From Basidiobolus meristosporus CBS 931.73 (lineage: Eukaryota; Fungi; Basidiobolomycota), in assembly GCA_002104905.1 (NCBI GenBank), contig MCFE01000015.1, positions 1-64,000 of the forward strand: a DNA stretch of 64,000 bases. The letters are read 5' to 3'. Every line of letters starts with the position of its first letter. Position 1 is the stretch's first letter. Positions 1 through 64,000 of the stretch are shown one piece after another. Position numbers and translations under genes: made by a program. The notes under the pieces are model-generated. The model worked only from the letters and a program-made list of their open reading frames with translations, was not told the DNA's origin and ran no database searches.

Positions 1-138
1 CCTCTTTCTTGTAGCAGCATCTTCATCTTCACCTCCCACACTTGGTAGTTAGATCCATCCAACTTTTCAGCAGAGGGAAAAATTTGAGTAATAGCAGTAG
101 TAGACATTGCAGAGAGTGACAGCTTGGGGCTCATAACC

Positions 139-486
139 TGTTGTAAGAGCCTTGGAGATATTGGAAGTGATTGGGAGAACAATTAGAATATGTGGTTTTC
201 ACTTAATGATTTATTGAATGTAAAAGTAGTATTTATACTTTTACATGATCTTGGCATAAAACACCCTTAGAATATGTTAAGGAAGGTTCTAAGAGCATGT
301 GTGCACAGTTTGGGGCTGTTTGGACAACTTATCAAATTTTCATGTTCTGGGTACCTGGTATTTGGTGAGAATATTCTAAGTAAATCCCAACAAGGAATTT
401 GGTCAGTATTCTCTAGGATTTGAAGGTAATGATCTAAGTGACTAATTTAGGTGAACATTTAGGTGGAATTCCAAATTTTTACAACA
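139..486 (-). repeat. Copia-family LTR copy (reverse orientation)
   Basis: Bounded by TGTTG...CAACA. It is the reverse complement of the copies at 7326-7838, 8752-9089 and 9234-9566, sharing blocks such as cctaacttagtcacttagatc and gtaaaagtataaatactactttta. Flanks (taacc/aagca) give no TSD. Confidence 0.8.
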
Positions 487-1734
487 AAGCAATCAATATA
501 CATTTAGCTCTAAGCTATTTGATTAGACAGAAACATATGTTCAAATAGTTTTTTGGTTTTTGTAGATATGACTTTGCTTGATCCAGGACACTTTCTTTGC
601 ATATCACAATGCACCTGGCCCACTTGTGCTCAACATATGACAAGATATTGTATGAATGCCATACAGTCTGCAATATTCTTCTCCCCAGGTATTTTCATCA
701 GTATAATGCCAGCACTCGTAGCTGGCTGAACAACTTGGCCCGAATCAAACGAAGGAAGTATCTAATAATACAACAGGTCTCAGGCATTCAATGATTTATA
801 GGAATATGCTGATAGTAATTGTCAATAGTTCCCAGGAGCCTCATGTCTCTATGCAGTCATGATAAATGAACAAAGTTATCATAAATTATAATACGAGTAT
901 CTAGGGTTGGGGCTATGGTTCGGGCTAGGGTATTTAGTTGATAACAATGAAACATTTAAGCATTTTGTGTAAAGACAGAATTAGGACTATGTCTGTATAT
1001 GCTAATTATTTGTATCACATTTCATACTTATAGTTCTCGGGAACAAAGGAATCTAATTCAGTCAGGACCAAAATAGTAACACCAAATTGAAAGATTTTAT
1101 CACCTAATTGGATATAGTCAAATCCAAAGCATAAAGATCATGGGCAAAGCAATAACCGGGAATCAAAACAAGAAAACGATTGGCCACGCAGTGTCGGATT
1201 AACTACTCCACATTATCTAGATGGTATATGGAAAAATCTATTCCACCAATAGGCACTGAGAGGGAATTCGGGCAATCTATTACAGAATATATCAATCGAT
1301 CTCATAGATGTATGACGGATTGATAAGCATGCTTCGATATGCAGATAATGCAGCAACAAATCATGGAGCGACAGCCACTCAGCTTGTCACTCGTCTTATC
1401 GTAGGATTCTAGATAGTCCAAACTAACCTTTACCTGGAGCCTACCCTTCCGTTTGCGGTGCATTGATCATAATATACCATTGGTATAGCCACTCCTGTTG
1501 GCCAATCAACTTTTGGGTATTGTTACCAGACTTGCATATACCGGAACTTCCTGCTTGAATTAACATTCTATGATCGGTATATTCTGTAATTTTGGTTCTT
1601 TCTAATTTTATAAGTCGTGCGACCTTCAAGTTTGTATAAAAGAATAGCCTCTCTCGAATTCCCGTTGATGAGCCCACTTTACTCATAGGTTTTCATTCAT
1701 TAACCCAATATAAACATCCATCGACTCCAGCATT

Positions 1735-2412
1735 ATGCGTACTATTTCTGACAAGCATATGGATAACATGAGTACTCTCAAGAAACGGTTATCATCATTG
1801 TTTCTTAACGCAGAGTCGAAGAAAGTTGACTTACACATAGAGAGCCGCACGCGAGTCAAACCAACATTCTCCCCCAGCTCACTCCTCAAGCTTATAAAGG
1901 GGGCAACAAAATCGAAAAGCACTACCAAGGGTGTGTACGAGATAGACGAGGAGGAGGGTGCCGATTTACCCCAATTATGCGATATCACACTACATCAGAC
2001 CGAATATTTGTTCCGCAGCGAATTCTCCCCTCTCAAGCAGGTTTATCTCAATAGCATGAAGAAACTCCAAAATTCGAAGGAGCGTCCACTTCATCAGTTG
2101 CTTCTTATTCACCAAACCATCTTGAAAGTCAACAGCACCGCATTTGCTACTGGCGTACATCCCCTATTACTTCACCGGAGACTCTCTGAGAGAACCATCC
2201 TTCCCAAGACTGTGAATCGTAACTCGCCAGTGTCTGGCAGACATCCCCTAGCGACCTGCTTCAAGGCAAGCAATAGCGTACCCCCGCCGCCCTATGATAA
2301 CAACTCCATCGATATTCAAGAATTGGAGCCACCGAGATACAATGAACCCACAAGGTGCAAGGATGAAATACCGACTAGCCATTGCAGTCAAGCATTGCAA
2401 CAGATCTGTTAG
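1735..2412 (+). CDS. Hypothetical protein, up to 225 aa (start could be 1759 or 1768); helical motif PLHQLLLIHQT and PPxY motifs (PPPPY, EPPRY)
   Basis: Intronless ORF with normal CpG content. No family recognised with confidence; the LLIHQT motif resembles SERTA-like helices only weakly. Confidence 0.6.
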   Translation: MRTISDKHMDNMSTLKKRLSSLFLNAESKKVDLHIESRTRVKPTFSPSSLLKLIKGATKSKSTTKGVYEIDEEEGADLPQLCDITLHQTEYLFRSEFSPLKQVYLNSMKKLQNSKERPLHQLLLIHQTILKVNSTAFATGVHPLLLHRRLSERTILPKTVNRNSPVSGRHPLATCFKASNSVPPPPYDNNSIDIQELEPPRYNEPTRCKDEIPTSHCSQALQQIC

Positions 2413-3408
2413 GTATCGGATCCTGGCACAGCCGGTGGTTCCACAACTATTATCCTGGTGATGACTAATATAGTTGTTGAAGAATATGCTAGCCAGTTCG
2501 ACTACCCTTCTTGTCTGCCTCGTCATACCGCATAAATACTAAGAATACTATTCAAGCAGAGCTAGCACCTGTAAATATATAAATTTAGATATATCTTCCC
2601 AATTCCAACCAAGATCATTCTACATAAAAAACTTGGCCCAATAAATTTAATCCAATAGAAGAAAGAGGAATATCCATTGGTATTCATAGCTAGAGAAGGA
2701 ATTTTTTTCGCACTGGTCAAGGGCTATCCTATTATATAGAAGCTGACTGATGCTAGCATATTTATAGAAGTATTTTACGACGATAAAGGAAAGATGAGAG
2801 GTAAACGAAGAGGCGAAATGAGGACAAAACATCCATTTAATAGTCAGTTTTAGGTTCTTCAATCAAGTAGATTAAGGCTTACCTGCCGCACGGGCATTCT
2901 CTTCTACCATTAAGGCATCCAAATCAATTTAATTACTAGGAAAGATATGCAAGCTAGTGTACCTCTCCGTAAATATTGGTTAACTTATACAACAAACAAA
3001 CAGTATTGAAGGAATTATCTTATCGATCTTATCAATCAGAAGTTGGAATGTTACATGTATAAGTTACACAAACATGTCAAAAACTTCGACTAAAGCTAAT
3101 GTGAAAAAAAAACTTGATAATTTAACAGCAACCTTGGTAGATCAAGAATCTTTTTGTTAAGGAAAATAACAACAATCCGCTATTCTGACTTCAGAATCAG
3201 GTAATTTCATTGATCAGGGTGTGTTATAAGCTGAACAAGAGGGGTAACGAAAAAAAAATATTGGCCAATAGCGAAGCGAACATTAAGAAGTATTTTTTTT
3301 ATTTGTCTAGTGTGAAATGTATAAAAGAACAGAGAGTGCATTGAAAAGGTTGGTATACCTTTTCCCTACCCCACCAAAGGTTGCTACACCTTCTAATTAA
3401 CACCAACA

Positions 3409-4092
3409 ATGTCTTCTGGCCAGTATCTCGACGCCTCCAAGGCTACTGAAGTACTCCGAAAGATGGGTTCTGATGGTCTTTCTGTTGAGGAGCTCATGGA
3501 CCTCCAGCACTCCGGAGGTCTTACCTACAACGATTTCCTGATCTTGCCCGGTTATATTGATTTCCCCGCCCATGCTGTGAAGCTTGAGAGCAAGATCACC
3601 AAGAAGATCACCATCAAGACTCCTTTCATGTCTAGCCCTATGGACACCGTTACTGAAGCCGACATGGCCATCAACATGGCTTTGCTTGGTGGTGTTGGTG
3701 TTCTTCACCACAATTGTAGCATCGAGGAGCAAGTTGCTATGGTTCGCAAGGTGAAGACCTTCGAGAATGGATTCATTGTCGATCCCATGATTTTGACTCC
3801 TGAGCACACCGTTGACGACGTCAGACAAATTAAGGCTACCAAGGGATTCTGCGGTATTCCTATCACTGGTGAGTGTTTGCCATATTTTATGTGCGCGGGG
3901 CTCTGTTATGATGAGATAAAATATTTAATAACTTTCGTTCTTCCGAACTGGAACATTAATTTGTCCTTGTGGAAAATATTTTCTGAATTACGAGACCAGC
4001 ACTATTCATAGCTTTCATTTTGACTTGTTATTAACTCAATCTCTCTAGACACCGGTAAATTGAAGGGAAAGCTCCTCGGTATTGTCACATGA
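3409..4092 (+). pseudogene. IMPDH: Truncated IMP dehydrogenase: exon 1 3409-3868, intron 3869-4048, exon 2 4049-4092 ending in TGA; 167 aa
   Basis: [34 protein letters not shown] and GIPIT|DTGKLKGKLLGIVT are canonical IMPDH motifs. The frame stops inside the CBS region exactly where transposase sequence begins. I found no downstream IMPDH exons in the window. Confidence 0.85.
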
Positions 4093-4337
4093 ATGGTGTG
4101 CTTAGCAGGAAGCAGAAGCTCTACAATGAGATATTTAATCATTTCAGAGTGAGGGTAGAGCACACATTTGGATAACTGAAGAGATTCAGCATATTGGCAG
4201 GTAAATACAGAGGAAAGTCATATATAGGAGAAAACAGCAGAATAGGTAAAATAGTCAAGATACTTATTAATGCACAGTATGTTCATACAAGAAGACATTC
4301 ACTGAGAGAAATGTGTCTGGAGCATTATGAAGAGTAA
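4092..4337 (+). mobile_element. PIF/Harbinger/IS5-like (DDE_Tnp_4-type) transposase C-terminal remnant
   Basis: Translates to KQKLYNEIFNHFRVRVEHTFG*LKRFSILAGKYRG, matching the YN..R..VEH.FG.LK.F.IL motif, with an internal stop. Followed by short agtgccag/ctggcact repeats at ~4435-4492. Confidence 0.7.
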
Positions 4338-4494
4338 ATAAAGCAAGGAAAGCACTATTCTGAGCAACATAAGTAAGATTGAGTAAAATTACCAGTAACT
4401 GTACCATACCACTGGCATAATGGTAAAAATTATAGTGCCAGATAGTGCTGTAGAGTGCCAGATTGATCCAGCACCATAAACAGGCTGGCACTAT

Positions 4495-5316
4495 GTGGTA
4501 CTATCCAACGGAACAAGTCTAATAATTGCTACCAATTATTTCTCAAAGTGGGTAGAAGCCCAAGCCATCCAAAATAAAGACCAGAAGACAACCACCCAAC
4601 TCATTCTAGAACACCTCATCTGCCAACATGGATATCCTCAGATACTCCTGTCCAACAATGATGGCTCCTTCCTGAACAACACTGTGGCCTATTTGTGCAA
4701 AATGATGGGTGTGGAACTGGTCTTCACGGCTGCGTATCACCCCCAGACCAACAGATTAATCAAGAGGATGAACCAAACATGTTGCCACATACTTGAGATG
4801 CTCCACTGGGAACTTCCCCAATCATGGGCCAAGCTACTCCAACTGACACTCCTAGCAATGCTTACAATACCAAATAACACAACAGGTTTCTCCCTGTACA
4901 AAGTTCTGTATGGATGAAGGCCAAAGTGGTGTGAAGAAGCTGGATTGACAATGGAAGGTGTCCCCTTGACAACACACAACAACTATGTAGAAAGGTTGAT
5001 ACACTGTATCACCCACCTATGCATAAAAGTATTTGAAAATGTTGACAAGCACCTTCCCCCTCCCCCCAAAAATGAGAAACTAACAGGACAAAAGTGGAAA
5101 CCAGGCAATAAAGTGTGGTATGATCAAACCATTGCAGGCCTCAAGTTTTGCCCACAATTTACACCCCAATGGATTGGCCCTTGCACCTTTATTAGCTTGG
5201 ACCATGGACCAAAGTACACTATCACCCTGAACAATAAGACAATCAGCAATGTAGCACCAGCCAATCTGAAACCATTTCATGATGATTCACTGATCATCAC
5301 TGAAACCAAAGTGTGA
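4495..5316 (+). mobile_element. Ty3/gypsy integrase remnant (core plus C-terminal region), with internal stop
   Basis: NYFSKWVEAQAI, LLSNNDGSF, AAYHPQTN, FSLYKVLYG*RP and PQWIGP motifs; the DDE residues are degenerate. Confidence 0.85.
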
Positions 5317-5410
5317 TTAAACAATTATTAGGTACAAGGATAGAGGAAGACACAGGATACATACAGAGTTTATTAGAGGAGATTTTAGTTGATAAAGGTA
5401 CAAATGATAT

Positions 5411-6650
5411 GTGCAAGGAAGTTTGCCCAAAGGGGAGAACAAAAGAATGCATATGGAAAGCACCAAAGGAAACAGCTCACCCAAAACTGGCAATACCCCT
5501 CCCACCAGCAAGAACCAAGATGATATCAAAAACAAAACCAACCTGCAAGTGCTGAGAGATATGGTACAAGCATTACATGCAACAAGAGCCAACTATGAAG
5601 AGTCATTTGTTGGAGCAGTCATGTTGATACAAGACACAATCAGAGAGGGGCAAGACTAGTTACCCACACCAATATAAAGCATGGAGATACTACCCAAGAA
5701 GACCGTGTACCACCTAAGAGGAGGTTCCTTGGTCATTAAGGAGAAGGATGCCGCACTGATTCCTGTATCCATACTGGACACAGTCAGACAGAAGACACAA
5801 GGAATCAACTGTTGCACCCTCACAAGACCTCAAGAGCCCCCTGTTTCATTGCACACTTGCCATTAATAGGTACCATGGTTGTTGAGGTATATGCAGACCT
5901 AGTACAAGCCGCAAGAGCACCAGAGGTAGAACTCCCAATTGAAGGACCCCTCTGAGCAATTTGCAAACATCTCAAACTGCATTTCCAAGAAGGAACTACC
6001 TTAGAGAAGATATGCAAACAGATTAAATGCACCAGCCAGTTAACCCATGCAATCCACCAAGCTGCTGCATTACAACTATTACAGTGGTTTACCATAGGAC
6101 AACTCAGGAACCAGTACAAAGTCCAACTCCAAGAAGCCAAAGAAACCGCCGCAGACTCTGCAGAAACCATGAGGCAAGTATAAAAGTGCCTTGATTGCGC
6201 CACAGTTTCTATGGAAGAACTACAATACGTCTTGGAAGAAGCAAAAACTTGTTATCAACAACAGGTGACTACCAATTGAGTGTACACCCTCTTCAAAGGG
6301 TCCCCCGCTGTCATATTTAACCCAAAAAGGACAAGCCCTGACAACATTTGCAAGATAAAGAAGCAAGACTTTATTGCGCTATTGCACCTTTTCTTGTTCT
6401 CCAACCCTCCCAAGGAACTTACCCAGAACCCTATGGTTTGCCAACTATTTGGCTCTGTGGAAAACATCCCTCAAGCAATGCAAGCCACACCCCACTCTGC
6501 CACCAAATGGTATCAGGTATTTGCCCACAACCCCCTCACAAGTGACAACCAGCAATGGTACTATGGTGACTCCCCATGCTCTGTGAACAAAATCAACCCT
6601 GGAGAAGCAAGTTAGTCAAAGAACTTTGAGGACAAAGCTCCCTCTTAACC
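5411..6650 (+). mobile_element. Decayed additional ORF 3' of gypsy pol (~400 codons, several stops, at least one frameshift near 5862)
   Basis: ORFs 5411-5659 and 5681-5866 share a frame; 5863-6615 reads in a second frame with few stops. It lies between the integrase and the putative 3' LTR. Confidence 0.5.
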
Positions 6651-6789
6651 CCTGGGATATGTGAGTACTAAATGCAGTACCCACTCTTTGCCCAAGAGTT
6701 CTCCCCAGTATCCTCCCTATGATTCCCCCACACGCCCTCCCTCCTATCCCTGCCCTCTTCCAGTTAGAAAACTTACCATAACAGGAAGG

Positions 6790-6966
6790 TGTTCACACCC
6801 CTATTTTATAGCACATTGTCTATTATCTAAGCACCCCAAGTGATATATATATGTACCCAATTGAACCAAGTGAAGGGGATCTGGACAGAATAAACACAAG
6901 TCTTTATTACCTTGCTACCTACTATTGGAAGCTATTCTGAACCAAGTGGTACTGACTTGAACTACA
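6790..6966 (+). repeat. Putative gypsy 3' LTR
   Basis: Purine tract aggaagg directly before TGTTCACACCCC; internal TATATATA (~6843-6852) and AATAAA (~6889); ends in CA. Single copy in the window, so the boundaries are inferred. Confidence 0.4.
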
Positions 6967-7325
6967 AGCTCTCCCACTCACCAAGTACAGTCAGTAATAA
7001 CCCACAAGTAACTCCATTAAGATCCACCACTCAATAAGTATTTTAGCTGTAATGCTCTGATTCCACAACTTTGGTGGTAACCCAATGGCTTTATGCCACT
7101 GTTCATTCACTGATTCCCACATGTCCTGGTCCTCAGCCAGCACTGCAAGGTCTAGCACCTCATCTGCCAGTCTTTGCAATAGATCCTGTCAATATATCAG
7201 TGTGTTTTCTTGAGCACTGCTGTTGAAGAAGTGCTGCAACCTCTTGGTGTGCCTATTAATGTTCCAAAACTCCACTGAAGGCATTGTGATAGTCTTTTGA
7301 GCTCTTGACATTGTAGCCTTGTGTA

Positions 7326-7838
7326 TGTTGTAAAAATTTGTAATTCCACCTAGAAATTCACCTAACTTAGTCACTTAGATCATTGACTTCAAATCCTAGA
7401 GAATACTGACCAAATTCCTTGTTGGGATTTACTCAGAATATTTTCACCAAAATACCAGGTACCTAGAACATGAAAATTCTCAAAGTTGTCCAGACAGCCC
7501 CAAACTTGGCACACATGCTCTTGGGACCTTCCTTAACCTATTCTACATGCTTGTAATGCCAAGACCATGTAAAAGTATATTTTGGATTGGGATTCACTTG
7601 GAATATCCTCACAAAACTATCAGATACTCAGATTATGATCTTTCTCAAAGTAATCCAAAAGCCCCCAAACTTTGCATGCATATTTTTGGACCTTCTTTAA
7701 CAAGCTCTACCTGTGTGCTTGCTCTACTTCTTCAAGAGTATAAGAACCATACTTTTGATGAATAAATCTAAAAATGAATAACATGTAAATGTTCTAGTTG
7801 TCCACATCACTTCCAATACTCCTCAGAATATTGCAACA
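7326..7838 (+). repeat. Copia-family LTR copy with an internal ~150 bp insertion or divergent block
   Basis: Starts TGTTGTAAAAATTTG and matches 9234-9480 through ~7578; similarity resumes near 7750 and ends GCAACA at 7838. Confidence 0.7.
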
Positions 7839-7879
7839 AAAAGAACTGCTGATATTGGCCTAAGGTATGCCTATAAGGT

Positions 7880-8735
7880 TGCAGAGCAGAATCTTGTGGC
7901 ATACTCTGATGCTGATTGATGACAGAACTCAGAAGACAGAAGATTTGCCACAGGATATATCCTTCCTTACTGTAAAGGAGCAATTTTATGGGAATTTAAG
8001 AATACAATCAACTGTGGCACTTTTGACCACAGTAGCAGAGTGTATGGTAGCCTCTGAGGCCACAAAAGAAGCAAAGTGGCTAAGAAAGCATGTCAAGACT
8101 GAGGCTGATGTTAAAAACCACCTATTACTTTACTTCAAAATAATCAAGGATGTATACATGTAGGTAGAAATCCAATTTTCTATACTGGAACTAAGCAGAT
8201 CTTTGGATACTTAAGAAGATCTACTGATATCTGCTTAAGATTCACATATATGAGCTCAGAAAAGGAACTTACAAGATACTCTGATGCAGATAGGGAACAA
8301 AATTTGTAAGACAGAAGATCCATCACAGCATACACCATTATTTACTGTAAAGGGGTAATTTCATGGAACTTGAGATATCTACAGACTGCAGCACTTTCCA
8401 CCACAAAGGCAGAGAATTAGGCAGCCTGTGAAGCTACAAAAGAAGCAATGTAGCTAAGGAAGCTTTTTCAAGACTCAAGCTTACACCATAAAGCACCAAT
8501 TACATTATCTCAGGCTAATTAAGGAAGTATAAACTAGGCAAGAATCCAACTTTTCATACAAGTACTAAGCACATAGATATTTTACAGTATTTCATATATG
8601 AATTTATAGGGCATGACTTTGTAAGCCCAGCTTACTATCCAACAAATGAAATGGTTGAAGACATATTTACCAAACCATTAGCTTCAGACAAATTTGAATG
8701 TCTCAGATTACAATTAGGACTAGTTAGTATGGGTA
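7880..8735 (+). mobile_element. Ty1/copia RT-RNase H remnants (two partially duplicated segments)
   Basis: AYSDAD and TTVAECMVASEATKEAKWLRK at ~7895-8090; again YSDAD, STTKAE, ATKEAM*LRKL, KHIDI and EDIFTKPL at ~8270-8680; followed by a purine-rich tract and an LTR. Confidence 0.85.
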
Positions 8736-8751
8736 TTTAGTTGAGTGGCAG

Positions 8752-9089
8752 TGTTATGAGAGCTTTTAGTTCCACCTAAGTACTTGCCCAACTTAGTCAC
8801 TTAGATCATACCAGCAAAACTCTGACCAAGTTCATTATTGAGACTTACTTTGCAAAATTTGCTGTTCTGGGTACTTCAGGTTTTGTTGAAAATATTCTAA
8901 GTGGCTCAAACAACCTTGAACTTTGCACACATACACTTGGGACCTTCTTGAGCATATTCTAAGTTTGTATTTTGCCAGCTTCATGTAAAAGTATAAATAC
9001 TACTTTTACATCAATAAATCATCAAGTGAAAACCACATAATATACATGTTGTCCTAATCACTTCCAATATCTCCAAACCCCTTACAACA
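8752..9089 (+). repeat. Copia 3' LTR (TGTT...AACA), diverged family member
   Basis: Immediately follows the RNase H end and the tract gagtggcag; its 3' half aligns with 9234-9566. Confidence 0.8.
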
Positions 9090-9233
9090 TATGCACCTTT
9101 AGTGGCATATTCTGCAATTACAACAAAGTACTCCATCTGCATATCACTTGTATTGTAGCATAGGGATATTAGAATATCTCCCCAAATTTCATATTGGGAT
9201 TAATTTAAATATTTTACAAAAACATCCAATATC

Positions 9234-9566
9234 TGTTGTAAAAAATTTGTATTTCCACCTAAATATTCACCTAACTTAGTTACTTAGATCATTACCTTCA
9301 TATCCTAGAGGATACTGACCAAATTCCTTGTTGGGATTTACTTAGAATATTTACCCAGAACATGAAAATTAGATAAGTTGTCCAAACAGCCCCAAACTTT
9401 GCACACATGTCCTTGGGACCTTCCTTAACCTATTCTACGTGTTTGTTATGCCAAGACCATGTAAAAGTATAAATACTACTTTTACATTCAATAAATCATT
9501 AAGTGAAAACCACATAATCTACTTGTCCTCCCAATCACATCCAATATCTCCAAGACTCTTACAACA
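9234..9566 (+). repeat. Solo copia LTR with 5-bp target-site duplication ATATC
   Basis: TGTTGT...ACAACA termini; ATATC at 9229-9233 and 9567-9571. Confidence 0.9.
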
Positions 9567-10892
9567 ATATCTAGAGTGAGAAAAGTTTCAGAATAGTCCA
9601 AAGGTCCCCACACCTTAAACATCAACATGGAAGACCTGTGTGGACAAATTAATGTGCTTTTTGCTCAGATTATATGCAGGCATAGAAGCTAGTTTTGCAT
9701 TCAACAAGTAATGGTGTGAGAACCATGCAATATACCTGCTCTTGCAATCACTTCTGACATATACCAAAGCTCTTACAATGCCTTGCACCATGGATACTAT
9801 GAGTATAACTGTATAAGATGCAACAAAAATGATACTTTTACTGTAACAACTCCAACTAGATTTTGGATTATGACTGTTTCCAGTTAAACTGAAATCAGCT
9901 TTATATTCTGGAAATAAGCACATAGGGATTAAGGATCATCTCTTGAGGAAAACAATGATCAATCGTTGAGAAAGCTTTGCATACCATCAAAATAATGAAA
10001 TGATTGCAAGTATACATACAAAACCGCTAGCTAAAGATAGACCTGAGTATATTAGAGTATTATTGGGCTTAGCCAAGTGGGAGCGGATCTATGTTTTGCC
10101 ATGATCTTGTGCAGAAGCACAAATAAGGCATGCCTGGTAGTACTTGAAGCAGAATTACATTATCTTCAAGGCCCTGAGTAGTAACAAATGGACATATGTA
10201 GGCACAGTTCGTGATTCTGGACTGGTTTGGAGAAGCCATTGATGACACCTTAATCATTGCTTGATATACATAAAGTATGTAGTATAGTAGCAAGTCTTAT
10301 AGTACTCTGTATGCTGCGTAAAATCAAATCATGGCTTCGAGTACAAATTACCCAACTATATATATATTCAGCCATTCCATGTATGCTTGAATGGCAATTG
10401 GGGTTGTCACACTGAAAAGACGGTATGTATCCAATGCAGGCTTGGCATGATACCAAAATCAGAATACTTGGCATTCACTCACATGTTCCCATAGCTTACA
10501 AAAACTATAAGTATCCCCACTGCGGATATGATATTTATTTGGATATATGTCGGCCTGGTATAACAAGTTGATGCACAACTCGGGATGGATTTTACGTGAC
10601 AAGCCACCAAGGTCGGTTCTATGTCTCATCCATAGCGATCTGGTAAGCATCGGGATATTGAGGATGCTCAAGAGCTGCAAGCTTCAGACAACCTCTACCT
10701 GGAAAGCTAGTATACTGCGGTACCCTGCTAACTATACATAAGTTAACATCCAACCAAATACCTAGTTTATTGAGCTACTCTACCTAGAACGGACACAGGA
10801 CATATCCATGGATTCATTGGAAGTGACATGGACAAAACATCGGGTTATCAAGGGATCAGCTCAGTAAGCCACCTGTATCAGCAACAAGTACG

Positions 10893-11862
10893 CTATCGGG
10901 AGGAGGAGGCCTCTGCATGGGATGGAGTGATCTGTGTGGCAGTGGGAGCAAACCGAGTGGAGAACTCGGTCTGGATATTTTTGTCCATGTAGAAGTCACT
11001 TGGGCCTTTGATGACAACATTACGAGAGCGGGCCTTCTCTGCATTACGAAACTGCTCTACGGTGAATTTGGACGACACCGCCCCTTAAAAATGATGAGTC
11101 AACGTGAGACATGTCGAGGGATCCCGACTAGATTCACTTACATGATGCAGCAAACAAGGTGGAGGATCTTGTGCCAAGAACATTGGTGACGGTGACGGTG
11201 ACGATAAGCACGCTTGAAGTAGAGGTGACCAACGAATAGAGCGTTCCATCTCGTAGAAGAGTAGCGAACAGATTGGACCGGTTGAACTTGTAGGAGCGGT
11301 AGATGTTGCTCAGGAAGCACACGGTGAGATAAAAGTTCAAGAGGTTATCAGCAATGATCAGGGCAATGATAGCGACGTTCTCCACATGAACACTACATGA
11401 CATTAGAGCAGGCGCATTCTCATATAAATGGATTGCTGCGGTGTCCGTCACTCGGATGGTGCACAGGTTCCAGATGGAGCACCCAAAGCAGATGGTCAGA
11501 AAACAGCATCCAGGGATTAGCACAGATTTAGCTCGATTATTGCAGTAGTAAGCCTTCATCAGCAGAATTAGCTCGATGCAGATGAAGGAAACCATATACA
11601 GACATGCGCTAGAGTAGACACGGAAGTTGCAGAGGAAGTTCAGAGTGAAGTCCATGATCACGTTGATTATCATGCAGAAGCACCCGATGGCCGACTGCAC
11701 AAGGCACAACGTGTAGATTGGCTGGCGATTGCGCCGGTAAAGTTGGTAGGAGTGGTAGAAATTACTGATAAACACCACCATGGCCATCGCTACCAGCGCA
11801 GTGCTGATTTTCTGGAAGAGGATCTCAGCACGTTCTTCCGCATTCATGGATGGTGGAGCCAT
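10893..11862 (-). CDS. Orphan 7TM GPCR-like membrane protein; exons 11862-11142 and 11083-10893
   Basis: Seven hydrophobic segments; Cys at the top of TM3 (LCNF) and in ECL2 (MSCSV); LLRDG motif before TM6. A GTAAGT...TAAG intron (11141-11084) joins FAAS|W-AVSSKF in frame. Confidence 0.8.
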
Positions 11863-12378
11863 TTGGAGTAATGGGGTTTATCGCCCGTGAAAATATGGTG
11901 AGGCCTTTTATGCTGGGGAAATCCCTCCCCTGATGCCATACCAACCGTCAATGAAACTATAATGTAGATAAGCTTCTTGAATCTGAGTACAATGGTGCAT
12001 CGGCTGGCCTTAAAGATGGCATAATTAGGTCTCTCATGAACACGTGGAATATTCCACCAACGTGCATTCAGCCACCGCTTTAACACCCCTAACTCAGTTA
12101 CTCTAATTAGATGCACGTTTCTTGAACTTTAAAGGAGGCCGATATTGAGAACGCCGTGTGAGATGACCGGCTTGACTACTAGTATGCTGCCAGACAAGAC
12201 CCGACTTGATCCCGATCTTTTGTGTCATCAGGATTGACTGTATTTTTATGAAATTAGGTATATTACAGGCTGAGGAAATTCACTAATATTGGCAATGGTT
12301 GGGCTACTGGGCGGCTTCGGCTAATGGCAGTCCCGAGAGGCAATTGGGTTGAGAAGGGCTACTAAAACTACGCTAAGG

Positions 12379-13358
12379 TCAATAGATGGTATTAGTAAGT
12401 CGATGAGTGACCCCACTCTCCTCAGATCTATCTTGGGTACCACTCTCGGGTTCTTTTTCGAACGACTCCTCTTCATCTACGTCCAGCAAATAATCCGAAG
12501 CATCCATTTCCATGGTTTCGTGAGCGCTATCTAGCACTGGGGTGATGTGTTTTTCTTTCAAAAGCTGATCGATGAACCAAAACTGAATGATGTTCATTAC
12601 TAGTGGGAAGAACAGCATCACAAACACCACCTCAACCTTGGGTGACGGTTTGAAAGGTGACAGTAATGCACGGACCACGGGGAGAACGAAGGGAATCGAG
12701 TAGATAATAAGTAAGATGACCTTATTTATCATCGACATCCCAATAAACCATCCCAGCTGGCGCAACCAAGTGGAGACATTGGGTGGATGACCATACTCCC
12801 CCGTTCTTAGGCTATGCCATTTATAGTCCTCAATAAGCTTGTTCGAAAGCCTTATGAGAAAATACATGGTTGCTACACCAAAGGTGGTATCCATAAAGAC
12901 GTTCAGGAAGTACCTATGAGTCAAGGGTGGTTAGGGCTTATGATCCGCAAGTTGTGTGTTGCTTTTGCAGTATCATACCAATCACATGGATCAGACTGCT
13001 CTTCGGTGACCAAGCTTGCGTAGCTCAAGAAAACGTTGGCGAAATGAACAACGCAAGCAGCAAACCCTTGCTTCGAAGTATCAAAAAACCTGTAGGAAGA
13101 TGAATAACCTGGAAACAAGAAAGAGGTGTTTCGAACTTACCAGATGAGTAGGGGTCTTCTGGGATTCTCTTTCTGCCTTTTGACTAAAGGTGCCATGTTA
13201 GTCTGCCGAGTGCGTTAGTAGAAAGGTTCGAGTTTCGTACTTAACAGAGTTGAAAAAGCTGTAAACGCGAGAAATGCTTGGACGATAATGGCAAAATTGT
13301 CGGTAAGCGAGCACTGTGCCGCATGAGGAGGGATTGCATCGGGTACCAGTGGATCCAT
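12379..13358 (-). CDS. STIMATE: STIMATE/TMEM110-like membrane protein (4 exons)
   Basis: Spliced translation MDPLVP...QCSLTDNFAIIVQAFLA / KRQKENPRRPLLIW / FFDTSKQ..HFANV..DPCDW / YFLNVFMDTTFGV ... NIIQFWFIDQLLK is the family signature. Confidence 0.85.
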
Positions 13359-13889
13359 CGTTGCGACTAAATATACACAAGTGAACGAGCCAGAAGTAGT
13401 GCTCAGAGACTCGAGATTAAGAATAGAAAATAGGGTGGTGGTTAACCTTTCTAAAGAAGTTTAATAAAGGTGAGGGCTACCACGAAATATAAAGTTAAGG
13501 TAGGAGCAGGGACGGGAACTGGATGGATACCTGTGAGGAGAAACCACTATCTTAGTTATATTAGCTAACAAGCGAATCATCTACGGCGTATGTTCTAATA
13601 TAAATAGATCTTCCGAAGATTCTATTTCACTGTATGGAGGACTAGACAAGCTCATTAAAACCCTATTACTTCATGCCTAATTTGTGCAATGTACCCCAAT
13701 CTTAGATACCACCACCAGTGAATAAATTAACATTTCATCAAGCGTTTAATCTCATTGATTAACATTCAGCATACCTTAAGCATATTGATTAAATCAGAAA
13801 TTGGGATACGAATCAGGATAGCTGATCATACCCATGTAAATATTTGCTGCTTCATCTCAAACCTTGGGAAATATCATGGAATCGGACTT

Positions 13890-14310
13890 TACCTTATAGG
13901 ATTAGCAATCGCACCCAACCAACCACCACTCCAGTTCATGTTGACTTCGTACACCTACACCAATCACTGACTTTCAATGTTGACATCAGTCAAGGGAATA
14001 TGGAAAGGATGGTGAGTGAAGCTCAAGGACCGTATTTCGTTGAATCAGCACCTTTGTATTCTAAGTTGGCTCTACCTCCGAGATTGGCTGTAGGGAATCA
14101 ACCGGTTTGATTGACTGATGGTGCTAATGATGAAATGAACATTGAGTTTACTGGTTTGTGCTGGAAATAAGATAGTGCTACGTGTGGATGAGTTCACAAA
14201 TGATATAGGTGCATATTTTCGGACAATTCCCTCGATTGTTTGCCTTGAGTCAAGTGTTATGGTGCGATGGCCAGGTGATGTCATATCCATAGTAAAAACC
14301 AATAAATATA
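13890..14310 (+). CDS. Possible small multi-exon gene of unknown function (5' end unresolved)
   Basis: Good GT-AG pairs join VHVDFVHLHQSLTFNVDISQGNMERM / LALPPRLAVGNQP / IVLRVDEFTNDIGAYFRTIPSIVCL in frame; no family recognised. Confidence 0.3.
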
Positions 14311-14347
14311 CGAGCGATTGATGTGCATATTATCCTGTATTCACACA

Positions 14348-14602
14348 ATGGCCTACGTTCCACTAGCGAACACCAATGTTCCGGAATCTTCCCCAGAATC
14401 ACCGCCAAACCGCCATTTGAATGCCACTCGTACTTCTGCCTTCACCCACATTGTTGCTGGGAAAATCAAGGAAACCTACGGAAATCTTGTTGGAGATGAA
14501 GCGGCCAGGACACTGGGGAGGGAGATAGAGCAGCAGGGACAAGAGGAGCTGGACCTCACATACAAGAAGCATCATCTGAAAAAGTCCCAGTTCTCGACGT
14601 GA
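14348..14602 (+). CDS. Small CsbD-like stress protein (84 aa)
   Basis: GKIKETYGNLVGDEAARTLGREIEQQG resembles the CsbD repeat; ATG in good context at 14348. Confidence 0.6.
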   Translation: MAYVPLANTNVPESSPESPPNRHLNATRTSAFTHIVAGKIKETYGNLVGDEAARTLGREIEQQGQEELDLTYKKHHLKKSQFST

Positions 14603-15542
14603 CGGCGATGCTAGAGTGATTATAGTTAGCCTCGTAGCAATAGCAATACCAATAAACCAAGGAAATTAATTTGTTCTCGAAACATGGCTGCACTACCAGC
14701 TCGAACGATGATTGCCCAATCACTTGGCAGATTAATAAATAGCAGGATTCATGTGCAATTGGCCAATCGAATCCCCGTGGTGGATAGGAGTATCAGGTTC
14801 TAAACTCAGATTTTAAACTCAACCATCTGAGCTATTAATATTCCAAGAAGCTTGGCCACATCCAGCCGATCTACAACGCTCGCTGATTTGATCTGATCAG
14901 CAAGAACATAATGAGTGTGACATGATAATGATTCATTAATGAAGAGACGAGGCATTGATGAAGAGATAAACGTTGCTGCAATGATGGGAAGATAAACTTC
15001 GCTGAGGTGATGTGAGGTATGCGAGGGAGAGGGTAAACCTTACTCCAACACTCGACGCTGAAACTAATTGGGTGCGGGAATTATGGTTTCTACAGTGCGT
15101 TGCATATGCGCCAGATACGCCTCATATCAAATCCATCTTCAAGGTAAACAACAATTAGATCAAACACCGATGATTCTGTATTGGGGTACACTTGCCCTCC
15201 CCTCCCCTGAACCATGAGTGTATTCAATTTAGGGTGTTGACATGCAAACTTTGAGTTTGGGGGCCTTTTTTGGCATGGCCTTCACTACTCTTGATTCTCA
15301 CTAAGAGCAACTTGCTATAGACACTATTCCTTTACCTTGTTTTCCCAAAACAATCCAAAAAGCCTTCCCGACTTTTTGCGAGACAGACGTGTACCCACAC
15401 GCATCCTTCTCTTTTCCAAAGGACTCTACTCTCGAACCGCCGAACTCGACCACACAATCTCTGTTTGAGTTGTAGTGCAAGCCGAAGCTTTTATCTATTA
15501 GATCTTACCCACTAGTATCCTCCTGCCAAACAGCCAAGAAAT

Positions 15543-18020
15543 ATGCCAACAACTACTATGAGTTGTTTGCCGACGCAAAACCATTTCACTCAGAAGGGCT
15601 GCTCAAAGCAGAAACTTGAGCGCAATTTTGCCAGAGGAGGCGCCTCTAGTCCCGATCGGTCCATTTCAACCACTCCACTATTACCTTCTATCCCAACCAC
15701 ACCACTGGCGCAGCCCTTCCCGAACACACCTCACATGTCACATAATGATAACACTCTGGACCATTCAAAACCGCTCGACGGGATCCAGCCAAGCGAGTCT
15801 TCAGAATCACAGGGACACAGGACACCACGCTCAGTTCCGGCCTCCCCTAATCCCCCGTTACAAGACTCCCAATCGCCTCATTTCCTTCCTTGGGGGATGC
15901 AGGGTTTCCCAGGCTCCCCGATTCCACACCCTCAAAGCTGGGGCATGTTGCCTCCACATTTCCCCGCCAATGCTTCTCCAGTGCCGATGATGTCTATGTT
16001 GTGGACCAAGATGGACGCAAACGATGCAAACGGGTCGCCAACCTTTACCAACGGTCATATCCCGACCGCGTCCAATTATGGAGGCCAATCAGGGGCTCAA
16101 AGTAGCCCCTCTCAGCCTCCACATGTTTCACCGGTAATGTATTATCCTATTCCCTTTGGTTGGAATGGTGGTGTACAACCCCCCGAATGGTCACACTATG
16201 GAGGGTATGTGCCATATCCGCCGGTCCCTATATTGATCGGGCCTAACGGGTATCCTTTGCCCATGGTCCCTCCCCCAGCAGATGGTTTCAGCTGGCCTGC
16301 CCCTGGCGTGAACTCGGAGAATCCTCGTCAAAGTCCGCTTCCTATTCACCGCCAACCAGAGGTTGCCGAGCAAGCGCCCGTTGACAAGAGCACTGATAAT
16401 GGGCGTACAGTCGGGGAGTCCACTAGCGCCCCACCATCAAAAACCTCTAGCGAAGCCGCAGGCTCATCACAAAACGCCAACGCCAACATGTCACTAGAAA
16501 CTGACCGAATCGTATCCGAATTCAAGGATCTAGCCATCTCTCAAACCAGTGAAACCAATCAACCAGTGCCCGATGTCAAGGTTTCGTCCGTTGAGGATTC
16601 CCAGCATCATTCCAAAGCCCATCCACCGAAGAACGAGAATGGCAACAACCAAGGCCACCGCCACGGCAAAAAGCCATTCCATCGTGGAAGCACTTTCGGC
16701 GAGCAGGGGAAATCCGATCGTTCGTACGGTGCCCGTTCATTCCACCCAAACAGGGGCACTGGCCAGTATGAGGGAAAGCGGGTGCTGGACAAGAGCGACC
16801 CTCGCTACCTCAAAGCAAGGGCCAGATTCATCTCCGTGCTTACGGAGCAGGTGTCGGAGCTGTATTTGAAACTGACTCCGTCCGTAGAGGAGGTGAGCCG
16901 TAGAGAACAGCTTTATTTTCGCATCCATAGCATCTGCGAAGAGCTTTTCCCTGACGCCCAGCTGTTCCAGTTTGGTTCCACCGCCAACGGGTTTGGCTTG
17001 AAAAATGCCGACGTTGACTTCTGCTTGTGCACTGCGGAGAACTCCTCATTGACCGCCGTGGCGTTTGTCGAGCAGCTTGGAAGCGTCTTGAAAGAAAGAG
17101 GAATGGAGAATGTCATGCTTCTCACACGGACCCGCATCCCCATCATCAAGCTTAAGGATCCCGTGAGTGAGTTGAACTGTGACATCGGGTTCAACAATCG
17201 ACTGGCTGTGTACAACACACGCTTGTTGAGAATGTATGCAGAGGTGGACTCCCGAGTGAAGGAGATCGTCGCTATCGTCAAACATTGGGCGAAGAGCAGA
17301 CAGATCAATGAGCCGTATCTCGGAACGCTCAGTTCGTATGCCTACGTTCTAATGATCATTTTCGTTTTGCAACAGCGTGGGGTGCTTCCTTGCCTGCAGC
17401 AGATATGCGAGGGAGAGAAGAAGGAGGTTCTGGTGGACAACTACGACGCCTACTTCTTCGACAACATCACCGATCTACCTAAATATTGGAAGAGTCAGAA
17501 TAATGAATCGCTTGGGGAGTTGCTGTATGAATTTTTCCGTTTCTACGCCAGCGATTTTTCGTACTACGGCTCCGTTGTCAGGTGAGGACCTTTGGCATGA
17601 CGATATGAAAGCTATATTGCTAATCAAATTTCGTTTGTTTGCTCACAGTGTAAGAACCGGGCAGGTCATGAGCAAAGAAGAGAAGGGATGGACAGCAGAG
17701 GTAAGGATCTAAAGAATCGTTTGCACGAGAGTCCAACCGAAGCTAATCGTTCATGTGGAAAGGCCACGCGTGAGTCAGGGGCCTCCCATGTGCAGGATCG
17801 CTACTGGGTATGCATTGAAGATCCGTTTGAAGTGACGCACAACCTTGGACGTCCTGTTAACAAGAATAGCCTCTACACGATCCGAGGAGAGTTCATGAGG
17901 GCTGCCAACATTCTTGGCGGCACGCGGACAAGCACCATTCTTGAGCGGCTGTGTCAAGTGTACGTACCGGAGGAGGAGCCACCCAGAGCGCCACCGGCAC
18001 CACACGAGCGATCCAATTAA
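15543..18020 (+). CDS. CID1: Cid1-family non-canonical nucleotidyltransferase (likely TUTase) with a long low-complexity N-terminus; introns 17582-17648 and 17701-17762
   Basis: FGSTANGFGLKNADVDFC (GS plus DxD), CDIGFNN, GTLSSYAY, ESLGELL and IEDPFEVTHNL motifs; the start could also be the later Met (MSHNDN). Confidence 0.9.
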
Positions 18021-18505
18021 GCATTACTTACGTTGATCGTGGTTTTCTAATAGCACAAGACACATTCGCAGTTGTTTGGATAGACCATTACCTAATTTTC
18101 ATCGGTATTTTTGTTTATTTCAGAAGACTTATTGCTTTAATTATTCGTTGGTGTGGTTAAGCCATCCGATTTCATACTGAGTTTTTTGATCCCTACACCC
18201 CCTCTCCCACCCACATCCAAGCCTGCACCTTCACTTGCCATTTCACCATGTAATTTTATCATCTCAAGCCACTTCCAAATCCCTTCTCTTTTCCTATGCT
18301 TGAATATTTGTAATATTTACCAATGAAAAACGAAAAAAATCCAATAAAACAGTGTATTATAGGGAATCCGCAGTCGGGCCGCAACCCAATTAAGTATTGC
18401 CAAAATTCCCCTCCGTGGGACAGTGTGGTTCAGGATTGCGGCCTTGTTAAGGTTAAAAATTTTGGATCAAGTGGGTGCACATCTTCATTCTTTCATATCC
18501 AAGTA

Positions 18506-19833
18506 ATGTATCGTGTCGGTTTGCAAGCACCTTTGAGGTCGCTCACCTCGAGCCAGCAGGGTGTCGTACAGCTCTCGTAAGTACTGTTTGAACGTTGGAG
18601 AGGCGTCTTTTCAGCTTAGCATTGAACCGATATGCGTTTCTTTTAGATGGACAGTGAGAAGGGTCGTGGCTGCCAATCACAAGTAGGGTGGATGCTTTGT
18701 CGATATCCTCAGCTCGGTTGCTCATCTTCAGTTCCTCTAGCCTATACCGGTTCAAGCACTCATCCGCCATCGACGCTGCCACCATGGGTAAATCTGCAGA
18801 GGTTTCCAAACCAGTGACGTCCTCGACTAGTATCGCCAACTCGTTCGATTTCACCCTGGGCGGCAAGGCGAACGCCACGGCCATGGAGCGCTTCAAGGAG
18901 TTATTGGTGTTCTACAAAAATGGTATAAAGCAAACCTTCTCCAACAAGAAGATGGCCAAGGGGCTGAAGAAGAAGCAGGCGGCTGGCCAAGAATTGACTA
19001 GAAAAGAATACCAACTGGTAAGTATCTGTGCGTCCGACCTTCTCCTGGGCCTTCCCGTAATAATTCGGATTCTCTCGTAGATTTCCAGAGCCTTCGCTGA
19101 TTCTCGGAAGCTCGTCCCATTTGCCTTCTTGTTGGTCCTGTTCCCAGAGGCGATCCCATTTATCTTGGTCTTTGCCCCAAGCGTAGTTCCTTCGACCTGC
19201 ATCACTGAGAAACAGATGGTACAGCTGTATGACAGTCTCATATCCTGGTCTAATCTGACTGATGGATTGCTCTCTAGGAAAACAAAATCAAGAAGGTCAA
19301 CGAGAAGCGCCAAGCCATTGTTCAGAGCGTGTTGGATAGCCTTGAGTCTGGTAGCCATTCGGTAAGATAATCTCAAACATTGGCCGATCATGAGACGAAA
19401 CTAAGGTCCAGCTTTTCTATAGCTCACCAAAGAAGAGTTCCAGAGCCCTGGCGGGATCATGCAGTTAAGCCGTCGCTTTGAAAGCGATTTCCAGTTGAAC
19501 GCGATCCAGCAGATCCAATTGTCCGCTTATTGCCGTTTCATGGGACTGGCGGATTTCGGACCTAGATTTATGCTGGAGCGCCGGTTGTCCAAGCACCTCG
19601 ATTATCTGAGGGAGGATGATGGCTACCTGGCCAAGCAAGGGCTCGGCCAACTCTCAATGGAGGAATTGCGCTTAGCTAATGAAGAGCGCGGCATGAGCTC
19701 CATCGATAAGGATGAGAAGCAGCTGTCCAAGAACCTCCAGACATGGGTTGACCTCCATCTGTCCAGCGATCCTGCCGTACCCAAGGGCCTCATGGTGTTC
19801 AGTAGAATCTTCCAAAACCTTCCCAAGAATTGA
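18506..19833 (+). CDS. LETM1-domain mitochondrial protein (short LETMD1-like form, about 5 exons)
   Basis: Presequence-like MYRVGLQAPLRSL; ELLVFYKNGIK, LTRKEYQL, DSRKLVPF, VVPSTC, YLREDDGYLAKQGLGQLSMEELRLANEERGM. Confidence 0.8.
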
Positions 19834-20118
19834 TCGAACACCCATCTCCCTCATCGCATATCTTCGATAAATCCGATATTTATACCATGATGCATTTATA
19901 GATCCAATCTAATAAAACTCCCATACATACATACAGATTCCTCAATTTCCTGATGAAAATTTGTTTCATGACTGGAGTGTTTGCATAGTATCACGTGACG
20001 GGACATCTGTCTCTAGGTCAGAGTATTTAGCACATCAGACAACGCGACTTTGAAAATATATGTACATATACCTACATTCCTTTGCCATAGTTTCTCGTAC
20101 CCACATAATACCTCCCAA

Positions 20119-22238
20119 ATGACCGACCGAAAAAGAGCCGAGGGTGTGCAGGAATGGTTAAGTCAGCTACTCACAGATCCCTGGATCTCCCCGACCATAG
20201 CCGCTGGCGAACTGACCAATGACACCTTGGATGATATCAAAGAGCGGTGGAATTTATATGAGACCCAAATCAAACTCGGGGTGATGTTCACCTTGATCGG
20301 GATTAAGAAGAACAGCCTGGCTGAGATGAGCACCAAGATCGAAGAGGTAAAGTTTGGGGAATTTCTTTCGTTTGGAAGAGTTTCGCGTGGTATCCGCGTG
20401 ACGTGCACCTCGAGCGACCACTACGGCGGTTCGTACCTATCAGCTCGCTTGAATCAATAGCGTCTGGTGGATTGTCGGGGTGTTTGGTCAGGAGGGTGTT
20501 GGTAGACATTGGATCCTAAAGATATTAATCCTTTTCCAAATGCTTTAGTTGATTACTCTTGGTGTGGAGGATCCGGATGAATGGGTTCGACTGATCGCTC
20601 AAACATTTCAAGGTTTTACTGCGTCGGGTAGATTCAACCTTGAGCCTCAGGTGTTTGTGGAGCGTTGCACTCAACCTTTGTCTGACTTGAAAGACTCCTG
20701 TAAGTATTGAACGATTGCGTACGCTCAGTTTCGGTTATCCCTATATCGGTTCTCTAATCCAATGTCAAACAGTACAGAAACATGGAGTCGGCTTTCATCC
20801 CAGAGTTTTTGGTTATCTGAACAGTCAAGTGGTGAAGTCATTACAAGTTACCGAGGGGTCAAAGCCGGTAAAGACCCATTTCAAGGTCAAGGGCTCTCAA
20901 GATGCGATTCACGCTAGTCGCCAAGAGAAATTAAAAGCATTCGTAACGACCACGAATCCTACGCCAGCCGGCCCTGCTCCAGGCATAAGCATGGCTAGAC
21001 CCCCTCCAGCTGGAGCTTCGTCATTATTCGTAAACCGCCGAAAGAGCTCGACAAATTCCTTCCTCCGCTCCTCACAACCTAACAAAGGACCTGCCAATGC
21101 CTTTAGTAAAGGTGAGTCCGACAAACCATCGATTCTGTCGAATATTTGCCAATGTATACTTAATTCGCTTGATATAGGTGTCGTTAGTAACAGCGTTGGA
21201 GGATATCAAAGGCAGCAAAGAATACAACTGCTTGATTTGGATGAAGGAAGCTCGATTATAAAGAAACAGGAAGAAACCAAGTTAAAACGACAGCAAGGTA
21301 ATGTATACTAGAATATGATGGCCATGGTGATGTTGTTACTAACGTCACCGCCAAAGATGAGCAATACGAGAAAGAACTCAAACGTCTGAAGCGTAAGACT
21401 GAAGCGGAAGAAAAGAAACAAGCCGAAATAGAAAAGAAGCGAGAAAGAGAAAAGGAGCGTGAAGAGAAGCGAGCCGCCAAAAAGAGAATGGATGAAGAGG
21501 CTCGCGAAGCTAAAGCGGCTGCTAAGGCAGCAGCGGCGGCAGCGGCACTCACTGCTTCGGATGAAGCTGCTGACGGTAAGCTTCCTAAATGATCAATGAA
21601 CTCATCAAGCGATTGTCTAATGTCATCTCGAATTTAGATCCTACCGAACGAGGTTTGGAAACTGATATTAGGTTCCCACTAATGAGCAATAACTTACGGA
21701 TAGCATCTCTAGCTGATGATCAATACAATCCAAATGGCACTGAAGGCCCTGATGACGATAATCCGCTTGGTAAGTTTGTGGCAACAGGAGCATGTTTTAC
21801 ATCAGCTAACTCTCTTACTATCAGGTACACCTGCGCTCCCAGAATCCCCACCTATCGTCAATTCCCCGCCTGAAGCACTACCACCTCAGGCTGAACCCAG
21901 CATAAGCCCACAATTACAACAGACTCAACTTGCTGTGCTACAGAATACAAATGCTCTAAATGAGGAGGACCGTCAACGAATCATCGATTTCCTTTGCGGC
22001 AAGCCAGGTAAACACAGAAGTAACAGACACACACCGATACGAGAACCTAACCCGTTATTTCAATCTAGTCGCAATGCCTCCTAATCATAGTGGTGAGACC
22101 TATCAAATCGTCATGAATGAGGAACAGAAGTTTGACAATCGGACTTCACGCACGGTTCTCGAGCACATCGTGTTCGAAATGAACCTGTCGAATGGACAAT
22201 GGCGCAAACTCCGTAGAAAAAAGACCGTTAATTCTTGA
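20119..22238 (+). CDS. NELFA: Negative elongation factor A (NELF-A/WHSC2) homolog, 8-9 exons
   Basis: Spliced product has WLSQLLTDPWISPTIA, QIKLGVMF, LGVEDPDEWVRLIA, GYLNSQ, KTHFKVK, IQLLDLDE and the C-terminal LNEEDRQRIIDFLCG...IVMNE...VFEMNLSNGQWRKLRRKK. These are collinear with metazoan NELF-A as I recall it (DSDPWV, QYLNK, KHFQL, VKLLDISE, ILGFMAG, VFEMNYATGQWTRFKKYK). Confidence 0.85.
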
Positions 22239-22731
22239 GCTTTGAGTTGCATCCTTGGCAATATATCGTAGACATTCCGTCTCATTTCAGAAATCAGTAA
22301 TTGCTGGTCTGTTAGTAATGGATCTTCCAATCTTTTGGTAGCGTTTTGTCCACAGATAATACATGTATGCAAAGAGAATAAATATGTAATGATAATATAA
22401 ATATGTGGTTTCGATGTATTTGGATTCTTGTGCAACACCAAAGACCGCCAAGCGCTAGATTAATTCTAGTAAAATTGTGGCCAATTTTCCTATTGGATGG
22501 TACAAGGTACTTTCTTGGGAGAATCCAAAGATGCATTATTAATAGCCAGTGAACTTTTAGCAATGTGAGGAAGTTGACAACCCAAGTGGATAATTTCTGT
22601 CGATCCCTTCACTCAAGTGTTTATATCTCGGCAGACTTCGGGTTCGGGGACCTTCTTCACTTTGGTCTGTTCAATAGTATATCATGCACGAAAGCAAATC
22701 TCTCGATAGACCAGGTGGAGCCCTGCGAATA

Positions 22732-24719
22732 ATGCTAGTCTGCTCATTAATAGTACTTTGCATTGCAACAAGCAATGGTTTAACTATAATGCCGTCCAGA
22801 GTACTTCTTAGTGATAGTCGGGAGCAAAACATGCTCGCTCAATTTGCCTTCGGCAGAGGAGGACAGGGACGTGTTAGTATTGGTAATCTTACCGGCATTC
22901 CTGATAATTACACCGATCGGCATTTCTTCAGATTCGCCGTTGTGGAGGATACCTATTGGTCAAATGTAAGTTATGGCCAGTGCTTTATCCACGTAGTCGA
23001 TAAGTTTCCGTCAAATATTCTAACCTGTCGGTAAACAGCTGGAATCGCTGGCAGCTACCACCCAGAAAAGCTATTGCGATATTGACAGGCTCTATTGGGG
23101 GGAGAATGCCATATACAGGAGCTTTGATTATGCTCAGTTGCAGGGGCCTTTCAACGCCAGTCAGTCAACAGAAAGCTTCGTGATTCACAGGACTGGTACA
23201 TACTACATGCTCTTCCTGAATTGCGGGAATTTCGAAGTAGAATTCTTGGTAATTTTCCTGCCGAACATATAGCCCCTTTATGTAACCCAGCTAACAATGG
23301 TTTAAAAGCTTTATGCTTCGTTCTTTAATATGGTAAACGGGAGAATCACGCACCTTCCCGTCGGTTCCATTCCGTTACCCACTGTGTATATGATATTTGG
23401 ACTCGGGGTATGGCCAGCATTTGCGCTTCCATGGGTATATAATTGGTATCGGCAACGACAGGTAAGCAATATGCTTATATGCTACTTGTAGCCTAGCCCA
23501 ACAGACTAATGTGCGTTCTTAGCAAAGAGTCAACCTGCATTGGCTGTACTCGCTGTATCCGATGCTACAGATAGCGCTCTGCTTGTATTGCGCACTCGCA
23601 TATAACTTCATTTCCAAGACTGGTACGTATCTTTATCTGTACGCGACCATCCAAAGAATCGCCTGGCTAACTGGGAGCGTTAAAAGGTGAAACCCCCGAA
23701 TGGCTACAGGTTTTCAGAGGGAGCCTCTGGTTCATTTCTTCTTGCTCGTACTATTTGTTCCGACTCTATGTCTCAAAAGGCTATGGAATTTCTCGAACGA
23801 AGCTCGCGTCACAGGAAAAAAGAGTTGTCTTTGGTAGGAGATATGCCAGGATAATGTCTCATTTTATTGAATCTAACCAACCTTAGGAGTCGCGGTGTTT
23901 GCTGCCGCGATGGAAGCAACGCAGCAGATCATAGGAGGGGCCTCAGTGGTATGTTTGCACCCACTAGTGATCTAACCACCATCTAACCCGCATCTAGATT
24001 GGCGTGATTATATTCTACTTCATTACGTATTTCTATTTGTTCTGGAACTCGCGTGCTCACTTTCGCTTACTCGGCTCCTACATCGGCAAACTTCGCGAAA
24101 AATCCTCGACTGAGCTGTTGGTGAAAGCATACACTCGGAAGTACAAGTTGATCCTGTAAGTTGCGAGCACTAGCCTATCATCGTTCCTATCGACCAACCC
24201 GTGTTCCTCCCATAACCCAGACAGACTTGTCGCATTGCTATATGCTTTGGATTCGTGTCTCTCTTGGTAAATTCCCTGAATTCTTCGTTCCATGTCGACT
24301 CGCGCTTACAATTGATGCAGATCCAGGTGGTCGACTATTTGGCCTTGACCCTGACCGTTCGCTATATCCACCACATCACGATACAGGGGATTCGAGCCAT
24401 TGAGTTCCTTGTCATGGGGTAAGCCGAGATTCTTCGAGTGAGTTGTTACGCTTTCTCACTAAACTCTCCTAGTTATTTTTTCTTGCTGAGGCCGGCTGAT
24501 AGTCACATCACCATTTCCTCGCATTCGTTGCGTCGCAGAGCTCTACTAGAACGCCAGCCAACATCCCAACAACGCCAGGCGGCTCCTTCCATAAACTTGG
24601 GGAGTCAGGAATTAGACGAAGCACCAGAACCCGCCAACCGTTACACCACCTCGCCTGGCCTCGCATCCAGCCGACCAACCATTCGGTTCCGGAACTGGAA
24701 CTGGCTAAGACGCAGTTGA
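22732..24719 (+). CDS. Lung 7TM receptor-like (GPR107/GPR108/TMEM87-type) protein, multi-exon
   Basis: Signal peptide, lumenal domain (QFAFGRGGQG; MVNGRITHLPVGSIPLP), then seven hydrophobic exons; alternative ATG at 22684. Confidence 0.7.
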
Positions 24720-24881
24720 GATGCCTCCCTGGACGGCCTACACTCAACGCCTGACCCTTTGTGACATCAATGCATGTAGACAACTATGTAAATAAACCCT
24801 CCTCAGAGGTGGCCATCACCCGCTCTATTCATGCAAGGCATGTGGTGTCATCTTTAATAATGTTATGCAAGAATGGATTTT

Positions 24882-26166
24882 TTAAGCAACGATCTTCCAA
24901 CCAAGCTCTTTGCCGGCCATGAAAGGAACAATCTCATAGGTGGCATTCTCGGCGCTGATGTGGTAGGGAAGGCTCTGGGTAACAACATCCGAGACCTTCT
25001 CCAGCTGAAGAGTGGTTGGCTTGTATTCTTCCTCGGTGATGCCGTAGAAACGCAGTCCGTTTTCGGACGAGAATGAGGCCAATTTGTCTAGAGCGTCAAA
25101 TGACTCGAGAATGGTGGCCAAGTAGGGAAGCACGTGGGAGGATGTGTACACGCCAGCGCAGGCGTGGGCGCATTCTTTGAGGTGCTTTGGATGTGGGGCG
25201 GAATCCGTTCCGAGGAAGAAGCGAGGGTGACCCTCCTTGATCACTTGTCTCAAAGCGGCGCGGTCTTGAGGATATTTGGCAACTGGCTTGCAGAAGTGGT
25301 GGGACTGGCCAGCCCAATCGTCAACAGTGAGGCTTAGATGATGCACGGTGATGGTGCAGCCAACAGTGTCTCCTAGGGATTTAACCTGGTAGAGACGTTG
25401 AGCAACAGATTGGTTGTGACCAGGAAACATATATGTATACCATATCAACTGCAGCCTTGGTTGTGGCATGCTCCAAAACAATCTTCAACTTGGGGAACGC
25501 TTCGTGCAACTCCTTCAAGTGGCTCAAAAAGACCTCTTCGGCGTTCATAACACAGATGTTCTTCTCGGCATCACTGGGTACTTCTCCGTGAAGGTTGAGC
25601 ACCAACCCTTCCTCCTCCATAGCTTTGAAAACTGGGTAGTAAGCAGTGTAGCTTTCAATGCCAGAGTCACTGTTGGTGGTCACTCCTCTGGGATAAGACT
25701 TGACGCCTGTATGCAAAGCACGGGGTTTAGGAGGAGGAAATCCGGGTAAGATAGAACACCACCAGTACCTTTGATTCCGGCTTTGGCGGCTTTCTTGATT
25801 TCCTCGGGGGTGAGTTCAGGAGAAAGGTACAAAGTCATTAAAAAGGTTACGTCGGGTGCAAGCTCTTGAAGCTCGGCTTTGTAAGCAAGAGCCTGTTGAG
25901 TGTTTGCCACCACTGGCTTCAAATTGGGCTACAAGGCGTTGACCAAACCACCGTTAGGTACATAGAGAAGGATGACAGCAAGAACTCAACCTCACCATGA
26001 TGTACGCGAGGGATACACCGCCCTTCTTAACTTCGGGAGTGACAAGCTTCATAAGCTCACCTTGACGAAGGTGAAGGTGAAAGTCACAGGCAGCTGGTAC
26101 AGTGATAGTGTTGACCATTCTAATTCCAGTTCTTCTTACAGCGTTCCTAACAAGCGAAGGAAGCAT
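24882..26166 (-). CDS. URA4: Dihydroorotase, homodimeric type (introns present); two in-frame ATGs at 26166 and 26118
   Basis: DFHLHLR, YIMPNL-type exon, LNLHGEVP, VLEHATT, ITVHHL, FFLGTDSAPH. Confidence 0.93.
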
Positions 26167-26509
26167 TTTCAGAGGATACTAAGCTTTTGAATTTTTTCGC
26201 ATCTGACATCAATCTTTTATCCGGGTCGATCAATGTGACCGACATCTTCGTCCGTATCAAATGTATTGGCTCGATAGCAATTAATCGAATTCCCCACTGA
26301 TAAGATAATCAACGGACACCGCCGGTTGGATGGAGAGGCAAAGATTTATTAAATGTTATGGCTAATGTTCATAAAGCGGGAGCGAAGGGAAGGCAGTAAG
26401 AAAAAAACGGTAACTATACCATAGTCTCGATGGAACAAAGTAGCGAGTTATGGTAGCTTGAGAACAGATGGTGGTGGGAATGGAGCTCACCCCATCAAGA
26501 TAGCCTTGT

Positions 26510-27278
<769 letters not shown>

Positions 27279-27888
27279 GGGCCTAATGATTTACTAGGTG
27301 TTCAAGAATGCAGCATTAGAAAAGAACGAACAAAGAAGCAGATGACAAGTAAGCACCTTGGAGATATTGTTTATGTGAAGTATCCGCCAACGAACAGCTA
27401 TTATATTGAAGTGGGATTACTGAGTATATATACCGAAAGACTAGCTAGAAGTAAAACAAAAAGGATAAACGAAAACGACCGATGTGGTAGGCGGAGGGAT
27501 CAAGTATACAAGCACTCCCTCAAGCGCACCAAGAAATCCAGAAATGCCAATCCGATTGGCTGGATTAGCAGGTGGCCACTAGCATTTGCTCATAGATAAT
27601 GTTTATGTGAGTAACGAAGCTCTTAATACCTGCATTCATTATTTCAATCCACTTTATTGAATTGAGGTTGGTGTGGGTTAAATCAATGTCACCATTGTAC
27701 AATGGCCATGTACGTTAATGCAGAATCATAAGCACCGCAGCTGATGTTGAGTATCTTCAGTCACATTGCGATGGCTCCAAAATTTCCCATCCATAAAAAA
27801 ATCCATCCATCAAATGTTTTGTCTGCAAAACCAATAAAGAAATCGGGCCCATTCTCGGTATACACATATTTACTGTTGTGGAGAGCAC

Positions 27889-29811
27889 ATGCCGCGTGAA
27901 ATCATTACTCTACAGGCCGGGCAATGCGGCAATCAAAGTATGCATGTTCTACCTTGTGTTTCTGTTGATCTCATGTTCACCTATTTCGTGTTCAAGTTGG
28001 CGTTGAATTTTGGTCCCAGCTCTGTGCTGAGCATGGAATAAACAAGGATGGGATACTAGAAGACTTTGCAGTGGAAGGTGTTGATAGAAAAGACGTGTTT
28101 TTCTATCAGGTACGGAGAAAGAGGGCGATCAACCGCCATTACGAAGCGACTGTAGTAGTAACTTTTCCCAACTAGGCTGATGATGATCATTATATCCCAA
28201 GAGCCATATTGGTCGATTTAGAACCAAGAGTATGTATTCCTCGAACCTACCACACCACCATAGCCTAAGCCTCTAACTCTCTCCTCTGACTATAGGTTAT
28301 CAACAACATTACTTCCTCAGAGTATGCCAATCTCTACAATCCGGAGAATATTTTTGTTTCCAAGGACGGCGGAGGTGCTGGCAACAACTGGGCACATGGT
28401 TATGGGCAAGGCGATAAGATATATGAGGAGGTCTTTGATATGCTGGACAGAGAAGCTGAAGGAAGTGAATCGCTAGAGGTATGGCCTACAGCGTGGGTGG
28501 TGGCGGATAAACGAGCATCCGTTAACTAGTTCTCCTACACAGGGATTTATGCTTCTTCACTCTATTGCTGGTGGTACAGGCTCTGGTCTTGGGTCTTTCC
28601 TTTTGGAAAAATTGAATGACCGCTTTCCCAAGAAATTGATTCAAACATACTCCGTATTTCCCAATAACGAGGAGGTGTCGGATGTTGTTGTCCAACCGTA
28701 TAACAGTATCCTGAGTTTGAAGCGGTTAACGCAGAATGCTGACAGCGTGGTAAGCTCTCAAGAAACAGTTTGCTTTGCGTAGTATCGGGTTTACTGAATC
28801 AGGTTATATAGGTCGTGTTGGACAATGGTGCTCTAACAAGGATTGCGGTCGACAAGCTACACATCGAGACGCCTACTTTTGCCCAAACAAACCAACTTGT
28901 CTGTTCTTATTCGTGCTCGCCCCTCTACATTGAACCTTGCTAACCTGGTTTCCCCATTCTAGGTATCTACCGTTATGTCTGCTAGTACTACCACTCTTAG
29001 ATACCCCGGATACATGAACAATGACCTTGTTGGCCTCATCGCTTCTCTTATCCCTACTCCTAAATGCCATTACCTGATGACTTCTTATACTCCATTTACT
29101 AGCGATGCCGGGGATATGGTACCTAATTCACACATCCTTTTTATAGGTTTCTTATTTCCATCTAACATCGTCCCTCTAGTCTAAAGCTGTTCGAAAGACT
29201 ACCGTTTTGGATGTTATGCGTCGCTTGCTTCAGCCCAAAAACAAGATGGTCTCTACCAACCCCAGTAAAAAGAGTTGCTATATTTCCGCTCTCAATATCA
29301 TCCAAGGGGAAGCTGATCCCACTGAGGTTCATAAATCACTACTAAGGATCCGCGAGAGACGTCTTGCCCAGTTTATTCCTTGGGGACCTGCCAGTATCCA
29401 AGTTGCTTTAACCCGAAAATCCCCCTATGTGCAGACCCAACATCGTGTGAGTGGGTTGATGTTAGCTAACCATACTAGTATCGCCTCGGTAAGCCATATA
29501 CACCTCTAGAGTCATCCGCCTGCTCGATATTAACCATCCTGCTTCTTGTAAAAGCTCTTCAAGCGTGTTTGTGACCAGTATGATCGCCTTAGAAAGCGTA
29601 ACGCCTTCATCGATCGCTACAAACAAGAAGCAATCTTTTCAGATGGACTTGACGAATTCGACGATTCCAGAGAAGTGGTACAGGATCTCATTGATGAGTA
29701 TCGCGCATGTGAAAATCCGGACTATATCAGCCATGTACGTAGAATGCCCTCTTTGATGCTTGTTTCCCATGTCTGATCTTTTTCAATTCCCGATTCTAGG
29801 CCCAGAACTGA
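27889..29811 (+). CDS. TUB4: Gamma-tubulin (multi-exon)
   Basis: [70 protein letters not shown]; last exon inferred at 29800-29811. Confidence 0.96.
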
Positions 29812-30152
29812 TAGATGGTGGCTAGAGACTTTTTAGAATTAAGTTTGATATTGTACCATACCGTTGTTTTTGCCTTAGACAATAAATACAAGATGCTATA
29901 TGGGCGCCTTTGTTCCATGAATCTTATCGGAATGCCGGATATAGCAAAGGCGTATGGCATGGAGTAGAATTTCGTTGAAATATAAAAGTGGAATTCAACT
30001 GCAGTGAAGAATGTGACGTTGAGGATTGCTGAGGCTAGTATTAATTGATTTGTCATTGTATTTCATATTTGAGCAAAGAACCCAAATCATATGACTCCAC
30101 CTGATAATATATATACGCCTTGTAGTACAATGGATTTTTGCCAGCGTCTACC

Positions 30153-31794
30153 ATGCCGGTTACCTTTCACCTTTTGCTGCCGCTGATATTCTTGTTGACC
30201 GTCTTCGGGCCTGGTTTTCAAAGCGTCTCGATATTTCCTTATTTCAGCCTCACCCTCTCACTCTATTACGTTACTCATACTCAGTTTTTCAACCTACTCT
30301 TTCTGAGTCTTGCTTTAAGTCTTGGGTCTACTTTCGCCTACTTGGGGGTGTTACAAAACCATGAATGGGCTTTAGAGGGGATCCTGATTACTATTGGTAG
30401 TTGTTTCTTGATTGGTAGTGTTCTAACGCTACCTTTCGTTATCTATAAAGTGTTTTTGACGCGCTGGAGCAATCTCCACTTATCAACACTTGTTTTCCCT
30501 ATATCCTGGACTGGAGTCTGGATTGTCTATTACTATATCAGCCCTATCGGAAGCTGGGGAAGTTATGCCTATTCGCAATTTGGTATCGAGCCAATTGTCC
30601 AGCTTTCTTCAATTGCTGGTATTTCAGCTATCGATTTCTTGTTATCCTGGTCTGCTTCGGTCTTCAATCTTCTGCTGAATTGGGAATACTTCAACTCCTT
30701 TCAAACGATTTCTGGGGAAGAGCAGCCACTGTTGGCTACACAGCAGAGAGACCGTTCTTCACCGGCAGAAATCAAGCTTCCATGGAAAAAACTGACCACA
30801 CCAGTTGGTATTTACCTCTCGGCTGTCATCGTTTTGTTCTCTTATGGAGCGGCACGACACAACATCCTGCCAGGGTCATTCTATATGAAATTCATTGATC
30901 ATGCCATTGTGCCGACTGTCAAACTGGGCTGTGTCATTGGCAACAATATTGAATCAAAGCAGTCCGATTACTTCGATCAAACTCGCGATTTGGCAAACAA
31001 AGGTGGAAATATCATTATTTGGTCGGAATCTGCTGTCTCGGTCGAGAATCCGAAGAGTTATGATAGCCTGATGAACCAGGCACGCAACGTTTCCGCAACA
31101 TACGGAATCTACCTTGGTGTTACTTACAACAAGCAATACCCAGGGGAGAAGTATTCCCAGAACATGGTGACATTGTTTGATCCAAAAGGGCAAATTGCGT
31201 ACAAGTATCAGAAGTCTCACCCAGTTGTAATAGTTGAGAGTCATATCGCCCCTGGACCCAAAGTTATCCCGTATGTCGATACTCCGGAATATGGCCGTCT
31301 CGCAAGTGCTATCTGTTTTGATTTGGACTTCAATACGTTCATGCGACAGGCTGGAGAAAACGAGGTTGATTTTCTTTTGCAACCTTCCTGGACTTGGGGT
31401 AATTATCATGGTGGTTTTCGCTGTCAGTACCATGTATGTTTACTTGGATATTTCGATTTTAACAGGTCCTATCGGAAAATATCATTCCGAAATCCAGTCT
31501 TTCCGTGCAGTTGAGAATGGAATGAACTTGCTTCGTTGTAGCTCATGGTCCCCAAGTACGGTTTATGACCCGTTCCATCACATTTATGCGTACAAACAGA
31601 ACCTTGGGGTTGGCTCTATGTTGGCCGAAGTGCCTTTACGTCGTCATACCAAGACCTTATACACCATCTTCGGTGATTTGTTTGCCTGGTGCTGCTTTGC
31701 CGCGACCCTTTTATATGTCACTGTTTCATGGATCCCATTGGCCACAATAGGGAAATGGCCTGCTCTTGTACAGCTTCTCAATGCTAAGCAGTAG
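30153..31794 (+). CDS. Apolipoprotein N-acyltransferase (Lnt)-like protein: polytopic membrane domain plus nitrilase-fold domain; one intron near 31400-31468
   Basis: GSWGSYAYSQ, IVQLSSIAGISAIDFL, IIIWSE (Glu), YQKSHPV (Lys), ICFD (Cys), QPSWTW, FRAVENG and a C-terminal TM; the 5' end may include an upstream exon. Confidence 0.85.
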
Positions 31795-32043
31795 AGCCAA
31801 TTTGTGCAAATAGTCAAGTTCTCCTAACTGTATTTGATTTGTTCAGAGAATTGAGGGCATGCTAAATTTTGACCGCTTTAGTGGTTGGCAGCCTATATGT
31901 GCATTTATTTTACTTTGAAATGATTAAATGCATTTATCCCACTCTAAACTCACCTATCATATCGATGCTCCAACATTGCATTTGCCAAAAAGTCCCATTT
32001 ATATGGCTTTACAAAGCTTACCGTTGTTCGTGTAAATACTGAA

Positions 32044-34619
32044 ATGCAAGTTCAAGTAAGTATCCTCCGAGCTTTCAAAGAACACACCTTAATGTCACGA
32101 TTCTTCTTATGTTAGCAATCTTCTAAGCAAATGGTAGAAACCCAGCTGCCAACTGAGCAGCAAAGCTCAACTTTAGTGAAAAAGCTATTACAAAGCTCCC
32201 TGGGATGTATCACCTACTTGCGGTATGATGTAACCAATTGTGATATTCCAACTGAATCTAAATTCAGAGAAGGGCACTCTTCCCCGAGGACAATTATTAT
32301 ACGGAGAACATCGGAAGTAATTGCAACTAGAGCATACCGAACATTTGATACTTGGGATTAACAAACTTGTAGAACTATCAATTAAACAAATTAAAAGAGG
32401 ATTTTCAACGGAAGGTGACACACTCATAGACTGGATGGTAAGCAGTAATAGTACATTCATGATGCATAATGATAACCAAATTCTGGGCCATCTATAGGAA
32501 AAGGGCTGTTACCATGCGTTAGAAAAGAAATATGTACATATTTTCGTCATAATGATCTGGTCTTCAATCGTTTTGACCGTAGTGTAGCTACGCACAGTAA
32601 TTTTGGGAATCTATCTCGACCCCGACGAGCCGACAAACCTCGCAGAGACTTATACTTTCGATATAACATATCCAGCAGATGGAGAAACAGACATCACAAT
32701 ATCAAAAGACAACGAGGAGCTAATGAGATTCAAATCCAAAGGGGAAATAAAGAAGGCTTCGCAACAGCTCCTTCGTCGATTGATCCTGTTGACCCAAACC
32801 CTCAAGGTATGAGTAATTACGCAGGATCCTTGGATGCTATTGCATACGTAGTGTTGACTTTTCCATCAGCCCCTTCCAGGTACCTAAACCGCGATATTGA
32901 GAAAAATCTTTGACCACAACGTTGTGTCTATGTAGATAATCGTTTCATTACAATGAAACTTCTTTACTATGATATTGCTCCAGCGGACTACGAGCCACCC
33001 CTCTTTAAACCAGATGACCCTGATAAGAAGTTTGTGTTTGAAGTGGAGCCTGAGAGAATAGATATTGGCGAGGTAGAGACCCCTTATCACAGGTGGGTGG
33101 ATCTTTGCAAAGATCTTATCGCTACACTAGCATTAAGCATTGTGGTGGTAGCATCAATATTAAAGTCGCCACTATATCGGATCAATTTGATGACCCTGAA
33201 GAAAACGAGGAAATCCCAACTCAAGTATTGAATACTTCAATGTATGATACTCAGGGATCATCCCAATCAGTGAATAGCTCAACACTCAATGATCGAATAT
33301 CGATTCTCACCAAAAGAGCGGCTGATGCTTGTGATAAGGTGGTATATGACGCTGAGAATGAGGAGCAAGCTCGTGAGAGCTCCGAGGTATTTCCAATTGG
33401 TAATTCTTACCACAATCATCGTTTAAATTCCGTTTTCCCAAGGAAATGTCACTTACTCAAGCCACTATCCCTATTATGGACAATAAGGAAAACATAACCA
33501 CACAGGAGTACTCAACATTCCTATCTGAGGTATTGAACACTACATCAATGATTATTTGTGAGTATATCTGATGTTGGCTTATATAGAGTTCATTTTCCTT
33601 GGATCCTTCAGACTCGAACAAGGATTATAAACACTACCCAACAGAATTAGATCCTATTGAATGTTTAGAAAACCTCACACACAGCAAGCTTCTAAAGTTA
33701 AGAATAGATAATGATCTTCCCACAACAGTGACCTCCCATCAGGAAAATAAGATGGTTGTTCAATGTGTATGTGGCTTGAACGAAAGCGATGGCGATATGG
33801 TATCACATATCTACAAAAGATCTTTTAATGTATTTATATGTATGTGTTAACAAAAATTTATTCTTTAGATTCTGTGTGACTATTGCAACACTTGGGGTCA
33901 TATTGTTTGCTTTGGATTCAAGTCAAAGGATGATCCAAGGATACCAGATGTTCATGTCTGTTATGCCTGTAGATTCAACAAAAGCCAAGAACTGGGTATG
34001 AAATATAATACAAGAAGAATCGAAAACTTAGCAATATGGAGGCACTGTCTTTCTATTGTGTGGGATGAAGGACTGGAGTCGTGTCCGTTACTTGGGTGGA
34101 GATTAGGTTTAAGCTGTGATATTGCAATACCTACTCATGCATAGGTCCCTAAACCGCTAGATTTTTAGGAATCAATACACCAACAGCACGAAAACTAATA
34201 AACCGCTTGTGTCGTGAGGGCTTCCTGATAAAAACTATCAAGAGAGGTGAGCAAAAGACCCGTGGAAAATCCAGCTACCTAGTTGTGAAGAATCCAGAAA
34301 TGGAAGAGATGCTAGATCGTTATTTCAGTCAAGATTTGGACGAAGCACTAGTGCATTTTGAGACAAGAGTAAGAGTTCTATTTGACACGGGTATTGTCAA
34401 TGTGTAACTAATGTCTCCAAAAAAGCGGGTGAACAGATCGAAGGCAGTATCGAGAAAAAGATCGTCAACTGAATGCACCCCCAAGTCGTCAAATCAAGTT
34501 AGTCTTGTTGACACTCCTATCGAGTAATGAATCTAACACTTTTAATTTAGTCAACAGAGATGGATTTGAGAAAAAGGAGGAAAGTCTCGATTGCCAAAAG
34601 CGCAATATCAGTTCTGTGA
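32044..34619 (+). CDS. HOP1: Meiotic HORMAD protein Hop1: HORMA, PHD, winged-helix region and C-terminal closure motif
   Basis: TEQQS..LLQSSLGCITYLR, ETYTFDITY, LILLTQTL, YEPPLF, TPYH; CVCG...CDYCNTWGHIVCFG...CYAC; ends KRRKVSIAKSAISVL. Confidence 0.88.
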
Positions 34620-35065
34620 GCGATAGTTGGAAGCTCTGATGGCCATCTGATAAAGGTATCAGCGGTATACTTCTTAATACCAGCATGTTGTACCAATGGC
34701 ATATATTCTTCGTTGCGAAATAAACCCTCATATCAGGATTGTTCCAAGAAGGCGAATTCCATTTTAGTGATCATTCGCTACCACAGTTAATACTAGAAGT
34801 GAAGTCCGACACTCTCATTACAGCATGCCAAATCAAATACCAAACACCGAGGAGACAATGCAAGAGCATGAAAGCTAAACCATATATGATTGAAACAAAC
34901 ATATTACTGGAGCAGTGAATAGGTTAAACGGGAAAGGATATATTATCTGACAGGGGTAAATTCATGTTTCATACTCATTTCCGCCCCAATCCTACGAAGT
35001 GCGGGACGGTATTTAAAGGTACCCAAGGGTTTAGACTCTTCAAGGGTCAGGCCAATCCATAGAAA

Positions 35066-36112
35066 ATGGTGTGTAGAAATATTGTTACTCTGATACTTCT
35101 TTGCTTGACTTCACTCTCAGGTAACTACCATGAATCTAGGTTGACCTTGTTATCCTTTAATTCCTGATTCTTTTGCAACTGGAATAGTGTCTGTTCTCGC
35201 AATTCGCACGAGATCTACCAGTGTGCTAGGGAGTTTGGATGGATGTACCTACTGCCCAAGAATTCGAATTGGTTGTTTTAATGGATGCAAGCCCAACGAG
35301 ACCTGCAAATATTCTCCTAGAACTTGTGGTCAATGTGCGAATGCACAATGCGTAGAGAATCAGGAACCTCCATCAACTGAAGGCGAATGTGTGATATGCC
35401 CACAAATCTTTCCAGCGTGCAACCTTGCTTGCAAGAAGGGGTACCAATGTGAGGTTCAAAAGCAGACATGCTCTAGTTGCGCTCATGCTGCCTGCGTGCC
35501 ACAAAGTATCTTTGAGCTTACGTTAGTAAATCTGGTAATGCCAATATTAATATTTTCATTCCCTTTAGAAACCACGAAGCCTATACCCCCACCAAAATCT
35601 TGCCTAATTTGTCCACAATTCATCCCGCCTTGTACCCTGGCCTGTAAGAAAGGATTCGAATGTAAAATCCAAAGACAGACATGCTCTGCCTGTGCTCACG
35701 CCGCCTGCGTACCAAAGAGTAGTCCTAATCATAGATGTATTTGATGTTGCACAGTCTGATAATTGGTTGATGTTAGAGACGACTGGACCAACTCCAAGGC
35801 CAACACCATGTAAGATTTGCCTGCAATTTATCCCACCCTGCAACTTGGATTGCAAGAAAGGAACCAAGTGTGCAATTCAAAAACAAACATGTTCGTCCTG
35901 CAGCAAGCCTACATGTGTCCCGGATACAAGTACTTCCTGCCCCTCCGAAATCCGCTTCTAACCCGAGAATTAATTTCTTTACCATCCTAGGTGCTGATGA
36001 ATATGAAGGCCAAACGGTTGATGCAGATCACGACTCCGATCTACCCGAAACCCAGAATTACGATGTCTCTGGAGATGATGATATTGATGATTCCGACTCG
36101 ATGGAGTATTAG
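35066..36112 (+). CDS. Secreted protein with four 8-Cys Opy2-N-like repeats and an acidic tail; exons 35066-35120, 35188-35505, 35569-35718, 35777-35929, 35991-36112
   Basis: Signal peptide MVCRNIVTLILLCLTSLSVSVLA; four copies of C-x2-C-x6-C-x3-C-x5-C-x6-C-x2-C-x4-C; all four introns phase 1. Confidence 0.8.
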
Positions 36113-36501
36113 TTGAGGAATTCTTCTGTTGTGGAAAAGTCTTAACTCCAATCCTAATTAAACCAAGCTAGCAATGCCACCTTGCTGGCCAGGCGTGACT
36201 GCTACTGGCATTATAAATCAATCCCACCATTTGTCATGATTTTTATTGTGGAAGCCTACCGTGTGCATTTCGGTCAATTTAATATGCTGTTTCGGTAATT
36301 CGGGATACAGTATTGTGTAATATGAGACCCTGGGTGACACAACGCTGAATTTACATTTCCTCTTTGTCAGCAGTTATGAGGCTCACACACCATCTGTATG
36401 GTGGTCTCTATCACGTGACCTATGCGGCGTGGCAATATTGGCTGATTGAACTTGGTATATATTATAGTAGAATCCTTTGGTAGCGTATTCAACCATACGA
36501 C

Positions 36502-37794
36502 ATGGATATTCAAACGCTTTTCGGTGTAAAGGACAAAATCGTTCTCGTTACTGGTGGAGGTCGTGGGTAAGAACAAAGCTGCATATCCAGGCCAATATGC
36601 CTTTTCTCAAGTCCTTAACTCCTTTCCTTGCAGAATTGGTTTGATGATTGCCAAGGTGGGTTTTTACTTGAGATAGATAAGCATACACTCTCATACGAAC
36701 CGGCCCGTTCTCTCTTAGGCATATGTTGCTAACGGTGCCAAAGTATATATCTCCTCTCGCTCCAAGGAGGTGTGCGACAAAGTAGCCAGCCAACTCAATA
36801 AAGAGGGCCCCGGACAATGCATTAGTGTTCCAGCGGATCTACAGCATCTGGAGCAAGTCAAGAATCTCGCTCAGGAGATTGAGCGCCGTGAAGGAAGTAA
36901 GTGCTTACCCCTCCGTAGGCCTTCAAATAAGCGTTCCACTAAGGCTCGATATAGAACTACACATACTGGTCAATAATGCTGGGGCAAATGTAATTTCAAT
37001 TTCAATACCAGCTTGACCTCTCTTCATGCTCTGATCTTTCTAATTTCATGTAGTGGGGAGCCCCATTGAGCTCATATCCGGACGAGGCGTTTGAGGTAGA
37101 CATCTTTGGAACACTAGTACATATCGAAATCTAACATCCCAACCATTTTCAAAGAAAGTGATGAACCTTAATCTGAAGCGAGTGTTCAGCCTTACCCAGG
37201 CGTAAGTAAGCTGGATTTAAGCATTCCAGCCGGTGTTGGTCTGACATTGCTAGACAATTCTAGATTGATCCCATTGCTTGAAAAGACCGCCTCTCAGGAT
37301 GATCCAGCCAGAATCATCAATATTGGCTCAGTAGATGGTAGGCAGCCGTGGGCTTAGATTTCCAACCAGTAACTGGCCTCTAATCAAACCTCCACCTAAG
37401 GAATCCGTGTTCCCGCACTGGAGACTTTTGCTTATTCGGCAAGTAAGGCTGCATTACACCATATGACCAAGGTGTTGGCACATCATCTTGGCCCTCAGTT
37501 CATCACAGTGAACGCCATCGCCCCTGGGCCTTTTGAGAGCAAGATGATGAACGCAACCCTGGAGAAGTTCAGAGACTCCATCGAAGGGAGCAACCCCTTG
37601 AAAAGAATCGGCAGACCGTCTGACATTGGAGGTACTTTGACTCTCTATCATCCTTTCGGAAATTCTTCCCTCTAACCTTTTTGTTTGGTCATCACCTAGG
37701 AACCTGCATCTACTTGTCGTCAAGAGCTGGCTCCTACACCAATGGTGCAATCATCACCAACGATGGCGGTGCCGTTATAACGGCCAAATTGTAA
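36502..37794 (+). CDS. Classical short-chain dehydrogenase/reductase (multi-exon)
   Basis: VLVTGGGRGIG, LVNNAG, IINIGS, YSASKAA, VNAIAPG, NPLKRIG. Confidence 0.92.
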
Positions 37795-38138
37795 ACCTAT
37801 CAAGTGTTAGTTTCGGTGTTTGTTTCCAACAATAAAGCCAAGTTGTATTCCATGTAGCGCACGTAGACTTTTTTGATCCCCTCCATCGCGACCATGCTCA
37901 TGTGCATGTGCGCTTAAACATCACTGTGGCCATTTTATTCCACATTCAGAGCAGCAACCTTGTTCGGTGTGACTATATAGAGAGGGTGGAGATTGTGCTG
38001 ATCACCATTTATGGTAAATCCATCTAACAGTTCGAGCCTGCTTGGGACATCATCATATTGACTCATATCTCCCAACGATAAAATGAACCTCGGCGATGAC
38101 TAGGTTTGGGAAGCGGTTCTTCTCTTTACGTATTATCC

Positions 38139-39970
38139 ATGGCAAGCCAAATATTGAAGCGTCAGTTGAGTAAGTATGAGGGTGTTCGGTACCGTAAGGT
38201 GTTCGGCACATATTGAAGTTAAATTCTCCTTTGTTGGCTAAGGCACAGGGAAAATCAAACCACTTCGGGGAATTCGGGTGCTCGAAATGGGCCAAGTAAG
38301 CAAGGGGCAGTTGGTTTTTCGCCTAGTTGTCGGCATTGTGACTAACCGTGGCGTTGCTCCCTTTTGGTAGCTAATCGCTGGTCCCTTCACCGGTACAATC
38401 TTGGGATATTACGGGGCTGGTAAGTTGACGATGCGTGTCAAGGAGGCGCAATATCCACCATTCTGATTAACTCTAACTCGTTTCTTGCGGAGACAGAAGT
38501 GGTAACGTTCGGAATGGCTTAATATCATGTCAAGGAGTGTACTCAATCTGGAAGAACAAATAAGATCAAGGTGGAGCCTATTCGAGGAGGGGATCCAATC
38601 AGAGTATGGAGAGATTTGGATAAGGATGGGGTGTCTCCTTGGTTTCGTTCCCTCGGAAGAAACAAGAAGTCGTGCACGATCGATCTGAAAACACCCAAGG
38701 GTCAAGAGTGAGTGGTATCATATATCCAGCAAATTCCAACCCGGTTCCTGATATTTTGTCAAAGACTTGTCAAGCAGCTAGCCGAGAAATCAGACGTCTT
38801 AATCGAAAATTTCCGACCGAATACCATGGAGAAATGGGGCCTAGGGCCAGGTAAAACCCACGTTAACGTTTACACTGCTGATTTCCTGACCAATTTATTC
38901 AACAGACGAAATCTACAAATTGAACCCTGATCTGATCTACACCAGGGTCTCGGGTTATGGCCAGACAGGCCCATATTCTAGTCGCCCTGGATTCGCATCC
39001 GTCTGCGAGGTAGGCTGTGTTGCATGCATGGTTTTCGAGCGTCTACAGAACATTGTGATTGTAGGGAATGGGCGGGTTCCGATACGTCAACGGATTCCCT
39101 GGAGAAGCCCCCGTCCGGCCAAACATGAGTTTAGGAGACTCGTTGGCCGGGCTTCATGCGGCGTTTGGGGTCTTGCTGGGATTGATCGCAAGAGACAAGC
39201 TGAAACAAGAGGCATTGCTCCAACCGCCCAATGGGCCCGGCAAGACTGGCCAGGTGGTAGACGTAGCGATTTATGAAAGTGTGTTCAACATGATGGAGTC
39301 CATCGTACCAGATTACGATAGATTTGGAAAGGTAAATCCACCTTCAACTCGCCCATTCTATTGCTGACTCCTCTCCCAGATTAGAGAAGCCTCCGGCACC
39401 ACCCTGACCGGCATTGTCCCCACAAACGTCTACCAATGCAAGGATGGGAAATACGTGATTATTGGTGGAAATGGGGATTCCATCTACAAAAGGTTAATGA
39501 CCACAGCTGGGAGACCGGATCTGGTAAGTAGGCCATTCAATGATGCGTGATATCGCCCACTCACCATCCCATCTTAGACAACCGAAGAGTACGGGAATAA
39601 TGCGGATAGAGTCCAGCATCAAGCGGTGATTGATGGGGCCATTTCCAGCTGGACAAAAACCCTGACTGCTGCTCAAGTCCTCGAAGCTCTAGACGCCTCT
39701 AATGTACCTTCGGGTAGAATATACAACGCCAAGGATATTGTGGAAGACGACCAGTATAACGCGCGAAACATGATAGAGACGGTGGATGTCAATGGGACCT
39801 CATTGAAGATCCCCGCCATAACACCCAAGCTCTCTGAAACCCCAGGGTCCACCGAATGGGCAGGTCCTAATCTCGGGCAGCACAACAGAGAGGTCTTCTT
39901 GGAACTTCTTGGTATTCCGGAACAGGAGGCGAATCAATTGGTCAAGGAAAAGATTATTGGCGGAATATAA
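38139..39970 (+). CDS. Family III CoA-transferase (CaiB/BaiF type), multi-exon, including a 5-nt microexon at 38497-38501
   Basis: [53 protein letters not shown]. Confidence 0.92.
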
Positions 39971-40194
39971 AAGCACGCCAATTCATGCATAAAAAATAAA
40001 CATTCATCCCTCTGGATTTCCGCGTCAACTGGTAAATACTTGCTGTTATGCGGCTTGAGGTATTCCAGCGTTGATGTCATACCGAGCTTGGCATCAGAAT
40101 CTCTATAAAAGCCTCAGAGGATTAGCAAGAATTGCTCATCCGATTCTCACAAGACATTCTAACCCGTCGAAGGGTCTGTTCTCTATTTACCAGC

Positions 40195-41394
40195 ATGTTC
40201 AAATCAAGTACTGCTCTTCTATTTTTGTTTACTGCCAGTTTGGTGCACGGACAGACTATGGCCGCTGCGAGTGACGGTAGGGTGGATGATAATACATATC
40301 ATGCAAAATGTTGTAATTGTGCTAAAGGACTTGGAAACTCTAGTGTGTGCTTCACAATGCGCGGGAGCAACTGATACTGATTGCATCAGCTGCCTAGGTT
40401 TGTTACTTGAATATGGCTCAGTGAAACAAGTAGCTAACCACCAACCTTGAATTCAGCTCAAACTTCACTGAACTGTGCCAAGGCTTGCAATGAATCATCC
40501 CCAACGCTCCAAATCAATTGTATCAGGAATTGTATCCCTGGTCAAGACCAGAACGCGAACAACCAGCCAACCAATCAGGGTTCCATTACCGTGGTGTTCA
40601 CCTCCACTGTTCCCATAGAGGCCACCGGTACCCTAGGTCCAGTCAGCATCATCCCAGCAACCAGCGGGGAGGTCTCCATCCAAACGATAAATCCTCAGAG
40701 CGAGTCCTCTTTTATCGCAGCAAGTCCTACAAGTATATCCTATGATACGACAATAACAGCAACTCACACCATCACACCTAGTCCAACTGGGAACGGTGGT
40801 GGGGTACACAGCAATACCACACCGGAATATTCCTCAACCACAGCCTTGGTAGCTCCTATTCCAACTCAAAACAACCCCCCAAATCAAGGACAACCTCCAT
40901 TTGGCACCGATGTATTTAGTACATTCGAGTTTCCCAGTGGAAATGGAGGCGGCGCAGGGATCATGCCTACCCAGCCTGACCAAAGAATACCTACTATCGC
41001 GAGTACAGCAATTCCAACCGAAGCATTCCCATCTGATAGCCCTAGCGTACTACCTAGTCCATCGAGTATACCTTCACAAGCACCAACTGGCCAGTCCAAC
41101 TCTCCAACTAGCCCACAATCTAATCAACCGGTCCAAGCTACATCTAACCCAGCACCAACTGAACAACCGCCCACCATTAGCCAAAACTCGCCTCTACCTA
41201 CCAGTGACAACAATAACTCGGGTGAAAGAAACGCACCAACCCCTATTGTGACAGCGCAAACTTCAGCAACCGTGTCAACCGCCGGCCACATCCGGCCTTC
41301 AGCTGCATTATACTCGGGGACAAATTCGGCTCCTAACGCCTCATTATCTTTGTTGGCAATCATCATCGCCTCTTTATTAGTCTCCCTTGTTTAA
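40195..41394 (+). CDS. Secreted, probably GPI-anchored Ser/Thr/Pro-rich protein with a small N-terminal Cys domain (3 exons)
   Basis: Signal peptide MFKSSTALLFLFTASLVHG; CASQC..CISC..CAKAC..CIRNC; long S/T/P tract; hydrophobic C-terminus after NSA. Confidence 0.75.
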
Positions 41395-41794
41395 TGGACC
41401 ATTGTACGGAATTCACACCAATAAATAGCACATGGACACTCCATCCAACAGCACAACAAACCCATCACATCAGCCCAGGTGATAGGTTTACCAGGAAATT
41501 GCCAGGTTTAGTTGAACCCTTTGTTTGGCCCGCCATCTGAAAATATGGCCAACACGAGAAACTGGGGGGAAACGAAAAAAAGGCCATTTACCACCCCCCA
41601 TTTCATCCAAATTCCCACATTGCGGAAATGTTCCCGGATTCATCAGTATAATTTTGGGAAATCTTGAGCCGATGGTTTCTTGTTAGAATGAAACATGATC
41701 CAAAAGGAATCGGAAAATAAGTTGTATGGATTTTCGCACCTTGTAGCTTGACCTTCTCCTTTGTATCTCTGACTGTTGAAAGTGGGTGAATCTT

Positions 41795-43183
41795 ATGAGG
41801 GTTTTATTGAACAACCTCTGGCTCTCGCAAATATGCGGATATGCCTCCCTATGCTTTTGGGTGGTGGTATTTACCCCGTAAGTTCGAGCGTTCTATGTGC
41901 AGTTTAGAAGCATGCTGACGGTGCACTTCCATTGAATAGCCAGCTGTATGAGAATTGGAAACGGAAAAACAGCAGCTCTTTGTCGCTTACTTTTGTGACT
42001 ATCTGGATAGCCGGGGATGTTTTCAACTTGATTGGCGCCTATCTTCAGCAACTACTTCCCACCATGGTATTTTCTCCTCGAATTCGACTGTCTTGACCTT
42101 ACCCAGACTCATTGCCCGAAAGCTTTTCCTGGCGTTTTACTATTCTTTAGCCGATGTAATCACCTCTACTAGACCTTTCTGTTGTTGCGACATAAGCTTA
42201 CCTCGAACCCCACCTTAGGTTGTCCTCCTCTTCCAAGTCATTTACTACCGACGTAATGATCCATATGAAGATGAAGAGCAATCTGCATTGATACACAGCA
42301 GTCATGATTCATATCACTCAACTACGAGCAGTACCGAAGCCATTTCTCGAAGACGAACTGTCAACTGGGCTTATCTGTTTCTAGCAATATTTTGCCTAGT
42401 GGGGTTAGGAATCGTTGGCAGCAAGTACAGACACAGTACAGACAATCGGAACCATGGCCATCCAATCGCCAAAGAATTGCTTTTCCCGAACGTAAGATAG
42501 TTGACGCAGTCTTTCCCATGAGGATATACCTTCGAATAGATCGTTGCTAACACTGTCATCCCAGGGGATCGTCAATTTTCCTGTCGAAGGAGAAATCGCC
42601 CTTGTCCCACAGATATTTGGCTGGATATCGGCCTTTTTGTATGGTAAGAGATTTGGTCCTTTTTCGCACACGCGCACGCGCACACCCTCCGAGATATTGA
42701 TGCTGTTTATGCTAGTCGGAGCGCGGATTCCGCAGATATGGAAAAATTACCAGGATAAGTCGTGTGATGGGCTCTCTTGGATCATGTTCGCGTTATGCGT
42801 GCTTGGGAATCTCTCCTACGTAGGAGTAAGTCTTCATTCAGCACCCTTCATGGATTGCAACTCCCCACTAATCACATGCCCAGTCGATTCTTTTCCACTC
42901 AACCGAAAGCTGGTATATACTCAAGAATCTGGCCTGGCTCGTTGGAAGGTATGAAACATTTGGTTTGCTATTTCGAAACCGGAGCATCGCTAACATTCAC
43001 TCAAGTGGAGGAACGCTATTTTTCGATTTCGTGGTAAGTCTCAACCTACTGAACCACCCGTGTATTTCATGGGCTAACGACGTCCTTCAGATCTTCTACC
43101 AATTCTGGCTCTACCGAGGAATCAAGCGCAATGCCGATGGATACAGTGTATTCTCCACTAACGAAAGCACTCTCTCGGTGTAG
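41795..43183 (+). CDS. PQ-loop vacuolar/lysosomal amino-acid transporter (Ypq/PQLC2-like), multi-exon
   Basis: FTPQLYENWKRK, WIAGDVFNLIG, ARIPQIWKNYQDKSCDGLSWIMF, GTLFFDF; the exact start is uncertain. Confidence 0.85.
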
Positions 43184-44218
43184 ACCAGGATGTGTTGCTG
43201 GCCCTAATCCCTGTCGTCTTGCGACATGTACCATTTAATTGATTAAATCCGCACAGACCACGAATACGCTACCATACTACTACCACCACTACCACTACCA
43301 TCACTATCACCACCGCACGCCCCTCCCCCTGTGGCCATGTAAATAGCTCAACGGGCCTTGTTTTGATATTCTGACCAAGTGTTCCATCGAGAATCTAAAT
43401 AAACGTATTCTTGAGGGGCGACTGGCAAGACCAAATCACCCATGCAATGCAGTTGGCTGCTCGGAAGGTAAAAATACGAAGTCCACACGCTATTTGGGAG
43501 CGTGGCACACCACCACAACCCATTGGCCCTGGATGAATCCCGGTGTTGCCAGACATCGAAACACAACGACAAGGCTATATTTATCACCGGCACCCCGCCA
43601 TAAGGCCGCTGCCATGAAACACCATTGAGGTGTCTAAGATTAGGAACAACGGGACCACACCCTTTTCCTTCCTTGGCCGGCCTCATTTATTTTTAAGATT
43701 GGGTGGTGAGATTGGCGCGAATACCCAGCTCAGACATCACTTACAACCACCCCACAGCGGATCAGCTCCCCTCAGCACAATCCACCCGAATCTATTAATC
43801 TCATAATCACTCTCCAATCCCCAGGCATGGTCAAAATTAAGCGTCGGCGGGCCACAGCTGCACACTCTCGTCCCCATCAATTAGCCAGCATCCGATTGAA
43901 CCCTGGATGTTCTGAGGTGCAAATCATTGCCGGTGATTTTCATAACATTGATTGCCGAATATTCACCATTCGCCGGCGCCCCACCAGACCAATGGTGGAT
44001 GTCACGACGTGTACTTTGGGGCGAACGGGTCTAGCTGATTTGTTGTGGGCCGTTCCGGTTCGTGTTGTTTAGATGTGGAGGGAGAGGCTGGCCGGTTATA
44101 AGACGGGGCGGGATCACTCGCGAAGATCTTACTCACCACACTTCTCGCTCTCAGCAATTTTGGCCATTTTGCGACTGGATATCCCCCATAGATTAGGATC
44201 CCGAACGAACATGCAAGC

Positions 44219-46002
44219 ATGTCTGTAACATGTTCCACCATTCAAGTCGCCCTCGCCATACTGTTGCTCCTAGCCCATACGGTAGGTCGGAGCGAAGCTG
44301 CATTAACCCTGTATCTACCTAATTTCACCCCGAGCCTTACCGTCGAGAACACCGACATGACGCGGCTGAACACCACCAATTACCACCGCATCTCCGGCAC
44401 GCTCCAGATCGCTCAGTTCATCCCAGGCTCCAACTGTCTGCTGCAAGATCCGCCCCCCAACACCACCATTCTGCTTGTGCCTTTCCGCACCGCGCAGCAA
44501 TACGGCTGTGGAACGTACTCGGACGTTGTTCGCCTGAACGGATGGATGGGGGTGGGCAATCACACCAACCACATCCCTGACGTGGCAGTGTTCACGTCGA
44601 TGAACGGCGGCACCCCAGGAATAGGGGAGTATCTCGCAGGGTCTATCTCGGTGCTTTCCCGCGGCGTGCCTATCCTCACTCTCGTGACGCAGGAGAGTAT
44701 GGATTTGTTAGTGGCGGAATTCCAACTGGGAAGCTACGCACAGATCACCGAGGGTAGGTCAAGATCCAACGGCAATCACAACCGCAATCGGGTCCATGCC
44801 TTTATCGCTAACCAGCTTTCCAGATCCAGGACCATGGGCGAGGCTCCGGAGATCGAAGGAACTTCTCGTCTATACCGTCATAGTGAACATACTGTTTGCC
44901 TTGCTGGCCCTTGTTTCACTCAGGGGCCTATTCACCGTGCTCATGTCTCTCTCGGATCGTTGGGTGACCGGGAATGCCAGATTCTATGTGTATCCAGGGA
45001 TCCTGTGGATCTCTTTGTGTAAGTTTCATGGCCTGGCTCATCATGGATCTCATGCAGCCTAATCAGTCCTTGCGTTTCTAGTCAACATCATCATGATGGA
45101 TATCGACCCGTTCGAGGTTAAAGAGAGCACCTTCTCCACCCCTGTTCGCTCGCTGCTCGTATTGGGAGGATACTTCGGTATGAATTGCACCTATGCAGTC
45201 ATTCTGTACTCATGGTAAGTGTGCGTAGGGACTGGCGTTGCTATCCATGGAGGGGCTGACAGCGTTGATTTGTAGGATCCGGCTGTGCCGGCAATTGAAC
45301 CTTCGGATTCATAAAGGGGGTCGGTTGTTGAAACAACTATCCATACCGTTCTACGGAGTAGCCATACTGAGCGTACCGCTGTATCTGATCAACGTTGCTG
45401 GGGCGGTACTCCAGGTGGTGCCTGGCATGCCCGACTGGGTCAAAGAGTTCTATCAGATAGTGACCCTGCTCTTGATTGCCATCAGCGTGTTGGAAGGGAT
45501 CGGGTTCATGGTGTTCGGATACCTGATGGTTTTCACCCTGTTTCAATTCTCTACCGAGCAAAATGCTGAGCTGCGACTCTCGCGGCTGAACACTGCCAAA
45601 AAGGTAACTCCGGTGGAAAAGCCAGTTCAAACAACGAACTACTCACGCCTCCATCTCTAGCTCATCATGATGACCACTGCACTCACCGCCGGGCTCTATC
45701 TATGGGGAGTGGTGATAATCCTGGTGTTTAGCCAACAATTAACCATCGGGAAATTCTGGATCACCAGGATCCTCCAGGATTTCAGTGTCATCCTCTCCTC
45801 GTTTGCGCTCATCCATGTGCTGCATCAGAAGTCGTTCACGAGCGAATCCGAGGAGCTAGACGACGAGGAGTTCCGAGCGAGCGCCCCCACAGTCACCATC
45901 AAGCAAGTGTCCAAAGGCTGTGGCTCCGACAAGAAGCTGGAATCATGGAGCATTGTCTCGCTGAGCTACGAGGATCTTAATGATACCGTTATATCCAGCT
46001 AG
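44219..46002 (+). CDS. Signal peptide, ~150-aa ectodomain and 7TM membrane protein (GPCR-like), multi-exon
   Basis: Signal peptide ending GRSEA; ectodomain with two Cys and several NxT sequons; DPGPW linker; seven hydrophobic segments across four further exons; acidic cytosolic tail. Confidence 0.75.
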
Positions 46003-46904
46003 TACATCCTGTAAATAGCATCCCCACCCATCCACATCCTATGTTATCCCGAATAAATACCATCTCTGCCTGGCCTGGTCAAAGCAGTACAATTCACAAC
46101 CTTGGTGACCGGTTGGATATAAATGGTTGGTAATACCCTTGGTGGCACGTGGACCGATGATGTCTTAGTGATACAAAGGTATCCTGACGTACTCGGAGCA
46201 GTCCTAGACGCCGCCGTCGCACACAATCACTGGACGCGATTCGGGATTCCAGATAGAAGGTTTCGATCCCCCCCCATAGATGTTGGCAGGGGTGATTTTC
46301 TAGAACTCTCAAGACGAAGTTGAGCCACCAATGTTTCAACCATTTCACTCCTCTTCAAACGCTTCGACCGGACCTCCCGGCTTCAACATGGTTCACTTGA
46401 AACACGCCCCCAATCACTTCACATCCCACCTTGCTGCATGACCCAGCTCACTTGTTATCTCTTTCCATTGCTCCTATTGTATACCCCAAAAGGGAATCCA
46501 GAGAGCAGCCAGTCATGTACGAAATGCATCAATATTCATTATGAATCTATGTAGCTGGATCCAATGGCGTGATGACCTTGACCCAGACCGAGATCACATG
46601 CCCAGTCACGTTACTGTCCAAGATAGCATCCTTCGTAGGGATATAAGCCTCAACAGTGTATGAAATCTGTCAGATCTCTAGCACTTCTCGTGAATTCTCC
46701 TTGGAATCCTCTGAAACTTCCCTGCTCTTGGCCGACCCGATTCAGTAGCCCATCTGCAACCCGTTCACCCAGTAACCATTTAAGCCCCCAACTCCAAGCT
46801 AACAGCCAGTCACACCGCACCATCCACCCTTCGGTTATTCTTCTCTCCTTCACAGTCTATACACCCAACACTAAACGCAACAACAACAAGCAAGCTATCC
46901 CATC

Positions 46905-47559
46905 ATGGTGGTCCTAAATAACAACTCCGAAATGCTCATACCAATGCAGAATCTCAGTAGTGATATATCCAAGGATTTCCGGAGTCGAGACGACTCCCCC
47001 TGCCTCGCTGTCTGCTCCATCCTTCGCACTTCCACGTGTCACAAGGAAAACCATTATTATAGCCTGGGTAGCCGAGCATCGTGGTGCTTTTGATGTCCCT
47101 TCCGTTACTTCGTCTGACGGTGACGGAAGGAAAACCGAGATCGGACTGGCCTCCAGGGCTACCAGTGGGTTAGTGGCCTCGACCAACTTCGCCCACCGGC
47201 TGCTCCACCTTCCTGAAGGCTCGTTTCGTAAAATCGACGCCGTGCTAGCCATCGCATCACGTGGGGTGGACGGGATCAAGCCCAACGAGTGGCTGGGATT
47301 CATATCGGAGCAAACACTGTTCCTCAGCCCACCCGACTCAGCAGGCTGGGCGGAGAGCGAATTCCGCGAGTCGTTGATGTCCATCTTGGAATTGGCAGAC
47401 ACCGTACTCAAGTGTGAGAAGCTGGTCATTTGCATGCCCAAAGAAAATCCGGAGACCCCATCTTTGCTACGCGCGTTCATGTACATAGGGTTCGAAATGG
47501 TCCACCCGTCAGTATACAATCCACAACCAGAATACCTACTTCTTGGTTACGAGCTTTAG
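46905..47559 (+). CDS. OAZ1: Ornithine decarboxylase antizyme, expressed by +1 programmed frameshift at TTT-TGA (47088-47093)
   Basis: ORF1 (46905-47093) ends TGG TGC TTT TGA. The +1 frame has no initiator near the junction but encodes FRESLMSILELADTVLKCEKLVICMPK..LLRAFMYIGFEMVHP. Confidence 0.95.
47098..47146 (+). promoter_or_regulatory. Predicted 3' frameshift-stimulatory stem-loop/H-type pseudoknot
   Basis: CCTTCCGTTAC (47098-47108) pairs with GTGACGGAAGG (47120-47130): 11 bp, one GU. Loop GTCTGA (47112-47117) can pair with TCGGAC (47141-47146). The structure begins 4 nt after the shift-site stop. Confidence 0.7.
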
Positions 47560-48017
47560 AAAAGCATGGAGCAACTGATGGCTGAGACCGAGTGTATTTT
47601 AAATTGGAACCGAAAACGATCTAGTCTATTTAGTGCGTGGGCTCTCGAATATCTATAGCAATGTTGTGTTCTGCTTGTTTGTACCAAGAAAATAAATCTG
47701 TATTCATGAACACGTCATCACCAATCGGGTGCCCTTGCTGCAGTGGTGTATCGACTCGTCTCTTACTAAAGAATTTATTTTAACTAGTGATGATGGGTGG
47801 ATGGGAACTAATCCTATAAACTAGTGGTGGTAGCAAAGAAAATAAAACCAATGAAGGAACAATGGCGGAAACTAGGGTTTGACGTGAGAAGGGTTCACAA
47901 TGCATGGTTCGTTCGAGAGTAGTGGGTGGACAAACAGCTATCATGTTCCTGGTCACCGGTCGTTCATCCGGAGCCTCACCCTAACTCCTGACACCATCGC
48001 AATTATAGTTGGGCTCG

Positions 48018-51000
48018 TCATAAGTCGCTCGTATCGATCAATTCGTTCTGGATTTGTCGGTGAATGAAGCACAAGTAGTCTACATATGTCATGTTGTCGT
48101 TGTTTTTGTCTTCCACCATGAGATTGATGAACTCCAGTTCTGACTGATCCATTTGATGGCGGACTATTTGTAGGCTTGGATAGCGTGATTTATCGTCTTG
48201 AAGTCGGGCTATAAGCGCGCGGATCTGGTGGGATGTGGCATTCTCTAGCTTAGGAAGGCTTTGGAGCTTGGGATTGATCTCTTGTAGCGTACCCACTCCG
48301 AAAACCTGTTCCAAAAACTCCTTGGGGATCTGGCTGCCTATCCAAAGCATCAAGGTTAATCCATTTTCGACCAAATAGGCTCCTGTGAGCTCCATGCGGG
48401 CGTATGAATCTCGGATCATTGGTGGCATCGAGAGGATGTTGTGCTCGTTGGGGACACAAGCATTTTCGGGAAGCGTGTGGAGTGGAATAAGGTGTGGATA
48501 TAGGAGTGATGTTGATTGGGCAACACCGATGCTATTCAGGTAGCGCATGAACGATATACGTGAATCAACCGAAATATCAACCCCATTTCTGAATGCTCTA
48601 GACTTGAGGATCGTGAGGGCGTACAGCGGGAACAACTTGAAGGCCTCCGGCAAAATCAACTGACCTGGGGATGTGGAGGTAGCGCAATGCTTTCGATAGG
48701 CCGCCAGTATCCTAACGCATTTTTGCGTCAGTTTTTCTCGGACCGTTTTCAGAGGGGATACGAGACTTTGAGCAACCGCTTCCTTACAAAGCAGATTGAT
48801 GGTAGTATCCATTTCAGCATATCTGAACATATTCCCCATCAATGTGGTGACAGGCACGCTCAAGTTATGCAGACGGATTCTTCGTTGTCCAGAAGAAGTA
48901 GTATACAATAATGCACATTGGAATGTGGCGTCTGTCTTTTCATCGACCTTGGCATCATGCTTAAGTAAGACTGCCACACTCTTGTCACAGTCCAATCCAC
49001 CGAACTCTACGTCAGTAGCATTTCTCATGTAGAAGTTTCCAAAATGGTCATCCAAGCTGAATCCATTAGAACAACGGACTCTCATGATTCCATTGAACCC
49101 GAATTTTCGACTGACATTGCGCTGAAGCTCTCGGGTGAATTTCACTCCATCTTTTTGCGGGTTGAAGTTCATGAAATGATGGATGTCGCCACCAGTCGAG
49201 CTGGCCAAAGCCCCAATCGTTGCAACATCCACGTATGAGTTGGGGAATAGAAATAGATCAACACTGATGCCAGACTCAACCATTTCCGTAGTCAAACTCT
49301 TGTAGAATGTGTCTTGAGGAGAATACATGGTATACTCTTTGTCAGTTCCATTTAGCTTGGGATCATCTCTATTCTTCAAAGTACCGGGCCCGAAAATTGG
49401 CAACGATGTATGGAACGCAAATATCTTCCCACCGAGATCTTTCTAACAATTCAATCATAATCAGAGACTACCTGTGAAAGAACAGCGGGTAACCGGATTA
49501 CTAACCAATGCCATATACGCAGATTGCATTGCTGCCCCAAGTACAGGCTCAACCACGCGATTGTTGGCGAACATAGAGGGTAAACTCTCAAGTAGATTCT
49601 CGATAATATCTCTACATCAGTATTCCATTGAACAAGTTAGCAAACTAGCGAAATCCAAACATAATACTACGTAAAGCACCTTGATTCCATAGGGTCGACG
49701 AGAAAACCTTCATTCAAAGGTACAAACATGTCAAACACGTCAGGAACGATCATCATCTGAGCTTGCTCCAGATTCGGCTATCCAGGTTCACGTTAGATAA
49801 AGGATAATGCTGAATGAAAAACAATTTACTCTTACCGAAAGATTGTAGAAATGAACACTCCTATCATAGGTCATGATGCCCACCCTGACTCCTGGCTCGA
49901 TCCCCTTGCCGGAGTAAATGGCTTCGCGAACTGCTTGGACACATGATTGCAGCATTCCACTTTGGATAGAGTTCCAGGTGACATCAATCGCAAATATGAA
50001 TGAGGCGGGGACTGGCGGGCGGTTACAGTAATCCTATAACAAATTGTGGAAAAGCCAAGATGTTAAGCACAGCAAGATAATTGAAAATAATCAGGCATTT
50101 CAATACGGTACCTTGGTAGCAGCAAATTCCACACTGCCAAACCTCAACTCTGGTCTTGCTTCGATATCCAATCGACGGCCATTCATATCCAAATTGCAAA
50201 AATATTCCTCGGGAACTTCAGAGTTGAAGGTTGTTGGGTTAACATCGTTTCGAAGCAAGCAAGTATCTAATTTAGGGTACCTTCATTGGCAAATTGGCAG
50301 AGATTACAGATAAACTTGCGACCACCATCAACAAACGTGACAAAGGGATTGATGTATGCCTGACAACGATTACAACGAATAGGCCCATTCTCACCGAAGT
50401 CGACTAGCTGAAGTGGGGCCTACATCGATTTATGGTGAGATGATTAGCAATCGATGAAAAACGTGGTCGAATACGGATCTAGATTAAATGTACCTCATCA
50501 CTACGTAACTCTGCCAGAGGTTGTATAATCATACCTAGCGGTAAATCGGAATTATGTAGCAAGTCCGTTGTAGCCGGGACATTGTACATGGTCATACGCA
50601 TAAATCTTGGGTTAGAGCAACCTATATCCCAAGAATGGTTAATTTCTCCACCCAACTAAAGAAAGGGTTCACTCTTACCCTCGTCAATAGCCTTAAAATC
50701 ACTACTGGCCAGGGGAACACTGGTTCTTGAGTAGGTCATGTATGGAGCATCTACAAAATTCTTTTGATTTTGCTCCTGGACAGCAATCGGGGATGGAATT
50801 TGGTCAGGATCAATTCGATTTCTCGGTGGATTCTCCATGGTAGGTCTACCAATGTTAGGGGGGACCGGTTGGTTGAGTGGTGGCATCATTGCCTGTGGCT
50901 GACCTTGAATAGGTCTGAAGTTTGCCATGGCTGGATTTTGAACAGGTGCTTGGCTTCCCATAGGGCTATACAATGATGGAGCCTGTTGCTGCGAGGGTAA

Positions 51001-51834
51001 TGAACTCGGCATATTTTGGGGAGGTTGAGTAGCGGGAAACCCGGAAGGATTAACTGGGTTACCATCCGGGCCCAAGAAAACCCGTTTAGGCCTAGGTGCC
51101 GGTCTGTTGGCATTATGCTATATAATCATGGAACATGAAATACTGAGTTTCTATCGATAAATGGCAAGGAACAGATTGAACGGCTCTACCTCGAAATGCT
51201 GATTTTGTTGCAAGTTTAGATTACCCATTTGGTTGGATAATTGGTCGCTAGGATTGATAGGTCTAGGAACACCCGGGCCAGGGATAGGTTGACCACCAGG
51301 GCGTTGAGGAGCTGGGAAACCCTGCGGCAAAGTATTGTGTGCGTGAGGAGGAAAACCAGCAGGGCTAACTGGCGGCCTTCCATGAGATTGCATTCCATTC
51401 GGTTGATGAGGACGTGGTTGTAAATTACCACCCTCTTGAGGTATTGGTGGTATGGCACCGGATATACCTTGAGGTGGACGTTGCATATTGCCTAATACGC
51501 AAAATAGCTGTTAGGGATTAAGGCCCAAAATATAATTGATGTAACTAGCACTCGAACTACCTGTCGGATTCCCTCCTGCAGGAGGGCGTTGAGTTTGTGG
51601 TCTGGGTATCATTCCAGGCCTTTGACCCGGAGGATGGTGTCCTAAGGTACCAGGTGGTGGGGGTCTACTTCCAGGTGGGCGCATTCCAGGATTTAAAGTG
51701 GGCGGACGATGATCTCCAGGAGCGAGCGGGTTAAAATTTGGATGTCTAGGTTGTGCCGAATTTATCGGACGACCTTGGCCAGAGTAAGAGTCCCCGTAAG
51801 AATTCTGATTGTACGGTTGCTGTTGCGAATCCAT
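48018..51834 (-). CDS. SEC24: COPII cargo adaptor Sec24 (C/D or Sfb3-like), multi-exon
   Basis: Pro/Gln-rich N-terminus, RCNRCQAYINPF zinc finger, FAIDVTWNS, VDLFLFP, RVRCSNG, RRIRLHNL, GQLILPE, MVEDK. Confidence 0.93.
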
Positions 51835-52957
51835 ACTGGATGTTCAAAACTAGAATTATATGCGTGGGCTTGGATAATATGTGTGTAAATGTTGGGCAAA
51901 TACTCTGTTGGCACTTTTAAGGAAGAAATATTTCAATGAAATTCAATAGCAAGTGGAAGCGCTTTAAGATCTTCTTAGATTGAGCCTCTCTCTCTTGCTC
52001 TCTTAATGTGTTAGAAAATTAGGTAAAATATGGATTCAAGGGACTTTCGGCTTAAACATCTACGTAAAACGAACACGCAGCTTGCAATGCAATCATGGAG
52101 CCATAAAAAATCATAATAATAATCAAACTCATCAAAGGATAGTTAAGATGCGCATGAGTATACATTGTTGTTATATACATATAATTGAGTTGTTTCTATA
52201 CTAAAATTCCAGCAGGAGCATTGAGTGTGACTGACAGCATTTATCAAAAATGAGTTGTCAGGCGAAATCAAGACAAACTGTTATATTTTATCAGCCAATA
52301 ATTTCCCGCCACCTCCATTTACAATGTTCAGGCAACAGCACCACTTGGTTAACCCTACGACCACTCCACACACTACAACAGCAACCGTATAGTCTACACT
52401 TATGTTGCAACAAAACAGATTGCTGGAGTGCTACTCCGGAGTAATTGACAGTCTCGGCTCAAATACATAACCTCACTACATCACCAAACCTGCCTTTTTT
52501 AGCATAGATTGGGTTTTCATTTATTCTCACATATCCCAAGAGAACTGTTGAAACTACATGTTCTCACCACGGCCAATGCATCCAGTGTGCATATCCATAG
52601 TATACGCATCAAATTTCCTTCACCAGAGAGCAGTACCGTTTGCACCAAAATCATGGACTAGGTGGACCAGTAGAGCAACGACCAGGGTATCTATACGTCA
52701 ATCTTTCCAAATGCACTGCACTTATTGGGCTGTTTTAGTAACAGAATTTCCTAGGATTACCAATGATTTAGCCTCAAAGATTGGTTGAGTGTTTCAATTG
52801 CGGTCTCACTGATGTTAAACAACCAGGCATTTATGGTAGGCAAGCTCACTGTATCACGCCAACAGGTCATTTTTCTTCTCATCGGGATGGGTTCTTTCCT
52901 CCAGTTGGATATAAATGTGGGCCTGCTCGCCTTAAGAACGTCACCAAATAATTCATC

Positions 52958-54460
52958 ATGGGCGTTAGCAAAGACACTACTTCTCAAACTCTTCAATTGC
53001 CTAATGGAGGCTCCATCCAAGTGAACACTAACTTGTTCATCAATGGTGAATTTGTTGCTTCCCAGAGTGGTAAATCCTTTGATACCGTCAATCCTGTAAC
53101 TGAGGAAGTTATCTGCCAAGTGGCTGAGGCTGACGAAAAGGATATTGATATTGCTGTGAAGGCTGCCACCGATGCATTCTACAACGGCTGGGTCAACACC
53201 ACTGGCCCTGAGCGTGGTCGCTTGCTTTACAAGTTGGCTGATTTGTTGGAGGAGCACGCTGATGAATTAGCTGCCCTTGAGTCCCTCGACAACGGTAAGA
53301 CTGTCGCCGTTGCCAAGACTGCTGATATTCGCCTTGCAATTGAATGCTATCGCTACTATGCTGGTTGGGCCGACAAGATCCACGGCAAGGTTATTTCAAC
53401 CGCCAATCCTGAACAATTCGCCTACACTCGCCATGAGCCTATTGGTGTTGTAGGTTGCATTATTCCATGGAATTTCCCTCTCTTGATGCAATCCTGGAAG
53501 CTTGGCCCTGCTCTTGCTACCGGCAACACCGTCGTTATGAAGCTTGCTGAGCAGACCCCCTTGTCTGGCTTGCATGTTGCCCGTTTCATTAAGGAAGCCG
53601 GATTCCCGCCAGGTGTCGTCAACATCATCAACGGTTTTGGTAAAGTTGCTGGAGCTGCTTTGGCTTCCCACAAGGATGTCCACAAGATTGCCTTTACCGG
53701 CTCTACCATTACTGGACGTACCATCATGAAGGCCGCCGCTGATAGCAACCTCAAGAAGATCTCCCTTGAATTGGGAGGTAAGAGTCCCAACATCGTTTTC
53801 GCCGACGCCGATCTTGAGAAGGCTGTGGAATGGGCCAGCACTGGTATCTTCTTCAACCATGGACAAACTTGCTGTGCTGGTTCGAGAATCTATGTTCAAG
53901 AAGATGTGTATGACGAATTCTTGGAGAAATTCAAGCAGAAGACTAACTCCATCAAACTTGGAGATCCATTCCATCCCGAAACCACCCAAGGTCCATTGGT
54001 TTCTAAGCTTCAATTCGACCGCGTTATGGGATACATCGAAGCCGGCAAAAAAGAAGGCGCCACCTGCCAATTGGGAGGAGGCAGATGGGGCAAGGTTGGA
54101 TACTTCGTTGAGCCTACCATCTTCACTGATGTTCGTGAAGACATGACAATCATGAAAGAAGAAATCTTCGGCCCTGTTGTAGCCATTACCAAGTTCAAAG
54201 ATGAGAAAGAGGTAATCGAGAAGGCTCATTGCACTGAATACGGCTTAGCTGCTGCCGTCTTCACTAAGGATGTTTCCAAGGCTATTCGTATCTCCAACAG
54301 CCTCCAGGCCGGTACCGTTTGGGTCAATTGCTACAATACTTTCGATGCTAGCACACCATTTGGTGGTTACAAAGAATCCGGAATTGGCCGCGAATTGGGC
54401 AAGTATGCTTTGGATTTGTACACCCAAGTCAAATCAGTCAAGATCAACCTTGCTGGATAA
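52958..54460 (+). CDS. NAD-dependent aldehyde dehydrogenase (ALDH1/2 type), intronless, 500 aa
   Basis: IIPWNFPL, FTGST, LELGGKSP, GQTCCAGSR, EEIFGPV, FGGYKESGIGRE; strong codon bias. Confidence 0.97.
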   Translation: MGVSKDTTSQTLQLPNGGSIQVNTNLFINGEFVASQSGKSFDTVNPVTEEVICQVAEADEKDIDIAVKAATDAFYNGWVNTTGPERGRLLYKLADLLEEHADELAALESLDNGKTVAVAKTADIRLAIECYRYYAGWADKIHGKVISTANPEQFAYTRHEPIGVVGCIIPWNFPLLMQSWKLGPALATGNTVVMKLAEQTPLSGLHVARFIKEAGFPPGVVNIINGFGKVAGAALASHKDVHKIAFTGSTITGRTIMKAAADSNLKKISLELGGKSPNIVFADADLEKAVEWASTGIFFNHGQTCCAGSRIYVQEDVYDEFLEKFKQKTNSIKLGDPFHPETTQGPLVSKLQFDRVMGYIEAGKKEGATCQLGGGRWGKVGYFVEPTIFTDVREDMTIMKEEIFGPVVAITKFKDEKEVIEKAHCTEYGLAAAVFTKDVSKAIRISNSLQAGTVWVNCYNTFDASTPFGGYKESGIGRELGKYALDLYTQVKSVKINLAG

Positions 54461-54835
54461 GTAGCACAAATTCAACAGCATATGCACATACCTACGTAAT
54501 CAACTGTGAATAAATTATATTGTAAACCCAATGCATCGGAAATGGACAAGAAGACACAATAGAGGCATTCGGTTATACAATTGCCTCATTCAATTGTTGA
54601 GGCCTCCTGCTCTGTAATCATCAACGTAACGTTGGATACTAGATAAATGTATTAATGCTGCCAATCTTTCCGTATTAATCGTCAACATTGTTGATTGGCG
54701 CATTTGGCACCATTGCTTTAAATTACATTTCCCAAAACGTAGTGTTTTCCCACAAAGATTGTGGAAAGAAATTTTCGAGATTTTCATAGATTCCAAGGAT
54801 TTCCTAGGTACTGCTCTTGTAACTTGGTGTTGGAC

Positions 54836-56089
54836 ATGATGCATGGATTGAATAAATGTATTCCAAACCGACGCAGTATTCTCCATCGTTTTTACAGTAG
54901 ATTAGGCCATTTTGATTCTCCCCGCTCGCTTTCTACCACCAAGGAGCAGACAAAGGCCCACATCGCTTTGAAAGTTGCTTATTTGGGTTGGGATTACCAT
55001 GGGTTTGCACGACACAATCTTCTTCCCACTATCGAAGGAAACTTGTTCACTGCTTTAGAAAAAACCCACCTGATCCAGTCCATCGAGCATGCGAAATATA
55101 GCCGCTGTGGCCGTACTGATGCTGGTGTCAGTGCTTTTAGCCAGGTGATTGGTCTGGAGATAAATCAAAAGTCACCTCAACAAACAGGCAATAGGATTGT
55201 AAGCATGCTGAACTCTAATCTCCCTAAAGATATTCGGGTCCTGAATTGGGCACGCACCGAATCCCATTTCGATGCAAGACATGACTGTCTCTCCAGAACC
55301 TACAAGTATTATTTTCCACGGCAGAATTTGAACCTGGAATTGATGCAGAAAGCAGCCGAAAAGTTTGTCGGTACCCAAGACTTTCGAAATTTCTGCAAAG
55401 TTCGAGGGGCAAAGCAACAGTCGGAATACAGAAGGACTATTTATCAGGTTGCAATCGAGCCTTCCAAGACACTCGCTCACTTGACAAGCCCAGAGCGACA
55501 GCTGTGTGAACTCACCATTCGTGGGCGTTCCTTTCTATGGCACCAAGTGCGTTGTATGACTGCTATACTATTCCTGGTTGGCCAAGGCTTGGAATCCCCC
55601 AGTATCGTAGATTATTTATTAAATATAGAGAGTACTCCCTCGAAACCGCACTATGAAATGGCATGCGAAACACCCCTAGTGTTGTATGATTCAGAGTATA
55701 AGCATCTAAAATGGAATACCTCGACTACCCCAGATTTAGTCGCCATGTACTGGCTACAGCGACACCTGGAGCGTGAGTGGCAACGCAAGGTTAATGAAGC
55801 CGTTGTATTAGAGAATCTGCTGGATTCGTTTGGCCGAACGATAGTCACTCCACCGTCGCTTGGAAGCAGTCTATCTTGGAGTGAGTATTGGGAGAAAGGA
55901 GAGGTCCAAGTGAGAGGTGAGGGTACTGATGTTATATTAGGAGGAGGCAAAGATAGCCGGGTTAGAAAATACAAATCGCTCACAGAGCGTCAATGTGGGT
56001 TACCTGTAGAGGAACTCAACAAGCGATTCTTGGCACGGAAGAAGGGACAAGCCCCCTCGTATGTAAGATCCTTAATAAAACCTAATTAG
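54836..56089 (+). CDS. PUS3: tRNA pseudouridine synthase, TruA family (Pus3/Deg1-like), intronless
   Basis: IALKVAYLGWDYHG, CGRTDAGVSA, FDAR, DFRNFCK, GRSFLWHQVRCM; Arg/Ser-rich N-terminus. Confidence 0.88.
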   Translation: MMHGLNKCIPNRRSILHRFYSRLGHFDSPRSLSTTKEQTKAHIALKVAYLGWDYHGFARHNLLPTIEGNLFTALEKTHLIQSIEHAKYSRCGRTDAGVSAFSQVIGLEINQKSPQQTGNRIVSMLNSNLPKDIRVLNWARTESHFDARHDCLSRTYKYYFPRQNLNLELMQKAAEKFVGTQDFRNFCKVRGAKQQSEYRRTIYQVAIEPSKTLAHLTSPERQLCELTIRGRSFLWHQVRCMTAILFLVGQGLESPSIVDYLLNIESTPSKPHYEMACETPLVLYDSEYKHLKWNTSTTPDLVAMYWLQRHLEREWQRKVNEAVVLENLLDSFGRTIVTPPSLGSSLSWSEYWEKGEVQVRGEGTDVILGGGKDSRVRKYKSLTERQCGLPVEELNKRFLARKKGQAPSYVRSLIKPN

Positions 56090-56266
56090 CAAGTCCATGG
56101 CCGAAGTGCGAGCATTCTATCAGACATGGTTGTCAGAACTTGGGCCATATGAAGAAACTACCTTTTTGTGGAGATGACGTCAAATATGGTCGATTAGTTG
56201 GGTTTATTTATGGTCTAACTTTAGATATCCCGTTCTAGGTGGGTATTAAGGTTGGCTGAATATATA

Positions 56267-56992
56267 CTAAGCCATCACGTTGTCATACTGAATTCCCTCA
56301 ATTCCATTCCCACGCATGCTACGACGCACATTTCCTTCAAAATGACGACGATCAGTCCGCAAATCTTGCGCAGCCTCTACAAAAAAAAGAAACATGTCAC
56401 GTTAGCTACAACTCGTAGAAGGTGAAGTGAGATTGGAGGGTTAGGACCTTTGTTCAAAGGGTCATCAGCATTAGGCTCGAGGAATAGATATTGTAGCCCG
56501 ATCATAACGGAGTTGATATTCAGTACTGGCTTCCAGTCTTCACGCAGTATATTCAAGCAAATGTTTCCGTCAAGATCGATGTTGGGGTGGTATATCTGTA
56601 GGGAGGGAGTGAATAGCCGGTTAGCTCTGTTTCTGAATCCGACATCCTATTATGTTGTACCTTCTGAATGCAATGAATCTTTGGTGGTTCGTGGGGATAA
56701 TTGTTGTTGATTTTGATGGTGAACTTGAATTCACCGCCTTTGTAGAAGCCTTCGTCCGGTCTAATACTCAAATTGAAGTTTAAAAGATCCTCAGGAGAAG
56801 GAAAAGTCACCTCCATAGTTTTGGGCAACTCGAGCTCCGAAAGATCTACAGAATTCTGTTGCGTTAAACCCAGCTCTGTTCAGGAATTACGGAATCTTTA
56901 CCTTTCTGGACTCGGATCTGAGCAGCACTGATTTTTGGCTTCCTCTTCTCCGCGGCTGCGGCCTCTTTCTTCATGCTGAAAAGTTTGATCAT
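56267..56992 (-). CDS. UBC12: NEDD8/Rub1-conjugating enzyme Ubc12 (4 exons)
   Basis: [10 protein letters not shown]-terminal E1-binding peptide, [47 protein letters not shown]. Confidence 0.95.
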
Positions 56993-57312
56993 GTTTTGTG
57001 TTTCTCTCCTCTAGTAAGGGATGGAAAAGGAAAGAAATCGATAGACTTGACAGATAATCGAGTGAAAAATCTAAGGTTGCCTCCGCAACGGTATCTAGGC
57101 GATTCGAGTTCATTGGTGATTGTAACTTCCCTGCACAATCATAAAATGAGTAATCAGCTATGACAGCCACTGGTATGTGTAATGGATTTTATTTCGATTG
57201 TGATGTGTACAAGTAATTGAAATTGCTAGGATTTTGATTAATTTGTGGGAGATAACATCACTGATGGCTGGTAAATCAGTCAGTATCATTGAACTTGGGC
57301 CAAGAGACTTTC

Positions 57313-57759
57313 CTATTGCCTAGGGAGGGCATTACGGATGTTGTTGTAAAGGTTTTGAGCGGAAGCAGCAACGGTGCCAACATAAGGCTCGACAGTGGAG
57401 CGCACAGTTTCGATGACTTCATTGGTGGGCTTCTTGATCAATGGGAATTTACTCTCCAAGAAGTCCAACGATTGACAACCAAGGTTATCAAGTTGCTGGA
57501 TCTGGCTTTGGAAATAATTCTGGATAGGCTTGACCACTTGGACAGCAGTGGTGAAGGCAGTGTTGGCAGTGTCGGCAACAAGGTGAACAGCACGAGAGTT
57601 GGATTGATCTACATAGCTCTTTACCGCGTTGACACCATCCTGGACAATGGGGATTTCGTAGATGCGTGACACAATGTGAAGCTCTTCGGTATGGGAGGAG
57701 CCGTTTTGATGGCCGTTCTGTTTGGGGGATTGCTCCTTTTCTCCAGATTCTTTGCTCAT
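57313..57759 (-). CDS. Short perilipin (PAT-domain)-like lipid-droplet protein, paralog A (148 aa)
   Basis: VSRIYEIPIVQD, QIQQLDNLGCQSLDFLESKFPLIKKPTNEV resemble the perilipin N-terminal PAT motif. Confidence 0.75.
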   Translation of the reverse strand: MSKESGEKEQSPKQNGHQNGSSHTEELHIVSRIYEIPIVQDGVNAVKSYVDQSNSRAVHLVADTANTAFTTAVQVVKPIQNYFQSQIQQLDNLGCQSLDFLESKFPLIKKPTNEVIETVRSTVEPYVGTVAASAQNLYNNIRNALPRQ

Positions 57760-58380
57760 TAGTGTGGGAAGGGAAGGTTGACTCTAAATAAGCGAGAGGA
57801 TGCGGAGATAGCTGGGAGCGCTAGCGCTTTTATATATCTGTTCAATCATCCTTAGCCGATCCAAAATCATGTGCAAACGTATGCCATTTGGAAATGGATG
57901 ATTTCTGCACTCGTAATCACATGAAAGAGATGGTGGCGATTCAGCAAATTTCCGAATTCCTTAGATTGTTGAACGATAACTGGAAGAATAGAAATACTCT
58001 ATTAGGCAACATCACTTCTCGACATTCCAGAGTTGTATTCCAGAGATTGAATAGTCACCGGCAAATCGTCCCCAAAGTTAGGCAGAACTCGTTTTCAATT
58101 TCATGAAAACGCAGAATTAAAGGATGGTTGATCCTTGCATTGCCGTAATTTGCGATGATAAATGCGCGGGCGGTGGGACTGATCTTTTATGCTTATCAGA
58201 AGCACAAAGTTCGGAAGTCGTCATGAAACAGATGATTGTTTGATTAGGCTGTTAATTTATTACTACTTTAAGGGGAACACCACTTAACACATTATGTTTG
58301 AAATGATGAAGCAAGATTCGGCAACTAGGTGTGAACAATTATATGGATATGAATGTGATTATTTAGGGTCCATTTTGGAA

Positions 58381-58929
58381 TTATTTTCCTTGGACAATGC
58401 TACGAACGTTTTGAACCAGATTTTGAGCGGATGATGTCACTCCTTCGAGATATGGCTCAACGGTATGAATGTATGGTTCGACGGTGGATCGGCACGACTG
58501 GACGACCTCGTTGGTAGGCTTTTTGATAATGGGAACCTTGGTCTCAATGAAATCCAAAGAACGGCAACCGAGCTGATCAGCCTGCTCGATTTGCGAATGG
58601 AAGCGAGTTTGAACAGGCTGCATCAAGCCAGCAACCGTATGCATTGCCGAACCAGCAGTGTCAGCAACAAGGTGGACATAGCGTGATTCTGAGTTCTCGA
58701 CGAACGACTTGACTGCATTGATGCTATCCTGGACCATCGGAATGCCGCAAATGCGGTTAACCACCTCTAAATTAGCGTTGTTGGGGCTGGAGGGGGTTGT
58801 TTCGATAGGCTGCTCTTCTTCAGCCTTCTCAACTTCCTGCTCCTGAGGCTTAATAGGTTCTTGCTCTTGAGCAACCACACTCTCGTGGGTGTTATCAACA
58901 GTATTGTTCTGAATAGATTCTTGGGACAT
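58381..58929 (-). CDS. Short perilipin (PAT-domain)-like protein, paralog B (182 aa)
   Basis: VNRICGIPMVQD, QIEQADQLGCRSLDFIETKVPIIKKPTNEV; collinear with paralog A plus an acidic N-terminal extension. Confidence 0.75.
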   Translation of the reverse strand: MSQESIQNNTVDNTHESVVAQEQEPIKPQEQEVEKAEEEQPIETTPSSPNNANLEVVNRICGIPMVQDSINAVKSFVENSESRYVHLVADTAGSAMHTVAGLMQPVQTRFHSQIEQADQLGCRSLDFIETKVPIIKKPTNEVVQSCRSTVEPYIHTVEPYLEGVTSSAQNLVQNVRSIVQGK

Positions 58930-60007
58930 ATTAGAGGAGGGTTGAGGGTAGAGGGTTGATTATGATATTATGCTACTGATTGTGCAGCTCCTCGCTTTTA
59001 TATGTATATGCGCTGTAAAAAATCAGCGGCAACATGTGAAAATATAAAATAAACTTTGGATATAGTATGGACTCTTGGACGCCATTGGTTGATGAAGGGG
59101 TGAGCCGATCACTAATATCGATAGCTAGCGCAGTCACCCCGATTGCGTCCAATATCACATGAAAATCAAGAAAACTAGAAAATGACATCGCCTTGGATTC
59201 ACATGCCAAGTGATCATTTCACGTGAGACCAAGAGCCGTCGGTAATAATGCCGAGAACTATGCTACTAAATATGGAATTGCTTACTAGCTTTTTGAAGAC
59301 GAAGAACGATAGATCTTTTGCCCTATGGAGCTCAGGAGGTTATATTGACAAAATAGCGCCAAATACGGTTATCAGTTGAAAGAAATTCTACACTTCAAGT
59401 ACTGGTTTTAGGAGGCTAGAAGATTAAAGGCCTTGATGCTGCAGAATAAAAAGAACGAAAGCTTGCTATGGCAAGATAGCGGGTACTTGTGCCACAGTTC
59501 CCTCATTAGAAACAAGTAACAGCATGAATACGTTCTCATTTATTAGCACATGTAGAATTGACTTGACAGGTCCTATCTCTCCTCGTATCTGTGCCAAGGT
59601 CCTTGGTAATCGGGGAGAATCCGAAAATAGGATGATTCCAGCTATATACTGGAATACATGATGTGCTATACTGGAATCAGCTATAAATGCACCTGAGTGG
59701 CTGTATGCTATACCGGAATCAATTAAGCGTTACTTGCAGTCGTTAATTAGAAATATCCCTCATTTGTCTCATGGTTGATGAACAGTATGATTAGATACCC
59801 TGATACCTTGATGCCTTGATTATGCATAAACAAGTGTGGCTGGGATGGTCAGATTATCGGACTGTAATATGAAAAAGCTCTTTAGGATCTGTAGATTAAT
59901 ACTTTCACAATGAAGTAGCGCAAGAATGATATGATCTTTATATGTGATGGTTACTACGGATCTATATTACATATGTGGGCTTGGTACAAGGAAACACTGA
60001 AGGAGGG

Positions 60008-61096
60008 CTACATCAAATATTCAATTTTCCAATACTTGATTGTTCGTCTTAGATTGACGTACTGAGGCCCGTCAATGGCTCCTGAAACAATCAACAGTTA
60101 GGGTGTAATCTCAAGTTAGGCAACAGTGATGGTCTCGTACCTTCATCAAGTGCAGGGCCGCCGCCGTATATTTGCTGAAATTGCTTCCATGCCTCTTGTG
60201 AGATCATGGAGTAGTCCTCCCACAACACCAGGTCTGGGTTGAGGCTACCTTGTTCTGTAAGTAGCCGGTGATTGGTTATAGGCCCTGGTGCAGGGTTGTT
60301 CCCAAGCACAAATCCCTGCCACTGGGTCATCCAACCTTGCTCGACAAAATAGCCTACCTCAAATTGTTGGTACATTGATATACTACGTTCCTTACGTCTA
60401 CGTGCAATTTCTTCCGATTTATACAAGCTGGGAAGACTGGTAGCCATAAGTGACATGATTTCGTTTACTCTACAAGTTTCGATATCAGAGCAATTGGTAC
60501 CCATCCATCTATTGCAACGATAGCACCATAGTTCTGTGGTATTGATTTTGAAACTGAGGGCGTGTCCTGTCGACTTGAAATGGTCCAATGCGTGTGCACC
60601 CCTCCAGCGTCCACAGCCTAGGGTTCAACAATGGAGGTGTCAGTAGGTCTTGGATTGGTGCGGTGATACAGTAAAGGAGGTTACCCAAGAATTGGCAGTT
60701 TTTGTTAGCACATATCCATAAATCCGGCACGGTTTCTGTGCAGTCACCTGAGGAACAGGAAAGGTGCGAATATGTGTCTACCAGAGAAACGTATTGTGCA
60801 AGCTTCTCCTCCAAGTGCTTTTGGTTGAATTGGCTCAGGTGTGTACAGACGTCATGAAGTTCGGTGGTGAAAAGTTCTCGCCACGACATGTAAGGAGGTT
60901 TGAAATTGATGTTCTTTTGCGAACAACATAAGCCAAACCAAAGTGAGTCTTCTTTAGAAACGTTGTTCAGGACTTTGCATACCAGAGAGCAGTTAAGTAG
61001 ATCAGCATGCTGAAGGTTGGACAAGATGTTCACTAGTATTTCGTATGGAAGACTAAGTAGCGGGAAACAAGCCACTGGGCACAAGCGCATTACCAT
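60008..61096 (-). CDS. F-box, ZnF-UBP and DUSP domain protein (3 exons), no peptidase domain
   Basis: LLSLPYEILVNILSNL..DLLNCSLVCK..LW (F-box); CTHL, CSSGDC, LWIC..C..GCGR, HALDHF, GH, WCYRC (ZnF-UBP); W..WQGFV..PGPITN..DYSMISQEAW..IYGGGP (DUSP). Confidence 0.82.
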
Positions 61097-61541
61097 CTTG
61101 TTGGGAAGAGATAGGCGAGGAAGGTACAGGTATAATGAAGGAACAAAGGTTGGGTTTTATTGCCTGAGCGCAGCTTGTGCTGAGGTTCTGATTTCTATAT
61201 AAACCTGACCAAGCGTAGAATATTTCCCTATTTCATACACCATTTGATATATATAGTAAGCATTATATACACAGTCAACTAGATTGATGCCAACATCTTA
61301 ACTCTGGCTCTTGCCCCAAACTACATTAAATCGCATCTTTAAACACTTCACCACGTAACCAATAGGCTCACACAAATAATATTGTCATCAAGTTGGTGAC
61401 CTCCCTCCAGTCTAATTAGGCAACGATTCTGGTCACGTTCAGGGATAGGGAGTGTGTTCTTGTGAGTGGGGTAGCCAAATGATGAAATCAAAGAGCCCAA
61501 AATGGGCCACTATTGCTTTATCTAGGTGAGTTGATAATGGA

Positions 61542-62771
61542 CTAATTCTTTGCAAGTACCTTCTGAACTGCCGCTAACACCTCCGCATGGATGCTAGCCG
61601 AGGAGGCAACCACCCCTTTGTTGGCTTTCAGGGTCCTTCCAAGTGAGAAATCAAGGGGTTTTCCCGAGATATCGGTTACTTTACCACCCGCTTCTTGAAC
61701 CAATAGATTGCCGGAAGCATGGTCCCATATTTTTTCTTCATAATCAGCACGAGTGGGAAGTCGTAGATAAATGTCGGCGTCACCACGAGAGATGGAGCAA
61801 TATTTACATTGACTATCCATACGGACAGGTGGCTTGGTGATATTAAGCAGTTGTGCTATTTGAGCCGCATCACTATGTGAAGAGTGCTCTGATTCGACTG
61901 ACTCGCAGAATGATGAATCGGCAGTAGTGTTCACGGTACTCATCTTAATAGGCTGCAACTCTTGGCCATCAAATGGTCTCTGATAATGTTGTTGTTTTTA
62001 GGAGGGAAAGATCACGAATGATTCTTAATACACACAAACCTGGAAAGCACCTTCTCCTTCGACTGCTACAAATAAACATCCCTTTGCACCAGAGGGGTTT
62101 TTGGCATCAATAGGAAGATTGGGGCAGCCCATTACACCCAGGCGAACCTGGCCATCAACAATGAGAGCCAAGCATACCGCAAATTGCTCCCCACGCAAGA
62201 ATCCCTTAGTTCCATCGATGGGATCCAAAGTCCAGTGGCGACCTGTGGAGCCTCCAGCATAACAGCCGCGATCAATAGCTGCTAACAGCTAGTGAATAGA
62301 GTTAAAACATAGGGAATTTACGAGAATCAAGAGTAGACACACCTGAGTGATGGTTTGAGATTCCTCAAGAACCGAATTAGCTAGTTCTTCGATCTTTTCT
62401 CTCATGTTGGCAGCAGCATCTCCATGTAGATCCTTAGAATCCTCTTCGCCTACGATAGGATCGTTCGGAAATGCCTTCGCCAGAACTGTGTTCACAACAG
62501 CCTGAGCACTGTAATCGGCGACTATGCTGGGTTATAAGACATGAAAGTCAGTAGTAGGTTGGAATAAACGGCACTTACTAGTTACAGGAGATTTATCCTT
62601 CTTCGTGATTGTTTCACTGGAGACCAGTTTGTTGAAAACATTCTGACACACACGGCTCGCTCTCAACACTGCGTCAATGGCAACAGCTTTCTCTTGGGTA
62701 TAGCTAGACATTGTTCTGCAGAATGAATGATAAATTTTCCCAAAGGCCCTCGAAGAATACAAACGGCTCAT
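61542..62771 (-). CDS. MET22: 3'(2'),5'-bisphosphate nucleotidase (Met22/Hal2), multi-exon; ATGs at 62771 and 62711
   Basis: KDKSPVT.ADY, VGEED, WTLDPIDGTKGFLRG, RMDSQCKY, EKIWDHASG. Confidence 0.94.
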
Positions 62772-63196
62772 ATATATATATGGGCGATGGAGTCAATCCT
62801 GGTCAAATCTTCATGATATATCGGCTACTTTCCTAACCTATATTTTCATTATCATTCTTCTCATGACGTGCTTTTCCGCAACCTTACGCTAGTTGATTGC
62901 GTGGTGATTTGCTACCATCTATTCAAGTTTCATCAAGATCCATTTGATAAATCCCAAATGGGGAAATCATGGCCTTGGTAGAATAATGTACACTATCATA
63001 GAGTCGGCAAGTGGGGCTAGTGTGGGACTTCACATTTATTTGCAAACAGATACAGGAAAGATGATCATCCGACAGGCGAATAAGACAGACAACCTGTTTG
63101 ATTCTCTCTCCAACTGGAATTAGAGGGTTAACATATTTAAAAGCAGCAAGGATTGCCTGAATGATATTAAATAATTAAGGTCAAAATTCGCCCATC

Positions 63197-64000
63197 TCAG
63201 TATGAGCCTAGCTCAAAGTTGGTGACTTGGGGGAGGTAGGCACACGCGCTTAGATCCAGAATGTATACTTCGTCGTACACTTTTTTCCCATCATACCCAC
63301 CATATACGAACAACCTAGAATCATACAACACTGCAGTATGATAGCCTCTGCCTGTAGGCGGTATCCCGTATATGTTCCGAGTCTCCCAATTCATCGTTAC
63401 TGGACATAGATAGAGGTTTGAGGTTTTTGAAATTGGCAACGGAAGAAGTGAGCCAACTTACCTAAATTCAGCAAAAGTACATCCTGAACGTACTTATCCC
63501 CGTCATGTCCACCCGCGACAAATATGTATGAACCGACCTGGGTTGCTGTGTGCGAGAGTCTGGGAACAGAATCGCTTAATTTCACATGTTCCCATGTGTG
63601 CGTTTCTTGGTAGTAGCCATAGGTTAGTGCTCAGTAAAATCCCGCCATCAAAAAACGATGTACCTATATCAAGGACGTGCGCCTCACTGAAACATTCGTG
63701 ACCATCAGAGCCGCCATATATCAAAAGCTTATTCTCCACGAGCGTGCCGGTATGATATCCTCGCGGAATTGGCGGCTTTCCCTTGACCTCGACTGCTGAC
63801 CATGTGAGTTTGGCAAGATCCGCTGTTAAATGTGTGGTGAGCAAAATGGGCTATCCAAGGGGGGCAAAGGCGCCTACATATATCCAAACGATGCACGTCA
63901 TTCAGAGCGCGAAGCCCATCCCCGCCGCCAAACAGATATATGTATTTGCCATAATGGCAGGCTGTATGCGCTCGGCGAGGGCCAGGAATCTCACCATAAA
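63197..64000 (-). CDS. Kelch-repeat protein, 3' portion (continues beyond the window)
   Basis: Repeated PRGYHTG..LLIYGGSDG, RLSHTA..IFVAGGHDG, GRGYHTA..LFVYGGYDG. Confidence 0.88.

Follow-up and report, generated by a model that had tools for sequence, protein, structure and literature searches.

Background

Textbook accounts usually present negative elongation factor (NELF) as a pausing factor of animals that is missing from yeasts. Human NELF-A (NELFA/WHSC2; PDB 5L3X chain A, 6GML chain U), the subunit of interest here, comprises two ordered modules joined by a flexible arm: an N-terminal helical domain and a C-terminal microdomain of two helices and three strands with a FEMN..GQW signature (residues 440-524). 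Its HDAg-like Pol II-binding region, as defined by PROSITE PS51838, spans residues 89-248. The human C-terminal domain binds the PHD finger of INTS12, with Arg453 inserting into a pocket, as described in a 2026 preprint (Blears et al., 10.64898/2026.06.30.735463) that reports conservation of the INTS12 contact for human, Xenopus and Drosophila only. Beyond animals, NELF-A and NELF-C homologues were noted in Dictyostelium and Chlorella by Vos et al. 2016 (PMC4940160), with NELF regions beyond the crystallised core mostly diverging in single-celled organisms. More recently, Chivu et al. (10.1101/2023.02.19.529146) described NELF-A homologues in some unicellular eukaryotes, strong evidence for NELF-E in metazoans only, and an HDAg profile for which InterProScan made no calls outside animals and Capsaspora; resolution in their NELF-A tree is poor, and they draw no firm functional conclusion for NELF-A-like proteins.

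The window analysed here, a 64,000-nucleotide stretch of the Basidiobolus meristosporus CBS 931.73 genome, contains a spliced NELF-A gene at positions 20119-22238 of the plus strand. The species belongs to the phylum Basidiobolomycota. The gene very probably encodes the NELF-A orthologue of this fungus; NELF-A is one subunit of the negative elongation factor, which binds Pol II. The protein itself is already known from databases and published supplementary data: its UniRef name is "NELF-A N-terminal domain-containing protein", and its accession, ORY06555.1, appears in the NELF-A-like FASTA file, alignment and tree of Chivu et al. (10.1101/2023.02.19.529146; PMC11482795). The novelty implied by the first-pass annotation of this stretch, made from sequence alone, therefore fails. 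Our literature search found no main-text discussion of NELF in Basidiobolus. What we add is modest, namely a checked gene model, the conservation of the C-terminal microdomain from fungus to human, and the lack of conservation of the arginine that contacts INTS12.

Gene structure

Splicing of nine exons, from the start codon at 20119 to the stop codon at 22236-22238, yields the 493-residue deposited protein ORY06555.1 (P0027; locus tag K493DRAFT_310502) with a 100% match. All eight introns are GT-AG, most with a CTAAC/CTAAT-like branch site close to the 3' end; intron 1 measures 202 nt and the others 55-73 nt, and the introns are lower in G+C than the coding sequence. The 493-codon frame is unbroken across these canonical introns. 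The spliced gene proposed in the first-pass annotation is thus borne out, with exact start and stop, and the motifs that it quoted are all present: LGVEDPDEWVRLIA in exon 2, YLN and THF in exon 3, QLLDLDE in exon 4, VFEMNLSNGQW in the last exon and, for its charged, Ala-rich linker, a K/E/A-rich stretch in exon 5. The features of the gene are listed below.

20119..20346, plus strand: exon 1, aa 1-76; start codon and first half of the NELF-A_N domain
20549..20699, plus strand: exon 2, aa 77-126; contains LGVEDPDEWVRLIA; NELF-A_N continues
20773..21111, plus strand: exon 3, aa 127-239; the N-terminal domain ends here
20814-20822, plus strand: YLN, aa 141-143, exon 3
20874-20882, plus strand: THF, aa 161-163, exon 3
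21024-21071, plus strand: SLF...FLR motif in a disordered stretch, exon 3
21178..21297, plus strand: exon 4, aa 240-279; QLLDLDE; the long helix begins
21204-21245, plus strand: YQRQQRIQLLDLDE block, exon 4
21237-21550, plus strand: K/E/R/A-rich helix predicted by AlphaFold2, aa 260-344
21357..21575, plus strand: exon 5, aa 280-352; segment rich in K, E and A, predicted as a single long alpha-helix
21638..21652, plus strand: exon 6, a 15-nt micro-exon of the deposited model, required for the exact P0027 sequence
21713..21769, plus strand: exon 7, aa 358-376; acidic disordered linker, pLDDT below 50
21825..22007, plus strand: exon 8, aa 377-437; Pro-rich linker, with both helices of the C-terminal microdomain
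21962-21964, plus strand: Glu423, exon 8, aligned with human Arg453
22069..22238, plus strand: exon 9, aa 438-493 and stop; the C-terminal microdomain's sheet of three strands; contains VFEMNLSNGQWRKLRRKK

Support for the splice junctions is indirect and comes from the open frame, from Pfam colinearity across intron 1 and from the higher conservation of exons than of introns. Exon 1 alone matches positions 15-70 of the Pfam NELF-A_N profile (21.5 bits; the same exon alone found no match in the PDB) and exon 2 alone matches positions 72-103, a colinear order that speaks for the splice junction at the 202-nt intron. Against two loci of B. ranarum, exon identity is 69% and 75%, compared with 47% and 46% for introns, a difference of about 25 points. 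The weakest part of the predicted gene model is the 15-nt micro-exon together with the 60-nt intron that follows it (21653-21712); as both lie in the poorly conserved acidic linker, the junction there is the least certain. This intron is in frame and stop-free, and an eight-exon, 513-codon model that retains it differs from the deposited one in nothing else; we prefer the deposited nine-exon model.

Similarity to human NELF-A

The protein matches the Pfam NELF-A_N family (PF23553) at 48.6 bits, well over the curated cutoff of 27 (E 1.1e-12), over positions 15-142 of the 146-position profile. When all PDB sequences were searched, human NELF-A chains were the sole significant matches (E 1.8e-11; next, unrelated match 0.01), in two colinear stretches that pair residues 19-169 with human 20-169, YLN and HF included, and residues 379-490 with human 403-522. 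Within these stretches, exon 3 aligns to human residues 121-169, exon 8 to 440-470 and exon 9 to VFEMNYATGQWTRFKKYK. A profile built from the 15-member fungal family reached human NELF-A among the PDB sequences with an E-value of 3.5e-38, aligning continuously with residues 12-234 and 348-524. The profile search that the first-pass annotation had suggested is thus significant at both termini, the C-terminal domain profile giving E 4.6e-10. In a word-indexed protein search, the family profile and the C-terminal region retrieved fungal relatives only and no metazoan NELF-A, so the human comparison rests on the PDB sequences.

By AlphaFold2, the predicted model consists of a confident helical N-terminal domain (pLDDT 70-92), a disordered stretch, a long helix at residues 260-344 and a compact C-terminal domain. 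A Foldseek search of the full model against the PDB returned NELF-A chains as all of its best five matches (9j0n_U, 6gml_U, 5l3x_A, 8uhd_U and 8uha_U), with E-values from 3.7e-8 to 3e-7 and target TM scores of 0.47-0.54; the next match stood at 0.024. The N-terminal domain is accordingly modelled in the fold of the NELF-A/NELF-C crystal structure. Pfam, the sequence and profile matches at both ends and the fold matches together support a full-length NELF-A homologue, as the first-pass annotation had read it.

The fungal and human proteins have the same two ordered modules in the same order, with a flexible arm in both, and are of similar length at 493 and 528 residues. They differ in several respects. 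Identity in the N-terminal domain is only about 22-24% in structural alignments; the Pro/Ser/Thr-rich linker of the human protein contrasts with a K/E-rich predicted single helix of about 85 residues in the fungal lineage; and the human protein has a NELF-E partner, whereas none is known in fungi.

Several candidates were discarded on the way. Two proteins retrieved in the exon 1 search, P0003 (4395 aa) and P0019 (977 aa, with bacterial-type DUF7507 and SdrD domains), are spurious repeat matches without a NELF-A_N domain, and Pfam matches of single pieces to SepF, Gp54, TAF4 and Tho2 were weak, all under the cutoff, and were treated as chance.

Motifs of the flexible arm

The first-pass annotation had placed the YLN, HF and LLD motifs on a conserved Pol II-contacting tentacle. 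In the alignment with human NELF-A, YLN and THF fall on QYLN and VKHF, at roughly residues 147-160, and the crystallised NELF-A/NELF-C core of 5L3X is matched to residues 20-168 of the fungal protein. Since the two motifs thus fall inside the NELF-C-binding core, they do not belong to the tentacle. The LLD motif fares no better as an element shared with human: a profile of the LLD block compared with human residues 251-285 matched KLLDISE at 0.9 bits, a score equalled by 78 of 2000 shuffles and not significant. The equivalence of RIQLLD and human KLLDISE is unproven.

Among fungi, the flexible arm carries short conserved motifs, HF, SLF...FLR and RIQLLD. Residues F163 and R176, encoded by exon 3, are invariant among the 15 fungal homologues, and Q256 and D259 of the RIQLLD block, encoded by exon 4, are invariant across the fungal family. 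Downstream of this block, the predicted helix at residues 260-344 (block pLDDT 70-86) contains 18 K, 19 E, 9 R and 16 A among its 85 residues. The helix is predicted to be uninterrupted, and this stretch is common to the fungal homologues. In the predicted models, this K/E-rich segment may be a single-alpha-helix spacer that replaces the Pro-rich linker of animal NELF-A.

The C-terminal microdomain

The C-terminal microdomain (residues 405-490) starts at position 21908, in exon 8, and is predicted to comprise two helices and three strands. Modelled alone, the domain has a pLDDT of 87. Its sequence alone matches human NELF-A 444-523 with an E-value of 1.5e-4, and its profile matches human residues 440-524 at 4.6e-10, the next match standing at 0.025. 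Searched against the ESM Atlas, the model gave an arthropod NELF-A cluster as its best match (TM 0.75 over 93 residues); Foldseek found no analogue of the model in the PDB, with a best E-value of 0.08. By sequence, profile and predicted fold, the Basidiobolus protein has the microdomain that occupies residues 431-528 of human NELF-A.

The residue by which human NELF-A engages the INTS12 PHD finger is a different matter. Human Arg453 aligns to Glu423 in B. meristosporus and to a glycine in B. ranarum, and the equivalent position varies across fungi, so the INTS12-type arginine is absent. Judged from these alignments, the microdomain is ancient, but the Arg453-INTS12 contact itself is not conserved.

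A possible three-subunit NELF

The retention of a NELF complex in Basidiobolus is plausible in light of published candidates for its other subunits. The supplement of Chivu et al. (10.1101/2023.02.19.529146) includes among its final candidates a B. meristosporus NELF-B, with a COBRA1 domain scoring 265.3 bits, and a NELF-C/D, the TH1 protein ORX90174.1. On sequence grounds, the most likely role of the Basidiobolus NELF-A is within a three-subunit NELF. The N-terminal domain (residues ~1-170) would pair with NELF-C/D, as in human, and assembly with the NELF-C/D and NELF-B homologues of the same species would give a three-subunit NELF without NELF-E. Such a complex would bind Pol II early in elongation, and the arm and C-terminal microdomain of NELF-A would make contacts with the polymerase or with partner factors. 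Compared with animals, its effect on the residence of Pol II near promoters would probably be weaker or more dispersed.

The principal alternative is that the protein has NELF-A ancestry and is not a functional pausing subunit. Under the model of Chivu et al., it would be the heir of a pre-existing protein whose function is unknown, the HDAg-like region having been gained only on the animal stem. This view would account for the restriction of the PROSITE HDAg profile to animals and Capsaspora, and for the placement of ORY06555.1 in the "NELF-A-like" set of Chivu et al. and not among their "final candidates"; it is also in keeping with the divergence at human Arg453 and with an LLD region that, lying near the human Pol II-binding segment, gives no significant alignment. 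However, the continuous alignment of the fungal profile with human residues 12-234 spans most of the HDAg-like region (89-248), the C-terminal microdomain is conserved too, NELF-B and NELF-C/D co-occur in B. meristosporus according to the published supplement, and nothing supports an alternative function. We regard this alternative as highly improbable. That the gene is an unexpressed or decaying copy, its open frame merely a product of gene prediction, is scarcely credible: the micro-exon and the 60-nt linker intron do lack conservation support, but the frame is intact over eight canonical introns, exons exceed introns in conservation at both B. ranarum loci, and the Basidiobolus protein keeps the family-invariant residues.

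Action within a three-subunit NELF thus remains our preferred reading of the Basidiobolus protein. It is conceivable, if rather unlikely, that the C-terminal microdomain is an ancient opisthokont module, kept in Basidiobolus together with NELF-B, NELF-C/D and at least some Integrator subunits, and that a NELF-E-less, Integrator-coupled checkpoint predates the animal-fungus split. If true, a pre-split three-subunit NELF-Integrator promoter-proximal checkpoint could be studied in a fungus.

Distribution of NELF-A in early-diverging fungi

The same architecture is seen in homologues from B. ranarum, Dimargaris (Kickxellomycotina), Mortierellomycotina and Glomeromycotina; Mucorales (Radiomyces, Zychaea) have homologues too, in deposited models that lack the C-terminal microdomain. 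The early-diverging fungal proteins, from B. ranarum (P0001), Mortierella sp. AM989 (KAF9108668.1, deposited as "Negative elongation factor A"), Rhizophagus, Funneliformis, Gigaspora, Diversispora, Geosiphon and Dimargaris, share the N-terminal domain, the HF, SLF...FLR and RIQ(L/M)LD motifs, the K/E-rich helix and the C-terminal microdomain, with shorter linkers in Basidiobolus. The N-terminal NELF-C/D-binding domain is also common to the Basidiobolus protein and the NELF-A-like proteins from Dictyostelium, Chlorella and apicomplexans. The apicomplexan proteins are truncated and without a tentacle (Chivu et al.). In Basidiobolus, the C-terminal microdomain is retained.

NELF-A is thus kept in early-diverging fungi, including Basidiobolus, Mortierella and Glomeromycotina, with NELF-B and NELF-C/D reported for some, which makes these organisms natural test cases for the action of a NELF-E-less NELF on Pol II. 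Published supplementary data already make their value in this respect apparent.

Related loci and neighbouring genes

A second NELF-A locus was found in B. ranarum on JASJQH010006879.1 (L002:3086-5239). Its deposited protein, P0028 (293 aa), begins mid-gene, and tblastn located the N-terminal exons (aa 1-126) upstream of it at 70-84% identity, so the deposited model looks truncated. From the sequence, B. ranarum probably has two full-length NELF-A copies, the second being closer to B. meristosporus NELF-A (86%) than P0001 (74%).

Directly upstream of NELF-A in the window, at 19459-19833 on the plus strand, lies the end of a gene whose product finishes in a ribosome-binding domain of the LETM1 kind (Pfam LETM1_RBD, E 3e-25). 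A LETM1-like neighbour is also found upstream of NELF-A in B. ranarum (L001:1-660), with a protein kinase gene in between. Further upstream in the window, a 680-residue single open frame (15543-17585, plus strand) has an MTPAP-like central domain together with NTP_transf_2 and PAP_assoc domains, and its product looks like a non-canonical poly(A) or poly(U) polymerase of the Cid1/TUTase type. Elsewhere in the window, Pfam identified ordinary housekeeping genes: a carbon-nitrogen hydrolase (30138-31514, plus strand), a piece of the Sec23/Sec24 family (48018-49403, minus strand), an aldehyde dehydrogenase (52958-54460, plus strand; 628 bits) and a tRNA pseudouridine synthase (54761-56089, plus strand).
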